Below are positions 1 through 64,000 of a stretch of 64,000 nucleotides of DNA, piece after piece. Each line of letters begins with the position of its first letter. The stretch's first letter is position 1. The notes beneath the pieces are model-generated. The model had not been told where the DNA came from and did no database searches. It worked only from the letters and a program-made list of their open reading frames with translations. Both the position numbers and the translations under genes were made by a program. The stretch is taken from positions 75,082,001-75,146,000 of the forward strand of contig OZ024743.1 in NCBI GenBank assembly GCA_964016885.1, read 5' to 3'. The DNA comes from Eledone cirrhosa. Lineage: Eukaryota.

Positions 1-248
1 ATATATATATATATATATATATATACAAATTGAAGGATGAGTATTTAAACTTTATTATATTCTGAGTTAAGACTCTATTGGTCTTTTCCCTGGATTTCAC
101 AAAATCTGTGGATAAAATCTGTCTTGATTTCTTTTGAATTGAGTTTGAATTATTTTCCCACATCTTACGTTAATTTTGTTTCCATTTTGACGTTATAGTC
201 ACTTATATATTATGAAATATACGCACCCACACACACACACACACATAT

Positions 249-458
249 GTGAAGGCGCATGGCCGAGTGGTTAGAGAATTGGATTCGCAATTGTGAGGTT
301 GTGAGTTCGATTCCTGGACCGGGCAAAGTGTTATGTCCTTGAGCAAGACACTTTATTTCACGCTGCTCCTTCTACCTGGAGTTGCGACCGATAGATAACA
401 CTAACAATTGGAAAGACCAACGGAAACATTGTTTCCTCGGTCCGATTTGACGAAAGTC
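249..458 (+). mobile_element. tRNA-derived CORE-type SINE (family A, tail type 1)
   Basis: A/B-box head (TGGCCGAGTGG ... GAGTTCGATTCC), then GTCCTTGAGCAAGACACTT CORE-like motif; same tail as copies at 7198 and 24749. Confidence 0.8.
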
Positions 459-496
459 AATATATATATATATATATATATATTGACTATATATAT

Positions 497-1052
497 AGGG
501 TTATATCGAACATTAATAATAATGTTCGATTCGTTTGTAAACAAACGGCCCGATTAGAAGCTGTGCCGGTGATCTATCGTCACCTGTTTGATCAATACTG
601 ACTTTGGAACAATCAACATGTTTCTGGGTCATTACCCTTCATCAGGACTGTATATCTCTCTGCCAATGTGTTGAAGGGTTGAAAATATATAATATTTTCT
701 TAAGTATACATCAGCTGAGTAGCCTCATTTGCATACCGAGCGAGTTGCGGCTGGTCTTGCCAAATATTGAAGATAAAATAAGAATTTCATTTCTTGCCCT
801 AGCACAGCTGATACATAAAAGTAATTATGCATAAGCACACACACATATATACACACATATCTCTCTCTCTATATATATATATATATATACATATACATAT
901 GTACGTATGGGTTATATCGAATATTAATAATAATTTCGATTCGTTTGTAAACAAATGGCCCGATTAGAAGCTGTGCCGGTGACCGATCGTCGCTAGTTTG
1001 GCCTGTTTGTTCAATACTGGCTTTGAGGAACAATCAACATGTGTTATGGGTC

Positions 1053-1055
<3 letters not shown>
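497..1055 (-). mobile_element. Penelope-like terminal repeat / retrozyme-like unit, partial tandem
   Basis: 497-~640 is repeated at 908-1055; (TA)n-flanked; carries hammerhead 610-650; homologous to 19515-19870. Confidence 0.65.
610..650 (-). ncRNA. Minimal type I hammerhead ribozyme
   Basis: Minus strand cagtc-CTGATGA-a-gggt-aatg-accc-a-GAAAC-at-GTT-gattg: stem I, stem II and palindromic stem III (ACATGT). Confidence 0.75.
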
Positions 1056-1087
<32 letters not shown>

Positions 1088-1088
<1 letters not shown>

Positions 1089-1918
1089 AAATAATTAAGT
1101 CAAATATTTAAAATTTGGGTTCGTTTATAAAAGAAGTACTCCTATATATATTTCGGTGACAGCCATCATTGGCTGTGACCTCTTCAGGCAGTCCGAATTG
1201 GTGTGGTAGAGACAGGTACACATGTTGTTGAAGTGTTTTACTCCATCAATACTCCGATATGTCCAGCTCCTGGTTGGGTTGTTATTTCTCTGAGGAACTG
1301 GAATCAAACGAATTTCGGCGTCATAGGACACTCTCTCCTCTCATTGGTCAGTTGTGAGAACATTCCTCAGGCAAAAGTCTATAGAAATTTTTCTGAGGCA
1401 AGACAATCTGTTGTAGTAGTTTTTGTTAAGTACAGCTGACCTCCTCCATTGTGTTGGTAATGTAGTGTGTTAAGGAGTCAGCTGGCAGGTCAGCTTTGGT
1501 TTGCTGCTACTATGTTCAGAAGAATTTGTGTAGGTTGGCATCTATCCTGCCACCATTTCACCTGGTGGGGGTGCCAAACAGATAAAAAAATAAGATAAAA
1601 TAAAATCAAGAAATAAAAAAATAAGATAAAATGAAATGAAGAAATAAAAAAATAAAAGAATAAAATAAAATAAAATGCGTGTGTGTTACAACCAATATCA
1701 AAGTTTGAAAGATTTGGAAAATATTGACTGAAGTAGAAAGGCTGTGTGTCAGAATCGAGAAGTGCAAAGGATTAAAATCCTTACACTATCATGGCGTGGT
1801 GCGTTTTAAGAGCAAATGAGACAAGAAGTCACAGCCAATGATGGCTGTCACCGAAATATATATAGCAGTACTTCTTTAATAAACGAAGCCAAATTTTAAA
1901 TATTTGACTTAATTATTT
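1088..1918. repeat. Segment bounded by ~90-bp inverted repeats
   Basis: 1088-1179 is the near-perfect reverse complement of 1828-1918; starts directly after a (TA)n run. Confidence 0.8.
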
Positions 1919-2010
1919 TACATTACTCCGGAGTAACCAAACCAACCTGCGTACTTCGTCGAGTGCTCCAATCTGCATACTGAGGTGTCGGTAAACAACC
2001 AACATATACT

Positions 2011-2076
<66 letters not shown>

Positions 2077-2131
2077 AAAAAGATGAAATCGAAAATGCAA
2101 CTGGAGTCTTTTTTAAAATATTTATTTGGTT

Positions 2132-2169
2132 CCTTTACCGGTTTCGCAGTGTTTATGCTTTTCAAAAGT
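2132..2169 (-). ncRNA. Minimal hammerhead-like motif, U3-A8 variant
   Basis: Minus strand actt-TTGAAAA-gca-taaacac-tgc-GAAAC-cg-GTA-aagg; lies in repeat 2090-2207, homologous to 44476-44590. Confidence 0.5.
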
Positions 2170-2728
2170 AGAATTGAGATGGAGGGTTTGTGGTTTTTCT
2201 CGCATCTGGTTGGTGTTCGTAAAATGCTACGTCACTCGATTTTACTTACAGTCGATATCCGACCAAATCTTCAGAATACTGATCTGTGTATATGATACAG
2301 TGCGCTAGTATTTATGGATACATTAAAACTAACAAGAATAAAGCAAGAATAATGATGATAATAATAATAAGAGGGGGGTGCAGTAATGGGGGGGGGTACT
2401 GGGATACAGTAAAATATGGTAATAATAATAATAACAACATGGAAAAAAATAGGAAAAGTGGTATGAAAAGGTGATACGATAAGGAAGATAATGCAGAACA
2501 TTTAAGGTAACTTGGATTACCTTAAACGATATCTCGTTAACCCTGATGCTGCACTAAGTGTGGCCCAAACTCGAGTCCGGGAACTATTATACGCACCCGT
2601 TTTACGTATGTTGTGTTGAAGCGAATAACTATGTGTATACTCTGGGAATATATCCTACATTACCTGTTGAGTACGCTGAGATACAACGGGTCCTGGCATT
2701 GATAAATATGCTGGGTCCGTCAACTCCT

Positions 2729-2798
<70 letters not shown>

Positions 2799-2836
2799 AG
2801 GAAGTTATAGTTCACTTTAAGCATTGTGTAATGAGG

Positions 2837-3228
<392 letters not shown>

Positions 3229-3229
3229 T

Positions 3230-4536
<1,307 letters not shown>

Positions 4537-4675
4537 ATATATATATATATATATTCATTTATTGTGGGTTCATGGTGAGCCTTGTTACTCTGGAGTTTCA
4601 CCTGCGCACTTACAAGATCATCTTGACATTAAGGATACACTGAACCTGTCATTGACCCTCTTTCATAGCCGTTAA

Positions 4676-4864
4676 TCATTGTTTCTACTTTTGGCACAAG
4701 GCCAGCAAATTACCCAGTGCATTACTGGTACTTTATTTTATCGACCTGGTAAGGATGAAAGACAAAGTTAACCTCGGCGGGATTTGAACTCAGAATGGCA
4801 AGGGCCGTAACTCTATGCGTCAAAGCATGCTGTCCGACCCTCTACCGATACTGCCAATCCACCA
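4676..4864 (-). mobile_element. tRNA-derived SINE family B
   Basis: Matches the ~190-bp consensus GGCGGTGGATTGGCAGTATCGGTAGAG...GAGTTCAAATCCCGCCGAGGTTAACTTTGCCTTTCATCCTTACGGGGTCGATAAAATAAAGTACCAG...GTAGAAACAATTAT, seen more than 20 times in the window. Confidence 0.85.
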
Positions 4865-5464
4865 ATGAGGTTATATTTCACAAATCACAATCTATAATAA
4901 TTCTATCAAATACATTAAAATAAAATATATATTTGTCTTTCAGATTTTTACGAGGAATCATAGGTTAAGAAGAGCAGACTTCCAGACTCCTTTGTTGCCT
5001 CAATGTATTATATTTTCATCATGTTGAAATAATAAATATATTTAAATAAACAACACACACTGCTCTCTGTCTTCCACTTCTGAAATGTTCAATTCCCATT
5101 GTTAGTAATTCGTTTATTCTGCGAATGAAGAGTTATTAAAAGCATTCCTAAAATTATTCCGTATAATTTTCCGTTGAGTAAACAGACTTAATATAAAGAC
5201 AATTTTATATTAGTAATAATAGTTAACTATACTTACAATTTAGAATTAACTTTAGCACGTGACGGATTTAAGACGCTGTAGGAATTTTGTTAGTTTTTGG
5301 GGTCATGTTTTCGTTAGTTTTGAGGTCATGTTCCCAAAACGTTTGCCATCTCTCTTTCTCCTCCCCCCCCCCCATTATTTCGTTATTTCTTCCACGCTCT
5401 ATTTATCTGTCTTTCTCTTTATATTATCCGCCTACATTATATCTCTCACACCCTCTCTGTTACA

Positions 5465-5469
<5 letters not shown>

Positions 5470-5526
<57 letters not shown>

Positions 5527-5920
5527 GCTGTTAGTCGCTCTCATTTCTCGTTCTCTCATTCTCTCATTCTCTCTCTCTCTCTCTCTTTTCTCGCTCTTTC
5601 ACGCTATCTCAGCCCCACCCACCTCTCTCTCTCTCTCTCCCTCTCTCTCTCCCTCTCTCTCTCTCCATCACATTCACAGTTTTTCTTCTATTTTCCATAT
5701 CCAATATATCCATCATTCTATCCACCTAGCAACATTTCCTCTCTCTTTTCCCAACATCTCCACTCCCTCTTCTTCCCTTTCTCTCTTCTTCCCTTTCTCT
5801 CTTCCTTCCTTTCTCTCTTCCTTCCTTTCTCTCATCCTTCCTTTCTATCTTTCATTTCTTTTCATCATTATTATCTTTTTTCATTTCATTCTTTCCGGTT
5901 TCAATTTTTCTTATTTTCTT
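5470..5920. repeat. (CT)n and pyrimidine-rich low-complexity tract
   Basis: Direct reading. Confidence 0.9.
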
Positions 5921-6084
5921 TCTAATTAATAAATTAATAAATTAAGTAATTACACTGTGCAGCAACGATAATTATGTCACAAATCTTAGAACTGTGTTCT
6001 TGGGGTATATTGTATTTGTTTACTCTACAATCTTCATTTGTCCTTCATCTACCTTAATCACATACTATACTATATTAATAGTAG

Positions 6085-6262
6085 GGTGGTAGATCGGTAG
6101 AGCGTCGAACAACATGCTTCGCGGCATAGAGTTACGGCCCTTTACGTTCTGTGTTCAAATCCCGCCGAGATGAGCTTTGCTTTTCATCCTTACGGGGATC
6201 AATAAAATAAAGTACCAATAATGCACTGGAGTCGATTTAATCGACTTTCCTCTCCCAGTTTT
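6085..6262 (+). mobile_element. SINE family B (older variant)
   Basis: GTTCAAATCCCGCCGAG...TTTCATCCTTACGGGGATCAATAAAATAAAGTACC. Confidence 0.75.
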
Positions 6263-6282
6263 CCGCCTCCCAAGAGTATGTT

Positions 6283-6535
6283 GTTGTTGTTACAGCTCAC
6301 ACCTATGCAGGTTTATCTGGCCTCCTCCAAGGTATATCTCGTTGGAGGTGTCTTGGGTGATTTAATGATAGGGACCCCAGTCCTATCATCTCATTTCTAC
6401 AGCTGAGTAAACTGGAGCCACGTGAAATAGAGTGTCTTGCTCAAGGAAACAACACATCACCCGGTCCGAGAATTGAACTCACAACCTTTCGATTGCAAGC
6501 CCAATGCCCTAACCACTAAGCCATGCGCCTTCACA
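6283..6535 (-). mobile_element. SINE family A, tail type 2
   Basis: Reverse complement of 58091-58335; tRNA head, CORE-like motif, (CAA)n tail. Confidence 0.8.
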
Positions 6536-7197
6536 CCCAAGAGTATGAGATTGTTTAACTTTAAAAATTGTCTTAGACAAAGTACGGCAACAAATAAAAC
6601 CTAGTTTTTTAACTACAGACATATCCTGGTGGTAGTAGTTTAACAGGTTTAATGTGATGTGGGTTTTATCAAAATTAAATACCAAGCCACAAAAGCCATC
6701 TCATCTAAAAGAGAGATTCTAGAATCTTGTTTAAAATCAACATGAAAATGTTCTATCATAATCGAATAGTCAGCAGAACTTGTTATAAATAAACTTATAG
6801 ACCCTTAACAGTTATAAATACTGACACATTTATACACGTTTGATACTGATTCTTTAAAATTATTTCCACTATCTCTTGATTTTCTGTATCACCTTTGACT
6901 TATAGAGAAATGGTCCTCGCATTTATATCAAATATAAACCATAAGATATATTTTAACCTAACCTATAAACAAAAGGGTTAATAAATTAAAACTAACAATA
7001 ATTCCTTAATATAAATCACTAACAAAACACTCCACTATTACAAACGATGTATCTACATAAGACAACCATTATCAAATATATTTTCCACTGCCACCAACCT
7101 TTAATATGATCACCATAACTCGTTAATCTAACCAGGTGGCCATTCTATATAGCCCCGACATTTTTTCAATATAATAACGCATCATTTATATAATCCG

Positions 7198-7410
7198 TGA
7201 AGGCGTGTGACTGAGTGATTAGAGAGTTGGATTCACAGTCTTGAGGTTGTGAGTTCGATTTCTGGACCAGGCGATGCGTTATGTCCTTGAGCAAGACACT
7301 TTATTTCACGTTGCTCCTTCTACCTGGAGTTGCGACCGATAGATAGTATTAGCAACTGGAAAGACCAATGGAACCATTGTTCCCTCGGTCCGATTTGACG
7401 AAAGTCGATC
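7198..7410 (+). mobile_element. SINE family A, tail type 1
   Basis: Near-identical to 249-458. Confidence 0.8.
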
Positions 7411-8334
7411 CTTTTTATATAATCTAGTTATTTTGAAAGTTATTATTATATGCAGCTCCCTTATAATAAATCTCAGAGAAGTCTTAGGTCGTGTAGAAAC
7501 TTTAGGGAGTTTCTTTTGTATAAACACAACTACTCACGGGATTTTCTACACCCAACCCCCAACAAGATCTATTATATTTGGGGCCATCAACTCCCGAAAT
7601 TTTCTACACCCACCCCCACCACACCTCCAATATTTTTACAAGATCTATTATATTTGAGGCCATCAACTCCCGAAATTTTCTCCAATCCCAGTATTTTTAC
7701 AAGATCTATTATACATTAATTCAACTCAACTCAACTCACTATATACATTTAAATAGTTGACTATGTTTAAACACTTCTAGTCATTTCACGAAGTTTATAT
7801 AAACACTCATTTTTTTTTTATGATTTCCCAAACAAAAGTTTTGCTTATTTTGCCAGGTGCTTATATAGCAATTTTCTAGATATTTTCTTTGTTTTCAAAG
7901 TTTGCAAAAACCCAGAAATTTAAGACAACAAGAATTCTTGAAGTTATTAGTTTGCTGTTTGCTAAGTATTTTTTTTTTTACTCAATTCACAACTGTTTCA
8001 ACAATTTCCTTCGTAATAAGTCGAGAATTTTACTTATCATTCATTATCGTCTGCTTTGATCTTTCCAATTGATCTCGCCGACTTCAATAAAAGGAAACCA
8101 CTGAAAGCTCTCAGAACGACACTAAATCTACCAGTAAGAGAAACACACTTCCGGCTTGGCATCTGACCAACGTTCTCACTAAAAGCATGTAATTGGTCTT
8201 TTCTAATGCTCTGATTTTCTCCCCGAGAATACATTTACTTGTCACTTGGCACTTATAATTAAAGGAGAAGAGGTTTAGAAAATCACGCTGGCAGTAGTCG
8301 ATTGGTATCTTATATATATGGCATGGATTAACAG

Positions 8335-8354
8335 CAGCGGCGACGACGACAAAG

Positions 8355-8387
<33 letters not shown>

Positions 8388-8455
8388 ACAACAACAACAA
8401 CGACGACGACGACAACGACGACGACGACAACAACAACGACGACGACAACAACGAC

Positions 8456-8487
<32 letters not shown>

Positions 8488-8646
8488 CAATAACAACCAC
8501 GACAACGACGACGATGATGATGATGACGATAATGATGATGATGATCATCATGATGATGATGGTGATGATGGTGGTGATTGTGATGATGGTGATGGTGATG
8601 ATGATGATGGCGTTGTTCTTGTTGGTGCTGTTGATGATGATGACGA

Positions 8647-8678
<32 letters not shown>

Positions 8679-9532
8679 CTGGTGGTGGTGGTGGTGGTGG
8701 TGGTGGTGGTGGTGATGGTGATGGTGGTGGTGATGATGGTGATGGTGATGATGGTGATGGTGGTGGTGATGATGGTGATGGTGGTGATGGTGATGGTGGT
8801 GGTGATGGTGGTAGTCGTGATGGTGGTGGTGATGATGGTGATGATGGTGGTGATGATGGTGATGGTGGTGGTGGTGATGGTGATGGTGATGGTGGTGGTG
8901 GTGATGGTGATGGTGATGGTGGTGGTGATGGTGATGGTGGTGGTGGTGGTGGTGATGGTGATGGTGGTGGTGGTGGTGGTGGTGGTGATGGTGATGGTGA
9001 TGGTGGTGGTGATGGTGGTGGTGATGGTGGTGGTGGTGGTGGTGGTGGTGGTGATGGTGATGGTGGTGATGGTGGTGGTGATGGTGGTGGTGATGATGGT
9101 GGTGATGGTGGTGGTGATGGTGGTGGTGATGATGGTGGTGGTGGTGATGGTGGTGATGGTGGTGGTGGTGGTGATGGTGATGGTGGTGGTGGTGATGGTG
9201 GTGGTGATGGTGGTGGTGATGATGGTGGTGGTGATGGTGGTGGTGATGGTGGTGGTGGTGATGGTGGTGGTGATGGTGGTATGTTTAGAAGTGTAATTGT
9301 GTTTCGGGAGAGTTATAAAAATTAGCGAAATTGTGTAAATTTAAGAGGTAAAAATATAAATGAAAACAAGGGAAAATGAAGGGGAGGGAGAGAGTTTGGA
9401 AAGGGGTGTGTTCTATAGGGAGTGGGGGAGGGGTGGAGTGAATTTGATAGAGTGACAGAGTGGTGGTTGTGGTGGTGGAGGAGGTGGGGATGGTGGTGGT
9501 GGTGGTGGTGGTGGTGGTGGTGGTGGTGGTGG

Positions 9533-9570
<38 letters not shown>

Positions 9571-9700
9571 GAGGTGTTGATGGTGGAGTGTTGATGGTGG
9601 TGGTGGTGGTGGTGGTGGTGGTGGTGGTGGTGGTGGTGGTGATGGAGGTGGTGATGGTGGTGGTGTGGTGTATGTGTGTGTGGGGGGGGGGGGGGGGGTT
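8335..9700. repeat. Compound triplet microsatellite (GAC/AAC, GAT, GGT, GCT)
   Basis: Direct reading; source of the poly-D/G/V/M ORFs. Confidence 0.9.
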
Positions 9701-9779
9701 TCAACAGATCTATATTCAATTGATTTACTAGAAAATTCTCTTGATTTAAATAGAAAGTTACTTTATGAAGATAAGAAAA

Positions 9780-10252
9780 TGAAAAAACTTTCTAGATACA
9801 CACCAAATCATCAAAGGTTAAAGACAGCCTAAAGCACTAAAACATATTCTTATGGGGGCCAAAACACACAAACAAATCCCCAATCCTCTCTTACAAATGT
9901 GGAAGAACAAACTGTGGTAGCTGCTTATATTTAATTGAAACACAAGAATTCAAATTTAAGATGGACAAGAATTCAAATTTAAAGATGGACAAACCTTCAG
10001 AGTAAAAGAAAATTTTCCCTGCTACTTGGAAAACTTAATCTATGTTGATGACAGCAAAATTACATTGGACAGACTGGCATCTCATTACACCGCCAACAAA
10101 TCTGTAATGAAAACATGAGACAAATCCCCTGAAACAGCCACATTGCATCATGTGTATGATTAGACATACTTGTAATCAAACAGTTTCACTCAACATCGGA
10201 GAATAAATAAAGAAAAACAATTCATTAACAAATATAAACCACAATTAAATAT
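9780..10252 (+). pseudogene. Decayed Penelope-like (Neptune-type) Zn-linker plus GIY-YIG endonuclease
   Basis: Frameshifted translation: KCGRTNCGSCLYL...NLIYV...NYIGQTG...HRQQI...RQIP*NSHI...FINKYKPQLN. Confidence 0.7.
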
Positions 10253-10463
10253 CTTCTTTTTTTTTATATTCACACAACACAATTATATTTCATAATATTA
10301 ACGAAAGTGTCCGTATTTCACTTTAGGCAAATTAGAAGAGTTGATTAGGAAAGGCATGGCAACCAACGTGAAAGTGTTGAAAAGGATTTCGATCATTTCT
10401 TGAAGGCCAACTACGTAGTCTGCGCTGTCAGAACTAAGACATTTGTCCTAAAACACTGGTGAA

Positions 10464-10648
10464 ATAATTGTTTCTACCTTTGGCACAAGGCCAGCAATTA
10501 TCCAGTGCATTACTGGTACTTTATTTTATCGACCCCGTAAGGATGAAAGGCAAAGTCAACCTCGGCGGGATTTGAACTCAGATCATAAAGGGACGTAACT
10601 ATGCTGGAAAGCATGGCGTCCAACCCTCTACCAATACTGCCAATCCAC
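10464..10648 (-). mobile_element. SINE family B with TSD
   Basis: Full copy; CACTGGTGAAATAAT duplicated on both sides. Confidence 0.85.
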
Positions 10649-10955
10649 TGGTGAAATAATTGATGTTCTATGAGTTCTGGCAACAGAGCCACAATTCGGT
10701 CTAAGGCGGGAGGGCTGCTCTAGTCTGATATAGGATGTGATTGTATATATTGTTGTATGATATACCGTTGCATGTAAGGTTTATTTTCGCAAAATGTCAT
10801 TTTACGAAATATGTTACGATATCGAGTTACTATTTAAAATGATATTATTATAACTAACTCTTGTATGAGATATTACTGATGAAATATATCGTATTGTAAT
10901 GCTGATGTATGTGATATTGCCATCTGTCATTATACTATCAAATACTCTGTATGTA

Positions 10956-11725
10956 TTATCACATCTAATATCACATCTAATGTCACATTATCACATCTAA
11001 TGCCACATCTAATATCCACATTATCACATCTAATGTCCACATTATCACATCTAATATCCCCATTATCACATTTAATATCCCCATTACCACATCTAATATC
11101 CACATTGTCACATCTAATATCCACATTATCACATCTAATGCCACATCTAATGTCACATTATCACATCTAATCTCACATCTAATGTCCCCATTATCACATC
11201 TAATATCCACATTATCACATCTAATATCCCCATTAGTAACATCTAATGCCCACATTATCACATCTAATGTCCCCATTATCACATCTAATGCCCACATTAT
11301 TACATCTAATACCCACATTATCACATATAATATCCCCATTATCACATCTAATGCCCACATTACCACATCTAATATCCCCATTATCACATCTAATGCCCAC
11401 ATTATTACATCTAATACCCACATTATCACATCTAATGTCCCCATTATCACATCTAATATCACATTATCACATCTAATATCCACATTATCACATCTAATGT
11501 CCACATTTTCACACCTAATGTCACATCTAATATGCAAATTATCACATCTAATATCTACATTATCACATCTAATACCCACATTATCACATCTAATATCCAC
11601 ATTATCACATCTAATATCCACATTATCACATCCAATATCCACATTATCACATCTAATATCCACATTATCACATCTAATATCCGCATTATCACATCTAATA
11701 TCCACATTATCACATGTAATATCCA
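10956..11725. repeat. ~21-bp minisatellite (ATTATCACATCTAATATCCAC)n
   Basis: More than 30 degenerate units, with shorter ~12-bp variants. Confidence 0.9.
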
Positions 11726-11829
11726 TTATATGATATACTATAGAGTAATATGATGTCAATGATATATGAATATCTAGAATATCTAGAATACAGAATCTGT
11801 TAATATCTGTTAGCGTATTCGGTTATATT

Positions 11830-12500
11830 ATATGTGACTTGATATGTAAACCCCGATATTTACTTATCGACATATTAATGTCGGGTTTTTGTGGGGATTT
11901 ACTGAGTATTTGATTCATTCTTCAGGATATAAATATTTTGGTAATGCATCGTATATCATATGGGAAAGAATTTTAGAAAAACATGTTCTAAGCTCTTTGA
12001 AGATTGATTGTTATTGGAAATGAATCAGGAGTCAGTAATTTAAACAGCTAGGGTAAATTCTGGAGTTTAGTAAATATAAGTTGAATGTTTCTCTTAGTAA
12101 TTGAATAAAGATAAAACGCTTTAAATATGCATCCTTTTTAGATATTTGGGGGTATTTGTTTCCTTTTAGGTGCTTTATTGGACAAAAATACTATTTAAAC
12201 TAAATAGTAAAGTAATGTGGTAGCTGAAACACCTAGTTAAGTGAGGAAGTAAGAGCGAAAGAGTGATTGACACATTGATAAAGACAAGATCTTGTTGAGA
12301 AGCATGGACATAGAAAGATAAATACTAGCTATCAAATACAATTAATTTCTAATATGGCGTCAAACCTCCTATTATTAGATATAGTCGATGATTCTAGGAC
12401 AGCATTTTGCTTTACTTTGCTGTTTGTTTTGTATTCACAGAAGGCCATTAGATTTCCTAATATTAATGACAGTGCCTACATTTCACTTTATCCCGTCCAA
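11830..12500 (-). pseudogene. Highly decayed Penelope-like RT fragment
   Basis: Remnants resembling MGSPLS.ILANL.MAFCE (near 12440-12490) and LFQRA (near 11990); many stops. Confidence 0.4.
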
Positions 12501-12954
12501 TAATCGTTCTGTCAATGCAAGTATCTCATTTATAACACTAGGTTTATCATGATGTACGGTTCTCAAATGGAGAATCGGAAGTGTTGATCAGATGGCTATC
12601 GGGCATCAAGTAAAAATGCTAAAGCGAATCAAAAAATAATCTCAAATATCTGTGAGATATCTTCATACACCCAGCGACTCAGCTATGTTTTACATCGAAA
12701 GAGAAGTACACTTCAACCTATATATATATATGTGTGTGTTGGTGATGTGTTAGTGTAAATGGTAGCACAGTGGTCTGAATAACCAAAGATGTGCGTTCGA
12801 CTCCCATGTACGTCAATACTCATCTTTTTCCATTTCTCCGAGGGTTCTTAACCCCACTATCAGGCTAAATAATTTCTTTAATTTCTTTAGTCAAAATACG
12901 GCGATAGCTTACATTTATAATAATTTCAAACCCGCTCGCTGTTTCGAAAATATT

Positions 12955-12991
<37 letters not shown>

Positions 12992-13033
12992 AAATGAAAA
13001 TCTGAAGGCAAGGTAAAATTCCAATCATTTTAA

Positions 13034-13528
13034 TCACGACACATGTTTCAATAAGAGATAGATCGATCGTAAAGCCATGATCAATTATCACTAATCTCAT
13101 CAGTTGAAAATGAATTGCAATGTTCACTCACAGAGTTTATTCCCTCATATGAAGATCCAGTAGTCAGAAATACGTATATATATTTTTTTTTTCTTTGACC
13201 TCGAGCCGGTGTGTATGGGTGTTGAGTGTGTGTGTACCCACTCACATTAACTGTGACCGACTGTATTTCTACAGATCTGATTAATGTCCAGCGTCTTTTG
13301 CAGCTATGGAGATTTGATAGTTTTATGACCCTAACTGAAGCTGAAAGCAGTCGCCGTATTTCTGACTACTGGATCTTCATATGAGAGAATAAACTCTGTG
13401 AGTGAACATTGCTAATTTTCTCCCTCATATCAAGAATTTGAAGACAATTCATTTTCATCTGATGAGATCAGTGATAATTGATCATGGCTTCACGATCGAT
13501 CTATCTCTTATTGAAACATGTGTCCCTT
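13034..13528. repeat. Inverted repeat pair, each arm carrying a hammerhead
   Basis: 13038-13173 is the reverse complement of 13355-13524 (right arm has a ~33-bp insertion); hammerheads at 13034-13107 (-) and 13455-13528 (+). Confidence 0.8.
13455..13528 (+). ncRNA. Hammerhead-like motif with extended stem II
   Basis: tcat-CTGATGA-[47 nt including attgatc/gatcgat and gata/tatc pairings]-GAAAC-atgt-GTC; stem I 3' strand (gtga) kept only in the minus copy. Confidence 0.55.
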
Positions 13529-13638
13529 GAAGTGAATTGGAGATATACAAAAGCGTGGAGAACTTAATATTGCTAACATAAATTTATTGGACCGTTTTAC
13601 ACAACCAATAATACACCTTACTATATATATATATATAT

Positions 13639-14788
13639 ACAAATATATTACACAAAGAGAAGTGTGTTACACAGTGAGATGTGTGGAAAGAATTATTACA
13701 AGTGAGTTTTACTGTTACTGTATAGAAAACAATATCTACAGGTTTAGCAATTAAATAGAAAAAAACTAAGTCAGAATCAAATCTCTGAATTAGAGTTTTA
13801 AATTACCAACCTTATAACTATAAGTTTGCTGATACGAATCAAGTTCGTTTCCCCACAGAAATGTGCAGTTTAACAGTTCATCAGTCAGCAAATGTGGATT
13901 CTGTTTACTACACATCTAACCTCGTGGATAGAGAGAAAGCTAATATACACGCTGCCCAGGGTAGGGCGAAATCACATGTTATTTGCATCAAATAACGGCT
14001 CTCATGGATTGGGGAAAATGCTAGAGAGAGCAGCCCAACCATTCGAATTTATTAGCTCAACAATTTGGAGCTCGTTAAGTATACGATGATCGGAATGAAG
14101 AGTATTCCGCAGTTCACAGTAATAATAATAATATTAGCTCGAAGAAGAATAGAGAATTTTCTTCTGAGCTCAGATACAAATATATTACACAAAGAGAAGT
14201 GTGTTATTATTACTGTGAACTGCGGAATACTCTTCATTCCGATCATCGTATACTTAACGAGCTCCAAATTGTTGAGCTAATAAATTCGAATGGTTGGGCT
14301 GCTCTCTCTAGCATTTTCCCCAATCCATGAGAGCCGTTATTTGATGCAAATAACACGTGATTTCGCCCTACCCTGGGCAGTGTGTATATTAGCTTTCTCT
14401 CTATCCATGAGGTTAGATGTGTAGTAAACAGAATCCACATTTGCTGACTGGTGAAACTGTGGCTGTTAAACTGCACATTTCTGTGGGGAAACGAACTTCA
14501 TTCGTATCAGCAAACTTATAGTTATAAGGTTGGTAATTTAAAACTCTAATTCAGAGATTTGATTCTGACTTAGTTTTTTTCTATTTAATTGCTAAACCTG
14601 TAGATATTGTTTTCTATACAGTAACGGTAAAACTCACTTGTAATAATTCCTTACACACATCTCACTGTGTAACACACTTCTCTTTGTGTAATATATTTGT
14701 ATCTGAGCTCAGAAGAAAATTCTCTATTCTTCTTCGAGCTAATATTATTATTATTACTGTGAACTGCGGAATACTCTTCATTCCGATC

Positions 14789-14790
<2 letters not shown>
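13639..14790. mobile_element. Inverted dimer of a circularly permuted ~540-bp hammerhead-bearing monomer
   Basis: 13639-14203 and 14204-14790 are inverted; each arm repeats its own start (periods ~537 and 544 bp); (TA)n on both sides. Confidence 0.8.
13825..13892 (-). ncRNA. Type I hammerhead ribozyme
   Basis: Minus strand tttgctga-CTGATGA-[26 nt, imperfect stem II]-GAAACgaa-cttga-ttcGTA-tcagcaaa; 8-bp stem I, 5-bp stem III; inverted copy at 14440-14514 has CTGGTGA. Confidence 0.7.
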
Positions 14791-14867
<77 letters not shown>

Positions 14868-14884
14868 TTCTCTTTCTCTGTCCC

Positions 14885-14933
14885 CAAGAAGAAGAAGAAG
14901 AAGAAGAAGAAGAAGAAGAAGAAGAAGAAGAAG

Positions 14934-15005
<72 letters not shown>

Positions 15006-15020
15006 CAACAACAACAATAA
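14885..15020. repeat. (GAA)n(CAA)n microsatellite
   Basis: Direct reading. Confidence 0.95.
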
Positions 15021-15308
15021 CAAGTGTATTCCAAGGGCGATGGTCAGGAATTAATAAGGGACTTCAAAAAGGAAGGAAGTTGTTAAGAATCAGCTTAGAA
15101 TTCTGACACTCAGAAAATGTTTTATATGAAAGAATATCATATACAACGTTATTGTAACCAGCTTGAAGTATAATTGTTTCTACTTTTGGTACAAAACCAG
15201 CAAATACCCCTGTGAATTACTGGTACTTTATTTTACCGACCCCGTAAGGGGGAAATATAATGGACTTATATCTTGTGAGAAAACCAATTTTTCATCGTCA
15301 TCTCTCAA

Positions 15309-15960
15309 TCTTCTTCTTCTTCTTCTTCTTCTTCTTCTTCTTCTTCTTCTTCTTCTTCTTCTTCTTCTTCTTCTTCTTCTTCTTCTTCTTCTTCTTCTTC
15401 TTCTTCTTTTTCTTCTTCTTCTTCTTCTTCGTCTTCTTCTTCTTCTTCTTCTTTTTCTTCTTCTTCTTCTTCTTTTCCCTTCCTCTTCCTACTTATTCTT
15501 GAGAGGGTCGTGGGGCAGTGTCCTCTACACACCCCTTCCAGTGGATCCTGTCTGAAACAACCGTCTCCAACTGATCTGACTGGATCCCCGAGTAAGACCA
15601 GCCAAGTTCATGGATGTTATCCAACCATCTTGCTCGGGGTCTACCCCTGGGTCTCCTACCTGTTGGTTTTGCCCGTAAGATCTATCCAGCGATTCTTTCC
15701 TGAGACATTCTAACCACATGTCCATAGTATTGGCGCTGTGATCCCTCAATTCAGAGGAGTAGCAGCTCTACCTGGAATGACTCTCTGATCTCCGAGCAAA
15801 ACACTCTATTGAGTAACATTACTCCAAAAACCCCTTGAAGGAACCCCATTACGGCCGCTTGTGTTCGCGATCGTATTCATTACCCTAGATTCATGACCAT
15901 TGGTAAGGGTTGGCACGAATACTGAGTTGAAGATAGCGAGTTTGGTTTTTACGCCTACCA
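15309..15960 (-). mobile_element. RTE-like LINE 3' end with (GAA)n tail
   Basis: Minus frame YYGHVVRMSQERI...PTGRRPRGRPRARWLD; homologous to 21839-22003 and 50523-50905. Confidence 0.75.
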
Positions 15961-17032
15961 CTCTATGAAAAACAAAATATTTTATATAGAGTTGTTAATT
16001 GAAAAATATTGTTCTCCGTTCCTTTCGGCTAATTTACTGCGCATGGGATTCGATAAAAGTGAGAAACAAAGCTGAACATTGTCTTTCATTCAACAAAGTT
16101 ATGTATTCTCCAATGAAGAAAAAGAAAGTCCGAAAAGTTGAGTGAAGAGACGCCGGCAGTTATATCAAACAGCAGAAAAACCACCCGAAGTGTGGTTGTT
16201 CTGCTAGCATGTGTAGTGTGTATATTGATATTATATGCAAGTATATATACATGTAGATATGATACATCAAATAAAATCGTAATTGACAATATACACAAAA
16301 ATTGAACGAAGACTGCGTTACACTGTCTTATGTAATCAGTAAAGTAATCCATGATACATTAAAAAAAGACGATATTATATATAAACTGCATTAAGAGAAA
16401 ATTAGAGACAGAAATATATGAATGTTTATTTAAGCGATCGCTAACCGGAAGTGTTGACGTTTGAAAGTTTTAAAGAATCGAATCTTAAAATAAGCAGCAA
16501 AATTATTTATATTTAATCAAGAATAACGAAATTTAGTAGATAAATTATGTAATATTCATTAATTATTTATTCAAAGTAATCCAACTTATTTTACAAACGG
16601 GATAAAAAAAATATATTCTGGACGCAGTCCCGGACTCCTTACTTTATTATAGTTTAGATAGGGAGCCGCTACCAGTAAATTAGTATAATTCACTGTAATA
16701 CTACACAATCCGTTCATATGTAATACTTGACATTTATACGAATAAGAATTTTCTTCTTTTATATTTATCAACCAAAGTATTCGTCGTTCATTGATTAGAA
16801 ATACAACAAATTGAAATATTGATATAATAGTATGAAATATAATAATCTAAAGTTGACAATATAATTTAGGACGCCTATGATGCTTAGTCTACGGCAGTAG
16901 GCATCAACTGAGTTCCGTTATTAAATGATTATATATATTCCATCATATCATGGTGGCATCATATTAATTATTTATCATGCTATTAATTAGGAATTAAGCT
17001 TATAATTTGATTGAAATTTTTAGAATTTATAG

Positions 17033-18675
17033 TATGGAGCCCCGAGTATGCTCCTAGCTGCTGATACGGTCATACCCACGGCTACTGGGGTCCAACAGGG
17101 CGACCCTTTGGACCCCTCCTGTTCGCCCTTGGTATTGACCACATCGCCCGGAGTATCACGGCCCCTCTCAACGTTTGGTATCTGGATGATGCTACGTTGG
17201 ACGGACCCGTACGGACGGTCTGCCAAGACCTTCAATCGGTGATTCCTGCTCTGGCGGGAATCGGCTTTCAGGTCAACTCGGCCAAGTCGGAGGTGGTGAA
17301 CGTCAGCCTCGATGCTGCGAGCTTTGCAGCCACCGTCTTGGACGTGCAGTCCATTCTCCGCCAGGTTCAGGTGACCCCCAAAGAGGATGTCCTCATCCTC
17401 GGGTCAACGATCCACCCGCCGGCCATCCGCTCCACCATCAGGTCCAGGCTTCAACAGCTCCAGACTCTCACGAGCCGACTGGGCTTGATTGACGGCCACC
17501 CAGCTCTCTTTCTGCTGAGGAACTGCTTCGCCATGCCGAAGCTCCTCTATACACTCCGCAGCGCTCCATGCTACACCCAGACATCTCTCCTCGCTGACCT
17601 CGATACTTGTATCCGAGCAGCAGCCGAGGGCATATGCAACGTCAAGTTTGACGACATAGGGTGGCAACAGGCCACTTTACCGGTCAGGTATGGCGGCCTA
17701 GGCCTCCGATCCCCGATCTCACTAGCTTTGCCGGCGTATCTTTCGTCGATAACCTCGTACCCCGTCCTCGTCAGCAGGGTTCTTCAAAACACAACAGAGC
17801 CCTCTGTGTTCAGAGAACGTGAGGCCGCCTGTGAGACGCGGAACCGGCTGGGACTTAGCCCAGTAGACGTCCCTCTTCCTTCTTCCCCTGTTGACGTCAA
17901 GTCCTCCCAACGCACTTGGGATGCCATCCAGTGCAGCCTGGCCTCAGACAGGCTCACGCGCCAGCTCGACCAGCACCGCCTTCCTTGTTTTCGTGCGGCC
18001 TCCAAACCCCACAGTGGTGCCTGGCTCCATGCTCTGCCCTCCTTCTCCACTGGCACGCAGCTAGACAACCATAGCCTGCGAATCGGCGTTTCCCTGAGGC
18101 TCGGCCTCCGGATCTGCCAGCCACACCAATGTCATTGCGGTTCCACCGTGGACTCTTTCGGCCTCCACCCGCTTTCCTGTCGCCACAGTGCCGGCCGCAT
18201 TTCACGCCATACTGCCCTCAACGAGGTCATTAAGCATGGCTTGGACGCTGCAGGCTTCCCTTCCCAGCTCGAGCCGGTGGGGCTGGATCGAGGGGACGGC
18301 AAAAGGCCAGATGGCATGACCATCTTCCCGTTCCGCGGTGGCAAACCCCTCGTCTGGGATGCCACTTGCACCGACACTTTCTGCAGCCGCAACCTGGTGA
18401 CCCAGGTCCTGCTGCATGTCGGGCTGAGGGGGCAAAACTCCTCAAATACCGGTCGCTCTCGGACAGGTTTGCGGTCGTTCCACTGGCAGTGGAAACTTCT
18501 GGTGTCCTCGGCCACAGGTCTACCTCCTTACTCACCACCATAGGCGCTGAGCTGGCCAGCCGCAGGTGTGAGCCCCGTCAGTGGAGTGGCTTTTCCAGCG
18601 CGTCTCCCTTGCCGTCCTCCTGGGAAACGCCTTCTCCATTCTGTCCGCCGGGGCTGTGGGTGGGCCCCATCGAGT
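17033..18675 (+). mobile_element. 5'-truncated CRE-clade non-LTR retrotransposon (RT, Zn knuckle, restriction-like endonuclease), frameshifted
   Basis: GVQQGDPL(fs)PLLFALG...VWYLDD (17179-17190); QATLPVRYGGLGLR; CHCG...HPLSC; RHTALN; KRPDG; WDATC; (fs) KYRSL...VPLAVETSG; includes ORF 17197-18543. Confidence 0.9.
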
Positions 18676-18939
18676 ACCAATACATTAGTTAAATACCATT
18701 CTTTCATCGTTACAACTTATATCCACAGTAAGTACTTATACGACCATATATGCATAACATGTTGCTAGGCTACGTCACGCTATTAAAACTTGCTTTGCTC
18801 TATAAAAATGCATAAAGCGTCAAGAGGGGAATTAAATGTATATTGATTGACTGGAGTTCTGATTTCAAGTAAGTTTGACATCAACTTTCTTTCTGGGCAA
18901 TAAATATATATTCCTTACATGCACACACACACACACATC

Positions 18940-18994
<55 letters not shown>

Positions 18995-19389
18995 ACATAC
19001 ACACACACATCGACACACAGAATTACATACACACACACACAATTACACACACATCCACACACATCCACACACATATATATATATATGTGTGTGTGTATAT
19101 ATATATATATATATAACTTTGATTTTGTACCTAATTATGTATGGTTAATTATATGTCTAGTCAATTTCTACAGGCTATTAGAAATACTGGGTAAATTTTC
19201 TGCAGCTATGAGTCGCGGATAAGAAGCTATATCATTTATCTATTGTTTCTTCATAAGTATATTTTAAACTTATAGCCTCGTTTAAAGGATTTTTTTTGTG
19301 TGGTTGATTTATGCTGATTGGGAGAAGAAATACTGTATATATATGTTATCTAATGATTCTATGGACTTACTTTATATATATATATATTT

Positions 19390-20353
<964 letters not shown>

Positions 20354-20629
20354 AAAAGGAAAAGAATGACTTCACTTGTAGTTCTAAATAATTTGATTTA
20401 ATTTTATGATATAATATTATGAGTTGGTAGATCTAGTAAGTTCTTTTACCAGATTCCTGGTTAACTTTCTCACATTCATCGGTGGCGATTGTCAAACTTT
20501 TCCTTTTTTTCAAATATACCTAACTGTACCAAGGACCTGACATATTTTCTAATATATATATAGACATAAAATAATAAATAAAGGATTGCAGATGGCAGTG
20601 AACCTTTACCGTTATTTTCTAATATTTTG

Positions 20630-20822
20630 TGCGGTTGATTGGCAGTAATCAGTAGAGCGTTGGACACCATGTTTATGGTCTTTACGTTTTGATTTCAAAT
20701 CCGGCCGAGGTTAGATTTGCCTTTCCTCCTTACGGGTTCGATAAAATTAAAAAAAGCACCTGAAATGCACTGGGGTCGATTTAATCGACTTTCTCCTCGC
20801 CTTGTGCCTCAAGTAGAAACCT
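20630..20822 (+). mobile_element. SINE family B
   Basis: Diverged match to the consensus. Confidence 0.75.
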
Positions 20823-21401
20823 TTATTTTCAAGTATCTAAAATACAGCAACAATAGGTAGATCTATGTTGAGAAGAGAAAAATCTTATAATTCCCCAATT
20901 GTGAAAATAAATATTCTAGTTTCGCCAAGAGTTCTATAAAACAAGAAAAGTTTCTAAATTAATAACGTTTTTTTCAAATTACAAAATATGAGGAAATAAT
21001 AGACAAAAATATACCTATTTTTTCTTCAAAGTCCCGACTGCAGTTTCGCCGATCCGTGTGCACCGATTTCTGCGCTTTAAAAGTGCATTATCGCTGTGAA
21101 GTTGATACGGCTTATAAAGAGACCCCTCAGAAAAAAGGACTGTTGTTTGGCGCGTTTATAGTAAGTGAGAAAGTCTCAGAGGCGGAGGTAGAGATTAACA
21201 CGTGATACAGGGGTAAAAAATACAGGATTGTTTCTTTCGTAGCGAGTGAGAATTTCTCGAGAGGCGAGGAGAGAGAAATTAACACATGATACAGTGGTCA
21301 CAGAAGGGTAGTAAGGTGGACAGTGAGCGAATAACGTATTTGCTAGAAAAAGTAGTTAATACACTCGTGGTTAACTCGACCATAGGGGAGTTTGGGTCAA
21401 T

Positions 21402-21589
21402 ATAATTGTTTCTATTTTAGGCACAAGGCCAGCAATTACCCAGTACATTACTGGTACTTTATTTTATCGACCCCGTAAGGATGAAAGGCAAAGTTAACCT
21501 CGGTGGGATTTGAACTCAGATCATAAAGGGACGTAACTCTATGCTTCAAAGCATGGTGTCCGACTCTCTACCGATACTGCCAATCCACG
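21402..21589 (-). mobile_element. SINE family B
   Basis: Full-length match to the consensus. Confidence 0.85.
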
Positions 21590-21838
21590 CTAATCAATAT
21601 TCAAGGTTTTAATATGTTCCGCTAATCAACAGTAATGAACTGGAATACATTCCATAAAGTAAACAATCTTTTTTAATTCATCTTTTGTCAACACACTACA
21701 AAAATATCTCATTCTCTATTTTCAACACTTGTATGTCATTTATACAACTGGGAATAAAATGAACTTCTTCCCATTTGTAATGTCATACAAATGTTAATAA
21801 AATAAAAAAAATTGTGAACTTCTGTCTGTGTATAAAAC

Positions 21839-22003
21839 CTTCTTCTTCTTCTCATGGATATCATCCAACCATCTTGCTCGGGATCTACCCCTGGGTCCCC
21901 TGCCGGTTGGTTTTGCCCTTAAAATCTGTCCAGCGATTCTTTCCTGAGACATTTTAACCACATGCCCACAGTATCGAAGCTGGGTTCTCTTAATTCTGAG
22001 CCG
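21839..22003 (-). mobile_element. RTE-like LINE 3' fragment
   Basis: Homologous to 15610-15755. Confidence 0.65.
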
Positions 22004-22272
22004 TGACCTCCAAAATATTTTGTTTATTAAGTCTTTAATGTTATTAAATTTCTGATAAAATATATGATTCCATATGACATTCGTGACATCTCTTACACAA
22101 ATCTATTCCAGTGGATCAGATTTAATTAGCTGGTAACAATTATCCTCCTTGTTTCATCCAAGAACATCTCAACATTTAGATAAATACTTTGTAACCCTTA
22201 AAATACGGGAATATTATTTATTTCTCTTCCACGTTTTATTAATTGACTGATATGAAAATTTCCTTGTCATCT

Positions 22273-23425
22273 TCATTGACCAGAGTCAAACATTCCTGAC
22301 ACAGTCCCTCCATAATTCACGATTTTCCGTTGCTCCTGACAACAGCTCCATACAGACGTTTGTATCGTCTGAGAGTTTATCGATGAAGCTTCGAGCAGGT
22401 CTTCCACTACTGCATCTCCCGTGAGTTGGTTCCCACAATAGTAGCCTTTGTATAACTTCTTTCTTACATATCCTGCAATGTCCTGCAAATCGTAACCATC
22501 TTCGAGCAATTGTAGTCATCTTGCTCAAGTTTCTGTATAAACTTTCATTTGTAATATGTTGACGCCAGTTTATGTTTTATACAACCCTAAGAATTTTAGT
22601 GTGTACCATCTACTTTCTTCTCAGGTGCTTGTGTTAGGGTCCATGTATCTGACCCATACAACACTGACTCAACAAATTTTCTGAAGAATGATATTTTGAT
22701 TTTTCAGGGTAGTTCTGACTTCCATATCCTTTCCATTCTGTTCATTGCTGCCCAGATTTTGGAAATTCTAATGTCAATGTCCTTTTTTGAAGAACTCATC
22801 CAACTGCTCAAAAAAGCATCTCTATTTAGTATTCCGCCATTTACTGTTACAATATTTGTTAGTTTAGTGACATATACTCTGTTCTGGTAACATTTACGTG
22901 TAGACCAATTTTCCCGGTAGAGAATTCGACTTTATGAAGAAGTTCTTGAGCCTGGTCAATGATATTTGATAGAACTATGACATCAACAACATCTGTATCA
23001 CATATAATATTTGGTGGGTTTCGCTTACTTCTCCTTTGTGTCAATGTAAAGCGAGATCTTGTTCATTAACAATGGCTTTCTTCGTGACATAATCCAGAGT
23101 GATTATAAAAAGACACGGTGTCAATGTGTCACCTTGAAGGAAGCCGCTAAGATTTAAAAAATTTCAGTATCGCCATCAGGAGAGACTGAGCTTCTGTGTT
23201 TATGTAGCGAAAATTTATATGAGAAACTATGGTATAAGGTATGCCAGAAACAACTAAGATAGACATAAGCTTTTCTCTATAGCTGGAGTCAAAAGCCTTT
23301 TTTGAAATCAATGAAGGTCTGTCCAGATGTCATGTTCTTTGATTGATGCCTTCTAGTAGACTCCACAGTGTCAAGATTTGTGAGACAGTCCATCTATTCT
23401 GTCTAAAACCATTTTGATTTATTCT
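22273..23425 (-). pseudogene. Decayed RTE-like LINE reverse transcriptase and C-terminus
   Basis: Minus-strand motifs QNGFRQN, FIDFKKAFDS, LQGDTLTPCLFIITLDYV, LRFAGHC, LLLWEPTHG...GRP; many stops and frameshifts. Confidence 0.8.
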
Positions 23426-24344
23426 GAATTTACAGAAACATTAAAATCAAAAACATCTGCATCATTAACAAACCCCAAGGCTAAAAACATATAAACATGC
23501 TGTAGCTGCACCTCACCCACATACACATATCAGCACCAGTGATGGATCCGTACGCCCCGCCACCACTACAGCACACCAACCCACATACCCGACTACTTAA
23601 ATCCTGATAAACACGTATTTTTTCTTTTTACTCCCACTTTCCAACCTCTTCTTTCTATTAATTTTATTCCTGATAAAAGACTGACGTTGTTATATTCTTT
23701 TGACTTTTTCAACTAGCATGAAACTAATAAAACTTTGTACAATTGCGTCTCTGGTTTTTCCTTTTTAATCTTGAACTATACATGTATAATGAAACAAAAC
23801 AAACACAGGGATGCAAAAATACAAAGTCATATTAGGTTCACGCTTAAAGGATATGTGCGTGTGTGTGTATTAATATATTATATTCTGCTATATAAGCGCT
23901 CCATCTCTCTAGCTGCCCCTTTTTCTCTGTCCTTCCTTATTTCTTTTCCTGTTCTCTTCATATTGTTTACTAATGTATGTTCAGTCACTAATCCCTAATT
24001 TCAGGTCAATCTTATTCATTCTTTCACTACTCAACTTTCAGAAAGACATGTCTATCGCTTCTCTCTTTTACAGTTACATTTTGTCTATTTTTATTCCCCT
24101 GCTTCCTGCGTTACCATTTGCTCGGATTACCTGTATTTAGGTTATGCTAAATAAGCGACAGCTTAGAACCCCGCAATCTTCAGGGGCCATTAAAATGATA
24201 ATTAAATAGCGTATATATTTTTAATTTTGGTGGGGCCTTATGCTGTAATGTTTTAAGACGAGGCTTCTTAACCTCTTACATCTTAGAGCCACGTCATGTT
24301 TAAATCTGATACAGTTCTGATACGAAGGACACTACATCTATGGG

Positions 24345-24748
24345 TGGAGGCGCGTGGCCTAGTGGTAAGGGCGTTGGACTTACGATTATAATAATGTCGT
24401 GGGTTCGATTCCTGGCCTGGGTTATGTGTTGTGTTCTTCAGCAAAACACTTCATTTTACGTTGCTCCAGTATACTCAAGTGTAAATGAGTAACAGCAATA
24501 GCTGGGTGGTTAACCTTGCGATGGTCTGGCGTCCTGTCCAGGGGGCGGGTAGTATTGTACTCTCAGTCACTTTCACGACGCGAAACCAGGATTGGTACCA
24601 GCAGGATTGGTACCAATAGTTGGAGGTTTAACCTTGCGATGGACTGGCGTCCTGTCTAAGCTAGAAGGGGAGTCTTGTACTCTAAGTCGCTGGGGAGAAG
24701 CACCGGTCTAACCAGCCTTAAATGGCTTAAGACAGACTTTGTACTTTA
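24345..24748 (+). mobile_element. SINE family A-related, with duplicated V-domain-like segment
   Basis: tRNA head, CORE-like TTCAGCAAAACACTT, then CCTTGCGATGG(T/A)CTGGCGTCCTGTC twice. Confidence 0.65.
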
Positions 24749-24963
24749 GTGAAGGTGTGTGGCTGAGTGGTTATAGAATTGGATTGGCAATCGTGAGGTT
24801 GTGAGTTCTATTCCTGGACCCGGCGATGCATTGCCTTTGAGCAAGACACTTTATTTCACGTTGTTTCTTCTACCTGGAGATGCGACCGATAGATAGTATT
24901 AGCAATTGGAAAGACCAACGGAAACATTGTTTCCTCGGTCCGATTTGACGAAAGGTCGATCGA
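24749..24963 (+). mobile_element. SINE family A, tail type 1
   Basis: Matches 249-458 and 7198-7410. Confidence 0.8.
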
Positions 24964-25289
24964 CTTCCTCCTCTCTTTCTCCTTCTCTTAGACATATATG
25001 GAGAATATTTACTACAACACACAAGTTATATTATTCCACAATTCTACGCATTCGTACTATAATGACATTAACCTATATCACAGTTCTATGTCATACCAAA
25101 TGCAAAATTAATTAAAATTATATTTATGTTCCCAGAAGGTAAAATATATATAACATAAAAGATATCGCGAAATATTTCACCCACCAAAGAAACATTCTTA
25201 TATTTTTCTTTTAAAAGAAATTTAAAACAAAACTTTAGAAAAGCAGTTCACAATATAATGTATTTCTGTCATTTCTCATGTACATGTTT

Positions 25290-25920
25290 GGAGTTGTGTG
25301 TAGAGAGAGAGAGAGTGTGCGTGTGTCTGTGTGAGAGAGTGTGTGTGTGTGTGTGTCTGTGTGAGAGAGAGTGTGTGTGTGTGTGTCTCTGGGAGTGTGT
25401 GTGTGTGTGTGTGTGTGTGTGGCTGTGTGAGAGAGAGGGTGTGCGTGTGTATCTGTGTGAGAGAGTGTGTGTGTGTGTGGCTGTGTGAGAGAGAGAGTGT
25501 GTGTCTGTGTGGCTCTGTGAGAGAGAGTGCGTGTGTGTGTGGCTATGTGAGAGAGTGTGTGTGTGTGGCTGTGTGAGAGAGAGTTTGTGTGTGTGTGTGT
25601 TTGTGTGTGGATGATTGAAGCATGTTTGGCGAAGTGTGTGTGTGTGTGTGAGAGTGTGTGTGTGTTTATGTGTGTGCATGATTAAAGCATGTTTTGAGTA
25701 TCATGTGTGTGTGTTTGTGTGTGCGTGTGTGCGTGTGTGTGCGTATGTGTATTTATGTGGGGGTGCGTGTATGTGTGTGTGCATGCGCGCGCGTGTGCAT
25801 GTATGTGTGTGTATGTGTGTGTGTATGTATGTGTATGTGTGCATGTGTATGTATGTATCACTGTGTGTTTTCCTGTGTATGCGTGTGTCATTGTGTGAAT
25901 GTGTCTGTGTGTGTGTCACG
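25290..25920. repeat. (GT)n/(GA)n compound microsatellite
   Basis: Direct reading. Confidence 0.9.
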
Positions 25921-26296
25921 GATTTCTGTTAAATTATGCCGCAGTTTTGTTTCTACAATTCTTTTGTTCCAACATCTCAGCTCCATCTTCTCAAACGTGA
26001 CACCATTCACTGACATTTTTACGGTGCTTCATGTAAAACTGAAATTTGTAATTAACAGTTTTTTGTGTGGTTCATTAAAATTACTGATTGAATTTCAGTA
26101 TTTCAGGGAAAATAGGCTTTCCTTTATTTATTTTATGTTTTGTCAAAGAAGGCAAAGCATCGCCTGTGACCATTTTCAGCGCTTCAGAAACAAATGAGAA
26201 GATATCCTCAAGTTGGAAACGTGGTCAAGCTACTTATATCAAAGTGGACTCCATTAAAATCACCCAAAGTTGTGGACAGATATAGCTATATAAAAG

Positions 26297-26695
26297 GTAC
26301 ATGATAAAATGACAAGTCAGTCAATCATATTGGTGGCCTCCCCACAGCCTCGGCGGACAGAAAAGAGAAGGTGTTTCCCCGGAGGACGCCAAGGGAGACG
26401 CGCTGGAAAACCATTTCAGCTCGCGAGGCTCACACCTGCGGCTGGCCAGCTCAGCGCCTATGGTGGTGAGTAGGGAGGTAGCCGTAGGGCTGAGGACACC
26501 AGAAGTCTCCACTGCCAAGGGTACAACCGCAAACCTGTCGGCGAGCGACCGGTATTTGAAGAGTTTGGTCTCCTCAGCCCGACGTGCAGCAGAACCTGGG
26601 TTAGTCGCAGACTACACCAGTTGCGGCTGCAGAAAGTGTCGGTGCAAGTGGCATCCCAGACGAGGGGTTTGCCACCGCGGAACGGGAAGATGGTC
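26297..26695 (-). mobile_element. CRE-clade 3' fragment
   Basis: Reverse complement of ~18318-18670, plus 3' UTR ATGATTGACTGACTTGTCATTTTATCA. Confidence 0.9.
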
Positions 26696-26738
26696 TTAAC
26701 ACAGTGGCATTTGAACTCATAACTAAAGGATCCGGAAC

Positions 26739-27277
26739 TAATAATTGTTTCTACTTTTGGCACAAAACCAGCAATTATCCCAGTGTATTACTGGTACTTT
26801 ATTTTATCAACCCCGTAAGGAAGAAAGGCAAAGTTAACCTCGGCGGGATTTGAACTCAGACCATAAAGGGACGTAACTCTTTGCTACAAAGCATGGCGTC
26901 AGACCCTCTACCAATACTGCCAATCCACCGCTCTTAATAATTGTTTCTATATTTAACACAAGGCCAGCAATTATCCCAATGTATTACTGGTACTTTATTT
27001 TATCGACCCCGTAAGGATGAAAAGCAAAGTAAAACTCGGCGTGATTTGAACTCAGACCATAAACGGACGTATCTCTTTGCTGCAAAGCATGGCGTCAGAC
27101 CCTCTACCGATACTGCCAATTCACCACAAAGTAGTTTGTCCTCCGCTGTGACGACTCTGCCAATGGATGAAAGGCAAAGTTGTCCACGGCAGGATTTGAA
27201 CTCAGAGAGCAGAGAATCGGAGTGAATACTGCAAAGCATCCTATTCGACGTTCTAACGACTCTGTCAATTCACCGCC
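26739..27277 (-). mobile_element. Three tandem SINE family B copies
   Basis: 26739-26930, 26936-27125 and partial 27166-27277. Confidence 0.8.
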
Positions 27278-27766
27278 TGTCGTATACTTATACATACACA
27301 CATATATACACATATATATATACACATATATATACATATATACATATATATATATACACACATATAACTACGTGTACATATTCACATCCACATATTTCTT
27401 GTCACCCTGAGTGTTTCCATCTCTTACATATATACATGGGTACATTGACATAAAGCTAATGATACAGACTCAATGACTTCCTTTCATTCGATAAAGTATG
27501 TTTAACATTGACAGTGTTGAAGGAAATTTCCATTGACCCCAGATACAGATCACTCTCTCACTCAATATATAATAAATTTCCTCTAATTATTCATTTAATT
27601 ATAGGGCGGATAGGCGATTCGATATGGCAGTGAACACCTAGACGTGTGACAAGAGGGCTGTATACAATCAATGAAAATGGCTTATGTAATAGTATGTATC
27701 TCCTAAATATTAATTCTATCAGGATACAACTAAATACTGAAAAGTATATTTTCCGAAGCTCGAAAG

Positions 27767-28610
27767 CAGGTCTGGGCAACCTTTATCGAGCAGTGGGCCG
27801 CATAAGATGTGGATCATCATAAGCTGGGCCACATAGGATGTGACCCAGCTTATGATGGGCCACATAGTATGTGGCTCATCATAAAGCAGGCCACATAGTA
27901 TGTAGCTCATCATAAGCTGGGCCGCATAGGATATGGCTCATCATAAGGTGGGCCACATAGGGTGCATCTCATCATAAGCTGGGCCACATACGATGTGGCT
28001 CATCATAAGGTGGGCCACATAGGATGTGGATCATCATAAGGTGGACCACATAGTATGTGGCTCATCATAAGGTGGACCACATAGGATGGGGCTCATCATA
28101 AGGTGGATCACATAGTATGTGGCTCATCATAAGGTGGGTCACATAGGATGTGGTTCATCATAAGGTGGGCCACATAGGATGTGGCTCATCATAAGGTGGA
28201 CCACATAGTATGTGGCTCATCGTAAGGTGGGCCATATAGGATGTGGCTCATCATAAGGTGGACCACATAGGATGTGGCTCGTCATAAGGTGGACCACATA
28301 GGATGTGACTCATCATAAGGTGGACCACATAGGATGTGACTCATCATAAAGCAGGCCACATAGTGTGTGGTTCATCATAAGGTGGGCCACATAGGATGTG
28401 GTTCATCATAAGGTGAGCCACATATGTAGCTTATCATAAGGTGGACCATATAAGATGTGGTTCATCATAAGGCGGGCCAGATAAGATATAGCTCATCATA
28501 TGGTGGGCCGCCCTACTAAAACAAATCTACACAATTTTGAAATTAGGCGTGCCATTTAGAAAGCCAAACGGGTCGCATGCGGGTCGTGGGCCCCATTTTC
28601 CTCATGACTG
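27767..28610. mobile_element. hAT/Charlie-like MITE containing a 31-bp minisatellite
   Basis: Imperfect TIRs CAGGTCTGGGCAA / TTCCTCATGACTG; 8-bp TSD CTCGAAAG / CTCAAAAG; GGGCCGCAT subterminal motifs; internal (CTCATCATAAGGTGGGCCACATAGGATGTGG)n. Confidence 0.8.
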
Positions 28611-28924
28611 CTCAAAAGATTACAGAAATAATGAACCTTATAGCATGGAAACATTAAAAGATAAACAATATTTCAGGAGTTGTTTTGATATAAAACAAGA
28701 TGAAACTCTGATTTGTTTCCGATATTCCTCATTAATGGTTTCGGTGTACGATTTGTTTAATTAAACAACTGGTCGTTTGTTGATTTCAATAGATTTTATA
28801 CAGTTAATTATCACAAATATTGATTAGTAATATTGCCACCAATTGGCAATACTTTGGTTCGGTTAAAACGATTCAATCAGGCTCCACCTACAACTGTTGA
28901 CTTACAGACTATTGAAAGTTTCCG

Positions 28925-29382
28925 GGCAGTATCGGTAGAGGGGTCGGACGCCATGCTTTGCAGCATAGAGTTACGCCCCTTTATGGTCTGAGTTCAAATC
29001 CCGTCGAGGTTAACTTTGCCTTTCATCCTTACGGGGTCGATAAAATAAAGTACCAGTAATACACTGGGTGATTGCTGGCCTTGTGCCAAAAGTAGAAACA
29101 ATTATTGTTGTTGTTATGAAAGATGTTATAGGCGGCGAATTGGCAGAGTCGTTAGAACGTCAGATAGAATACTTTGTAGTATTAGTTTCGGCTTTCTATA
29201 CTCCCAGAGTTCAAATCCCAGCAAGGTCAACTTTGCTTTTCAGCCTGTTGGGGTTCATAAAATGCTTTGCAGTTTTCGTTCTGGTTCTCTACTTTCTGAG
29301 TTCAAATCTTACCGAGGTCAACGTTGCCTTTCATCCATTCGAGGTCGATAAAAAAAAGTACCAGTCAAATACTGGTGTCGAT
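28925..29382 (+). mobile_element. SINE family B cluster
   Basis: One young copy (28925-29104) and two older partial copies. Confidence 0.8.
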
Positions 29383-29832
29383 TCTTCCTCTATATCTCTT
29401 TCTCACTTCCACTCTCACCCTCTCTATCCTTCTCTGGAAGAAATCTGCTGTATTCAGACCAAGAGAGGAGATGGGCTCTGCCAGGTTTTAAAAAGCTGTA
29501 TCAGTACGGCGTCCCTACGACTCCCTCAACAGTTACGGGTCTCTGCATGTATTAAAAAAGTTGTGGTTTGTTAGTGTTGGTTCTTGTTGTTGTTGTTGTT
29601 ATAGTGAGCTGTTAGGTTTACTGTTTCTGTTCTTGTTGTTGGTATTTTTATTGACTATTTAATTGTTGTTGTTGAAGTTGTAACTGGTATTTTTGTTATT
29701 TGTGGTCTTTTTCTTATTGTCTTTCATCACACCGTTCTTCCTGGTGTGGTGATTTCTTCATATATATATATGTACGTATGTGTGCATGTATATGTGTGTG
29801 TGTGCGTATGCGTGCGTGTGTGTATATACTTA

Positions 29833-29949
<117 letters not shown>

Positions 29950-29969
29950 TTATTAAAATAACAGATTAA

Positions 29970-30020
29970 AGTTTAAGCAAAGAATCGCTGCTTTCGCCCT
30001 TAACGGGATCTTCTGAAACT
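29970..30020 (-). ncRNA. Hammerhead-like motif with CAGAAGA core
   Basis: Minus strand agttt-CAGAAGA-t-ccc-gttaa-ggg-c-GAAA-gca-gcgattctt-tgc-TT-aaact; second partial copy at ~60944-60992 (+). Confidence 0.4.
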
Positions 30021-30069
30021 AACAAAGTCAATCTGTAAACGCAGAACTGGATATTTCAAAAAACGTTGC

Positions 30070-30770
30070 ATATATATATGAATGTATATATAGTGTATTT
30101 TGCAATACACTGTATGCTTAATTAAAAGCATTTCCAAGACCTTATGCTATTGTTTTAGAGTAGTGACAGACTCACTTACTTTAAATTTTCAGCAAACAGG
30201 GGGAGATAAAGCTGACAGAGCTATGTTTCGTACTGATTGGTACTTATCAAAGCCAAGTACCCCACCTGTTTGCTGAAAATCATGAATGTTTGATTCTTAT
30301 AGAATTTCTAGTAATAATCAGGAACTGATTATACAGAGCGGTTGCCGGTCAAGCAGAAATTGAAAATTAGAATTGGCGCTCTGAAATATTGCAAAATACA
30401 CTATATATACATTCATATATATATAGCTATTTCAGAGCGCCAATTCTAATTTTCAATTTCTGCTTGACCGGCAACCGCTCTGTATAATCAGTTCTTGATT
30501 ATTACTAGAAATTCTATAAGAATCAAACATTCATGATTTTCAGCAAACAGATGGGGTACTTGGCTTTGATAAGTACCAATCAGTACGAAATATAGCTCTG
30601 TCAGCTTAATCTGCCCCTGTTTGCTGAAAATTTAAAGTAAGTGAGTCTGTCACTACCCTAAAACAATAGCATAAGGTCTTGGAAATGCTTTTAATTAAGC
30701 ATACAGTGTATTGCAAAATACACTATATATACATTCATATATATAGCTATTTCAGAGCGCCAATTCTAAT
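30070..30770. mobile_element. Inverted dimer of a ~322-bp hammerhead-bearing monomer
   Basis: 30070-30386 is inverted relative to 30387-30770; right arm repeats its first ~60 bp (30389 and 30711). Confidence 0.8.
30210..30254 (-). ncRNA. Hammerhead, U3-A8 variant
   Basis: Minus strand gct-TTGATAA-gtac-caatca-gtac-GAAAC-atagctct-GTC-agc; inverted copy at 30562-30606. Confidence 0.7.
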
Positions 30771-30885
30771 TATATATATATATATATATATACATGAATA
30801 CATGATACATGAATGTGTATATGTAATATATGTGTCTGTGTGTATCCATGTATGTATGTATGTATGTATATATGTATGTATGTAT

Positions 30886-31493
30886 GTCAGGTCACCAGTT
30901 GGTGCTACTGGTAACATGTATGCCAGTACAACCTGTCTCATGGTCGGGTCGTTGGCGACTAAACTGGCAACCCCACCTAGGTTTCTTGGTGAGGAGGGTG
31001 GCTTTGGACATCCTGCAGGACTAAAAACAAAACCTGTCAAAAGGCAAAGGGGCTCTTAAGAGTCAATAGCCATCCAAAATCACCGGGAGAGATGACCCCT
31101 TAGCCTTTGTCAAGGCAGAATTCTAGGAGAAGGAAAACTCTGATATAACACCTGCAACCCTGATGGTATCCAATGATGTTGACTTGTTCTTCTTTTTGGT
31201 AAATATCATCTTGGTTAAGAGAGTGGGACTGGCTTTGTGCAGTGCCTTTGCTCACTATAAAAGCTTCACGGCACAGGCATTGCTTTATATCTGGAGATCT
31301 CTCTGCACTTGTCATCACATGGTACCATGGGCCCAGCACTATGTGTCAATAATTGTCACAAGTGTAGTGTTTGTACCAGAGTTTTCAAGTCGCTGGCTGG
31401 ACTAAAAAGTCACACTCGTTCAGCGCATCGGTGGGGGTTCTCCTACATGGATATAAAGTAGTGGCCGTACTCGAAAACGAGTAGGCAGCCACC
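30886..31493 (+). mobile_element. ~600-bp non-autonomous retroelement (RTE-like 5' UTR) within (TATG)n
   Basis: Near-identical inverted copy at 34826-35426; GGAGAAGGAAAACTCTGA motif resembles RTE 5' regions; TATG repeats on both sides. Confidence 0.65.
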
Positions 31494-32016
31494 ATGTATA
31501 TATGTATGTATATATGTTGTTGCTGGGTTACTGTTGTCGTTGGTGGTGATGTTATTCATGTTGTTGATATTGTTGTCATTGTTTTTGTTTGTTGTTGTTA
31601 TTATTGTTGCACAGCTTCTCCATTAATATATTCACTGTCCGTAGAAGAAATCGTCGTTTACAATGCAAATTGATTATTGTGACGGACATGTATCGTCTGC
31701 CATGTATTTCTGATGCTTCGTTAACGTGTGTGTTGCAGTTGATATTTGATAAGAGTGAACATTCTCACAGGACGTATAAACTACTCCGGTTACAGCTAGC
31801 CACAAGTCCTCGCAGTCTCATAATAAACATACCCTGAAAACCTGTTTCATTGCTTAGCACGCACATATGCTAATTACTCCCTCACGACGACCAGAGCCGT
31901 ATATCTCTCTCACTTTCTAGATCATTCTCTTGTTCCGAGACATACAACATGAGGCAGCCATGTTCAGAGTTTGCTTTTACTTTCGTTAACATATACATAA
32001 ACACATAAGCACAGAT

Positions 32017-33460
<1,444 letters not shown>

Positions 33461-33507
33461 GATGAGATTCTACAGGACTAGAACTGTTTCATTCTTTAGA
33501 AATCATC

Positions 33508-33598
<91 letters not shown>

Positions 33599-33849
33599 TG
33601 GGGGAGAGTGAAAAAGTGATATAGAGGAAGAGTCGACCCCAGTACTAGACTGGTACTTTTTTACTACAAAGTTGATCTCGACGGGATTTGAACTCAGAGA
33701 GCAGAGAACCGAAATAAATAACACAAATCATTCTACCTGACGTTGTAACAACTCTGTCAATTGGCACCCATTTATCATAGCATCCCTAGTTATAATGATG
33801 TGTCTATAGTAAGAAGCTATATACATACATTTTTATGACTTCTATACAA

Positions 33850-34440
33850 TGCCAGACAATGGATGTAGTCATTAAAATATCCAAAGTTTCTAACTCTGTT
33901 AAAATAGGATTTCCCACATCCACTTGAATACAACAAACTCTTCAACACCAGTAAGGTTAGGGTAAGCTATTTATTATTCTATAACATTTCTTCCAATATT
34001 ACAGGCAGCAACCAAACCCCCTACACCCCAGAAAAACCTTCTAACAGCCGATTTATACATTTAAAAATTTCTCAGTCAGAACACTTAGAACATAGTTTCT
34101 CTCCTAAACCGTTGCTATATACAGCATTGATAACATCATCGGAGAGTTATAGAACAGAATTATGTAAAAGTATCGCCTCTAAGACATTCAGAAGCTGATA
34201 TTATTAACATGTAAGGACATTCCGAGCAATGAAGAAGGAAAAAACCACACATCACTATCTCAAATCATCTGGAATCATAAGCACAGTGGTTACGAACGTA
34301 CCCCAATAGCATGAAATATTGTCGGAAAAATCTCTTTATATTCTGGGATACCATTTATACGCAGGCAAGCACTGCAGGAAATTGTTTGCTTGGAAAAACA
34401 ATGCACTAAATCATATTCCATTATGATATAAACGCCTTAA
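33850..34440 (+). pseudogene. Decayed Penelope-like linker/endonuclease fragment
   Basis: NKLFNTSKVRVSY resembles the PLE linker KIFN..TVKVSY; downstream very degenerate. Confidence 0.4.
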
Positions 34441-34825
34441 AATTAAGGTATTTACCTGCATTTACCACATAAGACGTACACATAAAAATACACACATAGA
34501 CACAAAAACACACATATATACATACACTCAAATACACACCCATATACACATACATACACACACACAAACTCACACACACATACACACAAAAAGAGTCAGG
34601 TATATACACACCAACACGCAAACACATACACACATACACACGCACAGGCACACAATCACACGCAAACCTACAAATGCATACATAAACGCATTTACATAAT
34701 TAAATGTTGTGGGGAAAATGTTTAAGGCCCAACATTGATTTAAAGGCAGGAAAGAAAACATATATGCATACATACATACATACATACATACATACATACA
34801 TACATACATACATACATACATACAT

Positions 34826-35426
34826 GGTGGCTGCCAACTCGTTTTCGAGTACGGCCACTACTTTATATCCATGTAGGAGAACTCCTACCGATGCGCTGAA
34901 CGAGTGTGACTTTTTAGTCCAGCCAGCGACTTGAAAACTCTGGTACAAACAGTACACTTGTGACAATTACTGACACATAGTGCTGGGCCCATGGTACCAT
35001 GTGACGACAAGTGCAGAGAGATCTCCAGATATAAAGCAATGCCTGTGCCGTGAAGCTTTTATAGTGAGCAAAGGCACTGCACAAAGCCAGTCCCACTCTC
35101 TTAACCAAGATGATATTTACCAAAAAGAAGAACAAGTGAACATCATTGGATACCATCAGAGTTGCAGGTGTCATATCAGAGTTTTCCTTCTCCTAGAATT
35201 CTGCCTTGACAAAGGCTAAGGGGTCATCTCTCCCAGTGATTTTGGATAGCCATTGACTCTTAAGAGCTGCTTTGACAGGTTTTGTTTTTAGTCCTGCAGG
35301 ATGTCCAAGGTCACCCTCCTCACCAAGAAACCTTGGTGGGGTTGCCAGTTTAGTCGCCAACGACCCGACCATGAGATAGGTTGTACTGGGATACATGTTA
35401 CCAGTAGCACCTACTGGTGACCTGAC
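34826..35426 (-). mobile_element. Second copy of the ~600-bp (TATG)n-embedded element
   Basis: Reverse complement of 30886-31493; (TACA)n on both sides. Confidence 0.75.
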
Positions 35427-35638
35427 AATACATACATACATACATACATACATACATACATACATACATACATACATAATACATACATACATAATACATA
35501 CATGTGATATGAGAGAGCGTGTGTGAAAACCAAATAAAAATTTTGAATGCGAAATTAATCTGTAATAAATATATACAAATATAATATATATATATATACA
35601 AATATATTACATATACACAAATAAATATATATAGATGT

Positions 35639-35697
<59 letters not shown>

Positions 35698-35960
35698 TTT
35701 GTTTGTTTGTATATTACATATATACAAATACATTACATATATATACATATATATATATATATATAATATATTTGTGTATATGTATTATATGTGTATATGT
35801 GTAATATATTTGCATATATACACACACATATATATATATATATATATATGTATCTATATATATATATACATATATATGTGTGTGTGCGTATATATATATA
35901 CAAATATATTACATATATACAAATATTTTACATACATACACACACACACATATATATATA

Positions 35961-36024
<64 letters not shown>

Positions 36025-36107
36025 AATATATTACATATATAGAAATATAATACATATATACAAATATATTACATATATACAAATATTTTACATATATAGA
36101 CACACAA

Positions 36108-36183
<76 letters not shown>

Positions 36184-36274
36184 GAGGTGAGTTTTATTGT
36201 ATCACAATAAAGCAATGCAAATATCGGATAAGTACCACTCCACAGTTTATAGGACTGGAGTATAAATAATATAA

Positions 36275-37745
36275 AATCAAAAGATGGTTAAAAGAGTTCC
36301 AAGTATTTTATTATGCGCATTTCAAAAACAAATATCATCATGGGATGATATTTGCGTTTTCATCAGATAAAATAGGGAGACATGATATGAAGCTTAAAAA
36401 ACACTTGCGGGCAGTGAAGTGTTAAATCAACATATGGAAAATAAAGTAAGATGGATATATGAGATTGGCAAAAGAAAAGGAGGGGGGGTAGGAAAAGTAA
36501 GGAAGAGGAAGAAAGAAAAGGATGACGGGGGAGGTGTATAAGAAGGAAGGATGAGAGAGGAGGAGAAATGAGTGATAGAGAGAGAGAAATAGCCTTTAAA
36601 ACAGAGAAAAACATTGTCTCACAGAGAGAAATTAAAAAACCGTTGAAAGATAATAGTTAATTTTAAAAGATTTTGAAATTAAAAGTTAAAAGTTAATGAG
36701 GTTTATGAATGGTGATGTTTATGATTAAAGAAAAGGGAATTAAGAGAGGTATTTATTTAAGGTTTATATATTGAAGGGTTTAATAATATGTGCGAAAAAA
36801 GAATTTATTAATATGTATTATTAAAATAAAAGTATGAAGGATATAATATGAGTGAATGAGAGATTAAATGAGTTATGAATTTAGCGGAATTAATTACGGT
36901 TTAAGTTTGTTTTTATGTATTGTAATATGTAAAAGTAAGGAAGAAAAATATATAACGTCAAAAAATATATATATGTTTACAAAATTTACTAATGGTAATA
37001 TTATTATATATTAAGAAAAATATAGTTTGTATGGCCAAGAATATAAGGGAAAATGAAAAATGCTATAGTGAGTAATAATATGAATTAAGAAGTAATTGAG
37101 AAGTAAAAGTTACAGATTAAAGATTAGAAATTAAAAAAGAGAAGAAAGGAAGAAAGGAAAAAGGATAAAAAGAAGAAAGATAGGGGATCACAACGACATA
37201 GAATGAGTAAATTGTATAATATAATATACTAAAATAAGGTAGAAAGATGGGTATATTTGTAAAAGATATAAAAGCGTTTGAGAAAAGAAGATTTTAAAAC
37301 TAATTAGGTTTTGAGATATTAGCTGTATACTTTATGGAAAGTTCAAGCAGAGCGAAAATAAATCCGTACGTCTATTTATTATAGAATTAAAATTGGATAT
37401 AATGGTAAATTTCTCGGCTAGGCAGAGATTACATGTTCTGGATAGGGAAGAATTCTGGTAAGGAAAGGCGTTGCAAACCTTCCTCCAAGAGATGTTATAG
37501 TTAATATTTTTATCTTTTAAGGACCCTATGAGTTCCGAGAGTGCCGTGTTAGTTCTTTTAAGTTGGTATTTAAAAGGCGAATTGAGATTATAAAATCTTG
37601 CTTTAAAGGAAGTGGAAGTGGAACCGAAATAGGTAAAAGAATTAGTACCAGTTATAACCTTGCACTAAGTTTTTATCAAGACATTGGTTATTAAGAGGAC
37701 ATTTAGTTCTAACAGTGCAATTACAATTACGATTAGAGAAAATTA
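36275..37745 (-). mobile_element. Penelope-like element 3' end: GIY-YIG remnant, long 3' UTR and hammerhead
   Basis: Minus strand 37340-37735: RNCNCTVRTKCPLNNQCL...TYFGSTSTSFKARFYN...TALSELI...CNLCLAEK...INRRTDLFSLC; hammerhead at 36306-36372. Confidence 0.8.
36306..36372 (-). ncRNA. Type I hammerhead with long hairpin stem II
   Basis: ttttat-CTGATGA-aaac-gcaaatatcatc-ccat-gatgatatttgt-tttt-GAAA-tgcgca-TA-ataaaa. Confidence 0.7.
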
Positions 37746-38052
37746 CCAGAGTTATTTAAAATCTTTTCTCAAACGCTTTTATATTTTTTACAAATATACC
37801 CATCTTTCTACCTTATTTTAGTATATTAAATTATACAATTTACTCATTCTATGTCGTTGTGTTCCCCTATCTTTCTTCTTTTTATCCTTTTTCCTTTCTT
37901 CCTTTCTTCTCTTTTTTTAATTTCTAATCTTTAATCTGTAACTTTTACTTCTCAATTACTTCATAAATCATATTATTACGCACTATAGCATTTTTCATTT
38001 TTCCTTATATTCTTGGCCATACAAACTATAATTTTCTTAATATATAATAATA

Positions 38053-39763
38053 CTAGCAGAGGTACCCGGCGTTGATCGGATATTAAATAGCAATTGTGTA
38101 TACCATTTATGTCAATACTTCAGTGCTGCTTCGAAAACTACTTTTACAAAGTCATCGGCTTTTTCCAAAAGCGGGTTCCTGCCCCCAGGGGTCCCCTACC
38201 CAATATGTGCCAATTCTGAGAGTTCACATTCATCTGTAGGACAAACGTAGCCCATGTGTCAAGTTTTGTGAAAATCGGTTGCGAACTCCAGAAGTTATGA
38301 CGTGTTGTTGCATTGCACTGCAGTGCTTCAGTCGACTCCAAGGAAGTGGTTAAAGTGATTAAAGGGGTTATCTGCCGGGGGCCCTATAATCAATATCTGG
38401 AAAAATGACAATGCCCATGACCATCCGGAGTACATAAGTAACCTATGTCTTAAGTTTGGTGAAAATACTGTAGAAATGCATAAGGTTTATACATACGCGC
38501 GTGCGTTCGTGTGTGTGTGTGTATGTGTGTGTGTGTGTGTTTGTGTGGGGGGGGGTTATGTATTTGTGTGTGTGTATGTATGTGTATGTCCGTCGGGGCA
38601 TACGTATGTACTGGCCTAAATCTTCACTATTTACTTTTACTATTTTAATAACCTCTGTCATTTTCGTTTTCAATTTTATTTACATCATTCTTAAACTCCG
38701 GGGCTGGAAATGATTGTTATTTTAAATAGAATATTAGTCTAACGACTCCATTTATACCATAAACTTGGTCTTGTCTTTGCATGAAATTGTTCTTCACGCT
38801 CCACATAACGACGTATTATCCTCGCTTTTTTCCCGTTCATTGCCAGGGAACGTCTTAACGAACCAAAATACCGTCTTCCTGTTTTCGTTCGGTTGCAACG
38901 TTTCTCAAAATATTTACTTCTGCGTTCACAGATTACTCTCAGTTCAATTTGAATGGGAAATTCCTGTTTCATCGATTTTCTCCGTAACCATGGAAGCTTG
39001 TAGCTTGAAAGTCGACCCAACGCCTCCTCGGGTCATTTTGTATAACTGTGTAAATTTTCGCTGCATTCCACCAAGCCGTTTCGACGTTTATCCGACTACA
39101 CCTACATATACAACGTCCGACCACTTCCAATTTATATAGTAGATTTGTTTATATATGAATGACAAAAAGAAAAGTACAAAACTATACATGAATTGTTTCT
39201 ACTAAACCTTCAATTTAAGACACAACCTACATATTTGATAGGACTCCAGCTCACACCTTCTTCTTCTTCTTCTTCTTCTTCTTCTTCTTCTTCTTCTTCT
39301 TCTTCTTCTTCTTCTTCTTCTTCTTCTTCTTCTTTTGCTCCCCCTGGAACATTGGGCTGCGAGCCACCCCCACACAACGCCATGTTCTGAGTCTTCTTTT
39401 CAACTCCACCGTAATGCACAGTGCGTCATGGTGTATCTAACCATATTTTTAGGTCTTACTACGGCTGATTTCTTCCAGAGAGAAAGAAAGAGATGGAAAA
39501 AGGCAGAGAAGATTCATCCCCGGAGGAATAATAAAAAATGTTTACACTGCACATTTCATTTTTTCAAAGCTAAAGCTGCCGATCCAAAATCAGTAATTCA
39601 ACTCCCTGAAAACTTTCAAATATATGCTGTTCTAGCATGAATATTATGCTAAGGGGCAGCTGCCCACAAAGTAAGATTTACTTGCATATCCCTGCTCATA
39701 TAAACACATAAATACATGCATACATACATTACAGTTGATATTTTTTTTTATTAAAGCGTTTTC

Positions 39764-39859
<96 letters not shown>

Positions 39860-40161
39860 CGAAACATAAGTCAATTGCATGAACTCATAATCCTTTATTT
39901 ACTGCTTTATTTGTATGAAAATGTAAATAAGACAAAAGTATTAGAACAGGGGTAAATAACTCACCGAACGCGATAGTAAATAGTTTGGGGGCCCCAGGGA
40001 CCACATTTTTCAAGTTAGAGATTTGAAACCTCGTCTATTTGCTTCCTTGGCACTTTTTACATAGGTGTGTAAATTTTCATGTCCGTCCGACCACGTCTAC
40101 TACCATTTAACCGTGCACAACTGAATTTCAACCACCACCCATTTCACAAATATATATTAGA
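38053..40161 (-). mobile_element. Non-autonomous Helitron (composite)
   Basis: Minus strand A|TCTAATATA...CCGATCAACGCCGGGTACCTCTGCTAG|T; no TSD; empty site GGTAA|TATTATT at ~36994-37005; second TC start at 39143. Confidence 0.85.
39258..39470 (-). mobile_element. LINE 3' end with (GAA)n tail, inside the Helitron
   Basis: Short unique segment ending in a long (GAA)n run on the minus strand. Confidence 0.45.
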
Positions 40162-40806
40162 TTACCATTAGTAAATTTTGTAAACATATATATTTTTTTT
40201 TTTCCTAAAACTTTCTTCTTTCTTCTTTCCTTCTGTGCTCGTATTAAACCTATTATCTACTTTTACATATTACAATACTTAAACCCTAACTAATTCCTCT
40301 AAATTCATAACTCATTTAATCTCTCATTCACTCATCCTTCATACTTTTATTTTAATAATACATATTAATAAATTCTTTTTTCGCACATATTATTAAACCC
40401 TTCAATATATAAACCTTAAATAAATACCTTCCTTAATTCCCTTTTCTTTAATCATAAACATCACCATTCATAAACCTCATTAACTATTAACTTTTAATTT
40501 CAAAATCTTTTTAAATTAACTATTATCTTTCAACGGTTTTTTAATTTCTCTCTGTGAGACAATGTTTTTCTGTTTTAAAGGCTATTTCTCTCTCTCTATC
40601 ACTCATTTCTCCTCCTCTCTCATCCTTCCTTCTTATACTCCTCCCCCCGTCATCCTTTTCTTTCTTCCTCTTCCTTACTTTTTCCTACCCCCCCCCCCCC
40701 TCTTTTTTTCCATATCTCAAATATCCATCTTACTTTATTTTTCATATGTTGATTTAACACTTCACTGCCCGCAAGTGTTTTTTAAGCTTCATATCATGTC
40801 TCCCTA

Positions 40807-40873
40807 TTTTATCTGATGAGAACGCAAATACCATCCCATGATGATATTTGTTTTTGAAATGCGCATAATAAAA
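40807..40873 (+). ncRNA. Type I hammerhead (inverted partner of 36306-36372)
   Basis: ttttat-CTGATGA-gaacgcaaataccatcccatgatgatatttgttttt-GAAA-tgcgca-TA-ataaaa. Confidence 0.7.
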
Positions 40874-40905
40874 TATTTGGAACTCTTTTAACCATCTTTT
40901 GATCT

Positions 40906-41011
<106 letters not shown>

Positions 41012-41204
41012 ATATATATGTGTGTATATATATACAAATATAATACATATATACAAATATATTACATATACACAAATATATTACATGTATACAAATATAT
41101 TACATATATACAAATATATTACATATACACAAATATATTACATGTGTACAAATATATTACATATATACTAATATATTACATATATATACATTTATATATA
41201 TATG

Positions 41205-41235
<31 letters not shown>

Positions 41236-41246
41236 ATATGCATATA

Positions 41247-41364
<118 letters not shown>

Positions 41365-41931
41365 GTGTATATATATATACAAATATATTACATATATACA
41401 AATATATTACATGTACACAAATCTATTACATATATACTAATATATTGCATATATATATGTATATACATCATCATCATCATCATCGTCATTTTACGTCTGT
41501 GTGTGTATATATTACATATATACTAATATAATGTGTATATATTACATATATACTAATATAAAACAAACTTTACTCATAATAATTATACAGGAATCACTGC
41601 CTGTAAACCAACCCACGCTACCGCCTACATATTGTTCCGGAAATGGAGTTTGTGAACAATCATTACAATTATCACACATGTTTACATTAATATTATATCG
41701 GCTCATGAATATTAATTCCATAGTCATTAAAAACAATAAAGTCACAGTTTCTTCCTACTTCTCTCCCCTTTAAACCTCATCCGCCATTTTGTACGATCTC
41801 TCTAGAACCCTATAAACATGCTGCCTTATTGAGTATTCAAGTTCAGGGCTTCTAAGTGAATTCCTTACATCTTATGGACGCTCAGTATAAGTTTTACACG
41901 GAAAAATCGATTATCGATAGTAGATGTACAC

Positions 41932-42239
41932 ATTTGAAAAGTATTTTCCCCTATTTTGTTTGTTTCTATTAACTTTAACCAATGGGTTCACTCCTCGCCA
42001 TAATGAAAATAATGAAACAAGCAAATAAATAGAAATATATACATGTGTGTGTATTGTGTGTATATGTGTATATGTATGTGTGTATATGTATGTATAGATG
42101 TATATATATATATGTATGTATGAATGTACGTATGTATTATATATGTATGTGTGTATGTATGCATGTATGCATTTATATATGTATATATGGATGGATGGAT
42201 GTATATATGTATATATAAATATATATATATATGTTTGTA

Positions 42240-42298
<59 letters not shown>

Positions 42299-42707
42299 AT
42301 AATGTTTGTATATATGTTTATATATATAAGTATATATATATATATATATAGTGAAAATATAAAAATACTAAGTATAAAATATAAATAAGTATTGATGGTT
42401 GTTTTATTACATGTTAAATACTTGCCTAAACATGTGTGCGTGTGTTTGTGTGCATGTGGGTGTATGTATGTGTGTGTTTGCGTTTATTTGCATGTGTGTG
42501 TATGTATTTGCATGTTAGTGTATGTGTGCATTTTTGGGCATGTATATATATATATATATATATTGTTATACTTCGGAGGGCCATGCTGTCAATATATATA
42601 TAATTGATTTTTTTTTTTCTTCCTCCTGATGGAGAAATATATTCCGTGTTTGCCTGGCTTTCGGAAGATCTTTCGCTAAAGTATTACTACTATTACTACA
42701 ACTAGTA

Positions 42708-42788
<81 letters not shown>

Positions 42789-43016
42789 ATGAACAACACT
42801 AAATACTACTATCTATCTTTAAGATCAATACACTACACCATCGCCATTAAAATCAGTACTAACATTACATGCAACAATAACAACAACAACAGCAACAACA
42901 AGCACAACAACAACAACAGCAACAACAACCACAACAACAACAGCAACAACAACTTATTCACACTTTAGGCATTTTTTCTCTAGAGCATTTACTCTTTCTA
43001 TATACGTATATATTTA

Positions 43017-43067
<51 letters not shown>

Positions 43068-43204
43068 TCAATATATATATATGTATGTATATATGTATAT
43101 ATACGTAAATTACATAAATATATACATATATATAAATGTGTCTACATATATATACATTTATGTATGTATATATACATTTATATATATACACATGTATATA
43201 TATA

Positions 43205-43257
<53 letters not shown>

Positions 43258-43278
43258 TTATATATTTGTGTGTGTATG

Positions 43279-43321
<43 letters not shown>

Positions 43322-43686
43322 GTATATATATATATATATATATTTGAAAAGTATTTTCCCCTATTTTGTTTGTTTCTATTAACTTTAACCAATGGGTTCC
43401 CTCCTCGCCATAATGAAAATAAGGAAACAAGCAAATAAATAGAAATATATACATGTGTGTGTATTGTGTGTATATGTGTATATATATGTGTGTATATGTA
43501 TGTATACATGTATATATATATGTATGTATGCATGTACGTATGTATTATATATGTATGTGTGTATGTATGCATGTATGCATTTATGCATGTATGTATGGAT
43601 GGATAATGTATATATGTATATATAAATATATATATATATATGTTTGTATATATGTGTATATATATATATATGTTTGTATATATGTG

Positions 43687-43728
<42 letters not shown>

Positions 43729-43740
43729 AATGTGTGTGTA
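41932..43740. repeat. Direct duplication of ~370-400 bp
   Basis: 41932-~42300 recurs at 43341-~43740, including the microsatellite pattern. Confidence 0.8.
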
Positions 43741-43772
43741 TATATATATATACAGACGAATATAGTTATATT

Positions 43773-43820
<48 letters not shown>

Positions 43821-44312
43821 CAAATATAGTTATATTTAAATATATACATATATCTAAATGTCTCCATGTATTTATGTGCATATATATATGTGTGTATGTA
43901 TATATATATATGTATATATGTATATATATATATATAAATATATATATATATATGTGTGTGTATATATATGTATGTGTGTGTGTGCACGCGTGTGTGCGTG
44001 TGTGAGCGTGTGTCTATGTATGAATATATTGTATGTATTTTTATATGTATATATATAGTTTTTACTTGAAAGTGACTATTTATTTCTGCTGGGTTCTGTT
44101 AAATGTTCCAGAAATCAATTCCAAGACATGTGGCATTAGATTTGTATTTGTTATTCATGAATCCCCCTCCACGTAGCCTCCGCCGTCCATGGTTGATGTG
44201 CCTGTCGACCTTACAAATGATAATTACTGTAATCTCCCTCCAAAGGTCAGCCTCGTCAGTTTACTTTCTATTCCAATGAGGAATACAGAATCATGAACAG
44301 ACACGCTCCTAC

Positions 44313-44359
<47 letters not shown>

Positions 44360-44442
44360 AGTGTGTGTGTGTGTGTCTGTGTGTGTATACATGTATATAC
44401 ATATATTTAAACATGCATATATATATATATGTATATGCATGC

Positions 44443-44473
<31 letters not shown>

Positions 44474-44514
44474 CAGAGATGCGAGAAAAACCACAAACCT
44501 TCCATCTCAATTCT

Positions 44515-44552
44515 ACTTTTGAAAAGCATAAAAACTGTGAAACCGGTAAAGG
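44515..44552 (+). ncRNA. Minimal hammerhead-like motif, U3-A8 variant
   Basis: actt-TTGAAAA-gca-taaaaac-tgt-GAAAC-cg-GTA-aagg; same family as 2132-2169. Confidence 0.5.
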
Positions 44553-44679
44553 AAATAAATATTCTTAATAAGACTCCAGTTGCATGTTTTCCTTATACTT
44601 TCACTCGTGTATGACATCTCTTTTTTTTTTTTGTTTTTTTTGTTTTTTCATTTTCAAAAAAACCTCATTTTCTTGGAAT

Positions 44680-45873
44680 AAACCTCTAGGATTAAACTCC
44701 AACAAAGCCTATATAGATGAACCGCTTGTGACTTTAAGACCCGGCTCTACCAACACAGACATATATTTAGAAACCCGGCCCGGTGACATGCCACTACACT
44801 TTCGGGCCACATCTGGGACCTCCAAGATAATAACATCACATACCATCTTACTTGGAGCTTACTTTCTAGGGCTAACAGGGGAGGACGCTGTCCCTGTAAC
44901 TTATGCTCGGAGGAAACAATACAAATGCTGTTTACGAATGACCAACTCCTAAACAAAAAAGACGAACTTGTAACCGCATGTAAACACCGATTGCGTAGGA
45001 CTTACCTCGCCCTCAAACCCCCTCAGGACCCGGGTGGGTAGACAATGACTGTAACATCCTTCTTTTCCCGACTTGCCGAACAAGATAGGAGAAACCCCAG
45101 CATAGATAGGTAGATGTACTTCTTTTCTTTTTTCCCTTTATCTCTTCTTCTCACTTCCTTCCACTCCCTCTCCTCTTCCTTTTCCTTTTTCCTCTTTCGC
45201 TTACCCTGAGGCAGCAAATTGGGCTTGTGTTGCCTCAATACCCCCACCCCAGAAAATTATATATAGCATTGGCCGAAAATGCAATACCAGCTAAATATAT
45301 AGCAGCTGTGTTAGACTCTAGTTTTCTTATTATTTTTTTCTTATTTAATTTTTTAATATTATTATTATTTTTATTTATTATTTTTTAATATTTTAATCTC
45401 AATTTATTAACTTGTTAATTTTATAACTTCCCACTCTCAGATCCCTCCAGAATTCTTTTTTCGCCTGCGTTCTAGCTAGCCTAATTTCTCCCACGCTCCT
45501 TAGAATTTGCTGTATAGAATTCACTTTCAACGCTTGACCGGCTGCACCCACTCCCTCATTGTTCTACAGGCAAGTTGAGCCACCCCTACCACCCACCCAC
45601 CGCCATGAAAGATTTGATTTTGTTTACAAGAAATTTTGACCAATCCTTTTGACAACTACAATCTTCCCATATAAGGAGATACTCCTTGAAAAGTTCGGCT
45701 ATTTATTACCACGCTAAAGATTCTAATTTAGTCCAGAAATAGCCGTCGAAACGGCGTGAGCTCTGCCGTCGGGGTCTTGAAAATTTTCCTATTATCCACT
45801 CTACTACCATAAGTATTGAATACTCTGGTGCGTTTTGGTCCACCTGGTTCCTTACCACACTTCGTTCGTTATA

Positions 45874-45875
<2 letters not shown>
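44680..45875 (+). mobile_element. Penelope-like element 3' end (GIY-YIG with CxxC..E motif), 3' UTR and hammerhead
   Basis: AYI(fs)TACDFKTRLYQH...TTLSGHIWDLQDNNITYHLTWSLL...CNLCSEE...LLNKKDELVTACKHR, stop near 45040. Confidence 0.8.
45681..45775 (+). ncRNA. Hammerhead, U3-A8 variant with extended stem II
   Basis: actcc-TTGAAAA-gtt-cggctattt...aaatagccg-tc-GAAAC-ggc-gtgagctct-gcc-GTC-ggggt. Confidence 0.7.
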
Positions 45876-45912
<37 letters not shown>

Positions 45913-45995
45913 ATTCAATACCCACTCTACTACCCCAAGTATCGAGTACTCTGGTGGGTTATGGTCTAGCTGGTTTTTACCACACCCTGTCTGAC

Positions 45996-46034
<39 letters not shown>

Positions 46035-46337
46035 AAGTTTGATGTGTGTACGTCCCAGCGCAAATTACCATAATGATACATACATACATACATATATATA
46101 TAATTATGTGTGTGTCTGTGTGTGTGCGCGCGCGTGAGTGTGTGTGTGCGCGCGCGCGTGAGTGTCTGTGTGTCTGTGTATATTTCCTGGGTATATATTG
46201 GGATATTTCCTCTCTGTACGCTGTCTTTCCATTCTGACCCCAGCACATTCAGAACTGGATTCAACTTTCGGCCTCTGATAAACTGATTCGCGCTATCTTC
46301 GATAAATTGTCTTATATGACCCTCCGTGCCACGATAC

Positions 46338-46473
46338 CATATCGGTGGCCTCCCCACAGCCCCGGCGGACAGAATGGAGAAGGCGTTTCCCATAGGACGG
46401 CAAAGGGGACGCGCTGGAAAAGCCATTCCAGCTCGCGCGGCTCACACCTGCGGCTGGCCAGCTCAGCGCCTAT
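46338..46473 (-). mobile_element. CRE-clade 3' fragment
   Basis: Encodes ...[17 protein letters not shown]. Confidence 0.85.
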
Positions 46474-46882
46474 GTTTAAGTTACAAATACTATTGCTGGT
46501 GGACGAACACTCGAAAATAAATATCGAATCACACCAGCAAATCTCTCCTATTTGAACCCCAAATGACTCAGTGGATATCTGTCAGATAAAACTTGATTCA
46601 CTATGTGTGTAACTAGTTTATATATAGTCCGTATGCTGTGTTTGCACTCGGTTAAGTAAGAGCTACCTTCTCAAGCGAAATAATACAGTAATCTAACCGA
46701 ATATATATATATATATATATAGTATTAGTTATACCATTTATGGTTATGTAAACACAAAACCTTAAGCAGTTGTAAGTATTTTACACACACCCTAAATAGT
46801 GGTAGGCAGTAATGTATTACTACCTTATTACCAGTAAGTTAAGTAGCTCAATGTAAAAACATCAGATGATTTACAGAGCAGT

Positions 46883-46982
46883 TATATGAAATATAAGAAT
46901 CAAAGAACTGTTCAAAACATTATTGTGCTATATATAGCACAATAATGTTTTGAACAGTTCTTTGATTCTTATATTTCATATA
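46883..46982. repeat. Perfect 100-bp palindrome
   Basis: Centred on GCTATA|TATAGC (46932/46933). Confidence 0.9.
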
Positions 46983-47517
46983 TTTCATATATTTCATATA
47001 TATATATATATATATAAGTTGGTTACAGAGCAGAATTACCTGTTGATAACGTGATATTCCTTGTTCGATCTTTATGCTGAAAGCTTATAGTTTTAAGCAG
47101 ACAGTATTATTGATTTAGGTGTCATAGAAATCCTGCATTTGGATTTTACCACCAGTTCCATTTGGGTCCAGGTTTTTATCATTTATTTTGTTTGACCTGT
47201 TTAGCTTGATTTGTTTTTTGGCTTAGGTGGTTAATGCCTTCTTAACCACTTTTTCAGTTTGTATGGCGTTTTAACATATTGTTTAGCTCTGTATTTTTAA
47301 CTATTGAGCGCTTGCCAGCATTTCTACGATTTTGCGTTTCGTTTCGCTTTTTCTACCAGCCGAAATACGATTCTCGCTGAATTATATTTGTATATATATA
47401 TATATATTTTTAAAGTTGCAACAGTAAACAGAAAACAAAAAAAACGTGGAAGCGAAGAGGCAGTACAAATATTATTATTAGTTTCACGCTTGAGAGTGGG
47501 GGTTGTGGGGGGTGGGG

Positions 47518-47550
47518 GACGCCGTTTCGGGCATAAGCCCTTCATCAGGA
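47518..47550 (-). ncRNA. Hammerhead core with disrupted stem I
   Basis: Minus strand CTGATGA-a-gggc-ttat-gccc-GAAAC-ggc-GTC, followed by a C-rich run that cannot form stem I. Confidence 0.5.
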
Positions 47551-48479
47551 GAAAAGTGGGCAGGAAGAGATTTCCGAGGGTGTGTTGGGAAGTGGTGGAA
47601 AGACATTTTAAAAAACTTAGTTTAAAAGGGGGGGGAAACGGGAGGAAAAGGAATTGTTTTGGAGAGTAAAAAAAATTAAAAATAAAAGAAACAAGTGGTG
47701 AAAGGGTGTGAGGCGTGTAGGGGGGCTGAAGGTGGTGTGTGTATGTGTGTAGGTGTACGTGTGTGTGTGTGTGGATGTGAATGTGAGAGTTGGGGGAAAA
47801 ACGAGGTTCCATGTTCGGGTAATAGAGAAACCGGTGTATACATGGGGTGGGGTGTGAGTCGGTGTGTGTGTGTGCGTGTGGATGGAGAGGGGTCAGAGGG
47901 GGTGGGAGAGAGGGGGCGTCTAGAGTCCGGAGGCTGAGTGTGTGTATGTGGGGATATGCACGTGTGTGTGTGTGTTTATATGTGGTGTGGGTGTATGGTG
48001 GCGTGGTGCAAAAATAGTGTAAGTGATTGTGTGTGTGTGTGTTCCTGGGGGTTTTCCACGGTGTTAGTAATATTAGTGGTGGTGTGGTCAAATGTGGATG
48101 TATAGTGGGGGTTAGTGGTGGTAGTAGGGTGTGTGAATAGTGTGAGTGCGTGTATACATGTGAAGGTGGGTGTGTGCGTGTTGAGGGTGTGGGTGCGCGG
48201 GTGGTAGGAGGAGTTAGTATTATTAGTTGTGGGGTCGGCTAGGTGGGTGAGGGTGTTAGTGTTATAGTTGTGGGTGGGCCAAGGGATGGGGGGCTGGGAG
48301 TGGAGGTGGCGGTGGAACTGGAGAGTGCGTTAGTGGGGGAATTGTGGGGAGAGGGGGAACGTCGAATGCTAAATGAAGAGGAGTGGGGAGTTCAGGCCGG
48401 GGTGTGTGGGTGAAGATGGTATGTTGCTCGACCGTGAGGCAAGTGGCGCGGGTCCCATGGCATTGAATCAGGCCGCATA

Positions 48480-48690
48480 TATATATGAACGTACATATAT
48501 ATATATAGAATCATTAGAACATCTAACTGATAAAATGACAAGTCTGTCAATCATATTGGTGGCCTCCCCACAGCCCCGGCGGACAGAATAGAGAAGGCGT
48601 TTCCCCGGAGGACGGCAAGGGTGACGCACTGGAAAAGCCATTCCAACTCGCGAGGCTCACACCTGCGGCTGGCCAGGTCAGTGCCTATGG
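48480..48690 (-). mobile_element. CRE-clade 3' fragment with 3' UTR
   Basis: Reverse complement of ~60380-60580, including GATGTTCTAATGATTC(TA)n. Confidence 0.85.
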
Positions 48691-49107
48691 CGATGGGTAG
48701 ATATCAGGTTGAATCCTCACTTCAGAAGATAAAATAGAAGTCATTAGCCGAATGAAGGCGGTGATGGCTGGATTAACGTTTGTAGAACTCTGGATTTGCT
48801 TCTGCTGACATTAACCGCAATAAATACAAGGCAGGTGAATTATTCTCTAGTAGAGTAAATGGAGAAGTTACTACCTGAATCAGTTGTTAGCTGTTGGGAC
48901 ACTGCATCCTTCAAAACCTCCATGCTTCCCGAAATTCGCCAACACTACACCTGATATTCCATACATGCACACATGTGTCTGTGTGTACATCATGACTCAT
49001 ACACAGTTCCCTTTCCTGACATTTGTACATTATTCTATGTACTATACATGCACCATTGATGAGTTTTAGTGCACCTGAACATTGTACACAATCATTTTCA
49101 TTATTAT

Positions 49108-49510
49108 CTGGATTGGCAGTATCGGTAGAGGGTCGGACGCCATGCTTTGCAGCAAAGAGTTACGGTCCTTGCCATTCTGAGTTCAAATCCCGCCGAGGTT
49201 AACTTTGCCTTTCATCCCTACGGGGTCGATAAAATAAAGTACCAGTAATGCACTGGGGTCATTGCTGGCCTTGTGCCAAAAGTAGACACAATTATTATCA
49301 TTATACTGTGGGTGGACAACGGGCGGTGGATTGGCAGTATCAGTAGAGAGTCGGACGCCATGCTTTCCAGCATAGTTACGTCCCTTTACGGTCTGTGTTC
49401 AAATCCCGTCGAGGTTAACTTTGCCTTTCATCCTTACGGGGTCGATAAAATAAAGTACCAGTAATGTACTGGGTAATTGCTGGCCTTGTGCCAAAAGTAG
49501 AAACAATTAT
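49108..49510 (+). mobile_element. Two tandem SINE family B copies
   Basis: Second copy flanked by TSD ATTATACTGTGGGTGGACAAC. Confidence 0.85.
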
Positions 49511-50059
49511 ACTGTGGGTGGACAACATGAACAACAAAAAGTATTCCTTTGAATGACGGAATCATTTGTGAAACAGCAAAGTTTATTTTTGATGATCTGA
49601 ATAAGAAAAAACGGTAGAGATGAAATATTTACAAGTGGTTAGGGTTGGCTTACAGGCTCTAAGTGTTGAACTAAGTGTCGCAGTGCTAACTTAACAAGGT
49701 GACAAATACAGATACCGAAGCAGCTAATGCATTCCCTGCAAATTCTAAACCATTAGACAGAGTGTTGAGTTTCCCTATGATCTTAATTTCAATGTAAATA
49801 TAACGAGATTATATGAAAATGCCTTCAAGGAAATATATTTCAATAGAAAAAAGTCTGCATTTGGGATTTAAAGTTGCCAAACATTGATAGATTAACTCAG
49901 CTATTTGGTAGTAATACTTATTTCAGGAACTCGGAAATTACAGCCATTGATAGTCAAACACTCAGAGATATTTTGTGCAATGAAATACTTAAATAAATTG
50001 CAATAGCCTGTCTTTTGGAAATCAAACATTATGTTTTATTTCCCCAAAAAATTATTCTT

Positions 50060-50381
50060 CAATTGGTAAAGACCCTCCTTCGGCCACGAAAGACCATGGG
50101 ATTTGCACCTAGAAAGTTCCCCTCCGAGGCACAAGTCCAGGCAAGGTTGTTTGTGGAAGACCAGCAGTCGCCCATGCATACCAGTCTCCTCCTCTCCACG
50201 CCACTGATGTTATCCAAGGGACAGGAAATGGCTGGCACAGCTGACGTCACAACTCATTTCTACAGCTGAGTAAACGGGAAATAAAGTGTCAAGAACACAA
50301 CGCAAAGCCAGGTCTGAGAATCGAACTAACAACCTCACGATTGTAAGCCTGACCCTCTAACCACTACACCATGCGCCTTCA
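50060..50381 (-). mobile_element. SINE family A, tail type 3
   Basis: GTGAAGGCGCATGG head on the minus strand, CTCAGCTGTAGAAATGAG body, distinct tail. Confidence 0.7.
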
Positions 50382-50522
50382 CAACATATTCTTTTACAAC
50401 TTCTGTTTATAACTTCTGCATTGATACCACCCAACGCTAGTTTTAGACAACACTCCTAACCAACCTTCAAATCTTGATGAAGTTCAAACGAAAAATTGAA
50501 ATAAACGTGGTTTATATGACTC

Positions 50523-50905
50523 TTTCTTCTTCTTCTTCTTCTTCTTCTTCTTCTTCTTCTTCTTCTTCTTCTTCTTCTTCTTCTTCTTCTTCTTCGCCCA
50601 CTTATTCTAGAGAAGTTCATTGGGACAGAGTCCTCAAACACTCCTTCCAGCAGGTCCTGTCAGAAGCAACCATCTCCAACTGATCCGGCTAGTTCCCCAA
50701 GCGTAAACAGTCAGGCACATAGGTGTTATCCAGCCATCTTGCTCATGATCTACCCCTGGGTCTCCTACCGGTTGATTTTTCCCGTAAAATCTCTCCAGCG
50801 ATTCTTTCCTTAGACATTCTAACCACATGCCCGAAATATTGGAGCTGTGATCTCTCAATTCAGAGAAGTAGAACCTCTACCTGGAGCGACTCTCTAATCT
50901 CTAAT
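50523..50905 (-). mobile_element. RTE-like LINE 3' end with (GAA)n tail
   Basis: Homologous to 15309-15800. Confidence 0.75.
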
Positions 50906-50945
50906 TTCTATCGAGTAGTGTGGCTTCGTCGTATCAGTTGATGCA

Positions 50946-51772
50946 ATGGGTGAGTCTACTCCTTTCCATGTAGCATTTAAACTTTGGTGGGGGTCTGGGT
51001 GGAGACTCTATGATGAGTGTACACCTTGCCATGTGGCATTTAAACTTTGGTGGGAGAGGTCTGGGTGCAGACTCTATGGTGAGTCTACATCTTTCGATGT
51101 GGCATTTAAACTTTCGTGGGGGAGGTCTGGGTGGAGACTCTATGATGAGTCTACTCCTTTCCATGTGGCATTTAAACTTTGGTGGGGGAGGTCTGGGTGG
51201 AGACTCTATGATGAGTCTACTCCTTGCCATGTGGCATTTAAACTTTGGTGGGGGTCTGGGTGGAGACTCTATGGTGAGTCTACTCCTTGCCATGTGGCAT
51301 TTAAACTTTGGTGGGGGAGGTCTGGGTGGAGACTCTATGGTGAGTCTACTCCTTGCCATGTGGCATTTAAACTTTGGTGGGGGAGGTCTGGGTGGAGACT
51401 CTATGATGAGTCTACTCCTTGCCATGTGACATTTAAACTTTGGTGGGGGAGGTCTGGGTGGAGACTATATGATGAGTCTACTCCTTGCCATGTGGCATTT
51501 AAACTTTGGTGGGGGAGGTCTGGGTGGAGACTCTATGATGAGTCTACTCCTTTCCATGTGGCATTTAAACTTTGGTGGGGGTCTGGGTGGAGACTCTATG
51601 GTGAGTCTACTCCTTGCCATGTGGCATTTAAACTTTGGTGGGGGAGGTCTGGATGGAGACTCTATGGTGAGTCTACTCCTTGCCATGTGGCATTTAAACT
51701 TTGGTGGGGGAGGTCTGGGTGGAGACTCTATGGTGAGTCTACTCCTTGCCATGTGGCATTTAAACTTTGGTG
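50946..51772. repeat. 66/63-bp tandem array (~12 copies)
   Basis: Unit GAGTCTACTCCTTGCCATGTGGCATTTAAACTTTGGTGGGGGAGGTCTGGGTGGAGACTCTATG(A/G)T. Confidence 0.95.
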
Positions 51773-51811
51773 GCGTGGAGACAGTGTAAGCTGTAAAGAT
51801 GACTGAGACAG

Positions 51812-52358
51812 TACACTACTATGACAATACCACAAGGTACCACTAGTACTGTAACATATACTACTATAACAATACCACCAGGTACCACTAGTACTGTAAC
51901 ATACACTACTATGACAATACCACCAGGTACCACTAGTACTGTAACATATACTACTATAACAATACCACCAAGTACCACTAGTACTATAACATATACTACT
52001 ATAACAATACCACCAGGTACCACTAGTATTGTAACATATACTACTATAACAATACCACCAGGTACCACTAGTACTGTAACATATACTACTGTAACAATAC
52101 CACCCAAGTACCACTAGTACTGTAACATACACTACTATAACAATACCACCAAGTACCACTAGTACTGTAACAATACCACCCAAGTACCACTAGTACTGTA
52201 ATATACACTACTATAACAATACCACCAGGTACCACTAGTACTGTAACAATACCACCAGGTGCCACTAGTACTATGACAATAACACCCAGGTACCACTAGT
52301 ACTATAACAATACCACCCAGGTACCACTAGTACTATAACATACACTACTATAACAATA
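51812..52358. repeat. 45-bp tandem array with shortened distal units
   Basis: Unit CACCAGGTACCACTAGTACTGTAACATATACTACTATAACAATAC. Confidence 0.95.
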
Positions 52359-53539
52359 CTTTCACTCAATATCCCACCAAACAATGTTTCCCAATAAAGT
52401 TTTTCAGTCATTTTACGTATTGTGTTTGTTTTCGTTTATTTGTTTTGTTTTGTCTTCTTTTTTTCACAGATCAATCAGAACCATAAGATAAATATGTTCG
52501 ATCTGTGAACTTTGTTCTGTATTGAAATTGTATTGAGAGTTATTAAACAATTACACAGCACTTGTTAGATAACACTCAATACGAGTTCAATACACGACAA
52601 ACGTTCAGAAATAGATTTTCTTGAACTACATTATGTAATCTGTCCATTCGATCTGTCCATTCGATCTGTCCATTTATTTTGTAATGGTGAGGTATGATTT
52701 TAAAGGAGATTTGCTTGCTGTTGCTGGTTTGTGGGCCCTGGACCGCCCTCCTCAACCCTGCCGTAGATTACTTGTTAGATCGTGTCCTTGTGCGTGTCTG
52801 TGTGTTTCAGTCTCTCTATATATATTTGTTGTATATGAGTATATAAACTTGTTATTTATAGTATTTCATGTGACAAATATTTGAAAGTATAAGCTATATA
52901 TTTAATGAGTGTATTTAAGTAAATTTGATATAAAAGGTTCCAGCTGATAGAAGTACTTAACGCTGGATCTCAGCCTAATATTGGTGATGAGAGAAAGAGA
53001 AAAATAGAGGAATTTGGGAGAAATAAAAATGAAGTAATTGTTACAGCAATATAAGAAGACAATGGAACTTCGATCTTTTCAACTTTACCAATTTATTGAA
53101 AAGGTTAAAGAACAACATGATTTCTACGTTTTACACTTTGCAATCATGTAAATATTTAAAGACAATCAATGTAAATATCGTAGAATGTGGTCATAGAGTG
53201 TGGTCGTAGAATGTGGTCGTAGAATGTGGTCGTAGAGTGTGGGCGTTGGTCATTTTAAAATATTTACTTGAAAGAGGTGTAATTAACGTTGTTGGTTTCT
53301 CCAGATTCCATTAACCATTGACACGCTGTCTCAGAGAAATTACAGTTACGTGTTTCCTCTTGTAGTTATATACAGTAAATACGAAGCCTCTTCATACTTT
53401 CTTCCACACAAAAAAGCTTGAAAAGCAAGTCTTATAATTTAGCCAAGAAAATTACTATAATAACATCAATTAAGCAAAAATAGTTGAGAGAATTCCTAGA
53501 AAGAAAAGAAAATATTCTTCAACTTTCTCTAGTGGTAAC

Positions 53540-53670
53540 CTGGTGCGTTCGACTACCAGCTTAGGTTCTGCTGCCCACCAAGCCAAAGAAGACAAACTGT
53601 CCATGTATTGGCCGTTCTCTGATAGGTTTGTAGTAGAGCATGTAGCAGTGGTGATTTCCGATATTCTTCG
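53540..53670 (+). mobile_element. Diverged CRE-clade fragment
   Basis: SAAHQAKEDKLSMYWPFSDRFVVEHVAV aligns to the AE..KL.KYRSLSDRFAVEP.AVETSG motif. Confidence 0.6.
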
Positions 53671-54224
53671 TCATTTTCTCAGGGCCCACAAAGTTTAAAA
53701 TGCCATATGGCAAGGAGTAAGCTCGTCCATCTAATGAACAGATACGACGAAACCACGCTAGCAAGATCGGTACAGACCTACTTCAGTAAGCTGCTATCAA
53801 CTAGAGGCTACGGGCAACACTTTGTGGAACTTCGGTGTGAGAGGATGTGAGGAAAACACGGACACATACACCACACACCAACAATATATAGTGTTAGCAA
53901 CAATCACAACAGAAGCAACAGCTTACAGACCAATGACACCGACGGAAGAAATAATATTATCAGAGAACAACATTAATAACAAACAAATCAGTGACAATAA
54001 GAGAGGGAGGGGGAGAGAAGGAGAAAAAACGAGAGAGAATGAGCGAGGGAGATAAAATGTAACATTAGATTTTAATTGTTCTATATTTCAAACAATAGTT
54101 CATGTATTGAAGTTCCCTTGAATATAACCTTTAACTCTACAAAATACTTCAGTAATGCTGGTATTGTCACTTCCTCCGTCTCTCTTGCTCTCCCCATCTT
54201 TCACTATTATAAACAAATAGGATC

Positions 54225-54482
54225 CCACGTCCTGGCCGCCCTGCGACCCCGGCGGGCGAAATAGAGAAGGCGTTTCCCCCGTGGATGTGGGGGAGACGCA
54301 TTGAAAGTGCCATTCCAGCTCACGAGGCTCACACCTGTGGGTAGCCAACTCCGTACCGATGGTGGTGAGTAGGGAGGTGGTCCTGGGGCCAAGGACACCG
54401 GAAGTCTCCACTGCTATGGGCTCGACCGCAAACCTGTCAGAGAGCGACCGATATTTGGAGAGTTTACCCTCCTCGGCCCGAA
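54225..54482 (-). mobile_element. CRE-clade 3' fragment
   Basis: RAEEGKLSKYRSLSDRFAVEPIAVETSGVLGP...CEPRELEW. Confidence 0.85.
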
Positions 54483-54602
54483 GAGAAGGCGTGATGAGAA
54501 AGGAGAGAGACGAGATAAGAAAAGAGATTGTATATATATTGACCTGCCATAGCACGGGAAGTAAAACGAAAATTGTTTAAGAACTGTATCGAATGATCAA
54601 AC

Positions 54603-54789
54603 TGTTTCTACTTTTGGCACAAGGCCAGCAATTACCCAATGCATTACTGGTACTTTATTTTATCGACCCCGTAAGGATGAAAGGCAAAGTTAACCTCGGC
54701 GGGATTTGAATTCAGAATGGAAAGGGCCGTAACTCTATGCGTCAAAGCATGGCGCCCGACTCTCTACCGATACTGCCAATCCACCGCCC
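54603..54789 (-). mobile_element. SINE family B
   Basis: Full-length match. Confidence 0.85.
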
Positions 54790-55195
54790 CATTGGAAATA
54801 ACGAGGTGTGGAAACATTGATACAGTCTCATTCACTAAACAACTCTGAACATTGAACCCTCTGTCTCAGGTGGTCCCCTGTTAGAAACAATACACAACAG
54901 TAGACAACACTCTTGATACACATGAGGGGTCACATAATGTACGAGTTAAGCTACACATGCGTGATTAGATAGGTCGGCTCTACGAAACATCAAATATATC
55001 ACAGAGATCTGGAATATTACTACAAAGCAACACTTCCGAACGCTGTGTTCCAACACAAAAACGTTTTAAACAAGTTTTATCCCGTATATGTAGCCAATCT
55101 CTCGGACTTTTACGAAGATTTGAGGGGACAAAGGTAATATAAAAAGTGGTCAGCTCATGCACGGAGATACTGTAAAATGTTTATTATTACAATAA

Positions 55196-55791
55196 AAGAG
55201 TTACGGCCCTTTATGGTCTGAGTTCAAATCCCGCCAAGGTTGACTTTGCCTTTCATCCTTACGGGGTCAATAAAATAAAGTACAATACACTGGGATAATT
55301 GCTGGCCTTGTGCCAAAAATAGAAACAATTATTACAATCAAAAGAGTTACGGCCCCTTTTTAGTCAAGGTTCAAATCCCGCCGAGGTTAACTTTGCCTTT
55401 CATCCTTACGAGGTCGATAAAATAAAGTACCAGTAATACACTGGGATAATTGCTGGCCTTGTGCCAAAAAGTAGAAACAATTATTACAATCAAAATTCGT
55501 TTGTATTTTCATCTTTCTACAGGCTCATGTGTAATTTACAGCAAATCATTATATCATACAATTGTATAAATAACATTACAAATCATTATATCATACAATT
55601 GTGGGCGGTGGATTGGCAGTATCGGTAGAGGATCGGACGCCATGCTTTCCAGCATAGTTACGTCCCTTTACGATCTGAGTTCAAATCCGGCCGAGGTTGA
55701 CTTTGCCTTTCATCCTTACGGGGTCGATAAAATAAAGTACCAGTAATGCACTGGGTAATTGCTGGCCTTGTGCCTAAAGTAGAAACAATTA
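55196..55791 (+). mobile_element. Three SINE family B copies
   Basis: 55196-55332 and 55342-55484 (5'-truncated); 55603-55791 (full length, inside the 37-bp array). Confidence 0.85.
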
Positions 55792-56303
55792 TATCATACA
55801 ATTGTATAAATAATATTACAAATTATTATATCATACAATTGTATAAATAACATTACAAACATTATATCATACAATTGTATAAATAACATTACAAATTATT
55901 ATATCATACAATTGTATAAATAATATTACAAATTATTATATCATACAATTGTATAAATAATATTACAAATTATTATATCATACAATTGTATAAATAACAT
56001 TACAAATCATTATATCATACAATTGTATAAATAATATTACAAATTATTATATCATACAATTGTATAAATAATATTACAAATCATTATATCATACAATTGT
56101 ATAAATAACATTACAAATCATTATATCATACAATTGTATAATTAATATTACAAATCATTATATTATACAATTGTATAAATAATATTACAAACATTATATC
56201 ATACAATTGTATAAATAATATTACAAACATTATATCATACAATTGTATAAATAACATTACAAATCATTATATCATACAATTGTATAAATAACATTACAAA
56301 TTA
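55542..56303. repeat. 37-bp tandem array
   Basis: Unit CAAATCATTATATCATACAATTGTATAAATAACATTA with palindromic ATACAATTGTAT. Confidence 0.95.
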
Positions 56304-57528
56304 TTAATAATTCTTACAAAATAGACACAATACTTAACAAATATATAAGATTAAACAAAATGACCATCAATTCACCACCAAATGCGACAATCGGCCGAAG
56401 AACATAAAATAACTTATAAACTAGGCTGATGACCCTTAAATATGGGAAATAAAGTTGCCATTGACAGCTACGAATAGCAGTCGATAGCAACTTCATTTTC
56501 CATCTTTAGGAGTGTTAACCCTATTTTATAAGTCATTTTATAGCATCTCCGCGCATGAGCACATCATCCTTTGTATTAAGTCTAATCTCACTTTACATTA
56601 TTATATTCTTCTTTATTTCTACTTTCTTTCACATTATCTCCTTTTCCTGCTTACCTAACATTGCCTTCAACTTACACAACCACAATCTAATACTTATACA
56701 CAGTATATGTGTGTGGGTCTGTCTGTCTCTATGTGTGTAGCTTTGTGTGTCTGAGTGTTTGCGTATGTGTGACTGTGTATGTGTGTGTCTGTGTATGTGT
56801 ATACTTCTTAAGAAAATTACAAGTATATATATGTGTGTGTGTGTGTGTGCTTGTGTCTTTGTCTATGTGTGTCTATGTGTATCTGTGTCTGTCTGTGTGT
56901 CTCTCTGTCTCTGTCTGTGTCAGTGTGTGTGTGTGTGTAGATATTTTACGTGTATGCGTTGTTTCCTTCGAAGATGGTGAAGAGGAATTGAGGCTAAGTT
57001 AGAAAATCTGAAATTGATAGCATGTAGAGTGTCTCTATCGATATCACCAATCATTTTAAATTAAACACTTAAGAGATATTCCGTTATTTAACAGTAATAA
57101 ATATGGAGAAATTTAATTAAGCCCCATGTTGAATGAGAAGTAGCAATAAAAGTTATACTAAATGTAATCTTTCAAACACGTGTACAAGACGTAGATAGAA
57201 GATAGTTGTTCGAAAGAGAGAAAGAGAGATGGAAATCAAACAGAGATGTGAGGAAATCAAAGACAGGTTTATTTATTACTAAATTTCTGAACAATTTTAT
57301 AATACCTACTCCCCCTCATCTTGCCACCTCCATCTATTGTAATAAAGACCAACAAAATACAATACCATTTGCAGAAGATGTCCAAGTGTAAATATATCTA
57401 CGTTTGAGCTGTTTCGTATTAATTTCAATTCTTTTAACAATATAAACTTCATTCAATATTTCTTTTTGTTGAAAAAGCAATAATTACGATAAATTCGAAA
57501 CTGAAATTTTTGAATATTTTCCATAATA

Positions 57529-57715
57529 TAATTGTTTCTACTTTTGGCACAAGGCCAGCAATTATCTCAGTGCATTACTGGTACTTTATTTTATCGACCC
57601 TGTAAGGATGAAAGGCAAAGTTAACCTCGGCGGGATTTGAACTCAGACCATAAAGGGTTGTAACTCTTTGCTGCATAGCATGGCGTGCGACCCTCTACCG
57701 ATACTGCCAATCCAC
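57529..57715 (-). mobile_element. SINE family B with TSD
   Basis: Flanked by TTCCATAATATAAT on both sides. Confidence 0.85.
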
Positions 57716-58090
57716 CCACTTATATTTTCTTCCATAATATAATAGTTGTAGGAACGGATCAAATGCTATGAGGATCTATTCCTTCAGTGAAACCGTTATT
57801 AAACCTGAATTTATAATGGGTGATGTTAAGATATTTTAGAATATATTTTAGAATATATTTAGAATATATATTTCCATACATAATATTTTTTAAAGATTAT
57901 TACTTAATTAGAAGATAGCAGCCATGGCCATTTTCAGGCCCCACAAAACTGATGAAAGGGAAGGGGAAAGTATTCTCAAATCTAAGACCTGGCTAGAATG
58001 TTTGCAACAGAGTGAGCTCTGCTAAATTCATTGAAGAGACGTGTGTCTGTGTTATAACAACGGATTAAATCTACCTAAGTATGAAATGAG

Positions 58091-58335
58091 TGAAGGCGCA
58101 TGGGTAGTGGTTAGAGCATTGGGCTTGCAATCGAAAGGTTGTGAGTTCAATTCTCGGACCGGGTGATCTGTTGTTTCCTTGAGCAAGACACTTTATTTTA
58201 CGTTTCTCCAGTTTACTCAGCTGTAGAAATGAGATTATAGGACTGGGGTCCCTATCATTAAATTACCCAAGACACCTCCAACGAGATATACCTTGGAGGA
58301 GGCCAGCTAAACCTGCATTGGTGTGGGCTATCACA
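58091..58335 (+). mobile_element. SINE family A, tail type 2
   Basis: Flanked by AAGTATGAAATGAG duplication; matches 6283-6535. Confidence 0.8.
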
Positions 58336-58449
58336 CACACATACACAAGTATGAAATGAGAACATAAAGAACTAGAAGGAATAGTCCAAAGTATCTCTAT
58401 CGAAATTCTACCAATTTCCCCAATCCGCTTCCAACCAGAACGGAAGACA

Positions 58450-59100
58450 AGCAAAGGTCACTTTTCTGCGTTTTGAATGCAGTTGTAAATCGGGGGCTGC
58501 AGGAAATCATTTATGAAGTAGGCATTCCAGGAAGCTGACGTTCTCGATAGGAAGGAATTAGTGGAGGGGTTTAAATGGAAAAGGGACACGACTTGGGTGA
58601 TGAGAGAAGGGGAGATTAGTAAGTCCGGATTTCCTGAATTAAGGAGACACGATAGCGCAAAGCCTATGGAGCAGAAACCCCAGTAGTAGTGGTAGAAAGA
58701 GCAGTAAAAGAGAGAGAGCACGTCTGTTAGGAAAAGATTAAAGTATGTTGGGCAGTGAGTTCATGCGAATCAATCGAGTGGCAATTATTTGAAGGTAGTC
58801 TTCTATTTCTGTGTATGTAACAGCTACACCGTCTCATATATGGGTACAGTACTTCGTTGTTAGTGGCAACTAATCTTTACTGAGAGTTAGCAATTGTGAA
58901 GTAGTATGGAGCACTAAAAGCTTGAATAGTCACTTCTCAGAGAGGCCAAGTAATGATTCCTCTTGCGGCAATGCGGGGAAATTAAGATTGAAAATAGTAA
59001 TGAGCTGTAGGAAGGAAAGGGTAAAAAAAAAAGCTCCAATCTAAATACAACGAAGGTGAAAAACCTCTCAGAAAGGCGGCTGTTTGCTCGTATTACGTAA
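58450..59100 (-). pseudogene. Decayed CR1/Jockey-like LINE 3' end
   Basis: LSLFY...YYWGFCS...NSFLSRTSASWN resembles LINE ORF2 C-termini. Confidence 0.5.
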
Positions 59101-59910
59101 ATTTCACATTTATCTAGCGTGGGCTTATGGAATTGCTGAAAAAATAAATTGTGCTATTTTGGTGAGATAAAAATGTCTGTTCTCTCTTTAAACACCAAAA
59201 ATATAGAATGTTGGTGATGCCACACCATAAGTATATCAACAGCCAATAGAGTGCACTCCCAGAGAATGTAGAGAATTTCGTGGTTTGTTTAGTCCCAAAG
59301 ATGCTCATGTCTGTCTTTGGAAATTGCAAGGATGAGAGAACCGATTATTGAAATATGACTCCAGTTTAGAATCGGAAGATGTCAATAACTGTCTGGAGAG
59401 TCTTCATGAGATTATCAGACATAGAACTGTTCAGAACAACTTCTACTACATGGATTATACAATATAGCTGTAGGGGAACAGATTATGTATGTTGGGTGCT
59501 TTAAAGCATTCATCTGGTTGTTATTAATAACTGGTTTCAGTTTTGTGGAATCTGATTTCGGGCCGGTTTTCGGGGATTTTGCGTAGATATTCCATTCTGG
59601 TCAATATTAGTGCTATCTATAAAAGGGTTAGATATATATTGTTGTTATGAATCTCTAACCTAATCTGCCTTAATAGCACAGCCATCACCCAAGACAACCA
59701 TAGTACAGTGGTAACAATCAATATCAACACAACTACTAACACTACACCGGGACTAAATAATACTAACATTACTCTATAAACTAGGAATTCAAACCAAAGA
59801 ACGACTGAACTTCTTATACAGTCAATAAATCTTCTAGAAACAGTTGTCAGAATGTCTTTAAATCACATTTTACCATCTTAAAAATGCAGTCCTTGCTGTA
59901 ATATACCTAA

Positions 59911-60095
59911 ATAATTGTTTCTACTTTTTGCACAAGGCCAGCAATTATCCCAGTGCATTACTGGTACTTTATTTTATCGACCCCTAAGGATGAAAGGTAA
60001 AGTTAACTTCGGCGGGATTTAAACTCAGACCGTAAAAGGTCGTAACTCTATACCGCAAACCATGTTGTCCGGCGCTCTACCGATACCGCCTATCC
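59911..60095 (-). mobile_element. SINE family B
   Basis: Full-length match. Confidence 0.8.
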
Positions 60096-60283
60096 AACAC
60101 CACCCCTAGTATATCTAAATAAAGATATTGTACATAAATGGAACACATTTAATGGTAAGTCTATCCAGTCTGGGTTAAGTTTGATCTGAACAACAAAAAT
60201 GAAATAGTTTTATACAATTGGTTAATCTGCTAAGTTCTGTAGAGATCTGGTTGTGTTTAATATAGAAATATATAAACATAAGA

Positions 60284-60676
<393 letters not shown>

Positions 60677-60679
60677 GTA

Positions 60680-60889
60680 TATATAACGAAGGAAGTGTGG
60701 TAAGGAACCAGATGGACCATAACGCACCAGAGTACTCGATACTTTGGGTAGTAGAGTGGGTAATAGGAAAAGAGTCAGAACCCCGAGCTCAAGCCGTTTC
60801 GACAGCAATTTCTGGACGCAGAAATATTTCTAGCCCAAAAATAGCTGTCGAAACGGCTTGAGCTCTGCCGTCGGGGTTCTGACTCTTTT

Positions 60890-60892
<3 letters not shown>
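60680..60892. mobile_element. Foldback fragment of the PLE family at 45680-45875
   Basis: 60680-60815 is the reverse complement of ~45733-45875; 60836-60892 is the same sequence forward (3' half of the hammerhead). Confidence 0.7.
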
Positions 60893-60947
<55 letters not shown>

Positions 60948-61100
60948 GAAGATCCAGTTAAGTGTGAAAGCAGCGATTCTTTGCTTAAACTTTAATCTGT
61001 TATTTTAATAAATATTTGCTCTACGGTTCTTATATATTTGATATATATTTATTCTTATCGAGCCCTCTTGGGATTTTAGTCTTCAAATTTATTATTATTA

Positions 61101-61242
<142 letters not shown>

Positions 61243-61835
61243 ATAATAATAAATTCTGTTGATTGGTTAATTATTTGTGTTTGTTTAATAACAATTATTT
61301 GTGGTTGTTTAATAACATCTGGTTGAGACCTTATTCTGAATGTTAGCGGAAATTATAATATTTCCTTTGTCTAACACTTTGAATGACCCGCCAAAAAACC
61401 GGGGGTTATTTCCCTTGTTGGAAATAGCACGTGACAACTAAATGTTCGAATCGCTGCTGCTAGCAACACCATTTAGTGTTTCGCCCCGTTCTTTGGTAGA
61501 ACGAAATTCCTGTTGATGAAATGAGTCCTCTGTTCGATCATGAATACCACGAGCTTGCCAGTTACGTAAGTCTGATATTTGATTTCGGATTCATAGAAAC
61601 ACTTTAAACGTATAACGTTTGATTTGTCAAGGTGTATTTTTTCAACCTGTTAGTTCTTTCGTTACTTTGGTATTGTGTGTTAGATTTGGCCTACCACAAT
61701 GTTCAATTTGTCAAGCTATTTAAATGTATGTTATTACTCTAAGGACCTACCCTTGTCGAGTGCTTTGCTAACTCATTTACATCGTAGGTCGAATTTGCTT
61801 GCACACCGCCAAAGATTCGATTTTACTAAGCCTCC

Positions 61836-61913
<78 letters not shown>

Positions 61914-62479
61914 ACTAGAAATTGATTGACATATAAATAAACATATGAAACAATCACAGGGGATAATTTGTAAAAGTGTGTAAGCACACATAGCTAGGTA
62001 GGTAACTAAATAAAGTTTAACTAGAACTTCAAAAATTATTAATCTTCCTCGTATATATTCCATTAAAGAAATATATTTCACCAATTAATCGATTGGTAAA
62101 CGACAGTAGCCAGGTCCTGGATTTTCATCAAGGAAGAGGTCCAACCATCTGTGTTTACGCATCAAGTTCAAATCACCGACTGGCCAGTAACACGTGCTGT
62201 ATCCACTAAAAATACACACATCATACCAGCTTCATCCCAGTGGCGTGAATAGGGTTATTGACAACTAGAAACAGCAGTCAAGTCCTTTCAACTGAGTTAG
62301 CGGTGGTGGTGGCGGCGGTGGTTGGTGGTGGTGTTGGTGGTGCCCGTGCTGGTGACGATGATGACGATGATGATGATGATGATAACGACGAAGGTGGTGG
62401 TGGTAGTGGTGACAGTGGTGGTAGTAGTGGTGACAATGGTGACAGTGGTGACAGTGGTGACATTGTGTAGATGATAGTT

Positions 62480-63097
62480 AATAATGGTTTCTGATTTAGG
62501 CACAAGGCCCACAATTTGGGGGTAGGGGGAAAGTCAATTAAATTGACTCCAGTGTATTACTGGTACTTTATTTTATCGACCCCGTGAGAATGAAAGGCAA
62601 AGGTAACCTTGGCGGGATTTGAACTCAGAACGTAAAGAACCGTAACTCTATGCTACGAAGCACGTTGTTCGATACTCTACCGATACTGGCAATCCACTGC
62701 CCTTAGATGATAGTTAATAATTGTTTCTACCTTTGGCACAAGGCCAGCAATTATCCCAGTGTATTACTGGTACTTTACTTTATCGACCCCGTATGGATGA
62801 ACGGCAAAGTTAACCTCGGTGGGATTTGAACTCAGACCATAAAGGGCCGTAACTCTTTGCTGCAAAGCATGGCGTCCGACCCTCTACCGATACTGCCAAT
62901 CTACCGCCCTTTGATAGTTAATAATTGTTTCTACTTTAGACACAAGGTCAGCAATTAACCAGTACATTACTGGTACTTTATTTTATCGACCCCGTAAGGA
63001 TGAAAGGCAAAGTTAACCTCGGCGGGATTTGAACTCAGGCTGTAAAGGGACGTAACTATGCTAGAAAGCATGGCGTCCAACCCTCTACCGATACTGA
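62480..63097 (-). mobile_element. Three tandem SINE family B copies
   Basis: 62480-62702, 62715-62909 and 62918-63097, each abutting TGATAGTTAATAAT. Confidence 0.85.
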
Positions 63098-64000
63098 ATA
63101 ATACCAAATAATATTAATGTTTGTGTGATGATGTGTAAGAAATGTTGAAGAAACATTAGGGACAAGCTTTCCCTGCACAGTTCCAATGTTGCTACAGATT
63201 AATTTAAACTCATTACCCTGAGTGTCTTTCATTGTTTCTGCATCTCCAATATCGAGCGAGTTTACTTCCGACAGATTCTTCGCTAGTTGTCAGTTTGAAT
63301 TAGAAACTTACACATTGATCTTGTCCATTAGGCCTGTCCTCCTCCTCCTTCAATTGGCTTTGCTCTTATATAAAGAATTAGTTTAGTTCTGTTTCGTGAA
63401 TGTTTTGTTGTTTGTTAACCAAGTAACGTTTAAGACTTCGCAATGTCGGACACCTGTAGTGTGTACAATAGACATAGGCAATTAAATTCTAAAGGATACT
63501 AGTTGGAACTTCGTAATTATTTCTTAGCTAATTTTAGTTATTGGGATTATATTATTTAACTGTTAGGATATTATATATTTATCTTTTACTAATATATTTG
63601 TGATAGATGACCGTGTGATATCTCTATATAACAAATTGTTTCATTTGTTGTTACATAAAGCAAAATGTTGGTTATCCTTCGATAATTAATATAAATTTAA
63701 TTTTCTGCTACCAACCAACATTATATCTTGTCTTTATATAATGCGTAATAGAAAATCACATAGGATTAGAGCCTATGACTGATTTTTAAATAAGTAACAA
63801 GACTCAGATTTGATGTAACTAGCAGTTTAGTTCATGTTTATGGTGATTCAAAATTAAGAACAGAAGCTATATAGAAGTTTCTACACATATTCTGGAAGTC
63901 TTAAGATGGTAGTAAATGTATGGATATTTCCATAATTAATATACACCTCATCTTTCACTAAGTGTTCATTAATTAAACAGTTTTATGCTTAGTGAAATAA

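What the first reader, a model, noticed from the sequence alone, without database searches (positions are those of the whole stretch)
30070..30770. Second permuted inverted dimer, with C3-G8 to U3-A8 core covariation against its relative at 3230-3600
Seen: the ~322-bp monomer occurs as an inverted unit plus a 1.2-unit arm. Both hammerheads read TTGATAA, whereas the homolog at 3360-3403 reads CTGATGA. Stem II changes from acgc/gcgt to gtac/gtac around a nearly identical loop. Known: positions 3 and 8 form a Watson-Crick pair in the active hammerhead, and U3-A8 is a tolerated natural variant. Inference: a compensatory double change within one family, so probably functional yet invisible to CUGANGA searches.
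Basis: partly seen in the sequence, partly recalled or inferred. Interest (0 to 1): 0.75.

Follow-up and report, generated by a model that had tools for sequence, protein, structure and literature searches.

The report
Retrozyme copy with swapped hammerhead pair
This is one back-to-back copy of a small jumping repeat, present hundreds of times in this animal genome and likely moved by Penelope-type retrotransposons, whose predicted self-cutting RNA carries a real but already described swap of one core base pair.

Summary
Observation confirmed; the variant is known. The stretch 30071-30771 is an inverted 318-bp arm plus a 1.2-unit arm of a 320-bp non-coding unit, each with a type I hammerhead reading U3-A8. 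The relative at 3228-3545 reads C3-G8 (76% identical).

Genome-wide exact counts: 537 U3-A8, 564 C3-G8, 15 U3-G8 and 20 C3-A8. The mismatched copies occur at or below the neutral decay rate. That table reflects subfamilies, so it stands for only 1-2 evolutionary switches. One U3-A8 subfamily (55 copies) sits on the C3-G8 backbone; a single origin is not rejected (p-AU 0.34).

Copies show Penelope-like (PLE) scars: two fixed 3' ends 26 nt apart, (TA)n targets, 5' truncation and uneven inverted arms. This marks a non-autonomous retrozyme. This locus has one hammerhead per strand and folds back on itself, so it is likely a dead end.

U3-A8 is published in nature and in PLE hammerheads (PMC3088659, PMC4209133). 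It also occurs in 4 of 7 sampled autonomous PLE groups here. The scan noted a 320-bp U3-A8 retrozyme elsewhere in this genome (e1-8665619, e1-8665609). Cleavage is untested.

The parts
30071..30388 (-). Inverted arm: unit positions 5-322, outer end at the first fixed 3' end (the TA-rich unit end)
30181..30283 (-). Type I hammerhead of the left arm: U3 at 30250, A8 at 30245, predicted cut after C17 at 30214; long extended stem I; near-palindromic stem III (10 of 12 self-complementary)
30387..30425 (+). 5'-truncated partial unit that starts the direct arm; 2-nt overlap (TA) with the inverted arm at the junction
30426..30745 (+). Full 320-bp non-coding unit of the U3-A8 subfamily (U)
30535..30633 (+). 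Type I hammerhead of the right arm: U3 30566, A8 30571, stem II 30573-30576/30583-30586, GAAA 30587-30590, predicted cut 30602/30603; several private changes in stems I and III
30746..30771 (+). 26-nt tail (start of a further unit) ending at the second fixed 3' end, followed by (TA)n
30772..30792 (.). (TA)n target tract at the 3' end; no target-site duplication recognisable
3228..3545 (-). Relative: one unit of the C3-G8 subfamily (R); C3 at 3398, G8 at 3393; lies in a (TA)n tract; short inverted 5' piece at 3575-3601

Best explanation
The locus is one inverted insertion of a 320-bp protein-free repeat with a type I hammerhead motif (a non-LTR retrozyme), likely copied into a (TA)n tract by the enzymes of a Penelope-like element, and its U3-A8 core is a fixed, pair-keeping subfamily state that likely leaves the ribozyme able to cut. 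Shown: the unit, its tandem and inverted copies, two fixed 3' ends 26 nt apart, variable 5' ends, TA targets, four subfamilies (U, V, S with U3-A8; R with C3-G8) and kept core and helices. Inferred mechanism: tandem copies elsewhere are transcribed; two hammerheads pair through their palindromic stem III and cut out unit-length RNA that may circularise. A PLE reverse transcriptase-endonuclease nicks AT-rich DNA on both strands and starts copying at two nearby internal sites. This gives one arm ending at the unit end and the other at the tail, as here. This copy has only one hammerhead per strand, masked by its own antisense arm, so it is likely a dead-end product rather than a source.
For: Family size: 1917 and 3053 first-look candidates for U and R. 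Exact counts 537 U3-A8, 564 C3-G8, 15 U3-G8, 20 C3-A8. Mismatch rates on the R background are 2.3% (position 3) and 3.0% (position 8) against a non-CpG background of 41/1151 C>T and 50/912 G>A; on the U background 0.4% and 0.2% against 13/1607 and 15/1557. Core 9 of 9 invariant while 48 of 104 columns of the hammerhead region are invariant (160 of 217 outside), P about 6e-4. Stem III is a palindrome of different length in each subfamily (8, 9, 11, 12 nt) and the long stem I is kept. Insertion scars in 27 distinct U loci: 14 end at the unit end, 13 at the tail, 26 run into (TA)n, 13 have an inverted 5' arm, 7 hold two or more full tandem units. Where both outer ends are defined they are uneven in 9 of 9 U loci and 6 of 8 R loci. 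These are the PLE hallmarks described in PMC8557442 and PMC11167929. Autonomous RT plus GIY-YIG elements are abundant here (10,594 candidates; domains) and show the same hammerhead, two-end and (TA)n layout. U3-A8 is reported active in vitro and natural (PMC3088659).
Against: No cleavage or RNA data. No autonomous partner with sequence similarity was found in 59 distinct of 150 listed GIY-YIG loci, so the PLE link rests on scars only. Amplified subfamilies tolerate a mismatch at pair 10.1-11.1 (U.U in R2, A.A in S). One insertion has C3-A8 in both arms (L084), so a mismatched template may have moved. In vitro, hammerhead mutants did not affect insertion by an anole PLE (PMC11167929). The architecture sample is the top BLAST hits, biased to full-length young copies.
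Confidence: 0.75

Rival explanations
1. Same element, but the hammerhead is a weak or non-cutting passenger. U3-A8 arose in one or two founders and hitchhiked, and the fold is kept for protein binding or RNA stability.
For: Only 1-2 switches. Mismatches at pair 10.1-11.1 in amplified subfamilies R2 and S. Both arms of L084 are C3-A8. Cleavage was not needed for PLE insertion in vitro, and minimal PLE hammerheads cut poorly in vitro (PMC4209133).
Against: All 9 invariant catalytic positions are kept in the fastest-changing part of the unit. The 3-8 pair is Watson-Crick in 5 of 5 subfamily consensus sequences, and the dimer-type palindromic stem III is rebuilt at four lengths.
Confidence: 0.15
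2. The units are solo or truncated pseudo-LTRs of an autonomous PLE that I did not sample, not a self-contained retrozyme.
For: Same scars as the autonomous PLEs. Only 59 of 150 listed loci, out of 10,594 candidates, were examined. Retrozymes and pLTRs are homologous in Xenopus (preprint).
Against: In the loci the sequence before a full unit is the unit's own 3' end, an inverted arm or flank. Tandem arrays exist (9 cores in 3 kb in L095; 8 detected in L122). Same-strand pairs kilobases apart were a local duplication (L088) or an array (L122), not repeats around a reading frame.
Confidence: 0.08
3. The inverted repeat is a local fold-back duplication or an assembly artefact, or a locus-specific hairpin RNA gene.
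For: The arms share three differences from the family majority. No laid contig spans the whole locus.
Against: The arms differ at 6 of 318 sites. 13 of 27 sibling loci have the same inverted layout with the same fixed ends. Shared variants are expected from one template. miRNA-model hits are all far below their cut-offs.
Confidence: 0.02

Closest known systems
Animal non-LTR retrozymes (Cervera and de la Pena 2020, PMC7229834, passages and section 14 read; Li et al. 2026, bioRxiv 10.64898/2026.07.22.740005, part 1 of 5 and passages read)
   Same: Protein-free unit within the reported 170-400 nt range, one type I hammerhead per unit, monomers to tandem arrays, coexisting with autonomous PLEs.
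   Different: Three of four subfamilies have U3-A8. Most copies are dispersed PLE-type insertions with an inverted arm and a tail. No homologous PLE was found. Circular RNA is not shown.
U3-A8 hammerheads of Schistosoma mansoni Cercyon PLEs (Cervera and de la Pena 2014, PMC4209133, parts 1-2 of 4 read)
   Same: The same C3-G8 to U3-A8 covariation, found by homology within a PLE family and missed by the standard descriptor (about 1,300 hits); opposite-strand pairs 100-700 bp apart are also described.
   Different: There, minimal hammerheads without stem III in PLE repeats. Here, an 8-12 nt palindromic stem III, 4-bp stem II and long stem I in a non-autonomous unit.
Natural U3-A8 core variants (Perreault et al. 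2011, PMC3088659, passages read)
   Same: Same pair swap; stated to be active in vitro, citing Przybilski and Hammann 2007, which the library does not hold.
   Different: Scattered examples there; here whole subfamilies of hundreds of copies.
EN+ Penelope-like element insertions (Craig et al. 2021, PMC8557442, passages; Frangieh et al. 2024, PMC11167929, parts 1-2 of 4)
   Same: 5' truncation, partial tandems, inverted 5' copy, tail often at one end only, AT-rich or microsatellite targets, two internal start sites.
   Different: No reading frame; the tail is 26-28 nt rather than 30-40.

Membership tests
Type I hammerhead ribozyme | Core boxes and three helices in type I order with an NUH site | tested here: met
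   U4 G5 A6 A9, G12 A13 A14 A15.1, U16.1 and GUC present; stems I and II form; stem III is a palindrome
Type I hammerhead ribozyme | Watson-Crick pair between positions 3 and 8 | tested here: met
   U-A or C-G in 1101 of 1136 exact matches
Type I hammerhead ribozyme | Reaches an Rfam hammerhead gathering score | tested here: not met
   HH9 model 17.8 bits (left arm) and 25.4 bits (relative) against 52; right arm not listed. These models are built on other subfamilies.
Type I hammerhead ribozyme | Self-cleavage at the predicted site | not testable with these tools
   Needs a kinetics assay
Non-LTR retrozyme | Short non-coding unit with one type I hammerhead, as monomers and head-to-tail repeats | tested here: met
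   320-bp unit; 7 of 27 U loci with two or more full units; arrays in L095 and L122
Non-LTR retrozyme | Two consecutive same-strand hammerheads at the locus (the 'active' criterion of the 2026 preprint) | tested here: not met
   This locus has one per strand; met at sibling loci such as L015 and L095
Non-LTR retrozyme | Expressed as unit-length circular RNA | not testable with these tools
PLE-mobilised insertion | Fixed 3' end with optional tail, 5' truncation, inverted 5' copy, AT-rich target | tested here: met
   Counts; layouts
PLE-mobilised insertion | Sequence similarity to the terminal repeat of an autonomous PLE of the same genome | tested here: inconclusive
   None in 59 distinct of 150 listed loci, 7 groups; sampling incomplete
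Autonomous PLE | RT plus GIY-YIG reading frame | tested here: not met
   No ORF of 150 codons or more overlaps the locus

The most novel reading that the evidence does not exclude
The 3-8 core pair has flipped more than once within one retrozyme family (U/V and, separately, S), never through an amplified mismatch, while the neighbouring 10.1-11.1 pair was free to break. With U3-A8 in 4 of 7 sampled autonomous PLE groups, this would mean PLE-borne hammerheads are selected for a tuned, probably slower or protein-assisted cut. The five subfamilies would then be a natural allelic series for asking whether the ribozyme matters for PLE movement at all.
Probability: 0.2. Interest if true: 0.55.

Novelty: new member of a known kind. 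Interest (0 to 1): 0.3.

Why it matters
It adds a well-documented case to two published ideas: hammerheads with U3-A8 are real and are missed by CUGANGA descriptors (here about half of the counted family, 537 of 1136), and animal retrozymes ride on Penelope-like elements. The role of the PLE hammerhead is still open (PMC8557442, PMC11167929). The subfamilies R1, R2, S, U and V differ in core pair, closing pair and stem III length, and give ready-made natural constructs to test it. This locus itself is ordinary.

Tried and rejected
Autonomous partner: BLAST, nhmmer and shuffle-controlled alignment of the unit against PLE loci found only separate unit insertions nearby. One of 28 comparisons (U against the L158 group) edged past its 60 shuffles, 69.5 against a maximum of 68.5; not taken as homology.

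Same-strand pairs kilobases apart as pLTRs around a reading frame: rejected; L088 is a local duplication, L090 an inverted duplication, L122 a decayed array.

The 2x2 table as statistical proof of covariation: rejected, since any two subfamily-diagnostic sites are linked.

A C3-G8 sister of U or V: none among 17 matches of a looser pattern.

Rooting with the distant W and X repeats: the best tree needs 2 changes, but one clade of U+V+S is not rejected (p-AU 0.339), and the outgroup alignment is weak (z about 5 against R). An earlier midpoint-rooted reading, that R reverted from U3-A8, is therefore not established.

Expression: no RNA holder listed. Three contig sets of one sample were laid and only confirm a multi-copy family.

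Rfam: no hammerhead at gathering; miRNA hits reflect the hairpin.

Przybilski and Hammann 2007 is not held, so no rate for U3-A8 is quoted. Supplements of the cited papers were not read and may list further U3-A8 families.

Full report
1. Observation. The window holds an inverted repeat with arms 30071-30388 and 30428-30745, 318 nt, 98% complementary. The right arm extends from 30387 to 30771: a 37-nt partial unit, a full unit and a 26-nt tail before (TA)n. The period here is 320 bp. A relaxed scan of both strands found TTGATAA gtac caatca gtac GAAA ... GUC at 30566 (+) and 30250 (-), and CTGATGA acgc caacca gcgt GAAA ... GUC at 3398 (-). The relative aligns over about 320 bp at 74-76%. The three hammerhead regions fold better than all 200 shuffles (z -5.1, -6.5, -5.3), mostly through a long stem I. 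Rfam finds none at gathering and only weak HH9 scores for the left arm and the relative.

2. The family. The genome (G000, 3.0 Gb) gave 1917 first-look candidates for the finding's unit and 3053 for the relative, 40 of each scored. In the 30 best loci of the first search every recovered core read TTGATAA except one ATGATAA (one further row is a register slip of the pattern). In the 30 best loci of the second, 31 of 31 recovered cores read CTGATGA. A strict 30-mer gave 381 U3-A8, 1 U3-G8, 2 A3-A8 and no C3 copies. A pattern with free stem II gave 537 U3-A8, 564 C3-G8, 15 U3-G8 and 20 C3-A8. Of the 35 mismatched copies, 32 lie on the relative's background and 3 on the finding's. That is 2.3% and 3.0% per site on R and 0.4% and 0.2% on U. 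Background non-CpG transitions are 41/1151 C>T and 50/912 G>A in R, and 13/1607 T>C and 15/1557 A>G in U. Exact patterns favour young copies, so this comparison is rough. The 10 near-full-length mismatched R copies in the tree are scattered (113 of 158 segments were long enough to be used). One exception: both arms of insertion L084 are C3-A8.

3. How many switches? The table reflects subfamilies, not independent events. Listing the 62 U3-A8 matches with another stem II showed, by my reading of the rows, 55 of a subfamily S, 3 of a subfamily V, 2 decayed U and 2 R-type doubles. Consensus identities are R-S 93%, U-V 84%, U-R 80%, V-R 75%; the unrooted tree is ((U,V),(R,S)) with support 0.96 and 1.0. 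At 75 sites where U and R differ, S matches R at 62 and U at 4, two of which are positions 3 and 8. So S is an R-type backbone with U3-A8. Two distant C3-G8 repeat families (W and X) align weakly with the unit. With them as outgroup and positions 3 and 8 removed, the best tree needs two changes, but a single U+V+S clade is not rejected (p-AU 0.339; 29 rows). One or two switches remain possible.

4. Evidence for selection on the ribozyme. The hammerhead region is the fastest-changing part of the unit: 48 of 104 columns are invariant across five consensus sequences against 160 of 217 outside, yet 9 of 9 invariant core positions are kept (P about 6e-4). Stem II has three different paired versions. 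Stem III is a palindrome of 8, 9, 11 or 12 nt, and the long stem I is kept in all five. A palindromic stem III is the mark of hammerheads that work as dimers (PMC4209133). Against strict constraint: pair 10.1-11.1 is U.U in R2 and A.A in S.

5. How copies are made. In 27 distinct U loci (30 less 3 duplicates), 14 end at the unit end and 13 at the tail; 26 run into (TA)n; 13 have an inverted 5' arm; 7 hold two or more full units. In 30 R loci the figures are 21, 9, 20, 11 and 1. Where the inverted arm's outer end is one of the two fixed ends, the two ends differ in 9 of 9 U and 6 of 8 R loci. This matches the PLE layout of partial tandems, inverted 5' copy, one-sided tail and microsatellite targets (PMC8557442). 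It also fits the two internal start sites and AT-rich nicking on both strands shown in vitro for an anole PLE (PMC11167929). The genome has many such elements: 10,594 GIY-YIG candidates, and an example with a 938-codon RT plus GIY-YIG frame between 1.07-kb repeats. Their repeats show the same order of hammerhead, two 3' ends and (TA)n. I found no sequence-similar partner in 59 distinct loci, so mobilisation by a PLE is inferred from scars. The two arms here share three differences from the majority, as expected from one template.

6. This locus. Each strand carries one hammerhead, so no unit can be cut out between two. A transcript across the locus is predicted to pair each core base tested with its antisense copy (-552.6 kcal/mol, 93% paired). 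The right arm has private changes in stems I and III. It is likely a dead-end copy; circles, if any, would come from tandem loci such as L015, L095 or L122.

7. Known work. U3-A8 was reported in nature and stated to be active in vitro (PMC3088659, passages). The same covariation was reported inside Schistosoma PLE hammerheads, about 1,300 hits (PMC4209133, parts 1-2 of 4). Retrozymes of 170-400 nt are known across animals (PMC7229834, passages and section 14) and are proposed to be non-autonomous PLE derivatives (bioRxiv 10.64898/2026.07.22.740005, part 1 of 5 and passages). In this genome, an unbiased motif scan of PLE 3' flanks gave U3-A8 in 4 of 7 protein groups (7/12, 5/10, 5/10 and 2/2 copies) and C3-G8 in one (6/8). 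A second C3-G8 group (2/5) and one unresolved group appear. Four answered paper searches listed no description of this particular family; most subscription journals are not searched. The scan's own notes already describe a 320-bp U3-A8 retrozyme array in this genome and similar families elsewhere; I treat these as unverified repeats, not support.

8. Verdict. Real, correctly read, and a new member of a known kind. Interest 0.3. The residual value is the natural series of subfamilies, which makes the open question of what PLE hammerheads do testable; the chance that it shows repeated, selected switching is about 0.2.

Noticed in passing
window 2068-2214 (-) and 44477-44630 (+): Fragments of an autonomous PLE terminal repeat (83% and 72% to L148) with a minimal U3-A8 hammerhead, TTGAAAA ... 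GAAACCGGTA.
   Followed up: partly
window 29950-30070: The left flank is a separate, very high-copy repeat ending in (TA)n on its left; also seen in L163 and L189. It probably inserted into the TA tract beside the finding.
   Followed up: partly
window 2970-3030: Matches the 3' end of the L158 PLE group; the relative at 3228 sits at the other end of the (TA)n tract that follows it.
   Followed up: partly
window 36261-36842 and 40334-40918: Another inverted pair about 3.5 kb apart, with C3-G8 hammerhead-like motifs at 36366 (-) and 40813 (+). Further inverted pairs at 13637-14702 and 31045-35274.
   Followed up: no
L136, L138, L155, L166, L188 (PLE 3' flanks): One autonomous PLE group has a U3-A8 hammerhead-like motif whose second box reads GCAA instead of GAAA in 5 of 5 matched copies (9 examined): an apparent A13C change at an invariant core position.
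   Followed up: no
Subfamilies R2 and S; PLE groups L165 and L151: Pair 10.1-11.1 next to the core is a U.U or A.A mismatch in several amplified families.
   Followed up: partly
L168-L174, L181-L183; L179; L158:8568-9562: Two further retrozyme-like families: a 466-469 bp unit in long homogeneous tandem arrays and a unit of about 500 bp, both C3-G8, with the same inverted insertions and (TA)n ends.
   Followed up: partly
L095: Young tandem array of subfamily V, 316-bp period, at least 9 units, 1.4% mean divergence from the majority: the best candidate source of circular RNA.
   Followed up: partly
window 17065-18540 (+): Open frame of 492 codons that looks by eye like a non-LTR reverse transcriptase fragment; not searched.
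   Followed up: no
window 12744-12815 (+): Weak Rfam tRNA match, 38.9 bits; possibly a SINE head or pseudogene.
   Followed up: no
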